61,518 nucleotides of DNA from Paramecium tetraurelia (lineage: Eukaryota). Positions 1-61,518 of this stretch are shown one piece after another (the stretch's first letter is position 1; the number at the start of each line of letters is the position of its first letter). The notes beneath the pieces were generated by a model that did not search any database, was not told the origin of the DNA, and saw only the letters and a list, made by a program, of their open reading frames with translations. Position numbers and translations under genes: made by a program. The stretch is from assembly GCA_000165425.1 (NCBI GenBank), contig CT868096.1, positions 888,601 to 950,118 on the forward strand, given 5' to 3'.

Positions 1-36
1 TGATATAGTCTATGAATTCATTCAATATGTTGGGTA

Positions 37-977
37 TCATATCTTATTGGATTTATTGTTTTTAAGTATCCAAAATTACTGTTTCGATATCCATGGTCTT
101 CTAAATCATTTACTTATGCACTCCCTTCAGTTTGTCATTCACCTATTAAGTCTATAAGGTATATCTATAATCAATTCTTTCATTTAGAAACTTCTGCAAC
201 TCCATACTGTGTTTGTCGCTATCTTTTACTATCTCTTACAATTTGCTTTCATGATATTCCTACCCAATTACGATATTACTTTACCTTCTTAAAATTCCTC
301 ATAACCTCCAAAATATCGAGATTTGTATCTGTTCCTTATGATATGCATAACTTAATTTTTGGATCATATCGTTTCATAACAATTTACACATTTAATTTAT
401 TACTTTGCTTCAAAACTTCATTTAAGATACATTTCTGATGATCATCTAGTTCGTATTGCATCCTTGATGAATTATTCAAAGTTCGATCATTCTGTAGATC
501 GAAAGAATTCAATCGAATCGAAGGCAGTGCATTTGAGTTTTTGCTACTTAATTAACGATTCTTTATTCTCTCATTTTCTGCTAACGGCGATTGGAAGCCT
601 CCGACTCTAGCCCCTCCCAACCTACCAGTTTGTCCTCCTTCCATCATTCTCTACTTCATTCGTTACATCAAATCAGTTCTAGACAATGGTTCATGTTCAT
701 GCTCCCCCTCCGTTTGCATTTGATTACTATTCTGAACTGATTTCAATACATCCTTCCAAACTTACGTATATCTCCCTATAGCATGACTATAGTCATTTTA
801 ATCTCTCGCTTAAAGCATATAGCATAGTTCATTTGATGTAAGCTCCAAATCTTACAGAAATTTTGGCAAACTAATAGAACTTCCTTGTTTAAGCACATTT
901 TTGCTCAAACCCATTAGAAATTCCCCTATCTTCTCTAAAGTTGCTTTCTCCTACTAAGAAGCTGGAGTAAAAATCAT
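37..977 (-). CDS. Hypothetical protein (helical/coiled-coil)
   Basis: Table-6 frame from ATG 977 (MIFTPASQQEKATLEKIGEF...) to TGA 37-39 with one GTA..TAG intron; no family motif recognised. Confidence 0.65.
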
Positions 978-985
978 TAAGCGTA

Positions 986-1007
986 TTATATATATATATA
1001 ATATATA
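986..1007. repeat. (TA)n microsatellite in a 36-bp intergenic spacer
   Basis: ttatatatatatataatatata between the OFD1 stop and the next ATG. Confidence 0.7.
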
Positions 1008-1013
1008 ACTAAG

Positions 1014-2934
1014 TCACATAAGTTCTGAATATGTTTCCTCGATAATATTGGATTGCTATTACTGTGTTCCCTATCCTGGCTTCTTTTAAAATACACCACT
1101 CTAAACAACTTAAGATTGGGCATCCTCTCCAGTCTAAAATATCTTACCACCCTAGTAATCTTCATGCAACTTGGATCTATATTGCAATCCACCAACCTAA
1201 GAATAATTGACAGAACTGTTGTAAACATCCCAAACATTATCGAATTTCAAAGCAGGTTCAGTATTCAAAGATACAACAGCATTCTCTTATAATCTCTTTA
1301 TTTCTTCTCTTCTTCTCATCCTATTCTCATCTAATTCATTGTTGATTTGCTTCATTTTATTACTGTGATCCTAGAAATTATATTGCATCAATTGTGAATC
1401 AGCAATGTTTCCCTTAAATAACGCAGATTGAATATCAAAGTTAGGCGAATGATTCTCTTTAACCTACAAATCCTTGATCAAGAGTTCTTGTGCTTCCACC
1501 TTTTTCTAATATTGCTCAATTTCTTTTTATAACTTTTTGACCTATTCCTATTACAGTACTTTGTGATCATTCAACATTCCATCCTTGTGATTGATAGTTG
1601 TTTTATATAAAGTCATCTCTTCCTCTTTCAATCTTATGTCTGTTTCATATTTTCTACATAATTCCTAATCTCTTCTCTGAGCATCACTTACTGCTCTTAG
1701 ATTTTCTTTCATTTATTCATATTCATACTCCATTTCCTTTCTTCTCTTTTTAACTTCTCTTACTTATTCAACATACTTTTTATTTTCCTCCACCATTTGT
1801 TCATTTTCCCTTTACAAAGTCTTAATAGTTGACTTCAAATTCTCCATATTCCTTAGATCTCCCTCTAGCTATTTTAGTTTATTTCTAATCTATTCTCTCT
1901 CCTCATAGAATTCAGTCTCAGCTGAAGCTTTGGCTGCATGTATTTATGCCTCATACTTTCTGCGAATCACATCCTCATTGCCATTTGCATCAGCCAATTT
2001 CTTAGACAAATCTCTTTCCATTACATCCAATTTGGCCTTCTAGAATTTCAAGCTCTCCTCATTAGCAATTCTCTATTTCTCTATTTCCTATTCTTTTAAC
2101 TTAATTATCTCATGTTCCTTCAAAATCTTTTATCTATACTAATAATTCAAAGACTCTAGTTCTTTTGTTTTCTATGCAGCCATCTTTAATGTTTCATTTT
2201 CCCTTTCCCTCAAAACATTTAATTTCTCTTAGAAATTCTTCTCTAATTCCTCCCTGTAATCCTATAATTTTTATCTGTATTTATCAGCCTCCTCCAACCT
2301 AATGTGCTAGGCCTCAAACTCTCTGATTCTGGTCGTCTCTGTGGCTATTTCCGTTTTCAAACGTTGCTCATATTCTCTCTTCATCTTCAGAATTCGTTCC
2401 TCCATATCATACTAAGGTTTGAGCAGTTCATTTTCAATTTTGCTTTTGTACATATTATCTACCATGCTTAATTTCTGTTCCAAATTTATTACAGCATCCC
2501 CATAAAATGTTTAAGTGGCTGCATTGGATTTCAGTGGTTCCTTAGGCTTAAGAAGCAATATATCACTAAACATTTATGACAAAATTGATCCTTATAAATT
2601 ATCAATTTTCAAAAGTATTTTCAATTCCTCTTTATTCAATAAAGCTGCTCCAAAAGTGGTTTCTGGTACAAAAACAGACCTAAAATATATTGTAAAAGTA
2701 CAATGAATAATCCATTCTTGCCTCTCGTAAATAATCTGCCACTGCACTAGCTAACACTCTTTTTAGTAACATCTCACTTTCTGATACTTTATCGGAGGAT
2801 GGAATTTTCTTTTATTGCATTTACAGTCTCTCCAGTAACTTGTATCTAAGCTATGTTTTCATATTTTCAACCATTCCTTCCTTTTATAGCTCTTACTATA
2901 ATTGAAATTTGAGATCGTTAAACGATTAATCCAT
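1014..2934 (-). CDS. OFD1: OFD1-like basal body protein (N-terminal LisH-containing region + coiled coils)
   Basis: N-terminus MDQSFNDLKFQLQQELQKEGMVENMKTQLRYKLLERL...AVADYLREARMDYSLSVFVPET (after a tiny intron at ~2680-2701) matches the OFD1 KTQLR / ADHL..YSLSVFFPE pattern; long coiled coil follows; TGA at 1014-1016. Confidence 0.85.
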
Positions 2935-3183
2935 TTGAATAAATATTATAAAAATAAATATTTAAAAATATCAATATAAGAAATTGATTTCTATGAATAA
3001 ATTATTAGATGACTTCAAAGGGTATTGATATTATTTTATATACCCCTTCTTTTTTTGTATTATTTAAACTCTTACTATGTAATTAGGTAAAATGTGTATA
3101 TATTATTGTTGAATATAAAATTATCTTTATTAATGAAATTAAGATACTAAAAAAGAGTAAATTTAAATAATTTAATAAGTAAT

Positions 3184-5418
3184 TCAACGTTATTGAAATG
3201 GAATTTTTGTCTTTTTAACAGACTCACTTCTCTTTTGGAGGAATCCTTTCTATGAATTAAGATATAATAAATTTTACATTAGATTAACGATTAAGACTAG
3301 CCAATTGTGTAGAAATTTGTTAAGCAAGCTACTTAGATGAATCATCTCCAGTAATAGTGCTTATTTGAGTGCGATATCTCATTTATGCAGTTTTGACACC
3401 GTTAGATTAACTTTTTAAGTTGGCTTAGCTAGCTTTTCTAGAATTGGAAAGAGATCTACTAGCAGAGATAGTGGTTTTAAATTAAGAAGTCATAAATGGA
3501 TTAAAAGTCTTTTAATTTTCCTGAACTTTAGATGCAGCCTAGTACTTTTGTTTTAAGATAGTTATAGGAGTATGTTTCTATTTTAGTTTTTCTTATGTCA
3601 ATTTAGCTTGTTGATTAAGTATTTAATTCATTAGGATTTCCACTCTCTGTCTTATGTCAGTAGAGTTTAGAGATTTATTATGTTTTTAAATAAATAGTTT
3701 CTACTATTGTTGAGGAGACTTTTCTGTTTCATCATGCCAAGTATCGAATTTTTTATCTGTATCAGGCTAGGTAAAGATATGTTTTTGAGGAAGCATTGCT
3801 TACTTCTTAGCTAATATGGTTTATTGTATCTTTTGGAATGTTGTTTATGTATTTTGAGATTATTTGGTTTCTGTTTCTTTAGACTGTTTGTTATGATTGG
3901 GGACCTTGATAATGATGACAACTTTGTTAGAGAGGGTGGATTTGTTGTTATAAGGATGAGGTTTCAATAATTTGGTGTGATATTCAACTTCTTCATCTTC
4001 TGGCTAAATTATATTGTGACATGATTACAATAGATTATTTGTCGACTCCATATAATTTTTGATAGACCTGATAAATCTAATTGAAGATTGCACTTGAATG
4101 TGGCACATATGTGTAGAATATCTCCACTGCTTTGCCCAGCCAGATTTCAACTGTTAATTTGTTTTATTGATTGTTGATGAATCTGAGTTCTGTTGAAATA
4201 CTATAGAAGCTTAATCCTGTCAACATTATCTAATGATTTAATGGATAAGATTTACTAATTCTAGGATGACTTCTTCGGCCATCACCATCTCAAAACTATT
4301 TATAGGGAATAACTCCTCTAAATCTACATAAGTTAATTACATCAACCCTAGAATTTGCATTTGTAACATAGGGTGTGTATCATCAATAATAGTGAATAAT
4401 TTATTTTGTTGATTATTTTGCGGTTGAAAGACATACTCAGAGGCAAAGAGTGACTGACTTCTATTTTAGAAGTTACGAATCATTAAATTTTGAGTGCTCA
4501 TGACCTCGTGAGACTTGTCATCATTTGGCAGCATAGTTTTAATAGAAATCAGTATTTCTTTGAAGACTGCCTCGACAATTTAAGGATAAGACAGGATTTA
4601 GGATTATTGTTGAGGGGGATTTTATGCTTGGTTTTTTTGCAAAGGAGAACTGATTTCAGAATTGGCACGTTGTTTTTTATTGACTGATGATGATCCAGTT
4701 GTGAGTTAACACAATTTAATGGTGTTCTATATAATGCTCTTTAATATCCTTAAGGCACTCTTGGCCATTTCCAAGGCCTGTTTATTTCTGATATAAAATG
4801 TAGAGTTTACTTTTTGGTTTCGGAAAATAGCAGAGTGATCTAAAAGATGAGTCTCAATCTCAATAGTTTATTTTATATGGTTTTGGCTAAGCTCAAACTT
4901 TCAGGTGGATTTTTTTTAAGAGTCTATCCTTTAATCTTGAGAATCTAGACACAATCTAACAACATTTCTAAAGCTTCATTTTAGGCTGCATATTTCTTTA
5001 GGATTATGGCATAATTTATTTTTGAGAATAAAACAGATGTGTATTACACTTGAATCCTAAAGTAAATGATTTGGATTACTGATTCTGCGTATAAAATTCT
5101 AACAGTTTGGCTGCTCTATTGTGATACTCCAGGGCTTGATATTCTGAGATGTCTTCTTATATTGCCATGTTGGTAAGATCGGTCATAATTAGATCTGGGA
5201 CATCAGGTTTAATGTAAATAATTTCTTAATGTTCATCAGTCTGGATGAAATAGAAATAAAGGTGTTACTTAAACTAGAAAATTCTATTCTGTATTTAACA
5301 ACTCTCGTTTGAAAATGATTTTTTTCGATCTAACAATATCAATGGGAGACTTATTCGATAATTAAGCTGGTGTCAAACCATTTTTATGATTAAAGGTGTG
5401 CGCCTCTAATTTAATCAT
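3184..5418 (-). CDS. Uncharacterised ciliate helical-repeat-like protein
   Basis: ATG 5418 (MIKLEAHTFNHKNG...), several tiny introns, blocks SFYSISTELRFI and VEIWLGKAVEIFYTYVP, TGA 3184-3186. Internal splice model not fully resolved. Confidence 0.65.
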
Positions 5419-5460
5419 TTATTTATATAATTTTATATTAATATATATATCTGATGGTTA

Positions 5461-6072
5461 TCAAAATGTTCTTTTAACCATGATATTATAGAAATCTTCT
5501 CTAGTGATCTCCCTTCCATTTGAAGCTGCTCTCTCTAGCATCTCTGCTAACTCTTCTGCTGTCATTGTCTCACCCAATTCTTTAGAAACCTAATACAATT
5601 TCAATATGCAATCATTACTCTCTTCAAGTTATTCAAATTAATGGAATTGCTTCCATCATCATCAAACAAATCAAATATTTTATTTATCCCATCCCTATTT
5701 TCTCTGTTTCCCAATTTTGATGTGATGGCATCCAAAAATTAGTCAAAATCAATGTCAGTTCTATGTCTAAACTCATACTGCATACCCTTCATTCTCCAAC
5801 TCAGCGATCATATTGAAAATAGTTGGGTTTTTTTAATCAAATCCCAAACTTTGCATAGCTGCTTTCAATTCTCTTGGATCCACTCTTCCTGTGCCTTCTG
5901 TATCAAACAAATTGAATGCTTCTCTTATTTCATCAATCTCGTCATCAGTCAATCCAGGTCTTCACATTTCAAACATCATACATTACCTTTCCTGTGGTTT
6001 GCGTACATTTCCTTATTTTTAGGGTTATTACTTTTGAGTTACAGGTGCTTGAGCCTATTGCTTACCTCTCAT
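5461..6072 (-). CDS. Centrin (EF-hand), ICL1e-like subfamily
   Basis: [41 protein letters not shown]...[61 protein letters not shown]; three tiny introns. Confidence 0.95.
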
Positions 6073-6132
6073 ATCTTTATTTTAAATATAAAATATATAT
6101 ATATGTATATAATTTTATGGGCAATCTCTTCA

Positions 6133-7311
6133 ATGGATATTCTAAATAAATAAATTAATAAAATGATTGATGAAACTTTATAACCAATATAAATTAAAAA
6201 TTGGACTCAGGGTTTTCAAACTCAACTAAGAACATCCACCAAAAGAACCCTGAGCAGATTGAAATCAATTGAGAGCAACACCATTTCACATGACCCACCT
6301 TCAGATTTGTCAACTAAATTCAAAACAAACCAAAAAACAATCAAAATATCTGATAGATGCATTCACAGTTAGTATGCCAGCAGAAAAATATCGTTTAAAC
6401 AAAAACAACCCACTCAGACCATCTTTCAACAGCCATTATGCAAAGCCCCTCTGTATATGCAATTGATTCCCTTTTTTAAAGTTTCAGCCCAAAGTTGGGC
6501 TATATTCAACGGGAATACTGGAGAATATATCACTGGATATAATTAAAATAAATGCAGATAAATAGCTTCGATTACCAAAATTGTCACTTGTATTGTAAGT
6601 TTAAGGTTAGCAAAAGAATTAAATTTGAACATAGATCGAAAACGCTTTTTTGTTCCAGATTAAGTTAATTAATTAAACTAAATAGGCATAAAAAATATCT
6701 GGAACTTCTGCAGGGTTATTGAAAGGAGACTCTATCTTTTTAAGAGACCTCCTTTATGGATTGATGCTACCATCAGGTAATGATGCTGCTGTCACACTTT
6801 CTTACAATTTCTAATTATACTCTTTAGAAAACGATCACTTCTTAAAAGAAATGAATCGATTTGTCCAAGCCTTAGGATTATCCAATACACAGTTTAGTAA
6901 TGTTCATGGTAACCCATACATCTATATTCAAAAGGACTTTGCAACGAAAACAATTTCTCCACAGCTTATGATGTGGGTAAATTTACATACGAGAGTTTGT
7001 AAAATGAATAATTCTAAAAAATTGTAAGAACCTAATCCTATTTTTGCGAAACTCCAAATCAATTACAAAACACCTCCAGAGAATTGTATTGGGAGAACAC
7101 TAACAAACTATTACAATAAGGATTCAAAGGAGTCAAGACAGGCATCACAAAAGAAGCGGGGCCTTCAGTTGTTGAATATTTCTAGGACTCAACTAATTCC
7201 TATATAATTGTTCTATTGAATTGCAGTTCAAGTGAAAATAGATGGACAGATGCATTAAGACTATTGTAATGGATTTAGAAACAGGATACTTTGATTAAAT
7301 AATTTATATGA
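6133..7311 (+). CDS. D-alanyl-D-alanine carboxypeptidase-like (peptidase S11, low-MW penicillin-binding protein fold)
   Basis: SxxK (IASITK, 6568-6579), SxN (LMLPSGNDAA, 6773-6781), FSNVHGL..STAYDV, NTNKLL and KTG (GVKTGIT, 7135-7143); two tiny introns; start at 6133 or 6163. Confidence 0.9.
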
Positions 7312-7852
7312 ATTACACCTCCTTCTATATTATATAGTTATGTAGAATTAGATATAATTTAATTATTATATTTGATAGGAGATAGGAGGATAATAATCCA
7401 ATATAGAATTTCGTGATTTCCTTAAAGATATCTTAGAAATTCTTAATTTTCTATTTTTAAGACAATTTTCTCGAAAATATTTATTGATATAGTTTAATGA
7501 AAGATTAGGAGTTCACCAAAAATTCTGCAATCCATTAATTCCGAATCTTTAATCAGGAGACTGTAATTGATTTGGTAATCACTAATGCATTAAGAATTTA
7601 GTTCTAGTAAATTAATATTAATTCCTGTCTTTTTTAAGTATATATATATTATTGAACAAAAATAGGTCTTTAACTAATTAAACTTCATAATGTATATCAT
7701 CATAATTTAATGTATTTAATATTTGCTTTTATGAATTTTGCAATTCCTAAAATAGGATGATGATTCATACAGTTTTTCATCAATTTTGCCATAAATTTTA
7801 AATTGGAGTATTTTTGATAACATTAAATAAATATTTCAAATTCAAATATAAA

Positions 7853-9789
7853 ATGTAACATCTGAGCTATCCACCCGATAAAAAAATACAGAATTACCAA
7901 TTTAGTTTTAGATCCAAATTAGGCAAAGGTGCATATGGGACAGTCTATGCTGGTAAAAACACTAATGATAGTACATTTGCATATTTATCATTAGATAGTA
8001 TTGTTGCTCTTAAAATTATTGACAAGAAATTGCTTCTCACTGATTATGCCAATCAACTCATCGCTTCTGAAATTGAAATCATGAAAAAAATAAATGATTC
8101 CCATGTTGTTAAACTGCTTGATGTATTATAGAGTGCAAATAATACCTACATCATTACTGAATATTGTAATGGTGGCGATTTGAGAGAGTTCATAAAGGCC
8201 AGAAAGTACTAAATTCAAAATATTTAGAGTTATCCCTGAAGAGGAAGCACTTAAAATCTTAAAGGATTTGCTGTAAGGGATCAAGGCTTTACTTAAACAA
8301 GGCATCATACATCGTGACATAAAACCAGCCAATATCCTTATCCATGACTCTCAATTCAAAATTACAGACTTTGGTTTCGCAAAGCAAATAGATCAAAATC
8401 TTGATACAATTATGAACTCCCTTGTTGGTACTCCACTATATATGAGTCCTTAAATTCTAAAAAGAGGCAAGTATTCATCCAAATGCGATATCTGGTCCTT
8501 AGGCTTAATTATGTATGAAATGCTGTATGGTATGACTCCGTGGCATTCTCAAAACTTAGTAGAATTGATGAACAAATTGGACTCAAAGGTATATCAATTA
8601 TATTATCAATTAGCCTCTTTCATTTCCAACTCATCCACGTGTTTCTGATTCTACTAAATAGATGATAAAAGGATGCTTGTAAATAAGAGAAGAAAAAAGA
8701 TGGAGTTGGGAAGACCTCTTTAAAGCCGTTAATTTTAATTCAAATGAGAATAAGGAAAACTCATCTCCAAAATAAGAAATTCATGCGCAAACCTATAGAG
8801 AGAATTTAAGTTCTCAAAATAACAATCAATCAAAATACTCTCTTCAAATGCAAAGATTCAAATAAAGAACTGAATCATTATGCTAATAAATCAATAAGCA
8901 TAATCGAAGTTATAGCAATACTGCTTTTCAAACTAATGAGAGATCGAATCGATATGATAATAAAACCCCTGTTAATGATAAATCTAAATAGACATGTAGT
9001 TATTTTGATCTAAAAGAGAATCTCAAATAAAATAATATCAAATAAGAAAGAGAAAGAAGCAACTCTTAAAATTATAGATTTCATACACAAAGGAATGAAT
9101 TAACAACTTTCATTGATAAGATTCATAATGTTTAATAAAAATTAAATAGTAATAATGATTCCTGTAAAACTACAAGCGCTATGCAATCTCACTCAACCAA
9201 CACTTCAAATAAATTGAATTATGAATTAGATTTAGTTAAGGTCTCAGAATTTCAATTAGACGAAAACAATAAAGCATTAGATGACCACAACACTTTAAGA
9301 AATCCAAAAACTGAAAGAGTCAAAAGAACCAATAGTTTAAGTAGGCATTTTCAACAACATACATTTTAAGGCAAGACTCATTTGCAGTAATTAATTAAAG
9401 TAATTGAGAATTAGCTGGAATTGATACCAAATTAGGTGGGTTGCAAAATTGAAATCAATACTATGGTAATATTGCATAGAGATATTATTAATTATGCCTC
9501 CAGCAAATAGATTTATACAAATTAAGATTTAAAAGATCTCAAATTACTAATAAATAACCTAATATCCTATTTGAATCTGAACACTGGAGAACATTCAAGC
9601 AAATAATCTCAAACAATGCTATTATTGCTCCTAACTTATCATAAGGTAGTAGTCTACAATATCAAAAACAAAACTCTAAATATCGATGCTAATCTGATAG
9701 AAACAATTAAAAAAAACATCCAAATTTAATAAAATCAATTAACTATTGAATCTAAACAATTAAGAGAGCACATCAATTAATTAATGTGA
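7853..9789 (+). CDS. Ser/Thr protein kinase, ULK-like
   Basis: [38 protein letters not shown]; low-complexity C-terminal tail; TGA 9787-9789. Confidence 0.93.
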
Positions 9790-9894
9790 TTTTATATATT
9801 TATTGTTATTTTTCAATTTACTTTATGTGTAATCTTTGAAAATATTCTCTATTCAATTCATAATAGTTAAATAAGTATGCATTATAATAATAGT

Positions 9895-11760
9895 TCAATT
9901 TATCTTAATCAACTTCATTTGTATCAATTGAGCCTTTTCCTACTCACTAACTACAAATGGAGAGCCATTTTCATCCAATAAGCATAATCCCATATCACAA
10001 TCGATCAAATGTTTCTCAGAATCATACGTACATGTCAAAATTCTGTCATTTTTGCCTAGATAAAGCAGTCCTATCAAAATTAATTCGGTTATAATATACT
10101 TCTTTTTATTGCCTTAGTCAAAGCATTCATCAAAGGTAATGGTGCTGATTTTCCTCTGCTTTTGCAAGAGACTTAGGCACTGATATCCTCACTTAAGATT
10201 TTAATATTATTCTATATTTAGGATTTCTTAAATGGGTTTCTTGGTGGACTTTGGAATTCTTCAATTTAAGCATTCTTTTTTGTTTTGCTGAAACCACAAG
10301 TCTCATTAATTTCAAAACTATCATTTGAATCCAGTAATGAATTTTCATTAAAATCAGCAAAATCATCCAAACTAATTTCATTTTTCTTTTTGACAATACT
10401 TATTTACTTTTTTGATTTCTATTTTCCTATTGCAACTGCTGTAGAAGTAGAAAAGAAACTATTTTATTTAACTTAAGGAGACAATTGTAGAGTCAATTAA
10501 GAGTTTGTATTTTTTAATTTAGTAATTTCAGATTAGAATTATGAAACTAAGAACTATTGTTAAGTCAACTATTTATTAAGTTCTTGTTTTTCCTTTTCAA
10601 TTTACTTGTTCTTCTACTTTAATTATGTTATAGTTTCAACAGATTATTGTTGCAATTACTTAAATTTATTTGTCAAATTGGTGAAGTGTTAACTCAGTTA
10701 TTTGCTCTCTTGTTTATTGCTATTATTCTCCTAATCTCGTTCATTTATAGTATCATACATGTGTTACAATTTTTAATTGACTTATTGTGTTAAATGCATT
10801 AACGTGTTTTGTATTTAATTTTTGATTTGTTGGAGTTCATCGCTTTTTTCGTTATTAATTTTATTTAGTAATTGATGAGCCTATTACAATTGCAATTAGT
10901 ATTAGTTTTATAATGAAGTAATTTAAACTTAAATAGTCTATTCTACTTTCTATCTGTCAGCCTTAGAATTCAGCTTAGAATTTAGATTCTCAATCTCTTG
11001 TTTGAAGTGTTATTCATCCTCATTCAATCTTAAGGATATATTGGAAGATAGATTTTTAACTAAGTGTTCACTCTATTTAGTCTTCTATTCAAAATTATCT
11101 TACAATTCCTTAAACTGTTCATTTAGATTATTTTACAGATTAGAGACTTTCCTATCAATTTCCAACATAAACTGTTAAGTGTAATCATTTTAAGAGATAT
11201 TCAAATCAATATTAGTTAACTTATATCTGATATCTTCCTAAAACTTCCTGAATTCTACATTAAATCTTTCTTGCAATTATTAATACTAATGAACTTTCTC
11301 TGATAGTTGTGTTTGCAATTATTAAATTTATTCATTTTGTTGTTTAATGATAGCTGACTGATTCGTATCATCTTGTTATGCTAAATTCAATTGGGCTTAA
11401 GATTGAACCTTGCTGAGTTCCTGAATTAAGGATGTCTTGTTCTGTTGTTCAGTTTTCAAAGGCACACACTATTAATATTATTACTACTATGGATAATAAG
11501 CAACAGTCTCTTAAAGGGGTTTTCTAATTGGTGGATTCGAACCTCTAAATTACAATAAGTTGAGTGAATTACCTTTACTGAGGGTATTGGACGTATTGTA
11601 AAGGTTGGTAAGGTAATTTTTATTCTTATGAGACGCATCTCATTATTTGTCTTGGTTCCATCGTTTGCTAAGTGGAAGAAGGTCTTAATTGACGTTACTC
11701 GATAGGCTATTGGTATACTGCGTTACCAAAGGCTCTTACAGGTATGCGCGAGGGCTTCAT
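9895..11760 (-). CDS. Coiled-coil protein of unknown function
   Basis: ATG 11760 (MKPSRIPVRAFG...), Gln-rich coiled coil, C-terminal LIDCDMGLCLLDENGSPFVV, TGA 9895-9897. Confidence 0.75.
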
Positions 11761-11795
11761 ATGTAAATTTGTTTTAACGATTAAATAATAATTAA

Positions 11796-14286
11796 ATGAA
11801 ATTCGCTGTATTCTTATTAAATCATATTATACCAGAATGGGCATTAATGTATTTGAATTACAAGGCAGTAAAAGCGTATCTATCAACCTCAGGAGCACTC
11901 AAAGACTTCTTATTGTATGCCAAAAAAACAAAAACTCCTTAGGAGTACAAGGAAATAAAGAAAATTGTTATGGAAAAAACATATATAATTTCCAAAATAA
12001 CCGTAGATTAGAAGGAATTTAATAAAAAGTTTACTTTAGAGTTGATAAAGGTCAGATCCTTTGTGAATGCAAAATATAATGATTTAAAGGGAAAAACTTA
12101 TAAATTGCAATTATAAATTTTGTCAATGAATAGATATCAAAGGTAACTAGAGAGAAGCAAGAAGCGATCATTAATCAGATCAAACTCTTAAGTCTCTGAA
12201 GAGTTAACTGAATAATTAACTAACCAATAAATCAAGATCCGAGAGTCTGATTTTAATCAAAAAAGTAAGAAATTGAAAGAATTATGTTTTCAATTATATA
12301 ATGAAGGGGTTAATTTTGAAAAGTACTTATCAATAAATCAAGAAGCAATTCGTAAACTCATTAAGAAATAGAATAAGAAATATATAAAGCTTAATTAGGA
12401 GTAAATTAATATAGATGAATGCAAGAAATTGGTATCAGAAATAAATTTTGATTCAAGATAAAATAAAGTGAAACAATTGCTATTTCAAGTAGAGAAATAC
12501 CTTTTAAAACACTTCTATTAAGCTAAATAAAAGATTTGCAAAGAATAACTACGTAAATACCAATTTTAGAATGGCAAAAACAACAAAGCTTGGTTTTAGT
12601 TTGGCTTATTCACTGGGTTTTCCTTAATGTTAATGTCTTTCATAATATTCCTAGCAACTCAAAAATAGTTAGACATTTTAACCAATACTCTTATATATGA
12701 ATCATTCCCTATATACAGAGGGGCCTTATTGTTTATCTTGTATTATTGGTCCTTAACTATAGTTATTCACCTATGGAATTTATCGAAGATCAATTATAAA
12801 TTATATTTTAGCTTTAATCATCATTTCTCAACAATCAACGAATAATTAAAACGAGTGATGACTTTGACCTCAATCTTTTTGTTGGTTAGCTTGTTTTATT
12901 TATGCGATGTTTCTAAATTGGGTGTCATATTTTCGAATCTTAAAGGAGAAGAGTATTTCCCTTTGGTAATCTGGGCATCTCTTTTGGCGACAGTTGCATT
13001 CCCTTCAAAAATCTTTATCAATGGAAAAGGTAGGATATGGCTTTATCGTAATTTATGGCAATCCATAAATCCTAAACTGATAGATTAGCGTCATTTTTTC
13101 ATAATCAGTCAATTTACTTCTTTAATTATCCCCTTTACTGACTTAACATATACGATATGTGAATATTCGAAAGGAGTAAATTATTGATTAATTATACATA
13201 GATCAAGAATCAAGAAGAGAATGACAACGATTAATATGATGAATGCTTCTTCATTTCAAGATATTTCACTTTAGCATTAGTGCTATTTCCATACTTCATT
13301 CTAACAATATAAATTTTATTCCTAACCTAAAAATAATAGAACATTAAACTGTACTCCATAGAATTCATACGAAATATATTATCGATTGCTCTGATAATTT
13401 TTGCCACTTTGTCGTATTAGGAACCTAACTTTTTCTATTACTGGTTAGGAATGGCAGTAGCTATTGGCTTTCTAAATATAATTTTTGCTATTAAGAAGTG
13501 GAACTATTTGGATATAAAAATAAAGAGGAAAAAACGATCGATCTCTTATAAATAAAAATTAGTATTACTATACATACCCTTTGGAATTATTTAACCAGTG
13601 TCCATATCATCTTCTATCTTTGGATGCTTGGATAAGAATGAATAGCACAGTCTTCTTATTTTATACATTGGAATTGCAGAATTGATAAGAAGTATTAATT
13701 AGAAGCAATTGGTTTTTAGGAATGATAATTAACTATTATACTGTTGATGCTGAACACTTTAGAAATAAACTGAAGTATTAGACAGTTGGCGAATACGAGT
13801 TTCCATTTGAAGAATGTTGCACAAAGATACAAAAATACTAGTTATTGTAAGTACTCTGTAAATCATATAAGATAATACGAATCCGATGATAGTGACAATG
13901 ATGAGAAGGAATTCTAGGGAGTTAGCAAAGAAAAAAGTGGCGAAGATCCTGTTATCCCTGCTCAAAATGAAATAAGAAGTAGAGCGGATATTGGACTGTT
14001 CATCTAGGGCAAGTCCACTTTTAACCAATTAAACAATTCTGAGGCCCCATCCTAAGGAAATTAGTTGAAGATTTCCGAATTGATAGTTAAGGATTCGGAA
14101 AAGGTTTTGGGGGATAGTTTTATCAATTACGACATCAATAATTTTAAACCAGATGAATTAAATTCATTAATTAATTGCTAATAAATATCGGAGAGTGATT
14201 TGCAGAGTTTGCATATTAATAATAAGAACTCTAAGAAGGAGATTAGTAAGTTGTATGAAGAGTTTGGCATAAAAATTAAATAATGA
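11796..14286 (+). CDS. SPX-EXS domain protein (XPR1/PHO1/Syg1-like)
   Basis: MKFAVFLLNHIIPEWALMYLNYKAVK (SPX start), NQEAIRKLIKKQNKK (lysine cluster), multiple TM segments, KINYKLYF, EXS-like end AELIRRMIINYYTVDAEHFRN. Confidence 0.9.
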
Positions 14287-14353
14287 ATAAGTATTTTTTA
14301 GTATAAATTGTTTGTATTATATAAAAATCAAAAAAATAATTAACGTTTATAAA

Positions 14354-15986
14354 ATGAGTTAACGAGATCTGAGTAATTTGATTTCAATCAATCCTAACGA
14401 TCCCCAACAATATTAAGACTTATTGGCTTATTATAGATCTAAATTGGGAGAATTTGAGAAGGAAAGATTTGAATGGTTGACAAAATTGGAGGAAATCAAA
14501 ATTCAATATGAGGACAAGCATCAACAGGAATGGGAATTGCTGAAAAGGAAATAAGAGATAAAAGAGTTGTAATAAACAGTGGGAGAGGCAAAAGTAAATA
14601 TACAGAATTCAAGAATTTAGTTAATGCTATTTGAAGAGAGATAGGCCCGATTGAAGTTGTAAAAGGAGAATGATGCCCTGAAGGTGAGAGAATTGGAAGA
14701 TAAAAAGAAGATTGCTGAATTAATGGCTATGATTGAACCCATTGAGGAATAAGTAGTATTATAAAAAGATTTAAGACCTGAAGTAACTACAAAATATACA
14801 GGCGATACATTGGCTGTGAGAGAGAAACAAGGAAAGTAAATTGAATGAATTAAGCTATGTAGTGTTAAGATGCACAACATCAATTAAGGGAGAAGCATAT
14901 TAAAAACAGTTTATATGCCAAACGAATAGTTGAATGCCTATTAATTGGAGAATGAAAATTTGAAAAAATAAGTTGAAAATGCAGAAATTATGTTGACCCA
15001 ATAATTCGCAGCTTTGAGAGAGGAATTGAGAGCAAAGGAAGTTGAAACCAATTTAAGAATAAAAGAAGACTAATAAAAATTAGATTAATTGGTTTAAAAA
15101 ATATAGAAATTAGAGAAACAAAATGTAGAACTTGTTAAAGGTAAAACTTATGAATATAACGAATTATAGATTGTTATGCATAAAAATAAAAATTTTAGAA
15201 TAAGGAGAGATAAATGTAAGAGGATTTGGGAGGTAGCAAAGTTGAAAAATAAAAAGTTGAAGATGGAATTGGATTAAATTTAAAAGAAATATAATATTGA
15301 AAATAAAACAGCCTTGGAATTGCTTGAAAAGAAGTCTGATGAATACAATAAAAAATTTAGAAGTCAAATCAAATCAAAAGATGAGCAATTGTCAATCATC
15401 AAAGAACAATATGAATAAGTTTAGAATATTTATATTAACAAAATATAATAATTGGAAGAGAATCTATCCAAATTAATTGAGAAGTATTATTTCATCCTAA
15501 ATTAGATATTAATAATTGGAAAAGAGAAGATCTCTAGAAATCGAAGGGTTCAAGAATGACATCAAAATATTAACTAAGAAAGTTAAAGATTGTGAGAAAT
15601 CACAAGTGGATAAATAAAATGAAAATAAATCTCCAGAAGAATTGGCTAAATATTAAGAGGAGGCTCAATAGATGAAACAATAATTAGCCAAAGAGACTGG
15701 GATCATTTATTCTTCAGGAAAGAAAAACAATGCAAATAATCAGCAATAAACCATTAAAGTAAAAGGTAATCAATAGAGAGGGGCATCAAAAACAATGAAA
15801 CAATCTAATAAACAAACCAAAAAGGGATTTAATAACTAAAGTAAGATTACAAGTTGATTTGTAGATTAAACTGATTAGAAGGAAGAGGATGATGCATCTG
15901 AATCTGTTCCAATGCATGAATTAGAAGATCTTCAACGATAATTAGATGAACTACAATATCAAATGGATAAGGCAAAGAAACAATGA
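14354..15986 (+). CDS. CCDC77: CCDC77-like centriolar coiled-coil protein
   Basis: DLLAYYRSKLGEFEKER...HQQEWELLKRKQEIKELQ...LFEERQARLKLQKENDALKVRELEDKKKIAELMA matches the CCDC77 N-terminal signature (LLEYY...ENDRLRIRELEDKKKI). Confidence 0.85.
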
Positions 15987-16071
15987 TAATAACATATCAA
16001 TTTTATATATACTATTTACAGTTAATCAAAAACTCACTTCTAATTATAAAATTAATTTGTTAATACGTTGG

Positions 16072-17471
16072 ATGCAAATTCATACTTCATCTGCTCATAC
16101 CATAAGTAAGTGCGAATCATTTTAGCATTTATCTCCATAAGCTTAAGAGGCTCTTTTAAGTTTAAAAAAAATACGGAACATTGGATGTGAAAAGAAAAGT
16201 GATCTCATAGACGTTAAAAAAATCACTACAAATAATCTTGACAATCCGTCAAACATGTCTGAAGTTAATATAGAATAGGTTGTAAAACATCCTCCATAAA
16301 ATGAATTTATGGGATCTCAAAATTTCTCGTTTATTTAGAAGTATTCAATTGATATTATTATATCAAGTTCAAGATAGTTATTGGCATTCAGAAACTCTTT
16401 AGCCCCAGATGATCCTACACCAGATTTTTCAGATGCTCTTTCGAGTGAGAGAAAATAAATCTGTGAAACTACATAAAATCAACAATTCTTTCCAAAATAG
16501 TTAAAACCAATGTAAACCTTACAATCCTAGGATCTTAATCAAATTAATAAGTACATAAGAAAACCAACTCAAGAAAAAGAGAATAAGATTAATCAACTTT
16601 CGAAAAATAATTACCATTAAAATAGATTAAGCGATTTAATATCGAAAGAAATCACCAAAACCAACTAAGCACAGTCATCAAACAATATTAGAAAAAATTC
16701 ACACACAAGCATAAATACTCACAATACATCATAAACAAAATGCAATCTATCCACCTAATAAGATTATCTGTATCAGAAAGCAATATTCTAGCAAGAAAAG
16801 TTAAAGACTTTCATTGAGAAAGGCCAACTAATGAATAATGTAAAGGAGATGAAGGAATGCACCTTTAATCCGAAGATCAACCAGAAATCTAAGATAATAA
16901 ATTCAAGTACATTTTTTGATAGACAAAATACGTGGATGAGAAAGAAGAATGATAAAATATCATAGTAAGTAGAAATCTAAAAAGAGAAAGCAACTAGAGA
17001 AGTAAATATTAAATTACATTGTAGTGCACATTCAGTCCAAATTATAGAGACAACAGTAATGTTAGAATCAATAGTTGTGATGTCTATTATAGAAATCTGC
17101 AATGGCAAAATAAAATGAATAGAAAGAAATAGCAATTGAGAAATTCGATGATTGATTTTAACAATCAAGAGATCAAAAATAACTCCAGTAAAATGCAGAT
17201 ATAAAGATCTAATTCTACATAAATGATTCATTCGTAAACTGATTTAAAATAGCTGCTTGACATTTAATTGAAATTAGATGCCCCTAAACATATCAAAAGT
17301 GTTACACCAACTCATTAAGCTACAGAAACAACAATAACTCCCAATTCTCAAAGTGGATATATGGAACTTGGAAAACGAAAAAACAGCATTGAGTAGATTG
17401 AACAAAAATATAAATTGCTTTATGATTTGGTGTAGAGTGTATCTAAAAATCCATCAAAAAAGAAAAAATGA
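16072..17471 (+). CDS. Hypothetical protein with ECTFxPKI motif
   Basis: Open table-6 frame from ATG 16072; KEMKECTFNPKIN motif; TGA 17469-17471. Confidence 0.7.
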
Positions 17472-17530
17472 ATTTTATATGTATAATTTACTTTTAAAAA
17501 TAATACAATTAAATTAATTAAAGTAAAGAA

Positions 17531-18771
<1,241 letters not shown>

Positions 18772-20195
18772 GACTTTTTAGTTTTGGTTAGTTTTTTCTA
18801 ATTTAAAAACGAAATAAATAAAATATAAAAAAGAAATTGAAATTAATTAAGTATCAAATTTCACAAAAAAACTGTCTACTTTGAATCGAAACATGACTCT
18901 TGATGAAAAATGATTTCAGATAACATTAAGGCTTCTAAAATAATCTCTCAAGATATTAATTACTATTATTTATCTTAACTTTTCTATAAGTTATTTTAAT
19001 AATGCAAAAAATCTTAAGTTGAACTTTTAAGAAGGACACCTTTTTGTAAAATCAGGAGAGTTATATTTGTTATATTTTAGTCCTTTTATTTGCATTGATA
19101 TTTCAAATAATTTATTTATGCCTATACTTTTGAGATTAAATTTATTTCATCAATTCAATTAGAAATATTATAAATATATATATTTAACAAATAATGCTGA
19201 TAAGGAAAAAATTATTTAATAGAATATTTCTCTTATTTTTAATATGCTATTGTTGTTGACAATTATTAGTGTAACTATAAAACTAATAAAATGCAGATTA
19301 CAAAAAAGGTAATCATTTAAGAATCATCTTAAATTATGTTGTTGATTTGAACAATAATTATTGCTTATGAAAATGCTATATATAAATAGATTGAAAATAT
19401 TATGAATTAGAATTATAAGCATCAAAATTTACATTCGAATGTTTAGAAGATATACTTTCATTTAATATGAAGTAGAAATGATTTAAATTTAAGAGGAAGA
19501 ATTTAAAAAGTATGAAATGGAGGTATAATATTCATTTTAGTTAAATACTAAATGATTATAACAATATTTTGGGACAGCCTTAATCTATATTAAGGATTAA
19601 GGAGCGATTTAAACCTATTATTATATTATTTGTATTGAAAAAACTGAAATTAAACTATGATTCTAACAATTTAGAATCATAATTATTTTTAGAAGCTTAT
19701 ATTTTCTAATGGCATAATTTAGGATATTACTAATCTTCTTCAATAATTTTTTATATTTATGTATAAATTGATATTAATTCAATTTCTTAATTAAATTTTA
19801 TAAATTTATAATAATATTGATGAAATTCAGAATTTCAAACAATTTATGAGTGCTGTTAGATTTTCTCAACAATTTAAAATAAAGAAGAAAATAATATCAA
19901 ATCAAAGAAATTTATGAATCTCTATCCCCAAAATCTTTTTTTATGTTTTTGAAGTAATTATGATGAGTAAATTTTTAATAATAGTTAATGTAATTTAATA
20001 AGATATTTGTTGCTCTAAAAATTTTAAATTAATGCAATAATGTATAAATATTTCCAATCGGAAAGAGTATTAATTATCAAAATTGTAAAAAAGGGAACAA
20101 ATATTTTCAATTTATGAATTGAATCATAAGTATTTTAATTTGAAGAATAAATAACTGCAATATGAAGTTTTTGAATGATTGAATAATTTGAAATA

Positions 20196-21758
20196 TCAAT
20201 ACTTGATTTGTTTAACAATTCGCGAAATTCTTTCTCTTGGGTATTTTGGAATGATCTTTGAAAAGGTGCCTGGAACATACATGGTTTTGGGTAGTTTAGT
20301 AACAGAATTGGATAATGGATGTGCAGTTGGTTCTGTAAGCAAATGTTATGGAATTTATGGAACACTCTATTGTTGTTAGAATGGCTATTAAATTTATGGC
20401 AATTTGGTAGTAGTAGGTGTAATAAAGGCAGAGGGATCATGTATTAACAATTCATCATAATGATCTGATATGATTGAAATGGTTCCATTAAGTTTTTACA
20501 ATATAGAGGAGTTTAGAGATTGAATGCTTTGATCTCCATTAATGGACAGAGGTACATTCTGAGGATTGGATGATTGGACTTGTTGAGATAATTGAACTTT
20601 GTTTTGAGTTAGATTCAACTGTTTAGTGGTGAAACTGGATTGCAAGGGTTGATTAGTGATGATTGAATACTCTTCTTTGCTCATTTTAAGATGGATTTAG
20701 GATAGAGTCTTCTGCAATTCCTTAGGATCTTTGATTTCAATCAAGGAATGCTGTCGATCATTTCTCTTTTCGTTTTTGCCTTCTATGAATGCAACTCCCT
20801 ATTTTAATTAAATGATATCAATTTATGATGTGCTAAAACGATTAGATAAAGTTGAAGGGTTACATTATTCGATAGTTTTCTTTTTGTGATTATTGATTGA
20901 TTCTAATTATTTTTTATGATGAGGGAAGAGGTCTTTAACTTCTAATAGCACTCTTTTTTCTTGGATATCTTGATAAGTCCTTGGATAGCGTTCAACATCA
21001 GGTGGCTTCTGAACTATCACTCTACCCTCAAAATCGTAAGTGTATTTGGCTACGTAAGTTGATTAATACATTTCGAATCAACATTTAATCTCTTAAGTTG
21101 TCTGTTCATCTCTTGGTACTCTTGCTTTTTAATTAGATCTTGCATCTGCTTTTATTGCAAATTATATATCTATCTAGCCTTAGCCTGACGCATAGATTCT
21201 ATCTCTGTATCGAAGTCTATGTCGTCATCCAAATCTCCCATCTTGACTGGTTGAGTATCGAATCTTTGGACTTCAGCCTTAGCATCTTCAGCACCTTACA
21301 ATTAGGATTCCCTTCTGAAAGATCTGTTTGCAATCTAAATCATTTTGGGAATCTAAATCTAGCCAATCATTCTTCTCCAATGTTCTATTGGACATGGTTT
21401 AGGTTCAACCTCATCCGAATTTGAGTCGATCTAATTCATATCCTCTGTGATATCTTAGACAATCATATTGGTGAATTGTTCTGTCCATTAACAACCAAAA
21501 GGAATCAATAAACTCATTATATAGTTCTCCTAAATAATGTCACTTGCCTTCTAGATGATCTAGCGACAGATGAATCGACTCACAATAACACTTTCAGATA
21601 ACATAATTCCTAGTTGTTCATCCTCATATTTTTAGGATAACAGTTCCAAATTCGGAAAATCTTATAAATACATACGTGATACCATGTATGCTCATTTGTG
21701 AAAGTTGACGTTTTGGAGACCCTGACAAACTAGAAATCGCTTAACTTCTCCTTTTCAT
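20196..21758 (-). CDS. Hypothetical protein (EPKPCPIEHWRR motif)
   Basis: ATG 21758 (MKRRSQAISSLSGSPKRQ...), tiny intron, long frame ending ...YPRERISRIVKQIKY* at 20196. Confidence 0.75.
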
Positions 21759-21783
21759 TATATACAAAATAATTCAATTAAAA

Positions 21784-24700
21784 TCAAAAAATAATCTCGC
21801 TATCGTCATGGATTTTAGCACTTTATCCCTCAAAATATGCATACTTTCTCAACTCCTTTGAAACCCAATAAGGACAATCCGGAATCATTATTCCTAATAT
21901 GTACTTTATTAATAATAATATATGCTCGATAGCTGCCAATACTAACACTTAAATCAGAGGATTGCTATCCCCTATCAATCCTTCGAACTCAGCCTTATTC
22001 ACTATCCCTATGACAAGGCAATTCATAAAGGTGGAGCAGTAATTCATTAGTTCGAAAATGGACAACCAAATCCCAATGGAGTCAGCGGCTTATGCTCTCT
22101 TTAGTATTTTAAAATCTTACTTCTCTTTTTAATACTCTCTGATAATTTGAAATTGAAAATTGCAAGTTTATAAATTGATTCAACAGGAAAAACAAAGGAG
22201 CAGCTGCAAATGCAGGTGAAAACATAGTTGTGTACCCAAATTGAATTGCAATATTTGTGTATTCCTCATATAGTTCTTTTTATGGCTATTTGTTATTACT
22301 GTCCTCCATCATCTTCATGAATTCAATCTGCTAAGCCTATTTCAACTTCTCCTTCACATACTACATATCACAGATCTTGAATTATTCCTTGAACACTTTG
22401 AAAGTTTCAAATTTATCTTTTAGTCCCCACTTCAAGTAGTTATACAAGAGATAGGGTAGACAATTACTTTATAAATTAGATATCAAACCTCTTGTTATAA
22501 TAATACTTGCCACAGATAATGTTAATTATGTCTAGTCTGTTTTAAATAATACAGCATAAACTACTGAAATGTAAGATATTAAAAATTCAAATAAAAACAC
22601 TTTTAACACATAAGAATGCTCCATTTCAGAATTATATTTATGGTTTTCCCAATTTACCACAAATTTACATAGCCGTTTATATAAATCACACAAAACAGTC
22701 ATGCTAACCCCATTCAATGAATTGATAATTATAGGCATATACACACTTTGAGGATCCTATTATCCCTGCCATTAATTGAATGCCAGAAAACTTACTAATA
22801 TTATTGAGAACCCTAACATTATTACAGAAAATTCAGCTATCAATCTTCTCTTGAAAGTTGTAAATGAATCATAAACTTCAACCTTGTTTTTGCATGGCTC
22901 AACTGTGTAAAGTCCTGTATACATGACTCTCTAAGGTTCTTGCTGCTTAAATTTATGCATATCCCAAATGTATTTCAGTTCTGATTCTCGGTTCTTCCAC
23001 TTCTCCATAAAGAGGGTCGCCCATAGAGACATGAACAAGGCAAATGAAGGTAGGATAGAGGCACTTTGATATTTCGATATATTACTGCATCTTATCAGCA
23101 ATCAATTGATATAATTAGATTGCTGATCCTACCAAAGCTGGCAATATTAGCCAGCCTACTATTTGAACATTAAACGCTATGTACCACGCAATAACAGGTC
23201 CATAATAGGATGCTATTGAGTTCAAGGGTCTCAGTGCAATCTAATGAGTCTATATCCTAATTGTATCTCGAATACAATTGTATTAAAGTTCCTTCCATAA
23301 CACACTTACTTTTTATGATTTCGAACTGTCTTCCAAAGGAAAGTGTGAAATCACCAACCCTTCTAAGACAAACTTATCTAAATCGAACTCTTCATTTAAC
23401 ACATTAATGATCAGTTACTGAATCTACAATGGCTTGGGGAATTCAAAATGACCATAATCTCTATATTTAAATTTTGTCAAATGCTTAAGTTAATTAAATT
23501 ATACCTTCTTTGTAAAATGATAGCATTCAATCTAATAGATGTCTGCTAACTTGTAGATAGTGTCTGCTGACAATTTGATTACATAATAATGATGCCTTAC
23601 ACAATGCTCTTTTCCATTCTTCAAATAAGCATAATTGGGAGTATTTATTATGAGAAATTCAAATTCCATGTTACGCTATTAGAAGGACTACCTGATATTC
23701 TACAATTACAGTAGTACAATATCTTGATATAGATCGTGGCTCCCTGAAGTTTAAATTACATACATGTATCCCATCAAATTGAAGCTCTATTCCTTTCCTT
23801 TCCGATAGTGATTTTCATAGTATCTTACCATCTTTTCATCGAATGTCAGTTCTATGGGCATCAAACATCGATGATTCAAGACATCCATTGATACACCATG
23901 TTCTACCAATATCTTCATGCATTCAAAATTATTAATTTCTATTGCCAAATGTAACGCATTGGAGGGATTCTAATCGGTCATTATATTAAATGCCTCCACC
24001 TAAAAGGATTTCAAATGAAATTTACCTTATTAAAAATATCTTTCTTAACATAAGTCTTAGTAAATTAACCTTATGTTATTGATCTATGCAATTTTAAAAG
24101 GTCTTTTAATTCCTAATACTCATAGTCGCTCTCCAAAATATGTTTCAGAATTTAGTATTTCCCTTTATTGGCTGCAATATGTAGACAATTAAATCCTTAA
24201 TATTAAATTAAAAATGGATTGCATTTCTACTTTAAAAAATATACAAAAAATTCTGCTGACTCAATTCTTGCTGACCAAAATTGTAATCTACATTCAAATA
24301 ATTATTTCTTAGTTTAACTTTTTGCATAATGAAAAATAGTATAAGTTTCATTAAAGGTTGTGCTTTTTCTTTTGAATAACCTTTGCCCTGGTCTCTTAAG
24401 TGAGGGTCTCATTGATTTTACTCTCGAAAAGTCCTTAATTGAAGGTCTAAATTCATCTTATGATAATTGAATTTCTTAGGAGAGTTGTCTTCCAAATTAT
24501 GAAGGACCTTATGATTATTGATATTGAGAAGCCAAATATTTTGATTATTCAGATCTCGAAGGTATTATATTAGATTTAAATAGTTTACCAAATTCATCCT
24601 CTTGTTATAAAAAGACCCTCTATTAATTTCTTTCACTTTCTAAATCAGTTTAATAAATATTTGGATTTTCATTTTTATCTCTAATGTTCAAATGAGGATC

Positions 24701-25765
24701 TGAGAAGAGAGTGTTTGTTGGTTAAATGATTTTCAATGAGGGAATCTTTTCAGCGTCTGGTTCATGAAAATCTTGTTATGAATCTTCAAAAGGTAACTCA
24801 TTCTACACATTCTTATTAGGTAATTTCTTCATTCTCTCCTAAATCAACTTAAACTATTAACTAATCCTGGAACTGATTGAATCTCTCTTCTAAATAGTTG
24901 TACCTGCTTATTGCACTTTAGACATTAATGTCATAGTTGTTTATCCACATTGTAGATGTAAATTGAATTTTTCTTAGTCAATACTATCTAATTCATTTGC
25001 TGGTTCTTTTAATTGGGGCTCATTGATGATAACTGGATTTTCCAAATTATTTGATTTCTAAGATACAGATAGTTATGCAATGGTTCTTTGAGTGTTGAGA
25101 TTCCTAAGCAATTTGAACTGGTGCCCATCTTTTTTTAAGGCATATTCTTAGACAGTTTTAATAAAAATGCCTTTATATTTTTTCCTATTATAATTTGAAT
25201 AGCAATTACTGATATTCTTCTGGTCGATTTTCCAGAAACAAGTAATCTATTGGATACATATCAAATTAATCCAACTAATATTAGAGATCTGCGTAATTAG
25301 ACAAGAGGAAATCAATTAAATCTGAGTTTCCATAATAATATGCCCAATGTAATGGGTTGGCTCGTTTAAATTTGTTCTCTGTGGGCATTTTGGCTTTATG
25401 ATCCAAAAGCAACTTAATTAATCTAAACTAAACTTAAGAATTATATTCCTTCATAAAACTTTGCATAGAGATAATATGACTTACCCTTTTATGCTAGCAA
25501 GCTCGACTGCTGTGTAGTGATGAAGATCCACTTGATTGAGGTCAATAATTTATGAATACGATGAGAGCCATTTTTCTAGCAAGCTTAATTAGCCTAAATA
25601 AGCAGCCCAATGGAGTACATTTCGTTTTTCCTTGTCAACCATTTTGAAAAATGAATTCAATCCATCCTGGTTTTATTGTAGACATTATTCGAAAAATATG
25701 CGCAGGGTTTCAGTATTACCATCCTTAACCCATTCCAAAATTTGAGTCTATGTAATTTTAAACAT
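21784..25765 (-). CDS. Ankyrin-repeat / anoctamin (TMEM16) fusion protein
   Basis: Ankyrin motifs (RNVLHWAAYLG, HHYTAVELAS, GFNCLHIAANKG, NALHLAIEINNFECMKILVEHG), then TMEM16 motifs (YYGPVIAWY, WATLFMEKWKNRESEL, WENHK, KVFLFEF, EEYTNIAIQFGY, SIGIW, AIEH, IPDCPYWV). Confidence 0.92.
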
Positions 25766-25949
25766 AATGTTTAAATTAAAAAATTTCAAGAAATTTATAA
25801 GGTTAAACACTCAAGAAATGTAATTTAAACGAGGTCGCTGAATTAAAGAGACACGAGATTACTGTAGTTCATTAAAGAATATAAATCAATAGTATATAAA
25901 TAAAATATCTTTAAATGATGTCATTATAATATTTTCGTAGTTGTAATTT

Positions 25950-27788
25950 TCAAAATTTGATGTGCAATTGTAACTCTTAGACAAATTTTTGGAGTTCAGA
26001 AAAATTATAGTGTTATTGGATAACATCTAAATAATACACATCTATTTATTCGATTCTTTTCAATTTCACCTCAAGTAATTGGTCACTTTCCAATTTTAAT
26101 GAGATTGAATAATTCTCGTAAATAATTATTGGATAATGCATTTTCAAATAGTTATGGATCATATCTATGAATAATTGGGGATGCTTCTTGGTTATCAAGG
26201 ATAAATGGTAGGGACCATTGTGCTATTCAATTCCTCGAATATTGATTGGTTACCGAGGAGAATTTATGAGACTGTTCAAACCAGAAGTCAATCTTTAAAG
26301 AATATTTTTAGTGGATTAAGATTCATCAATTTTTAAGGTGTTTTAAAATTTAGATCTCACTAAATCGCTAACTTTTCTAGTGTGGGAATAAAAATGTTTG
26401 GTGGAAGGTTTATGGGGAGTTGCACTTGAAAGCAATTTTTAATTTCTATTTTCATGCATACTCTAAACAACTTTTTAGAACTTGGTTTATTTCATCAAAG
26501 TTGAGTATTATCCAGAAGGTTATTTCTTATGTTTATTATAAAAAGCATATTAATTTTGTTATTTAATAAAGATATTTTATTTGTTATTGTTATTGTTATT
26601 ATTATTGTTATTTTTAGAATTGTTATTGTTTGTAGATTCATGCAATGATTTAGAGGGTGTTTATCTCAATTTACTTTTGTCATAAACCTATTTATATGTA
26701 CAATTAGATATTTTAGATGTAGTGGATTTAGTATTGGGAGACTTAGTGAGTGGTGATCTTGCATAAGGTGATTTAGCATTCCTGGGAGAACATTTAGGTA
26801 GATTTGGTATTTCTTCATTATAAGGACTATTTGGTAAAAATTAACAAGGAATTGTAATACATCTGGCCTTGAATACTGACATTGGCGGATTCTAATGATA
26901 TCGAAATATTAGACATCTCTTTTCCATAATTGCCACCACTTATGTCTTTTTATTTACTAAATTGAATATCTTTTTTATGGATCAACCACTAAAATCCTCC
27001 TTAACAGATCTTTGGCATCCATTGAAATGTGTTTTGGAAAAGTGAACTCAGCATTCGTGATCTTCTAATACAGATTCTGAGTATTTAGATCATCAAATGG
27101 CAAATAACCACATATCATGGCGAATAAAATAATGCCACAACTCCATACGTCTGTCATTTGTCCATCATAAGGTTCTCCCTGTATCATCTCTGGGGCTGCA
27201 TAACAAGTACTCCCACAACAAGTCTTCAGCAGATCCTTTTGAAGGTTGCTCAAACCAAAATCAGCAATGAGGATGTCTCTATCGCTTGTTAGCAATAGGT
27301 TCTCAGGTTTCAAATCCCTATGGATAATCTTTAGACTATGCATGTACTCTAACCCTGAAATGATTTAATGTAGGAATTTGCATGCTTCATATTCTGTTAC
27401 TCTACTCGTTTAAAATGAATTGTCTTACTATTTAACTCTGTCAATGTAATCGAACAGTTCTCCACCATTTGCATACTCCATGAATAAATAGATATGGTTT
27501 TCTGTCTCAATTACCTATGGATTACTCTATGCTAAATTTTAACCTCGTAAAGTTTCACAATCTATGGATGATGAAGAACTTTCAATATTTGAATTTCTCT
27601 TTTCACTCGCTCTACATCTCCTTCTTAATTGATGCATTTCTTTTCAAGTACCTTCACTGCAGCTTCATGACCTATCACTTGATTGATTGCTTAGCAAACC
27701 TTGCTAAAAGTGCCCTGTCCAATGGTCTTCCCTAGAATCAAATATGCATGGTTCCATTACCTATTAAATAATTCCCAATTTCTGTCAT
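25950..27788 (-). CDS. CAMK-group (AMPK/MARK-like) Ser/Thr kinase
   Basis: [44 protein letters not shown]; Asn-rich linker near 26575-26630; possible KA1-like C-terminus. Confidence 0.93.
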
Positions 27789-28740
27789 TTGAAAAAATGA
27801 TTGTTGAAAAATATTTGCTGTAATTTATATATTTGGAATTATGTATTAGGTTTCACATATCTAAATACGTATATTTCAAACATAATTAATTCTCAAGCAA
27901 GACTTCTTAAATAACTTCAATCAAGAATACCTAAAATGAGTACAAGTATTCTTTCCAATTACCCTTCAATGTACATTTCTACCTCAGAGAAATAGATATT
28001 GAAGTGAATATAATCGCTTCAATACAGTGACCCAAACCAAACATTCTCTTTGAGATTCAATCGATCAGATCTAAATATTCTGATCTATTTAAATTGTCCA
28101 AAGAGGTAGAATTATTGAATTTGTTTATTTTAGTAAGAACACTTCGAGTAATCTCTCATTATTATACCTTATAATATAGTTGAGAAGAAACTAAATTTAG
28201 TACTAGTGTATAGAAATAAGGAAAAAGAACCATAGAGAAAACTATTACATATTCATTTTGTTTGATAATTGTTGGATTTCATTATGAATATTTAAAATTG
28301 TCCCTTTGTAATTTTTAGGCGTAAAAAAAAGAGTTATAATCTAAACTGTTTTTAAGAAGATGATTATAAGCTGTGTTGATAAACTCAATCTAACTATTAT
28401 ATGATTTGAACCAAAGTGCCTTAGATATTATATTCATATTCATGAAGAAAACTTAAAAGAAAATATTCAACAGCAAACAGTATATAATCATAATGTATCA
28501 TTTAAAGTACAAACATTAATATTGTATCAAATGTCTAATAATTATTTATATTGTGTTTATCAATATTAAAAAATTGTCATAATTAATTTTGAATCAATTA
28601 TGTTGCCAGTTTCTTATTAATTTTTTATAGACATTTAAAATTATTAATTTTTTATTTCTGATAACTATTAGATTTATAACAGTTTTTGATCTATATATAT
28701 TAATTTGGAGATGAATTAAATGCATTAATTAAATTAAAAA

Positions 28741-29358
28741 ATGATAGTTTTAGTAAGACATGGCGAAAGAGCTGACAATTGTCCAAATGAATGGAAAAAA
28801 GTAATAAACACTGATGATCCTCATCTTACACCAAATGGGTGTGAATAAGCCAAAAAGGCAGGAAAACTGATTCTCGAAGAGATAAAAGACTACAAAGAGA
28901 TTAACATTTAATCTTCTCCTTTTTTAAGATGCATTATGACTGCTAAAAACATAGCAGGGTAAATAAAAAAAGAAGAGCTTTCAATAAATACCGAAATTTG
29001 TGAAACCTTATATCAATGTTTCTTCGAAAGCAATCCATTACCTCGATTGATGGTTAATAAAAATCCAACTCATCCCTATTTCTCTGGAATAAGATTAGTC
29101 GATTAATAATTGAAATAGAATAGCATATACCCAGAGGAATTAGAAGATGTAAATAATAGAATTTTGAACTACGTTTAAAACTTATTGGAAAATATTGAAG
29201 ATGACTAATGCATTATTTTAGTGACTCATTAGAGACCATTAAAATCAATTTTGGAGTTTTTTAATTAGAGTACAGAAGATGTTGATTACTGTAAAGTACT
29301 TTCGATTAAAAAGGAAGAATCTACTGAATTACAAGATTGCAAACTCACTGTTTATTGA
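28741..29358 (+). CDS. Histidine phosphatase (phosphoglycerate mutase-like) family protein
   Basis: Intronless 205-aa frame: MIVLVRHGERAD, DPHLTPNG, SSPFLRCIMTA, ILVTHQ. Confidence 0.92.
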
Positions 29359-29426
29359 TAATTAAATCTTTTTTATATATATAACTAATTAAGTATAAAA
29401 TAAACATTTTCTTTAATATGATCGGT

Positions 29427-31347
29427 TCAATCATTTTTATGAACTCCATTATTTTACTTACTTAATTTAAGTTCAGATAGTTCACCCTAAGAAGGAGAAT
29501 GTTTTTTTCCATTGCTTTCCTAATGCTAATCTTGTTCATCATCGGAATCAGATTGATCTACATCAATTTGAGTTAATTCGTTTCTTTTTTGTTTGTGCAA
29601 TTCCAGCTCTTCTCTTTATTGCTTAACACTATCGTCATACATCTTAAAGTCTTGTTCTTTTTCATATTTGGTCTTATTCTTTTCTAGTTTCTTTGCCACC
29701 TATATATCAGCTTTTCGTTCATTATATTAATAGATCAGGAAGGGCTTAATGTATTTCTCATCGAAACCCTTGAAGAACTTTTCACTTTTATGTTTGAGTT
29801 TTTTATAATCAACTTAATCCTCCTGAATGAATGTTTATCTAATAGCTTATGATTGAGCTGATTAAGATCTAGAATAATAAACTGAAGAGTCTTTTTCCAT
29901 TTGTCTATACGCCCATTCGCATACATATTTCAAAGTGCCACCATTGATTAGTGTGGTAAGCACAACCATGTATAAGGAGGCAGTTTAGATAATTTTGTAA
30001 TAGTCCTCTCCTCCCACTTCCTATTCGCAAATCAATGCATAGGCAACAACTCCTTTAATTAATCCTGAATAGAAGAGGATAAAGAATTCATACTTATTGA
30101 TTCTCCAAGGTCCTTTTGTTTTCAATCTCAAACTAATTAAGAAATACTTATAAGATATTACATGATTGCAAAACCATGAGCCATCAACATTGATGTCAAT
30201 TTAGCTATAGGAGAAAACACGAAGTATTGCGCAAGTAGAAATGTATAAACCTAAAATTTTAAATTGTAATCTGATGAATTTTTAACAATAGCATTTTCTG
30301 TCACCATATATCCGATATAAAAGTAAATAATAGTCTCACTAATATAGGCGAGTGCTTTGATTGTTATTTTAGAGGAAGTAGCAGAAATCTTTGGTAGATT
30401 ATAAGTTTAGTAATGTGATAACATTATTCCACATAGTAGAACAGCCAATACTCCACAAAATCCTAGTGCTTCACAAACACAGAATGAGAAGTAAGCAGTA
30501 TAGATGGTAAAGGCAGTAACGACAGAGGATTATTCAGATAAAAATCTGGATTCCTTTGTTATCCAAGTTGCTATACTACCCACAAGAACCCCTACAACTA
30601 AACCTACCACTAGGTTTGCTAGAATCCATCCAATAAAAATTAATGGACTATACCATTCCCAATCGTTATTCTTCACTCCCTTTTCATTATGAAATTTTTC
30701 TACTGTCTTACTTATTGCAAAAACTACAACGTCATTTAAGATTTGTTCACCGAAAATAATACTGTGTAGCTTAGGTGCATGCTCAAATTCCAATACACTT
30801 AAGGATACAGCACTATCTTTTGATGAGATACAAGATGAGTAAAATACCTAAGCATATGTTGAATTACTAGCAGTATCATTTACATTTGTACTATTTGGAG
30901 GCACCCAAAAGATAGCTAGGATAGCTTAAACAAAATGTTACATGTATTTGTTAAGGAGTATGTTAATGCTGCCAAAATCATAAAATTAAAAATAGTTCCA
31001 AAAATACCATACAACACGACATAAAAGAAGTTCTTCATGAAGTGTTACTTATTTAAATTGTACCCCTCCTTAAAAACTATTATTGGCAGCAAAACGAAAA
31101 AGAATATTTCTGATGAATTATCAAAGCTTGCTTTCTAGAAAACTTAAAATTCAGTAATGACTCCTATAAACAATCCTATTATAATGGCGACTGATGCCTC
31201 TCGAAGCAAATTGAAATGTTTATGTTCACAAAAGGTTTATAGCAATGCAATTACTCCTAAAATCGTAGTCATCCCGATGAATATTACCCCGTGCTTTAGA
31301 GAGGCTGGGTCCAAGTTGCTTGTTTAAATGAAGGGAAAATAGTCCAT
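29427..31347 (-). CDS. Na+/H+ exchanger (CPA1/NHE family)
   Basis: FFVLLPIIVFKEGYNLNKQHFMKNF, IIFGEQILNDVV, CGVLAVLLCGI, SGLIKGVVAYAL; many TM segments and a charged cytosolic tail. Confidence 0.92.
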
Positions 31348-31521
31348 TGTTATTATACTTGAAATATAGAATTAATAATAAAGACCTTTTTTATATTATG
31401 TAATCAATTCATAATACTAATTCATATATGGAGTGATTAATAATTAAAATTTGAACTCAATTTTAAGTGATGTCACAAATTTAATTTCCTGAAGTCTATC
31501 TAGTAAATAAATTAACTAAAA

Positions 31522-33130
31522 ATGAACAGACAAGAAATTATGAATATGAAACCAGAAAAGAAGATCTCTAATTATGGTTTCAGTCTAAAGGCAATTTTGG
31601 GTAAAGGTTCTTATGGAACAGTCTACTTCGGAAGAGACATGACCAACTGTATATAATACTCTAATTATAGAACTTCCAGTAGCTCTTAAAGTGATTGATC
31701 ATTCTAAAACACAAAACTACACCTAGTTATATTCATCTCTCCAAAAAGAAATAGAAATAATGAAGAAGTTTAAGCATCCTAACATTGTTGAATTATATGA
31801 GGTATACTCTACAACAAATAACACTTACCTGGTCTAAGAATATTGCAATGGTCCTGATTTAAAATAGTATTTATCAGAAAATAAGATTTTGGAAGAAAAT
31901 CAAGCCATCAAGATGATAAAGTAGATAGCCAATGGACTAAAAGAAATAGTGAGCAGTAATTTTATTCATCGAGATCTTAAACCAGCCAATATCTTACTAC
32001 ATGATGGTTAATGCAAAATAGTAGATTTTGGGTTCTCGAGACCCTTGCCCTCAGAGTGCGTAATGGAATCTCTAGTAGGTACTCCTCTCTACATGGCACC
32101 TCAAATCCTAACCAAATAGCAATACACCTCGAAATGTGATGTGTGGTCCTTGGGACTCATATTCTATGAAATGCTATTTGGCACTCTACCATGGATGGCC
32201 ACCAACTATATGGAGTTGATCTACAGAATTAATAATTGCAAATTGACCTTCCCAAAGAATGCCAAAATCTCAAAAGAGTCCCTCAGCTTTATTCAAGGAT
32301 GTTTACATAAGGATGAAATCTAAAGGTTCAGCTGGAATGAAGTCTTTCTACACCCTTTAATCAAACCTTAAATGAAAATTCCCATTGATCCAGTATTTAA
32401 TGAAATCTATAGTCCCAAATTTTCAACTCATCGATAAAACCATTCCACTGATAAGTCTGCTCTTCCAACTCTTAGAGAAAGAAGCTGTTCTGGAAAGAAT
32501 CCACAAAATAAACAACTTGAATACAAAAGTGAAATAAAAATAGAGTAAAAATAAGAATTACCTCCTGCCAGTTCAAGTCAATAATCCACAGAAGGAGAAG
32601 AAAACACTAAAGTGGGGAAGTACTATCTTCCTAAATAATAAGATAAACTAAGAAGGACAAGATCATAATTCGAGAATATTAAACCTAATTAAACTGAAAT
32701 AAATCCTAAAAGATAGATCTAATAACCTTTGCCATCAAATGGCAATCTAATCAAATAGGCATTTCCAAGTAAAAAACGAAACCTTTTCGATTTATTTAAA
32801 AAAAATAATGTTTGCAAATCGAAATCAAATTCTGAAGTAATTATTTAATTGCTCGATCTAATTGCATCATTAGAAAAGGAAGTAAAAAATTAAGATATCG
32901 ATTTGGAAGCCTTCCTTAGTAAAGAAAGAACTGCTATTACAAATGGCCACTAAAATCAAGCTATAAGAATTAAAATCGCTTAATAATATCTTAGTAAGCT
33001 TGAAGGCCGGAAGAAAAAAAAATTAGAAACCTTCATTACTTTATTACAGAAGGATCTAGAGACTGAAGAAAGCACTTTTAACTAACCAATATAAAATAAA
33101 GTAGTATCACCATTATAGTTTTAACCTTGA
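31522..33130 (+). CDS. Ser/Thr protein kinase, ULK-like
   Basis: [41 protein letters not shown] 33128-33130. Confidence 0.93.
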
Positions 33131-33282
33131 GTCAATTTTGATTTTAATTAACTACATATTATAATATTATTTACTTCATTTATACAGAAATTATACAATT
33201 GTTGATTAAAATAAAGATCTCTACCATTTTTAGTACTAATAATAATTACAGAAGAAGAATATTAACAGTTCTTATTTTGATA

Positions 33283-33838
33283 ATGAATAATCTATTTCTA
33301 TAAGACTTAAATAGGATTAATAAGAAAAAGAGAAAAAATTAAGAAATAGAGTTTAGATCATGTTCTGAAACATAAATATACATGATATGTCAGGAACACA
33401 CAATCATAATAATTTAAAATGTATTTAAAATAATAATAAGAAGAGAATGAAAAATTATTAAATTATAAACAGAAAATTGAATTTGAAACATATGGATAAC
33501 AAAGATATGATTAGGAGATTGTTTGATTGCACAAAATTATTTATGGCAACCCATCCCATTAATCAACTTAGATTATAATCAAAAGTTTTTTATGAGTCGA
33601 ATTTTACTTTTAAAGAATTAAACAACATTATGTAAATTCTAAATTTGGAATGCGCAAATAAATTGACAACCATGCAGTTTGAACAGGAATATTTAAATTT
33701 TTTAAGAAAATTATAAGATTATTATATAAAATAATAGAAATAATTAGAATAAAGTTAGAGAGTGATTAGACACTATTAGTATGAACAAATATTAAATTCC
33801 TTTTTATTATTAATATAATATAATATATTTAAATTTGA
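33283..33838 (+). CDS. Possible small hypothetical gene
   Basis: Table-6 frame if a 20-nt GTA..AAG intron at 33421-33440 is spliced; no motif; stop lies 1 bp before the ASF1 ATG, which is suspicious. Confidence 0.3.
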
Positions 33839-33839
33839 A

Positions 33840-34486
33840 ATGGCGCTTGTCGAAGTAACAAACATAATCTTTGAAAATGAATTGGCTTTGTTCCAAACTC
33901 CCATCTCTATGCAAATAACCTTTGAAGTTCTTAATGATTTAACTGATGAAATAGAATGGAAGTAAGAAATTAAAATTAAATCAGTTTAATTTATATTGGA
34001 TCTCCGTTGAGTGAGAAATTCGACTAAGTCTTAGATAATTTTAGCATGGGCCCATTGTAAAGAGGAGTAATGTAGTTCACAATAACCAGCCAACCTCCAA
34101 ATTACTAACTAATTCCATCAAAGGAGGATTTATTTAGTGTATCCGCCTTAATATTGACCGCCAAATATAGGTAGAAGGAGTTTTTCAGAGTTGGTTATTA
34201 TGTCTATAACAACTACACAGAGGCAGAATTGATTGAAAATGAGCCATAAGTGGTATTAATTGATAGAGTTTATCGACAAATAATGGGCAGTAATCCTCGA
34301 ATAACAAAGTTTCCAATAGATTGGGAAGGATAATTAACCTAGCTTTATGTTCCCCCAACCAATTAGTAATTTATGTTTGGGTCCTTGACTTAGCAACAAT
34401 AGAGTGGGAGTGGAATGCAAACAGAGCAAAATGAGCAAGTTTAATAAGGAGGATAGAGCAGCACATTCACACAAAATTTATTTTGA
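33840..34486 (+). CDS. ASF1: Histone H3/H4 chaperone ASF1
   Basis: MALVEVTNI...ITFEVL..IEWNLIYIGS...FDQVLD...YRQKEFFRVGYYVYNNY...PRITKFPIDWE; one intron. Confidence 0.95.
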
Positions 34487-34530
34487 ATGTTTAATTATTT
34501 GTTATAATCATAAAAATATTGAGATAATTG

Positions 34531-34914
34531 ATGATCGCAGGATATTTGTAAAGCAAGTTAATTGCAAAATCTAGCATATAGGAAGTGCACGGAACAGACA
34601 TGTTAGCAACTTAAGGTATTTTTGGAGTACATCTTTAATATAGATCGAAGAACTTCAAAAATCTATATGGGTGGATAATCTCAGTAGCAATTAAACCCAT
34701 TGGATTTGGTTTAAATCAGCAGTGCCTTACCTCAATTTTCCTTTTAACAAAACAATGATCAAAGACTATAGACTCTTTTAAATACAAATTATTAATAACA
34801 AATTTCATAATTGGCCAGTCCACCAAATATTGATTTAATTAACTAGATCAAGGTATTTGTAATAAATATTTTAAAGGAATAAGCAAGAGTTGTGAGATTG
34901 CATTATTAAGCTTG
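34531..34914 (+). CDS. Possible small spliced hypothetical gene
   Basis: Two or three intron-like GT..AG elements and coding-like GC; two alternative frames are possible. Confidence 0.35.
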
Positions 34915-34978
34915 ATTAATTGGTGATATATAATAATAATATATTAATATAAATAAATATTTGAAATTGCAATACCAA

Positions 34979-36518
34979 ATGGATTCTGAAGTACCTGAGA
35001 GTTATAGTAAGGATGAAATCGTCTGGGCAAAGATAAGAGGATGTAAGTGGTATACATTATTTTAGACCCCTGGTGGCCTGGAATTATAGCTGAAGTGATA
35101 AAGGATAAATAGTCATCGGAACCTGCTAAATATCTTGTAAATTTCATTGGAGATAACTCACAGTATGATTAACCTTTGAATAGAAGTTCCACATTACCTT
35201 TTTAAAGTCTTGCCAAATATTAGGAGAAGTATGAGGAAATAGTGCAGAAAATCAAGACTAAGCAACACAAAGATTCGGTCACAGCAGCAGATTAGATTTT
35301 GAAAGGGCAATCAACATATGAAAGTATTTAAATTCTGATATAAGTTGAATCAAAAAAAATTTCTAAAAAGTAGAATTTCACTAAAACAGTCAGTAGAAGA
35401 AAGAAAACAAGATCATCTTCAAGCGAGGAACACAGTGGAATATATGGATCATCTAGAAAATCTAAGATGGATTCGGAGGATAGCACAAAACCAGACAATT
35501 TTAGTTCAGAGATTTAGGAATTATTGAAAATGATGACTGAGACTAAGTTGAACCCAGTTTTAATAGAAGCTAAAATATCAAGTGTATGATATATAATAAA
35601 AATAATAATAGCTGATTCAGATTGTTGATTTAGATAGACCTGACATAATGGAAGTTTTGTAGGGCCCCAATGGGAAATAGCTAATGCAGATACAAGCACG
35701 ATTATCGGATAAAAAGAATCTGTCTTAAGCTTAAATAAATTTTACACAATTCCTAGAGAAATTGAAATCAATCGTATTGAGAACGGTAATACAGAAATGA
35801 AAAATCTAGTTTTTTACAGTATTTTGACCCAACCGAAATCATCCAGTAACTCCATTAAGTATCAGGTTAAAAGAAGATCACCCAAAAGTTATTAGAGAAA
35901 CTTTAAAATCAACCGAATTTCATCTTGGATTGTATAATATTCAATATTAATTAAAAAGCTGAAGACGACAGTGAGGATTCAGATTCAGGAGAAAGTGATG
36001 GGGAAAGCGAGGAGGATGAATCAAGTGAAGAATCTGTGAAAAAGGGTAAAAATTAAAGACAGATAACTATTACTAAACCCATAATTAGAAAAAAATATAC
36101 ATAAGCTTAATCTCCTAAGAAACCCAGAAAACAAAGTTAGGACGTTCCCAATCCTTTACAAAAAAACAAGGTAGTGTAGAAAATATCTGAAACGATATCA
36201 GAACACACTGATTAAATTATTCCAAAAAGGATAAGTGAAGATATTGAGAGCAGGATTAGATCTTGTGATTCAAATATGGGATTTGTATATAAGAAGAAAT
36301 ATCGTACAATTCTAGACAATATTAAAGTATGAAGATTTAGTTATTAATTTTAGAAATAATCTAAACAAGACATAATTAATTTGTTATCAAATAGTTCAAA
36401 TTAAGAATAGTTATGGAGTAAATACTTATTTTATTTTCTAGATCTTCTGAACGGTAATACCTAGAGTATGAACCAGAGTGGGAATAAGCAAAATGATTAT
36501 GAATAATAAAATTCATGA
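34979..36518 (+). CDS. PWWP-domain protein with C-terminal TFIIS domain II (TFIIS-M)-like region
   Basis: IVWAKIRGYPWWPGII (after splicing 35043-35065), YLVNFIGDNSH; acidic linker; ISEDIESRIRSCDSNMGFVYKKKYRTILDNIK resembles TFIIS-M. Confidence 0.85.
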
Positions 36519-36549
36519 ATATGATCAACTAATATTATTCAAAATTGGT

Positions 36550-39500
36550 ATGTCTGATAATTAATTTAAATTCAAATATTATCTCAACTTCATGGATATT
36601 TATTAACTATTAAGTTTTGATGGATTCAACAACACCTTGGAGATCATTCTCAACAAATTGGCCTGTTAGAAGTTGCAATAGATTCAAAACAATCTAAATA
36701 TTATTTGCATTATTGGATCTCAAAAGTCAGGCAAAAGTTGGTTATTGAATAAGTTGTTCATGCAGGGTTAAGGTTTTCAATCTAGCACCAAAGTAACAAT
36801 CATAATAAACTCAAGGGATTCTATTTTACCTATGATGGTTAATTGATTATCGATACAGAGGGTTTGGGTTGCGGCGATCAAAGAAAAGACATCTAAATCA
36901 TCTTACTTGCATCTCTATTATCAAGTGTAGTAATCTATTGTGGTAAACAAGAATCATATTTATTCCTTAGGTTATTCAGTTGAAGATTTCGAACTCATGA
37001 TTAATCTTGAAGATTATGAGGATTTTCTACCTCCTTTTATTTGGGTTTTGAGAGATATACAAAACAAGGATGCACTCCAACCTAAAGAACTACTTGAAAG
37101 ATAGTTTAAATCATAAAATAGAGTGAAGAAACACCTACTTAAGCTTTTCTCAGATTGTGTTACTATTCCATCATCAAGTGAAAGTATAGAGTTCATAGAT
37201 TCCATGGCTTTGTTAAGGAGAAAAGTGTTAAATTATGCGAAACCCAAGAAAATCTATTAGAACATTTATTTGAATGGTCCGCTTTTGGTCGAGATGATTT
37301 AAATGGTAGTTACCAAATTCAATAGCAATCAACCTGTTGATTTACGACAAGTAACTGAAACAATTGTAGACAGGCAATCTACAGTGTTGTTAAATGAAGC
37401 ATTTAAAAAATATGAATAATCAATTACATAACTCAAATTGCCAACATGTTCATTTGAAGAATTAAAGAACCACCATAAGGATTCAGAACTCAAAGCTTTG
37501 GAGTATTTGAAATCTAAAATCAACGACAAAGATTTAAATGATGATTTACATCAAATGTGTAAAGAAACATTCAAAGAGATCTGTAAACGCAATGAATAAG
37601 AAGCAACCAATTTATGCAATTAATTTATTAATTAAGAATTTTAAACCTTGCAAAAACGATTATCTGAATATAGAAGTATCTTAGAATTTGAGAGAGACAT
37701 CAAATTATTCTATTAATTTTTATTGGAACATGGCCCAAAAACTGTTTTAAAGCAACAAGTGTATTAAGAATTCTATAATAAAATGATGACAGAAGGTACA
37801 AACATGTTCATTAAACAATAAAATTAACAACAATAACAACAACAATAACAACCATTATAAATAAAAAATGAAAATATCAGCACAGAAAAGGATAAAACAA
37901 TTAATGAATTGATATGTAAAGTTAAAGAACAAGAAAATAAAGTTTATTCATAACAATCATAAATTAAATTATTAGAGGAATAGCTATTTTCATCAGATAA
38001 ATAATTAGAGATATTATAAACTGAATTAATTAAGTAAAAGGAACTTCATCAATAGCAATTTAAATAATTTGAGAGAAATCTTTACCTAAAAGAATCTGAA
38101 TTCAATAAGATGAAAGCACTCAACGAATAAAAGATACAACATCTAACAAAACAATTAGAACAGAGTTAAAGAAAAGAAACATAAATGGATTCTTCATTTC
38201 TCTCGACGAAATCAGAGTATACTATTTAAATTAGAGATGTTTAATCGAAATATGAGTAAATGATCACTTAATTGCAAGAAAGACTATTAGTATAAACTGA
38301 TAAAACCTAGTAACTCCAAGATCAATTGAATAATCTAGAGTAATAAAATACTTAAGCTTAATTTAAATTACAAAGTAAGGACAGTAAAATTTATGAATAT
38401 TAATAATAAATCTAATTATTGAAGAATTCGGTAGTTTAATTGCCATAGATTGATAATTTAAATTATGAAGAAAACGAAAAATAAATAGTAAGGTTGAAAG
38501 AAATTATTGAATCTTAAGAAACACAATTGAAAGAGAAGACATCCTAATTGATACAATTAAAATCTAGTTTGGAAAGAGAATAAGCATTGATTGCTCAGGA
38601 GAAATAGTTCTTAGAAATATAACTCAAGGACCTCTCTGAACAATTGAAGCTAGAGAAGAAGAATCATGAATAAACTTTAGGTTTATTTGAAAGCTAAAAC
38701 GATGTGAATAAAAGTTAAGTATTCTCGAAACAATATATGGAAATGAAGGATATGCATTTGAACGAAATGAAATAATTAGAACAAGAATTTGAAATCTAAA
38801 GAAGAAAAATGTAATAATAGATTGAGTATTTGAATTCAGAATTAAATAAAACTGAGAGCTAATTATTATATTAATAAAATGATTTTACTAGAGAATTATA
38901 ATAAACAAAAACTTAGATTCTCAATTATGAGGATAACATTTAAAGATTGAATAGAGAATTTATGTTATTAGAATAGCAAAAGACTAGAATTTAAAGAGAA
39001 TTGGAAGAGAAATTGATTTTGAAAACGAAGAATCAACAACAAGAAATCGAAGAATTAAAAAGATAAAATTTGAATGAGTATAGATTGTTATAGAATAAAA
39101 ATGAAGAATAAATTTCATAGTTGAGATGTATGTATGAATTAGAGAGATAAAAAATTGAGTAAAAATTTATGGAAGATAGAAAGACTATGGAAGAAAAGTA
39201 TAATCAAATGGTTGAGGAGTTGGAAAGTCAATTTGACAATAATTAAGATGAGGAGATTAAAAAATTATAGAAAAAGTTAAAATAAAATGATTTGTAAATG
39301 CAACAATTATCCTAGCATTGGTAAAATGAAAACGATTTAAAATAAAAATAGATTTTAAGTCTAGAGTAGGTGAACAATTCTTTGAAAATATCTATTTAAC
39401 AATTTTAGGATGAATAATAGAATCTATAAAAGTAATTACAAGACTTGCATCAAATCAATTAAATTAAGGAAGAGGAACTAAACACTTTAAAATAATAGGG

Positions 39501-40925
39501 ATAATATGATTCATTGAATAATAATAAATAAGATTAAATAGAAAAGATTAAATAAAATAATTCTCTAGAAAAATAGAAACTCACTGAGTAAATCAATGAA
39601 TTAAAAAAATAACTAGAAGATGCATAAGATGAAAATATTAAAATGAAAGTTGAATATGAAAAGCAGTTGGCTTTAATAACCTAAGAAAATGAATTCAATT
39701 CACACAAAGTAGAATAACTATAAACTCAATTATAAAACTATCAACAAAAAAACTTTACATAGTTAATTAAAATTGAAAGCAATGTTGCTTAATTAACTCT
39801 TGAAACTGACCTTAAAGAATAGCAATAGAAGTATGAAAAGTTAAGACAATAATATAAAGAATAAGAAATAAACAATAATAAAATAGTAGTTGACTTATAA
39901 CAATAAGTTGAATAATTAAAAACATAATTATAAGAGGAATAAAATAATTAACAATAGAAAAACGTAAACCTTCCGACCCCTTAAAATATTGTGTCATCGA
40001 ACACTTAAGTAATTAACTAATTGAAGCAATAAAATGAAAAATTGTAAAGTGAACTGTAGGAATTTAAATCCTTACATGAACGAGATACCTTACTTTGGGA
40101 AGGTAAATTCAAATTCTTGTAGTAATAAAAGGATTAATCAAAATAAGATTTACAAGAGGCCATGAAAAAGTTTGAATTCACTATTAATCATCTCTAAAAA
40201 GCCAGATAATAAGATTTAGAGGAAGAGAGTAACTCTATCTCTGAAATGTTAGTAACTTTAGAAAAGAAGTATTAGTTGTAAGTTTTAGATCTTACGGAGC
40301 ATCATTAAGCAATTGTTAATGAATATGCTATGAAGATTGAATAGTTACAAAAAGAAATAACATTAAACAATATGTCAAATTAAAATTATCATAAGGGTGA
40401 TTATAGTGATATCTCTTCACTCTACGAAAATCAAATTGAATAAATAAAATTGTAATATGAAACCAAAATTGAAGAGTTATACTTAAATCATACTGAAGAG
40501 AGGTAGATTTGGAGAGCCAAGCTGAGTGAAGCTGAAGAAAAATTAAAGGAAGCTGAAATCAGAAGATCTAATATGGTGTTTGAGCATGAGAAAGAAAGGG
40601 CAAAATGGAATATTGAGAAGGATGAATTGAAATATCAGAAAAGTGATTTGCAAGAATAATGTTAGAATTTAGAATAACAAAAGAATAAGTCTGATAAAAA
40701 GAATAAGAAGGTTGGTACTATAAGAACAAGATTAAGTCCGAATAAATCTCCTGGTAGTTGTTTATTAATATTATAGGAACATTTTCTAATGCTTCTAAAT
40801 TAGGACAGTCCTTTGATACCTTCTAATAAGCGAGTATGGAACTACCAGAAGAAAACAAATCGATTCATTTGAATCCTGGGGAATCATTCGAAGCCTATTA
40901 TTTAGCATAAAAAAAGTTTGATTGA
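36550..40925 (+). CDS. Guanylate-binding-protein-like GTPase with very long coiled-coil tail
   Basis: G1 GSQKSGKS, G2 STKG, G3 IDTEGLG, LLSSVVIY, G4 FIWVLRD, LNGPLL; then >1000 aa of Gln/Glu/Lys-rich coiled coil. Confidence 0.9.
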
Positions 40926-40948
40926 TAATTAATATAAATTTATTATTA

Positions 40949-41842
40949 ATGTTATTTGCTAAACAACAAGATTATAACCCTATTGAACAATATTAACCAA
41001 CCTCATTTAGTTATGGTTCAGGCATTTATACACCATAAAAACCTAAGATTGCTTACAATAATGGCATTATTAATTAACAACCAAGAACCAGAGCTGAGAG
41101 AGTACGTTAATCAATTATCTTAGGAATATCAAAAGGAAATAGAAATCAAATCTGCAGGACCGAGAATACAACAGAACTGTAACCAATAAAATTATAATCT
41201 AGATTCACAGAAAGACGATATGAAAAGTCTTTTGCATAGTCCAATGCCTGATACGACTCTTTTTCAGGCAGGTATGTTTATTATATGAAAAAAACAGAAC
41301 GAGATAGATTTGCAAAAGACTTCGCAGCCGAAGATAAAAAGCAAAGAGAAATGTAATACAAGCTAAAATAATTATCTTATGAATCAAGGAGATTAGCAAA
41401 TCTATAAAGGGATGGTGTACTATGGTAGCGAAATGAAGAATATTTGCTTAAAGTAGATTATCGAATTAAAATAGGACGAATAACGAAGACAGTATCATTC
41501 TGAACAATTTACAAGAGGTAAAAGGAATACAAATGGATTGGCTTATAACCCTATCACTTTGGAGTATGCCTAAAATGAGGCTGGTCAAGCATTAAGACGA
41601 TATGACGAATTGCATCAAGTGAGAAAATTTGTAAGGGCCAAAAATTTAGACACAAGAGCTAATTGTGGTTTCAACGTATTAAGTGGTAATTTACTTAACA
41701 AATAATAATAGGTTAGGAGAGATAGGGTGTTGATTAAATAGTTCCAGATGAACTAAGGCCCGACTATTAATTAAGGGTCAGAGATTTATAAAATTAATTA
41801 AATTTAAAGCATTATGCCCTCTAATAATAAATATTTTAATGA
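40949..41842 (+). CDS. Hypothetical protein (YNPITLEY...GFNVLSG motifs, possibly ciliary)
   Basis: ATG 40949, tiny introns, GLAYNPITLEYAQNEAGQALRRYD...ANCGFNVLSG, TGA 41840-41842. Confidence 0.75.
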
Positions 41843-42365
41843 AAATATATTATTTATTTATTATCTAATGTAATTTTAATTTTTAATTATTACTGTATTT
41901 ATAATGTATACACTTCATATGTTGACATAATAACATTGATTTCAATATGCTTATTGATAAAAATTAAAGACTTAGAAGTAATAATATCTTCTAGTTTAGT
42001 ATAATCTACCCTAAGATGGATCATGCGAATAGCAAATTGAAATAATTTAGACATTAATTTACTTTTAAGATGTTTAATTTTTAATAAAATTTATTGTGAA
42101 AATTTAGTTTCTATTCATTTTCTATCTTTTCATTATGTAAAAGAGCATGATTAATGGAGAGTTATATAATATAAACATTATTTCTAATTATTTAAATAAA
42201 CATTAACAAATCGTATAACTATATTATTAAAGTTAAGATTATCATTACTTAAACCAAACCTTTAACTATACTATTGATATTGAATATTATTCATTAAAGA
42301 AATTGCTTGGATCTTATTTCAAATTAGAGCTTTCTTATATAATTATTGTTATATTAATTAATAAA

Positions 42366-45300
42366 ATGGAGTAATTGCAGGAAGGAGATTACGTAACAAT
42401 ATTGAAAGATCCTATTAAAAATGAAAAAGGATATATCAGATATTTAGGGGAATTGGAAGGTAGACCAGGCACATTTTATGGAATCCATTTGGATGTAATT
42501 TGAATTAATTAAACACCAGAATAAAGTTGGGTCTCATAATGGTACATTGTAAGGGAAGGAATACTTTACTTGTCCTGAAGGTCATGGCCTATTCATCACA
42601 GGGAATCATTTAAAAAAGACAACTATGGTCACAAGAGATCCAAATAAGTATAATTATTAGTGATATTTCAGAAAATCTACAAAAGTAACAAAAGATGAAC
42701 CTAAGCCACAAAAGTTAAAGACGAGTGCTAGTTCAGCTGCAGTTGTTTAAAAAGCATAGCCTCAATAACAAAGTTAATATGGAAGCAACCAAACTACAAA
42801 GTAAACCACTCTGAAAAGAAATGAATCCAAGAAAGAAACAGTAGTGAAACGACTTGTTGAAGAATAAATTGAAGAGAGACTGTCCACTTTAGAAGCAGAA
42901 GAAGTCCAAGAAGTATGAAATTGCGAATATGATATTTTAGCCACAACAACTAATTAAGTAATAATCAGAACCTGAGCCTTAGTTTTTAGATCATTAACAA
43001 GAATTAGAAAGTGTTAGATAATAATATCAAGCTTTAAAAATTGTTGCAAATGATTACAAGTTGGAAAATAAATCATTAAAAAAGAAAGTAGAATAATTAG
43101 AATAAGAATTAACTGAGAATTTGGAAGATTTGGATTCATATGAAAAATTAATAATGGAATGTGAATAATTAAAATCTGATAAAGACATTATGACTTTAAA
43201 ATTGCAGGAATTTGAGGCAGCAAATTAATCATTATAATAATAAGTAAGTTAATTGCAATTTGAAAAAGAATTAGCAGATCTGGAAATTGAAGAAGCATTG
43301 GTCACTTGTGGAGCCAATCTTTAAGTAGGCAATCAAGATTCTAGTGAGGTTGTGCTTAAAAATGCTCAATTACAAAAGGCTCTGGCTTAATTAAAATAAG
43401 AATATGATGAATACAAACAATAAAAAATAACCGAAATTTAATAATACTAAATTAGATTAGAGGCCATTCCATCATTAAATGAAAAGGCTATGAGATGTGC
43501 TAAATTGGAAAGTTAAGTGAAGAAGTTGACTGAAGAAAATTAAGAACTGTGCCAAAGAGTTGATGAAAGTTAAGCTTTGCAAGAAATGATTGAGAAAATG
43601 ACAGAAACTTTAATGAAGAAGGATGATCTTATTGAAGAATTAAGAAATTAAATTAAAACAATTAATGAAGAGAAGAAATTGGATTAAGAATTGATATCAA
43701 CTTTATTGGATGAAAGCAATTCATTGGAAAAATCATTAAATGATATGCAATTTAAACTAGATTAAGCTAATGCTTAGATTAATAACAATGCAAATGACTT
43801 ATAAGAGAAGGATTTATAAATACAAAGACTTAAAGTAAAGGTAGCTTAATTGAATAAATAAGTTGACCAATAAAGGCTAGAGGAGGATAATACTCAAAAT
43901 GAGCATCCAAAAAAGACATTCTTAGATGAAATCAATATTAAGAATTAAGAATTGATATCATAATAAAGAGATACTTACAAAAAGTACATGAAAGTAGCAT
44001 TAAACAATATTGAAATAAGAAATCAAATAGCATTAAAGGGAATAATCATTTATAAATCATTACCATAAGATTATTGCACAAAACTAAAATTCAATCTATT
44101 AGAACCCGTGATTTTAGTAAGAAAATTAAGCGAGAAATCATTGCTAGTGGCTGATGAATTTTTATAATAATTAGAAAATTAGAGTGATAAATTCATAAAA
44201 GAGGAATTATAAGATTTAGGATTTTGGATGTTAAATGCTCATAAATCTCTTTATTAATTAAGTGATCTGTGTAATATATTCACTACATACCTATAAAATT
44301 AGACAGACAGAGAATCTTTAGAGAAAGTTGCTAGAAATGGAATTTTATTGAATTAATTCAAAATTGCTGATACCTTGGTTGATATGATAATCTAAAGTGT
44401 GCAAAATGAAAAAATCAGTACATAGCTATCCTTATCAGAATTGTAATTTGCAATTTAAAGAATTAACGACGATCTTAGCAATCTTGAAATTTAAGAAGGT
44501 GCAGTAATTGAATCTCTCTTGAATCAAATAATATTTAAATATAGCTATTCAATCTTTAATTTCAAAGTCATCATTAACTAATCAACTGCTACAACTCTAT
44601 AGCAGATAACTGTTGATTAGTTGATTGATACATTGATTTAAAGGTGTAAGGAGTTATCAAAATAATTACGTTATGGAAGATAATGTTGGGGAGGATACTT
44701 TAATAGAAAGAATGAGAAATTCTTAGAATTAATAAATTACTTATAACAATTATTGCAATAGGATTTGAATAAGCTAGAGTTAGATCAGTATTAATAGTAT
44801 ATTTCCTGTTAAGGAGAATCTGTTTCATAGCCATACAGAGATAGGTGTGTATCTATTGTTCATTTGTTGAATTAAATAAATCAACAATTTGAAGAGTAAA
44901 ATATTAATGAAGAATTTTTATCAAACAAACCAACCTTGCATTCATATGCATAAACATCTCTTTGGGCATAATGGTAGAAAGAATTAAAGTCTTAATTGTC
45001 TGATATTTCATATACTATTGAATCTGAAAAAAGATTGAAGGATGATTTGCAAAAATTGTAGTAGGAGAAAACTCAAATTTACTCTGATTGTGTGGCATTG
45101 CGTAAAAACAAGGAAGCATTAGAGAATAGAGTGGTTGATTTACAAATTAAGGCTGATAGAGTATAAGTTCTTGAGAATGAAAAACAAAGGCATTTAGAGA
45201 AGATTAAAGGATTTAACGAAGCTTCAGAATTGACAAGGAAAGAGATTGATAATTTAGAAAATAAATTGAAAGAGAGCGAAGATATTAGGAAGTAACTAGA

Positions 45301-45739
45301 AGAACAAATTAGTTTATACCAATAATAATAACCAAAGAACTCTTTTCTTGATTAACTTTAAGGTAGAAATTTTAGAAAGAGTGGAACGTTGTTGATCTAA
45401 TCATCCAACAATTTAGATTAGGAGAGCACTTTTAATCCATTTTAAGAATTAACTATGAATAAAGGAATTGAGGCTGTGTTATTGAAGGAGAATCAACAAC
45501 TAAAGTTATACAAGTTGAGAGATGAAATACTCTCAATAACATCATCTAATGAAAAACCTTAGATTGAAGAAAAATTGTTATAAATAAGAAAATTAAAAAT
45601 GAAATAATTAAAAAGTATGGCTTTGAATGAAAAGTTTGATGCTAGAAACTAAGCAGCAAAATTCTATGTGAAATAAAATGGAATGAAACTTACAAATACA
45701 GTCTTGATGGATACTTTGTAGGCTATTATAGCAGTTTGA
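42366..45739 (+). CDS. DCTN1: CAP-Gly coiled-coil protein, dynactin p150Glued-like
   Basis: CAP-Gly GYIRYLG...[31 protein letters not shown]; p150-like KNAQLQKALAQLK and ELCQRVDESQALQEMIEKMTE segments. Confidence 0.8.
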
Positions 45740-45791
45740 AAAATATGAGTTAAAATAAAATATAATAATATATAAAAATTGATAATAATCT

Positions 45792-46091
45792 TCAATTATC
45801 GGTTCTTTTTAAAATAGATCTTTTCCTTTATGAATTTTATTCAGTTTCTTGGTTAATACAAGGATTGAGCCATCCTATATTTGAGAGCCCTTTACATTTT
45901 AAAACTTATCGTTTGATGTAGGTTACTTCTGTATTTGGATGATAATTAAGTACAATAAGTAGTTCGTTAAATTTAATCTCCTTACAACTTCTCTCGAGAA
46001 TCATGGGCTCCTCTTCATCCACTGCAGACTTTTAGAGAAGATTCAAAGGTGTAGGTTTTGAAATTTTTGATAATGGTGAAAAGGAATTCAT
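45792..46091 (-). CDS. Small 99-aa protein with RVxF-like and SILK motifs
   Basis: Intronless ATG-TGA frame MNSFSPLSKISKPTPL...KEIKFNELLIVLNY...KRSILKRTDN*. Confidence 0.65.
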
Positions 46092-46264
46092 TAAAAATAC
46101 AATTTATTATAATCTCTAATTAAGATATGGATTTGAAGTTTATATTATGAATAAAATTCTAAATAATTCGTGATAATTCGAAAAATTTAACAAATCATTA
46201 TGATAAGATATTTGTAATTCAAATTTGAGTATTTATTTGTTAATAAATTATTTAATATATTAAA

Positions 46265-46756
46265 ATGAATTAACATAATAAAGTATAAGAATATGAAAAA
46301 GTTCTTGATTTACTTGATCACTTTTTAAAAAAATACTAAAATTTAGGTAGGAACGCCATAGAAACTTCAATTGTCAGTCTCCTCAAAAATAATGTGACTG
46401 GGTTATTCTTTGTTGGCTTCTATCAAGTAATTGATGGTATACTCATTGATTCGATATTAGATAATCATCTTGAAGTCGGACCATATTAAAGTACTATATT
46501 GGCAACACCAAGAATAGAGAAGGGCAAAGGATAATGTGGGTAATGTTGGGCAGAAGGAAAAGTCTAGATTCAAGAAGATGTGAAGGTCTGTTAGAACTAC
46601 ATAGCTTGCGACAATGAGACATAAAGTGAGATTGTTATTCCAGTAATAAAGAATGGAGTTGTGTTAAGTGTTTTAGATATTGATTCAGAACATTTGTCCC
46701 GATTTGATGAAGTCGATTCTAAGTATTTATAAAGAATAGTTGAGTATTTAATTTGA
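46265..46756 (+). CDS. GAF-domain free methionine-R-sulfoxide reductase (fRMsr/MsrC-like)
   Basis: FVGFY, LEVGPYQ, GKGQCG, YIACDNETQSEIVIP, VLDIDS...FDEVD; one intron. Confidence 0.9.
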
Positions 46757-46779
46757 TAAACTATTAATAAATGACACTT

Positions 46780-47970
46780 TCCTTTGAATTATTGAATTTG
46801 AGATTAACGTTTATGAGATATGATTTCAAGCCATTTGACTTTGGTTATGAGACTCTATGCTCTTGGTGGAGTACATTCAATAAAGAAGCTTCTGTAGAAA
46901 ACATCCATGACTAGAACAAATCAATAAAGCTACTTTTTAAGGAGCTAAGTGTATATTTAGTTTTGATGTAGTTTATAATGATGAACTATATAATATAAAT
47001 CAACATGTAAGATTAATTTTTAATGGATTAGTGTTTTTCATTCATTATTATATACTATAATGAGAGTAGAATAAATACTCTATTTACCTTATCAATTCTT
47101 TATTTATATCCTAAAAAGTGGTTACATAAAGAATAATAATGTTAAGTCTTCAATTAATGAAATTAAATCCATAATTGATAATAGTCTAAAGTATGGGTAA
47201 GGATTTCCTCAGAGTTGTTAATTTCTAATGATATAGCAATGCGATAGATGGCAGAATTAATCATATCTGCTGCCCTAAAAAGATGTAAATAATATAAATA
47301 ATTTTAAGATAGTGGATTCATCTTCATAATATTTATCATTCTAATTGTTTTAAGTTGAAACTATGAATGTTATATTGTTACAAGACTGTTCCATAAATAT
47401 ATTAGTATTAAGTTGTCAATGAATCCAAGTTGGTAGAATCTTCCAAAAATTAAAGAAGGTATTAATAAATATTAAAATGAACTCTTGGATATAAAAAATA
47501 AGAACAAATCAGTTTTATTTTTTTGTACCTGATTTCATAAGGTTATAAGGTAATTCACAATATTCATCATTATATTCATAATGATTAAAATTAATCTCGT
47601 TTTTTTGTACATAGTGTTTATGTAATGATGAATAGACTCTAAGAGGAATGCTGAAATACAAATAAGCTGTTTATGAGATGCATTTTTATTTGTAACTAGT
47701 GTTATTCCACCTTCGTTACTTATGATTTTATCAATTCAAGTAACCTAAATACATCTTTATTATGGCAACTAAGTTCAATTGTACAAATCAATTCAGAATT
47801 AATTTGGCTGAAAAAGTTAAGTTTTACCTTTGCAATGGTCTATACATTACAGGATATTATCTAAACCCAGAAAATTGTAGGTTGATAAAGTTTGTTGAAT
47901 GCATATTTATTATGTGCTTTGCAAATTCAAACTTGAAAATGATTATATTGAGAATTAGCCATTATTTTCT
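46780..47970 (-). pseudogene. Degenerate or poorly resolved coding region
   Basis: Coding-like minus-strand blocks (AADMINSAIYRIAISLEINNSEEILTHTLDYYQLW; MDVFYRSFFIECTPPRAQ) with intron-like elements; no clean model assembled. Confidence 0.3.
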
Positions 47971-48113
47971 TTGAATCATAAAGGACTTTATCTAAAATAC
48001 AAATTTTTTCTATCTTTTTTATTTTGTATTATTTTTTATATACAAAATATAATACTTTTTATTTTTTACTTTCGGATAGAGAATTATAAAAAAGAATTAA
48101 GTTTATTTAATTA

Positions 48114-49038
48114 ATGGATAATTTAGCTCAGCTTGAAGACTTAAACAGTTCTTCAACAACTAATTAATTGGATAAGAATACACCAAATACTGCTATGAGT
48201 ACTGTATTTGGAAACGAATTGGTTCGCACATATGCAAGTCCTAAAGTACAACCTTTAAGTGGAAAAACATTTAAAATTGGAGTAAAGTTTCTATTTATTT
48301 TTTAAAGATATGTGGTGGCCACTCCTCAGGAAAAGCATTATTAACAGAAAAGCTTTAGACTGAACTTCAATAATAAGGGTTTTTGGTTAGTGTGGTAAAA
48401 TAGGATAATTTTGATGTTGACAGTGATGACTTCGATCATTAGTATATATATGGATGATGATCTAAGCAAGCAAAATTCTGATAGTCTAAATAATGTCCCC
48501 TATGTTAATAATTAAGATTATTAAAAATTTTTAGTATAATCTATGCTTATGTATAGTCAACTGCCATCAACACTCTATTGACCACTAAGGATAAGAATGT
48601 CATTATAATTGAAGGAACTTTGATCTTGTATGATAGACAATTGAGAGATTTACTAGATCTAAAAATATTCTTACATCATGATTAAGATGTGAGATTATCA
48701 AGAAAAAGTATTTGATTTATTTAGTTTTAGTTTACAAGGAAGTCTGCGCCAAAGGCAAAGATGTGGAGAAAGTCATTCATAATTATTTAAATAGATTAAA
48801 GCCACTTTTTGATTCTATTATAAAGCCCACAGAATAATATGCCGATATTATTATTCCAAAATTCGGAGGAGAATTCTCCTTAAAATCACAAGAATACTTA
48901 GGTGCAACATAGATGCAAGCTGGCTTTGATAATGTTAATCCAAATATAATGGATTTACTTGTAAAGATCGCAAAGGCCTAAATTTTAGGAAGTGATAAAG
49001 TTGAAAAACCTGAAAAAGCCTCAACACCCACAAAATGA
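48114..49038 (+). CDS. Uridine-cytidine kinase-like protein (divergent)
   Basis: KIGICGGHSSGKA, VKQDNF, IIIEGTLILYDRQLRDLLDLKIFL, DVRLSRK, IKPTEQYADIIIP; four tiny introns. Confidence 0.85.
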
Positions 49039-49143
49039 TTTACATATATATTATTTATAAATATCAATTTGGTCTTCTAACTCATTTTAAAACTTGTTGC
49101 AAAAAGGATAGAAGTGATTATTTCTTTAGAAATTAAATAATAA

Positions 49144-49697
49144 ATGATAAAAAATTATTATAAACAGTCTAGACAATAATCGTATGTATCATAGCAAAAA
49201 AGAGGTTGTGAATTTCATTGTAACTCTAAATACCAATCAAAATCTATTACTCCTAATAAATTGAGGGTTCAATAAAAATAATCTAATTAAAACCTTAAAT
49301 CGAAATTCAGAATCCCCAAAGGAGAGCAAAAGTATTTTCAGGAGTGCTTTCCAGAAGAATATACTATATTTTCCATAAATAATGATATCTATTTTGAAAA
49401 GGATATTATTAAATGCTAGTAAAAGGATTCGCAACTTAATACAACTTTAGAAGGTTCATCAGATGAGGATCCAACTCAGCTTTAAGATTTCACTCTTTAG
49501 GCATCATTCAATCCTTTACAATACACTTAACATTAACATAGCTCTAGGTTTGTTTATTCGAATAGAGAGAGAATTTTCGAGGAGAGAAGAACTTCATTAA
49601 GTATTTGACAGTGAAATATTTAGGTCCTATGTAAAGAAGTTTATATTTTAGAAACAATAGTTAGTTGCAAAGTAGCAAAAGGAAAATATTTGATTGA
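49144..49697 (+). CDS. Hypothetical protein
   Basis: ATG 49144 frame with one GTA..TAG intron to TGA 49695-49697. Confidence 0.6.
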
Positions 49698-49741
49698 ATA
49701 TTATTACATTACTAATACTGCAATTAGAATTGATAAGATTA

Positions 49742-50239
49742 TCATAATTATTTACATAGTATTTCAAATTATTAATATAGTTATTGCAATTGTGCATTTT
49801 AGCCTTATTCGAGTAAATACTTCTGAAGAATAAACATTTATTTCAATTGTTCTGCAATAGTTTTATATCTATTTTAATCTTCTTTAGACTGTGGTCTTGA
49901 ATAATTGGATAATTTTCTTGGAATCCTGAATCTACTTTAGGGAGGCTTGTGGATGATCGATGAATTGGTTTCTGTTTGTACTCTCTAATTAACGTTAAGG
50001 GAGACAAATTGATTTTCCTTATTATGTATTGTATCCATCAATTATTATGATTTTCCTCTTTTGTGAGATAGAGGCAAATCGTTTTAATTTTGAAATTGCA
50101 ATTATCTATTGGATTTTAAAATTTTATTAAAGGGTGGCAATTTAGAATCATGAGAGGATTTAGGAATATTTGTGAGAGGAAATTACTCTGATCCAAAAGT
50201 GAATGCTTAAGCTTTTTCTTGTATTCTATTTAAACTCAT
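49742..50239 (-). CDS. Hypothetical protein (165 aa)
   Basis: Intronless ATG-TGA frame MSLNRIQEKAQAFTFG...ILCKQL*. Confidence 0.6.
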
Positions 50240-50270
50240 TTGATTATATTTATTTATATATAAAATAATG

Positions 50271-50612
50271 TCATTTGGCTTTGCATTATTTAAATAATTT
50301 TTTAGCAATTCTTTTTCTAATTTTTACGATTTGAGATTTTGATTCTGATTGACATTAAGATTAACTCTTCTATTCAAACTTCAAATTTAAAGGAGCATTT
50401 CGTTTGTAAAGAACTTTAAACTTACACGTTTGTTAACGATTGGATTTGATTTCTGTATCACTAAAGGAGACTGGCTACAATGCTCTCATATTAGTAGGCT
50501 TAAACTAATTATTTTGATTTTCAAATTCATCTTCCAAAAATTTTGTTTTTTGTAGGCGTTATTAGAGAGATTCAACTTCTAATCTATCTTAATAGTAGTT
50601 ATCCTAATCCAT
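50271..50612 (-). CDS. Hypothetical protein (113 aa)
   Basis: Intronless ATG-TGA frame MDQDNYYQDRLEVESL...FKQCKAK*. Confidence 0.55.
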
Positions 50613-50654
50613 AATAATTTACCAAATTAATAAAAAAAATATTAAAAATTTACA

Positions 50655-51699
50655 TCATAAATTAAAATGATCACGATATCTTTTAACCATTTTCTTTATT
50701 TCATTTTTGCTTGCTTGCTTAGTCATCACGGGTTTTAATTTTAATTTCATGTTGCATTCAGAATACGTTGTAATCATAATTTTATTCTCCTCAATTTATT
50801 TTATTAGATTTCCACTTAACAATAACACTGCCCTAGTACATTGCTTGGCAGATAGTTCTCTAAATATTTAATATATCAATTATTTACTAAGGCTGGAAAT
50901 TATCCACTTAAATCGATTTCGAAATTTCAATACAGTCATCTCCCTTTCTATCTGAGTATTTAATGTATAAAAAGTCACGAGGATCCATGAACATAATTTT
51001 TTTGTATCTTAAATAATTGATCTATAAATTCATGTCCTCCAAATGTTTCTCAAATGCATCAATACTATTATCCATCGACTTCTGTAATTGCAGATCCTTC
51101 ATGAATTCTAAGTAGGAGTCGATAGTTGTGTTTAAAGTATATGTGTATTTCATAATGCCAATCTAATATTTTTCAGGAGTCTCAACATATTTAATCCAAA
51201 AATTAAAGTCCTGCTCCTCTTCCAACAATTCAAAACCTTCCATCTTATCAATCACACTATTTAAAGCCGCAACTGCCCTTTCTCCTATCTCCTTCATTTA
51301 TTCAGTTTATTAAAATGAGATATGAGGAATATCATCTATAAATTATCGAATCGACTCCTCATCGATTATCTACTCACAATCCTAAAAGTTTGCTTTATTT
51401 TCAAAGTCTTCTATTTTATTTTCATGATTCTAAATGAAAGAGTCTTCATGAGCTCCTAAATAAATTCCTACCGATATTTACTTAATTCAGCATTCATATT
51501 GCTTTCGATGTCTCTGTTCACGCTTTCCATCTAATAACCCTTTTCTGCATTTTCTACTCTTGTGTACTTGAAGATATTTAAACAACTAATCAGTAATTGT
51601 CTAATGCACGAATAAATTCTAAACATAGTAAAAATTAATGAATTACATAGTCATACAAGTATTTTTGAAACATGGACATCTTATAATAATTACAGACAT
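50655..51699 (-). CDS. START (StAR-related lipid transfer) domain protein
   Basis: YLRYKKIMFMDPRDFLYIK, IEISKSI, TRAVLLLSGNLIKQIEENKIMITTYSECNMK; start at 51699 (Cys-rich leader) or 51530. Confidence 0.8.
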
Positions 51700-52102
51700 C
51701 ACTAATTAAACCAACAGAACCTTGTTGAATAATTGCTTCAATTATATTTACTCAGGTAAGCCGCTATTTGAATTGTTCTTAAATAAGAAATTCTCATAAT
51801 AGCCATTCTGATATTCTCAAAATAAAATTCCATTTTCTTTTTTATTTCTTGATTCTCTATACGACAGATATCAATTTATTCATATAATAAGAGATTTAAA
51901 GCGTTTGAAGAACTACTTTTCATACCTTATAGTTTTAATTATTTCAATACTTAGTTAGAAAAATGAGTAATCAATCGACAGAAATTAAGAAGTACTTTAA
52001 AATTACAAAGCTTCATATGAAATAGAATATTTGTTATAATAAAAATTAAACATTATCACATATCTTGTAAATTGATATATCTAAATTAAATCATTAGATT
52101 TC

Positions 52103-53846
52103 ATATAGAAAATGTGAACAAAAATATTAATACAACTTTATAATTTATTTTAAGTCTTAAACTAAAATCATTTAAAATTAGGAGTGATTTTTTTAATAAG
52201 TTATACAATTCCTTTTATTTGTTAAGTTTTTGGGCTAATTTAATTTAATATTGATTCCAAATTATTCTTAATGGTTTCAGCTAGTCTTATTTCAATTTTG
52301 TTGATTAAATCATACTCTATTTTGAATCCTGATTAAATAAGTATTTTAGCAAATTTGTCCTTATTAAATGAAATTGGTTTTTCTTTTTAATACTTTGCAA
52401 TCTCTTTATTTATATTACTTTCAATCTAAATTAAAAGATTTTGATACTTTTAAAAGCAAGAATTCAATGCTCTCCAATAAAGCTAAAAGAGATTCAATAC
52501 TATTATTAATATTGGGCTTTTCCTTTTGAAACCAATTTGTTAATGTTTATCGATCTACTTCTAACTTCTATTTGCTAACCTTTGAGCATAAAAATTCAAA
52601 ATATTCTTTTGGAGATTTTGGCATATACTAAATCCATAATTAAGAGCACTCAAATATTTGGACTAATAATTAGATTATCAAATTAAAATGTTTTATCTTA
52701 TCATAATTCCAAATCAGAGTTTAATTGCTTGATTAATTGTTTAATGACAAAAATTCATTCTCTCCTATTTAGATTTATATTTCTAAATCAAGTTTTGTTT
52801 ATTTTGGATTATCTAAATTGATATCCTCCAAGCCATGAAAAACAATATGAACTTGCGGTTTGAATTGAACACTTTCTTTTTGTTAAACTTGATTATGATT
52901 TAATGATTTGTATTCTTCTATTTTTAATTCAATTTATTCATAAAAATACTTTAAAATTGATTCCTCCAAAATAATTTTCATAACTTTAAATCCCCTTTAA
53001 ATATTATTAAAACTAAAGGCTATCCTTTGTATTCCTTCATTTTTAAATGAATGCTATGTGACACTAAATAATTCATTAAAATTGACTAGGCTAAAATTTA
53101 ATTTATTATTACTTTTGCGTAACATCAATGAGAATAGATTAAAATTTCCAAATCTATGTGTGAAATGAAGACTATTTTTAACTGATATTTAAGATATTTG
53201 GAAGTAATTGGGTTTGATATTAATAATTTTTTTCAGTAAATTCTATGTATTGCTTGTATCTGAGAGTATTTATTAACAATTGAAATGATGAATATAACTA
53301 AATATATTGTATAAAAGGTAAATGAAACATACTTATTTAGGATATTAACATGTTAGGATTATTGCTTGGTAAATTTTGATCAATATAAAAATTTAACTAT
53401 TTATGAATCTTGTTGTAGATTTTAGTATCCTCCTCATTTTAGATTTTTTTTGATAATAATTTTGCACAACATATTAGCATTTTATACCATGTAGCATCAT
53501 TCTTATTTTAATTGATATCCTATTCATTTGCAGAATTTTCATAAGACTCAATTAACTTATCTACATTGATTGTTTTATCAATTTAACATTCTTGTTATTT
53601 CAAGTATTAATACATCGAGATGGATTCCTATAATTACTTGTTGTGTTTGCAAATAAGGATTGCGAGTTGTTAAATTTCATTAAACATTAGATAATTGTTA
53701 AGAATAGAAAACTTTTCGAAAATCTCCTCTTAAGCTTAGATTTTCAATTAATCAGCTGATTAATTTTTCATTATTTACAGTATTTCATATAATTCCATTA
53801 GTCTACTGTTATCGTGAAAATTCCCAAAAATATTTTAGGTTGCCAT
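52103..53846 (-). pseudogene. Hypothetical gene, possibly disrupted
   Basis: Long coding-like frames from ATG 53846, with frame changes near 53480 and 52680 that I could not explain by clean introns. Confidence 0.4.
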
Positions 53847-54583
53847 TTAAATTAATTAACAAAATATTTTTTATAACACTCAAAGCTAACTCAAGCATTC
53901 TTAATAAGCATTTGAAATTAGTTTTAAAATATAACGTAAAGTGCGGATGCACTAATTTAAATAATGAACTTCCATTCTTTGATTTCTTTTAGTAACTAGT
54001 CCTTATTTAATTTTATTATCTATCAAGGTTTCAACATTTTAAGTGTCACATATTTTTAGTTATCTAGAAGCCTAGATAAATTTTGATGTTAAACCTTTAA
54101 AGCGAATAATGCTTATACAATATCAAATAATGATCATTTTAGAGAGAGCAAAATTCAAATATAGTATTTATATTTTATCACCAATATTTCCAAGTTAAAA
54201 ACAAAATTTTGAGTTACCTATTTAAAAGCTGCCTCATAGTATTATTAGAATAAAACATATTAGATAAATTTATTTGAATAAATACAAAGCAGATTAAAAT
54301 CCATTTTTACTAAAGATAAAAGGGTAATAATAATTTATTCCTTAGAAGATAATGGTTAAATGCTAATTATAATTTTTGTTAACATTTTCTTAATAAGTCA
54401 AAGTTATATAAGAATTGGATTGAAAAATAAAGGAGATTGAAATAAAAAGTTAAAAAAACATTAAAGATTCGTTCACACCCTTCGTCTGTAAGAAATAATG
54501 TAATAGTATAATGATAATAAAAAAAGTTGAATTAATTATAACAAAAATTCTATCTATCCTCATAAGAAAAAAAATTAAATTAA

Positions 54584-57500
54584 TCATGATTTTTATTGAT
54601 ATAAATCAAATTTTTTATTAGAATTTGTAGTAGAATTTAACTCAACTTACATTAATTATCCTTTTAAAAAAAACTAATCATTTGATTTTTGAGCGTATTT
54701 TGTTTTTGGTGTATTACCTTTAATATTCTCAACCAAAATTTCAGCATTATGCAAAATACAATCATTCTCAAAAGGATTATTAAACTTTTTTTACATTGTT
54801 GACAAATATTTAGTATTTCTACTAATCGAAGGTGAGTTAGGTCTTTAAACTAATTAGGTTTTATTTAAGTTATTTTTTGTCTATTGAGCATTTTTAAAAA
54901 AGTGCTTGGTAGTATGTTGTTTAATTTCAAAATCAGATAAACGATAGCTTTTTCCCCTTTGCGATCTGTTTTTTTCAGTTGAGTTGAACTAATCTCGATT
55001 TGTGACGGTGGGCAAGAAATCTTATTTGCTATCGAAAACAATAGATTTTTCATCTTCCAAGGTTGAATCAAATAAAATTCTTTTTTTTGGAATATTACTT
55101 GGTTTATGATTTGAAAATAAATTATACTACTTTTTGTAATTTTCTACTTCTATTTATAGATATTTCACTATTTCATTAGCATATTCTATTTTTGCAAAGT
55201 TATTTTATATTTATTCCTTTAAATCTTCGTGTTTCTTTTTCAAGTTATTTGATTATATCCAAATCATCTTGTCTGCTGGGCCGATTATTAAATTAATTTT
55301 GTAAATCATTGATTTATTCTGTAAGTTATTCTGTATTTATTTTAAATTATTCCTCTAATTTTAATAGTGTTTAAGTTAATTCAAATTTTCTTTAGTTTCC
55401 TTCTTAAAATTAAGCATTTAATTCCTTTATTTAATTTTTTGAATTTTATATTTCAACTTCTTATTCATGTATTAGTTTCTCTTGCTTTTAAATCTTTTGG
55501 TCTTAAATTTTTTTAAAAGTCTCAAATTCTTGCTTCATAATATTTATTTCATTTTTAAATACATTAGACTAGGTTTCCAATTTATTTTCATAATCTACCA
55601 TTTAATCTTGGAGTTAATTTTTACTTAATTCCTTTAACCGTTGTAATTCTCTAGATTTCAACTCAAAATCTTCACTATATTTGTCGTTCAAAAACAAGGA
55701 TTCTTTTAATTAGAGCTAGATTGATATTATTATATACTTCTAAATCACTAATTATTTTATTTAATGATAGTATCTTAGATTATTGTACCTCAAATTATTT
55801 AGTAAGATTAGAATCAATATTTTTAGTTTACTATTATGAATTTATTTATTATTTCTGGTCTTTGCTTTCATTTGTACTCGACCTTTTCTTTTATGCAGTT
55901 TAAGTTGATTTATTTTCTATAGAGTAATCCGTTTGAGTATGAATATCACTTGTATCTATATAACCTAAATATCCTTATTTTATTTCCTCAACTATTTCAT
56001 CAAGGTTATCATGAGGTAGAAATTTTGACATATACTTCTTTCTATCTGTTTAAGTTTGAGCATCAGCCCGAAATTCTTCAATTACTTGTGTTTAATCCTC
56101 CTATTTTACATTATATAAACTAGGAGTTAATGTCATTCTAATTGAGTTCTTCCATTGAAAAGATAAGTTTTGATCTGATTCGTGCAGGTCAAATTACTTC
56201 AGACTTTTAATTTCATCCATCTAACTATTTAACCTATCTTGCTATAGTTTATCTTCCTAACCTTTATTTGGCTTTGAATCTGATTCAACATCAATTGATT
56301 CTAACTAATTAGCTAACAAAAATAAAGGTCTATTTTGATCATTTTCTGTTATTTTATTGAGATTTGTATATTCTTTATAAAAGTCAATTGAAATTTGTTT
56401 TTGAATAGATTTAATTATCTTTGGGTCTGTTTAAGCTAAATAAACTATCTCATTTACAAGTTTTCTATATTTAATTTCAAATTCCTATTGACCAACAATT
56501 TGATCTTATAATTACGAAATTTTTTATTAAAATATTTCATTTTAAAATATTAGTTACGATTATTCTTCCTATAGCTATAACTTATTGTCTTGCAATTTAA
56601 TGACCTGATCATTAAGTTTCTTCCTTTCTAACTAATTTTCTTAACTTTCTTATTTTATCAATTTAATCATTTCCAAAATTTAGGATTTTGCAGATGATTA
56701 TTTCATAATTCCAATTTTTATTGTGCCTATGTTACTTAACTCTAGTAATATTTAATTTTAGATTTCCTTTTACAATTCGATATCTTTAATCTTTTGTTAA
56801 AGTACCTATTAAGTCATTTACATCTCATCTTTCAATGAGGCAATAGATAATTTTAAATCAGAAATGATTGATTCTTGTTATTTTGAATTATCTTGAAGTT
56901 AATAATTTAATTAGGATTGAACTTAAACCTCACCTAGTTACTTTTTAATTATTTCTTACAATTCTGTCTATTAATTAAGGATTGTTTCGTAATCTTATTG
57001 CAATTGTTGGTTAAATTTCTCATAAGAAGAAATCTTCTTCTCTAATTCTGCTCGCATTTAATCTAAGTAAATATTCATTGTTTACCTTTTTCATTTATAT
57101 CCTTAGCCTAATTCTTTAATTTGGTTTAGTATTCCTCGAAATTTGATTATTAAACTTTATGTAATCGGATTGTATATGCCTTTTCCAATTCAGACAATTA
57201 AGATTTTCCTCTGGCTATAATCATTTATAATTCATTTTTTTCGCCATCATGTTACTTTTTGAGTTTTTAAATTTCATTTGAGAGACTTTTAATTTACTAT
57301 TCTTGTGTTGTTTTCTCTTAAGCTAGAAGATTCATTGAATTTCTATATATTTAGCAATTTGAAGTGGCTAGTGTTAAATTCTCCTAAAGTTCCTTTAAAG
57401 CTTTAGAATATTGTTCTGTTAAGTTAGTTTCAATATTTTATTATTGCTGTTAATATTTATCTTTCTATTCAAGCAATAGTTATTTTAATTCAGCACATTA

Positions 57501-57770
57501 ATTCTTCAGTTGTTTAATTTCATGCTGGAGAGCATTTATGTTCAATTAATAGTATTCAGCATCCTCCTTGACAAATTATAAAGCTTGTGTAATATCACAC
57601 AATTCCATATTAAGATATCTATTGGGAACATCTCTAAGGTATGATTTCAATTCCTTTACTCTATTATTCAAAAAATGATGGAATGCCAAGATATCTTCCT
57701 TTAACAGATGATTTTCTTTATTTAAGTTGATTACTTACCTTTATAAAAATTCAATTTAACTTTCTGACAT
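54584..57770 (-). CDS. Large Gln-rich coiled-coil protein
   Basis: ATG 57770 (MSESQIEFLQRQVINLNKEN...), ~1000 codons of coiled coil, TGA 54584-54586. Confidence 0.75.
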
Positions 57771-58299
57771 TAAATTAAAGGAATTATAAAAAAAAATAAA
57801 GTAATATTTAACTATTTAATTACTTTTTTGAAAAGACTTCATCGATGCATAAGAAAAGAGGGAAGAAAAAAATAAAGTTGAAGAAAGGAAAAATTTTCGA
57901 AAAAACAAATTGCAACTTTGAATAGTTAAACAAAAGTATTAGTGACACATAAATTTATGACCTTTTTAATTACAAATAATTGAAAATTAATTTATATTAA
58001 AAATAACCCTTTAAGTTTATTCTTATATGTCAGAAAACAACAATTAGTAAATTAAATGACTCTAAGAAGCATTCTAAATATAGATCACATGAGAATCCTT
58101 AGCCCTTGAGAAGGTTTCTGTTTTAGAAGAGGGAATAATTCTTTTAATTGAAAAAATTTAAGTTAAATATTGAAAAAACACTAGTTTATACTGAAATACA
58201 TATTGAATATTAAAATTAGCAAATGAATATCTTTTTTAAAATTATCAAAAAGAATAATGTGAATTGTTTATAAATATTTGTTTATATATAATTAATAAA

Positions 58300-59420
58300 T
58301 TTGTTATTGTTGTTGTTTATTGATAACAGCTCTCTTTTGCTAAAATAGCCATAACTTTGATTAATTTTCAGACCGCTAAATTGTAACATCCTTTATTTTA
58401 GAGTTATTGATATTACATTATTCTGCTTAGAATATTGGTACTTTTGCAAGCTTTTGAAATGGGAAATAGATTTTTCAAATTTATTTCTTTCATCCTCCCA
58501 AATTTTACTATATTGATTGGAACATAAGCTTATCTATATGATCCAATAAATTAAACTAATATTGAATCAATAGAAAACACAATTGAACTAATTTTTCATT
58601 AATACCCTCTAACTGTTAAATAAGTTTTTTATCTCTGATATTCCTCAATTTGATAACTCCATGTGTAGAGGCTCGAATATTATTACTTGGCGAGAATGTC
58701 ATGCCACCATTTTCCTTCCCCCTTCCTTGAGTTTATCACTATTACTTAGTATCTTCCCACATAATAATACTTCATTTGCTGTGCCAGAAGCAAGATATAT
58801 TCTCCTTAACTCAGCTCTTATGATCATCGAGCTGTTTGATTAAAATTGTAACATTTGCCATTTTGTTTCCAAATCAAAATTGTGTTATCATCGCTTACAG
58901 AATTTATTGAAATTTACTATATTTGAGAATTAGTTCAAGATTAAAAAAATGCAATTTACTTTATGTGAATTAGCTAGTTTTGTCTAACTTTATTTATCAG
59001 TACTCTATGTGTTGTCTTTACTCAAACAACAAAGTAATTTTTAGTCACTTATTGATTATCAATATTAGTATTCAATTTAAGAATGGCTGTTCAAATCTGT
59101 TTACTAATTGTTTTAATAAAACCACTGACAGATGTATTATAGCTTATTCTTAAAAAATATTCCAAATAAAATCTTATCTTTAGTTATCAAAAAGAGACAT
59201 TCTTCTATTTGATAAATAGGATTAAACTAACTTAAATGCTTATTCATCTATAATGTTATTTTCTTATTTTTCTTTACATCTCAAATAAACAAATTGTTAT
59301 ATTCGCTACAGAAAAGAAGTGTTAGTCCATCAGGAGATAAGCATATATCTAAACCAATTCCTAATGCCCTTCAAACATTTTAGTTTCAACGTAGCCCTTC
59401 TTTTGCCATAATATAATGCT
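58300..59420 (-). pseudogene. WD40-repeat pseudogene fragment
   Basis: FEGHQELV/ICLSPDGLTLL...LFI*DVK (TGA at the WD Trp), SVSDDNTILIWK, YLASG, MTFSP...QQLEG/KISSIVFS, broken by frameshifts; tail PIFQAEQCNINNSKI...LFQQKRA. Confidence 0.75.
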
Positions 59421-60195
59421 AACCAATATTTCATCTTTTCTTAAGTATGAACTGGTGGGATATATAATTTGAATTTATGTAGATTAACATATATTGTTTT
59501 AAATTTGACAGAAATCTAAGTTCTTTTAGTTTTAAAGAATCTGGGGCACTAATTGTCGTACGAGATACATTTAAAAACGTATAATTATAAACTTCTTGAT
59601 GACCTAAACTTCTGCTTGCAAAGTTTTAATTCATAAGTATTACAATTTTCTTCAGCTATTTTATTAAAGTAAAATATTCTCATCTGCTTTTAACATTTAG
59701 AAGAAGAAAAGTAAACAAGAAAAATCTAAAATTAAAAAAAATTCCACTAAAATTCATCAAATAAATGCTTCAATTTTTTTCCAATTAATTTATTGCTAGT
59801 AATTCTTGGTAATATAATCTATTTCCGTTATGTAATATTATTATAATTAAATTTAACTCAAATGAAAATAACAGATATGATATTTATACACATTTAGTAT
59901 GGGAAACAAATACAAAGATTCTAAAAAGAATACAATTTACAGCAGGAAGACAGAAAAGATGTAGATTATTAATTCGTGTAAATTAATATGGATAACCGAA
60001 AGACATTAATTTAATAAAATGTATTTTTGTTTTGTAATTTACAAAATTCACATTTAGATTAAGTAAACTTTTGAAATAATCTTTATTTTTTCCGTTGCTC
60101 AAATACAAAAAAAAAAAGTAAATAGATATTCAGAGTTTGATTGAGGTTGTTTAAATTAGAAGATAAAATATTTGATGTTTCAATATGAAAATACT

Positions 60196-61467
60196 TCATA
60201 ACTTCAATAGTTAAGTTCTAATAGATGCATTTTGATTTAATCCAAGTTCCAATGCAGCCAAATAAAAGTATTTAGCTTCTGATTTTCTTCGTAATTCAAA
60301 TAATGAATCAGCTAAAATTAAATTACAGTTTTATTTACCTTTAAGTTTAAATCCAAGAGCATAAATTTCTATATTTAATGCTTAATCAAAATTTGAGATA
60401 GCATCAATATATTTCTATTATGAGTGTAAGATGACCCCTAAATAAAAAGAGTAATGAACCTTTGTTTTCAAATGATTTACGAGCCTAACAATTAATAGAA
60501 ATAGATTTATTGTAACATTCAAGTACTTCTTCATATTGATTCAAATTTTGTAATGCCAATCCTAAATATTAGTATTTAACAAAAGACCCTTGCTATGCCA
60601 TGCAGAATCATATTATGGATTTTTCGAAATAGCTTCATTATAACATTCAATTGCTTCTTGGGATTAATTCTAAGTGTCTAATGCACGCCCTAATTGTTAA
60701 TAATTAATATTAATTACCCTTGTTATACCATGCAGAATCGTTTTTTGGATTTATAAAAAGAGCTTGATTGTAACAATTAATTGCTTCTTAATATTGATTT
60801 AATTTTTATAATGCAGATCCTAAATATTGATAGAGAACAATTATATACCTTTGTTATTCCAGGCTAAATCAAATTTTGGATTAACAAAAAGGGCCTGATT
60901 GTAACATTCAATGGCTTCTTGATATTGTTTTAATCTTTGTATTATCAACCCTAAATTATAATATTTAAACCATTGGTTACCTTTATTATTCCAGGCAGAA
61001 AATCTTTTTGGATTAATGGAAAGAGCTTAATTGTAACAATTAATTGCTTCTTGATGTTGATTTAAATTTTGTAATGCCAAACCTAAATATTAATCTTTAA
61101 CAAAAAATACCCTTTCTAAACCAAGCAGAATCATGTTATGGATTTTTCGAAATAACTTCATTATAACATTCAATTGCTTCTTGGGATTAATTCTAAGTGT
61201 CTAATGCACGGCCTAAGTGTTAGTAATTAATACTCATTACCCTTTTAATACCATGCAGAATCGTTTTTTGGATTAATAGAAAGAGCTTGATTGTAACAAT
61301 TAATTGCTTCTTAATATTGATTTAATTTTTATAATGCAGATCCTAAATATTGATAGAGAACAATTATATACCTTTGTTATTCCAGGCTAAATCAAATTTT
61401 GGATTAATAAAAAGGGCCTGATTGTAACATTCAATAGCTTCTTGATATTGTTTTAAACTTTGTAGTA
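60196..61467 (-). CDS. TPR-repeat protein, 5'-truncated in this window; one TPR per exon
   Basis: Repeats such as GSALQKLNQYQEAINCYNQALSINPKNDSAWYQK; nine phase-1 introns, each directly after the AAR Lys codon plus G; ends ...RTQLLKL* at 60196. Confidence 0.9.
60540..61467. repeat. Higher-order tandem duplication, period ~523 bp (4 TPR exons + 4 introns)
   Basis: atgcagatcctaaatattgatagagaacaattatatacctttgttattccaggctaaatcaaattttggattaa occurs at 60811 and 61334, including an identical 29-nt intron. Confidence 0.92.
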
Positions 61468-61518
61468 TACAATTCAGAAAAGTCTTTCAGTACCTGACTT
61501 CAGTAATCACAGGTCCGA

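Follow-up and report, generated by a model that had tools for sequence, protein, structure and literature searches.

Tetrahymena LRR genes are built as tandem arrays of exactly 90-bp exons in phase 2, tens of thousands of them in total (Xiong et al, 2019, PLoS Biol, PMC6564038), and the NB-ARC-TPR and LRR-ROCO genes of Ectocarpus carry one repeat per exon and show exon shuffling (Zambounis et al, 2012, MBE, PMC3341825). In Paramecium tetraurelia, an IES-dense TPR-motif family, exemplified by PTET.51.1.G1500001, has periodic TPR coding exons, with germline IESs sitting at the 5′ end of these exons (Vitali et al, 2019, Genome Res, PMC6771405). IES copies have also been reported in TPR and WD40 repeats (Arnaiz et al, 2012, PMC3464196). 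In their accessible parts, the two Paramecium papers deal with IES density and retention, and not with exon length or intron phase.

We analyzed a window of 61,518 nt (the whole stretch of DNA under study), in which the region 60196–61468 of the minus strand can be read as a TPR array. The frame is open under the ciliate code only, with TAA and TAG specifying Gln and TGA serving as stop. Our best explanation, which we consider probable as a whole, is that this region represents the 3′ part of a macronuclear TPR gene of the Paramecium aurelia complex, cut by the window end, and that the gene is a tandemly grown, ordinary member of a Paramecium TPR gene family.

The original prediction had likened the gene to the Tetrahymena arrays, and the parallel is apt as far as the accessible text of that study goes (PMC6564038). 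Both occur in ciliates and combine one exact exon length of whole codons with a single phase, a junction codon split between adjoining exons and clonal expansion of exon + intron units. The Tetrahymena exons encode LRRs, measure 90 bp and are in phase 2, whereas those described here encode TPRs, measure 102 nt and are in phase 1, with introns of 22–30 nt; the scale also differs, with tens of thousands of exons there and one gene seen here. According to the consulted portions of the Ectocarpus paper, its TPR exons encode 42 aa (TPR plus linker), are in phase 0 and follow an NB-ARC domain, in contrast to the 34 aa and phase 1 of this gene; unlike the Ectocarpus genes, the Paramecium paralogs have no NB-ARC in precomputed Pfam lists, which hold TPR-type families only. 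With the IES-dense family the gene shares its genus and periodic TPR exons, and here a DNA run shows a 28-nt + TA insertion near an exon 5′ end. As TPR-exon genes are in print for Paramecium (PMC6771405) and Ectocarpus (PMC3341825), calling the system under-described was an overstatement. A literature search brought up no paper that explicitly describes TPR exons of 102 nt for Paramecium, and the supplements of Vitali et al (2019) and Xiong et al (2019) may list such genes. The features of the locus, in the direction of transcription, are as follows.

61469..61518 (minus strand): anomalous window end, not TPR-like; GC 0.40 against 0.26 for the gene; in-frame TGA at 61489–61487
61372..61468 (minus strand): exon 0 (TPR unit 0), homology-backed part; TPR_1 E = 3e-8; 93/97 identical to exon 4
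61343..61371 (minus strand): intron 1, 29 nt, phase 1; same sequence as intron 5
61241..61342 (minus strand): exon 1 (TPR unit 1), 102 nt
61213..61240 (minus strand): intron 2, 28 nt, phase 1
61111..61212 (minus strand): exon 2 (TPR unit 2), 102 nt; IES-like insertion site at TA 61202–61203
61083..61110 (minus strand): intron 3, 28 nt, phase 1
60981..61082 (minus strand): exon 3 (TPR unit 3), 102 nt
60951..60980 (minus strand): intron 4, 30 nt, phase 1; multiple of three, without in-frame TGA
60849..60950 (minus strand): exon 4 (TPR unit 4), 102 nt; twin of unit 0
60820..60848 (minus strand): intron 5, 29 nt, phase 1; same sequence as intron 1
60718..60819 (minus strand): exon 5 (TPR unit 5), 102 nt; twin of unit 1
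60690..60717 (minus strand): intron 6, 28 nt, phase 1
60588..60689 (minus strand): exon 6 (TPR unit 6), 102 nt; twin of unit 2; IES-like insertion site at TA 60679–60680
60562..60587 (minus strand): intron 7, 26 nt, phase 1; 5′ site GTC in the window
60460..60561 (minus strand): exon 7 (diverged TPR unit), 102 nt; TPR_1 E = 3.7e-5
60438..60459 (minus strand): intron 8, 22 nt, phase 1; 5′ site GTT
60339..60437 (minus strand): exon 8 (degenerate TPR-like unit), 99 nt; TPR_1 E = 0.058
60312..60338 (minus strand): intron 9, 27 nt, phase 1; multiple of three, without in-frame TGA
60196..60311 (minus strand): last exon, family-specific tail (ADSLFEL...) and TGA stop at 60198–60196
60148..60195 (minus strand): probable 3′ UTR; RNA-like contigs of runs X17 and X18 end at 60148 and 60156, a slight hint, while DNA run X1 continues to 59900
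60581..61403 (minus strand): higher-order duplication, a 300-nt pair

At least nine TPR-type units lie within the window, followed by a conserved C-terminal tail. All nine introns start with GT and end with TAG, and each is preceded by AAR+G, which places all of them in phase 1; the pair of bases after the intron completes a Gly codon in eight of nine cases and an Ala codon in the remaining one. Seven of the eight internal exons measure 102 nt, running consecutively in a single intron phase, and the eighth measures 99 nt. These phase-1 introns after AAR+G and these exon lengths had been predicted and were borne out, and the predicted peptide variants (AWNNK, AWYQK, AWFRK and AWHSK; GSAL, GRAL, GLAL and GLII) are all present.

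Pfam searches identified the encoded repeat as a TPR. A two-exon piece scored 61.3 bits against TPR_1 (PF00515; cut-off 27.8). Exons 0, 1 and 5 exceeded this cut-off alone (33.6, 36.5 and 32.9 bits, respectively), exons 2, 6 and 7 reached 23–26 bits and exon 8 reached 13.7 bits, while the last exon (exon 9) gave no match. Seven of nine separate pieces matched TPR_1 at E ≤ 5.2e-5, and TPR_1, TPR_2 and TPR_11 were all matched. With positions numbered according to the Pfam alignment, the seven full units carry the signature residues W4 (6/7), G8 (7/7), A20 (6/7), Y24 (7/7), A27 (5/7) and P32 (6/7). The equation of one exon with one TPR is correct for the period but not for the register: exon residue 2 aligns with TPR profile position 10, so the intron lies inside helix A, within the Gly8 codon, and not between structural repeats.

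The variable residues had been expected at the ligand groove and around the splice junctions. Mean entropy was 1.61 bits at TPR hypervariable positions compared with 0.63 bits elsewhere (p = 0.0009), in agreement with the published hypervariable set as given in the accessible text (PMC1261162), whereas entropy showed no relation to the distance from the splice junction (rho = −0.15, p = 0.41). The concave-face placement was thereby upheld and the clustering around the junction was not; the residues that vary occupy the hypervariable positions generic to TPRs. Judged by its sequence, the protein would form a TPR solenoid whose concave face binds other proteins, and it may function in recognition.

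The regularity of exons and introns exceeds chance, but it should be judged against a null of tandem duplication instead of one in which introns were gained independently. TRF detected a 130-nt period with 7.4 copies and 71% matches, corresponding to one exon plus one intron, and a repeat search found eight copies at 128–132 nt spacing. At the DNA level, exon and intron recur together as a tandem repeat of 130 nt; the nine introns are not independent events. At a higher order, the segments 60581–60880 and 61104–61403 form a 300-nt pair with 95% identity, set 523 nt (four units) apart. Exon identity of the twins is 93/97 for units 0/4, 98/102 for 1/5 and 95/102 for 2/6, with intron identities of 29/29, 24/28 and 23/28, respectively; over the twin blocks, exons are more conserved than introns (286/301 versus 76/85).

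In our reading, an ancestral unit of ~130 bp—a 102-nt exon and a tiny intron placed in the TPR Gly8 codon—was copied head to tail, and a later round of copying took in a block of four units (523 bp). The unit measures three times 34 codons with phase-1 introns on both flanks, and every in-register duplication or deletion therefore preserves the reading frame. The intron position is inherited and not re-acquired, and the regularity of the exons follows from the way the array grew. Symmetric phase 1-1 exons with lengths that are multiples of three allow whole units to be gained or lost in frame; this cassette arithmetic, part of the original prediction, holds, and the gain of a four-unit block is seen in the gene itself.

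A protein search returned 53 matches among 106 candidates, seven of them with Paramecium names (tetraurelia, octaurelia, primaurelia and pentaurelia). The annotated Paramecium relatives compared here are P0054, P0002 and P0019 from P. tetraurelia, P0001 and P0035 from P. octaurelia, P0029 from P. primaurelia and P0036 from P. pentaurelia. These relatives resemble the gene in TPR subtype (AWNNKG...YQEAIECY...INP), but their best identity to the query is 55–58%, none is the same gene and their unit numbers differ. The tail matched P0054, a partial P. tetraurelia protein, with 58% identity over a 79-aa query (E = 1.3e-15), and the motif (K)ADSLFEL...QL.KL follows degenerate terminal TPRs in six of the seven relatives, all but P0001, so that the tail places the gene in the family. 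No annotated protein identical to the gene was found among 106 + 84 candidates, a set picked by shared words and hence weak evidence on this point.

Full-length members of the family consist of an N-terminal Cys/His-rich motif, a long coiled coil (~150 residues) and a variable TPR array, and end with degenerate terminal TPRs and the tail KADSLFEL...QL.KL. We detected three to six TPR units in full-length members and two to six when partial models were included, with the alignment gaps located at unit borders. P0029, P0019 and P0054 have short in-frame insertions at unit borders, either after the border glycine or before the ADSLFEL tail, which we read as probable unrecognized introns at the same position. 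Several database models of the relatives read through introns, and in P0002 one exon is read out of frame. In an AF2 structure model of a paralog, the TPRs and the tail have pLDDT values above 90, the tail adding an extra helix pair and a capping helix, and the N-terminal 54 residues have values below 50. The N-terminal 201 aa of P0002 matched no Pfam family above cut-off. Structural neighbors of the paralog N-terminus in the Atlas all scored below TM 0.5 except for one ciliate WD40 cluster (0.51). Those with B-box/TRIM labels (TM 0.39–0.47) offered only a lead toward a B-box/TRIM reading of this N-terminus, and zf-B_box (PF00643) gave no match at E ≤ 10.

Splicing was followed in short assembled contigs that lie within a repeat and may be chimeric; unit order and number are beyond their reach. 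Contig cover is missing from 61358–61518 in X1, from 60710–61518 in X17 and from most of the gene in X20, and absence there is unreadable. The spliced junction predicted for introns 1 and 5 was observed in RNA-like X18 and X20 contigs. Record 21 of X18 joins exon 0 to two more TPR exons with a 102-nt period and without introns, and both of these joints are missing from the list for DNA run X1. At the intron 9 site, spliced junctions of paralogs were present in X17 and X18. Record 14 of X17 (323 nt, 60340–60662) keeps introns 7 and 8 unspliced; these are the two introns with GTC or GTT instead of GTA at the 5′ site, and the intron 7 site is GTC in the window versus GTT in runs X1 and X17, owing to a G>A difference at 60585. 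This retention may mean that X17 is DNA or that introns 7 and 8 are poorly spliced. Splicing as predicted was accordingly confirmed for intron 1/5, along with two upstream junctions, but not for introns 7 and 8, which one contig keeps. In DNA run X1 we also observed the IES-like insertion of 28 nt + TA, located at the TA that lies 9–10 nt inside the 5′ end of exon 6, of twin exon 2 or of both.

The 5′ edge of the gene is unclean, with TPR homology beginning only at 61468; exon 0 at its full 102 nt would extend to 61473. Record 21 of X18 departs from the window at 61468 and goes on into another TPR exon, and 61469–61518 has no match to this RNA-like contig, which extends the gene upstream. Because RNA-like contigs match exon 0 with 0 mismatches and splice it to upstream TPR exons, the gene continues beyond the window and is not truncated. 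The 50 terminal nucleotides may stem from a germline IES that was retained or from a chimeric assembly. The consensus of IES ends is TAYAGYNR, and by eye both the window end and the 28-nt insertion match it only partially, too little to count as evidence. A search for telomere repeats near the window end gave one 1-mismatch match, at 36863, which is not above chance expectation. With the gene cut off by the window end, and with foreign-looking sequence and an in-frame TGA in the final 50 nt, the N-terminal architecture is assumed from the paralogs.

A wider reading, which we regard as rather unlikely, holds that P. aurelia species carry a genome-wide class of 102-nt phase 1-1 TPR exons. Its germline unit would comprise the exon, a ~28-nt intron and a ~30-bp IES, and the TPR concave face would be diversified, partly somatically, during development. 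The processes involved would be in-register unit duplication and recombination, conditional IES retention and the retention of stop-free introns of multiple-of-three length, which would be invisible to nonsense-mediated decay. If true, this class would mirror, for TPRs, the 90-bp LRR arrays of Tetrahymena and add a layer of DNA elimination.

The original prediction placed the gene in a recognition system that diversifies rapidly, its 102-nt phase 1-1 exons serving as cassettes that would be duplicated, swapped between genes or skipped to vary the TPR surface. Proposals of this kind exist for the LRR arrays of Tetrahymena and for the NB-ARC-TPR genes of Ectocarpus; for the present gene this explanation seems to us distinctly improbable. 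The symmetric exons permit it, and it accords with the recent block duplication within the gene, the three identical units (34/34) of P. octaurelia P0001, the range of three to six detected units among full-length family members, the absence of a close ortholog among the 106 + 84 candidates and the parallels in print for Tetrahymena, Paramecium and Ectocarpus. The 55 X1 contigs over 1.6 kb, 25 of them at 95–99% identity, likewise indicate many near-identical paralogous fragments. Exchange between genes, however, was not seen among 39 units from nine proteins, far too small a sample: seven of eight units of the present gene were closest to another unit within it, and the primaurelia/pentaurelia ortholog pair showed positional unit orthology (31–32/34 residues). 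One unit in record 21 of X18 does resemble unit 5 in its body and unit 6 at its end, but this mosaic comes from a single contig of depth 4.3 within a repeat.

The twin-block dN/dS of 0.87 (11 nonsynonymous and 3 synonymous changes) is near 1, and five of nine changed residues fall at positions 5, 6, 13 and 34, as diversification would have it; on these 14 changes, however, the ratio is indistinguishable from neutrality (Fisher p = 0.74) and uninformative, leaving positive selection unsupported. Purifying selection is unsupported as well, which counts against our own best explanation. The residue variability follows the generic TPR pattern, exon skipping is without evidence, and the paralogs have no signalling domain in precomputed Pfam lists. 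Nor does the window contain a TPR gene cluster: an HMM of the seven 102-nt exons run against the six-frame translation found no second TPR gene (best E 0.45 outside 60407–61486), and Pfam analysis of 20 long ORFs of the window returned kinase, GBP_C, EXS and Peptidase_S11 domains and no TPR. In keeping with an origin in the aurelia complex, the neighboring kinase ORF shares 92% identity with a protein of P. primaurelia.

A further explanation, very improbable, has the neat gene model reflecting recent duplication only, the locus being a decaying copy such as a pseudogene truncated on its 5′ side where a scaffold ends, or an assembly in which several paralogous arrays were collapsed or joined into a chimera: the window does end within the gene in 50 unrelated nucleotides with an in-frame TGA, the best-matching DNA runs contain only 0.82–0.84 of the sampled words, introns 7 and 8 lack GTA at the 5′ site and are kept in the X17 contig, dN/dS is 0.87, and open frames come cheaply in a genome with TGA as sole stop, but nine GT..TAG pairs and an intact frame lead to a tail 58% identical to that of a paralog, independent X1 DNA contigs match 59900–61309 in pieces of up to 383 nt with 0–2 differences, RNA-like contigs join exon 0 to upstream TPR exons, and the twin exons are more conserved than their introns.

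We therefore return to a tandemly grown TPR gene. It is an ordinary member of a known gene family, its exon layout has published precedents in ciliates and brown algae, and on the evidence of the window alone it alters no open question. The case is nonetheless a clean textbook example of repeat-protein growth: exon and intron are copied together, so that descent fixes both the phase of the introns and the length of the exons, and units are always gained or lost in frame. Such modularity may have adaptive value. If 102-nt phase-1 exons are common in Paramecium TPR genes, they would give ciliates a second such case, independent of the LRR arrays of Tetrahymena, and would link exon modularity to the IES density already known from the TPR genes of Paramecium.

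The 3′ part of the TPR gene occupies 60196–61468 on the minus strand, in a window that is AT-rich (GC 0.22–0.33 in 2-kb steps). The reverse complement of 60196–61518 is an open frame only when TAA and TAG are read as sense codons. Searching for the pattern AAR-G followed by GT...TAG-G located eight tiny introns, and a ninth precedes the last exon; from intron 1 to intron 9 they measure 29, 28, 28, 30, 29, 28, 26, 22 and 27 nt, and all nine are in phase 1, each immediately 3′ of a G that follows a Lys codon. There are seven 102-nt exons in succession and one of 99 nt, and a TGA at 60198–60196 (minus strand) closes the last exon. Translation yields successive 34-residue units that follow the pattern G.AL..L..YQEAI.CYN.A...NP....AW..K. 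When nine pieces were submitted singly to Pfam, seven matched TPR_1 at E ≤ 5.2e-5, exon 8 matched it weakly (0.058), and the last exon gave no TPR match. The gene model and Pfam thus uphold the description and coordinates of the original prediction, a cassette gene with one TPR per exon, apart from its 5′ edge. In the Pfam alignment, residue 2 of each exon falls on position 10 of TPR_1, a 34-position profile, so the intron splits the codon of the conserved Gly8, within helix A; the upstream exon supplies TPR positions 1–7 and the downstream exon positions 8–34. One exon therefore matches one TPR in repeat period, but not as a structural repeat.

The regularity extends to the introns. Tandem Repeats Finder reported a 130-nt period with 7.4 copies and 71% matches, as well as a 261-nt period, and a repeat search returned eight copies at 128–132 nt spacing. 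A 300-nt pair (60581–60880 and 61104–61403), spaced by 523 nt, is 95% identical. Within it and around it, twin exons 0/4, 1/5 and 2/6 share 93/97, 98/102 and 95/102 positions, and the introns that follow them 29/29, 24/28 and 23/28; overall, twin conservation is somewhat higher in exons (286/301) than in introns (76/85). Units 3/7 share 70/102 positions and are much older than these twin pairs, and the nine introns are copies of one intron. The array has therefore grown by head-to-tail duplication of exon-plus-intron units, the latest event being a block of four. Symmetric phase and an exon length divisible by three are inherited with the unit, and unit duplications survive because these properties keep the frame.

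Exchange of exons between genes, which the original prediction allows for, was looked for in a very small sample of 39 units from nine proteins: seven of the eight units of the studied gene were closest to another unit of that gene, and no cassette swapping between genes was seen. P0001, a P. octaurelia relative, contains three identical units, and the P. primaurelia and P. pentaurelia orthologs keep positional unit orthology at 31–32 of 34 residues. These relationships point to intragenic tandem growth upon a stable scaffold.

Residue variation followed the TPR fold. Across the seven full units, entropy was highest at positions 34, 5, 13, 6 and 9, followed by 17, 26 and 30. Magliery and Regan 2005 (PMC1261162) list positions 2, 5, 9, 12, 13, 33 and 34 as the TPR hypervariable set, and positions 2, 5, 6, 9, 12 and 13 as those through which HOP binds its ligands. 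Mean entropy was 1.61 bits in the published hypervariable set versus 0.63 bits elsewhere (Mann–Whitney p = 0.0009). Entropy and distance to the splice junction were uncorrelated, both in the seven full units (rho = -0.15, p = 0.41) and across 36 family units (rho = -0.26, p = 0.14). Variable positions do flank the junction, as originally described, since it falls between positions 5–6 and position 9, but the variation next to it is the generic pattern of the TPR concave face. The three recent twin pairs carry 11 nonsynonymous and 3 synonymous changes, and the resulting dN/dS of 0.87 (Fisher p 0.74), based on 14 changes, neither demonstrates nor rules out positive selection. The proposed diversifying recognition system is an unsupported possibility.

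Transcription and splicing were evaluated in sequencing runs, for which the evidence consists of assembled contigs only, and repeat contigs can be chimeric. In 18 of the 24 listed runs, half or more of the sampled words were present, and 20 runs from 16 studies contained some part of the stretch. For a transcript from which intron 1 or the twin intron 5 has been removed, the prediction is an alignment that runs to 61344 and then passes into the last bases of the preceding exon. This junction appeared in one 50-nt contig each of X18, a run with RNA-like contigs, and X20, recorded as RNA-Seq, with nine loose letters matching; no such end is listed for the DNA run X1. Record 21 of X18 (291 nt) contains exon 0 with zero mismatches and joins it, without introns and at an exact 102-nt period, to two more TPR exons, whose place must be upstream, beyond the window end. 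Splicing at the intron 9 site is seen in paralog junctions of X18 and of X17, also a run with RNA-like contigs. A paralog with an intron in X1 DNA shows the spliced junction at that position in X20. Contigs end at 60148 in X17 and at 60156 in X18, while X1 runs on, which weakly suggests that the 3′ end is ~40–48 nt past the stop. Counting against the model, record 14 of X17 is unspliced over 60340–60662, across introns 7 (60562–60587) and 8 (60438–60459); the reason may be that X17 is DNA or that splicing of these introns, whose 5′ sites are GTC and GTT and not the usual Paramecium GTA, is inefficient. Each of the two introns has a single base at which X1 and X17 depart from the window sequence, a plus-strand G>A at 60585 (intron 7) and at 60449 (intron 8).

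Introns 4 (60951–60980, 30 nt) and 9 (60312–60338, 27 nt) have lengths divisible by three and lack an in-frame TGA, so that their retention would lengthen the protein by 10 and 9 residues, respectively, and leave the frame intact. The database models of P0029 (P. primaurelia), P0019 and P0054 (both P. tetraurelia) appear to translate introns of this class, which Jaillon et al. in 2008 reportedly found to be depleted in Paramecium. The tail-coding stretch 60224–60331 attracts many contigs from other loci, with a summed X1 word depth of ~1500 versus ~125–150 alongside, and shows several differing loose ends, starting at 60247, 60280 and 60313–60317. This pile-up and the loose ends therefore indicate near-identical tail exons in several paralogs.

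The last 50 nt of the window (61469–61518) have a GC content of 0.40 versus 0.26 for the gene, an in-frame TGA at 61489–61487 and no TPR homology, unlike X18 record 21, which from 61468 has a normal exon start and then two further TPR exons. The break from the gene sequence falls at a TA, a few bases within the 5′ end of exon 0. Germline DNA that was retained (an IES remnant) may account for this stretch, or else a chimeric assembly. X1 contigs carry a 28-nt insertion plus TA at TA 60679–60680 in exon 6, at the homologous TA 61202–61203 in its twin exon 2, or at both (the contigs may fit either); each TA is 9–10 nt from the 5′ end of its exon. The insertion looks like a short IES, from germline or incompletely excised DNA. 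Its position near an exon 5′ end fits Vitali et al. 2019 (PMC6771405) on Paramecium TPR genes, and its presence in a TPR exon fits the multi-copy IESs that Arnaiz et al. 2012 (PMC3464196) describe in TPR and WD40 repeats. In the germline, then, one unit may consist of exon, intron and IES.

A family query made of exons 3 and 4, with the in-frame 30-nt intron between them translated as well, matched 53 of 106 candidate proteins; seven of the matches bear Paramecium names (tetraurelia, octaurelia, primaurelia, pentaurelia). A query with the last two exons retrieved P0054 (partial), whose tail is closely alike (58% identity over the 79-aa query, E = 1.3e-15). Full-length members align as an N-terminal Cys/His-rich motif and long helical region, 3–6 detected TPRs of variable number with alignment gaps at unit borders, and degenerate terminal TPRs plus tail. 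The AlphaFold model of the P. octaurelia paralog P0035 has pLDDT > 90 across the TPRs and the tail, which forms one extra helix pair and a capping helix; confidence is low at its N-terminus. In P0002 (P. tetraurelia), the first 201 residues matched no Pfam family, and Pfam detected no B-box. In both proteins a long helix follows the Cys/His-rich motif, and the Atlas structural neighbours of this N-terminus include TRIM/B-box-coiled-coil clusters (TM 0.39–0.47), which are leads only. Further neighbours are ciliate clusters with WD40 (TM 0.51) or PHR (TM 0.37) domains, hinting at an N-terminal module that may be common to ciliate proteins and fused to differing repeat domains. Several database paralog models have short in-frame insertions at unit borders, immediately following the border glycine or directly preceding the tail, and the P0002 model includes one exon in the wrong frame; we infer unrecognised introns at the same codon. 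Neither an exact database protein for the gene nor a second TPR gene within the window was found. Other open frames and Pfam matches in the window were as follows.

36847–40872, plus strand, long ORF, Gln/Glu/Lys-rich, coiled-coil-like look
42848–45739, plus strand, long ORF, Gln/Glu/Lys-rich, coiled-coil-like look
10074–11639, minus strand, long ORF, Gln/Glu/Lys-rich, coiled-coil-like look
1014–2858, minus strand, long ORF, Gln/Glu/Lys-rich, coiled-coil-like look
31643–33127, Pfam match to Pkinase
11568–13184, Pfam match to EXS
5524–6780, weak Pfam match to Peptidase_S11

The 1341-codon frame among these long ORFs matches Pfam GBP_C (E = 1.4e-10). The neighbouring kinase ORF is 92%, 85% and 82% identical to P. 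primaurelia, P. pentaurelia and P. sonneborni proteins, respectively, which places the window in an aurelia-complex Paramecium.

Uniform exon arrays have precedents. Tetrahymena has tens of thousands of LRR exons of exactly 90 bp with phase 2 introns between them, attributed to clonal expansion and recombination (PMC6564038), and in Ectocarpus NB-ARC-TPR genes each TPR plus linker is a 42-aa exon subject to exon shuffling (PMC3341825). The studied gene resembles both in exon arithmetic and growth mode and has the uniform exon length and phase of such arrays; its paralogs differ from the Ectocarpus genes in having no NB-ARC in their precomputed Pfam lists. No explicit mention of 102-nt phase 1 TPR exons in Paramecium was found in the literature, judged by listings. 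PMC6771405 presents the Paramecium TPR genes as a large family, dense in IESs, whose function is unknown. The studied gene is real and neatly periodic, and its periodicity is explained by tandem exon-plus-intron duplication within a known Paramecium TPR family.
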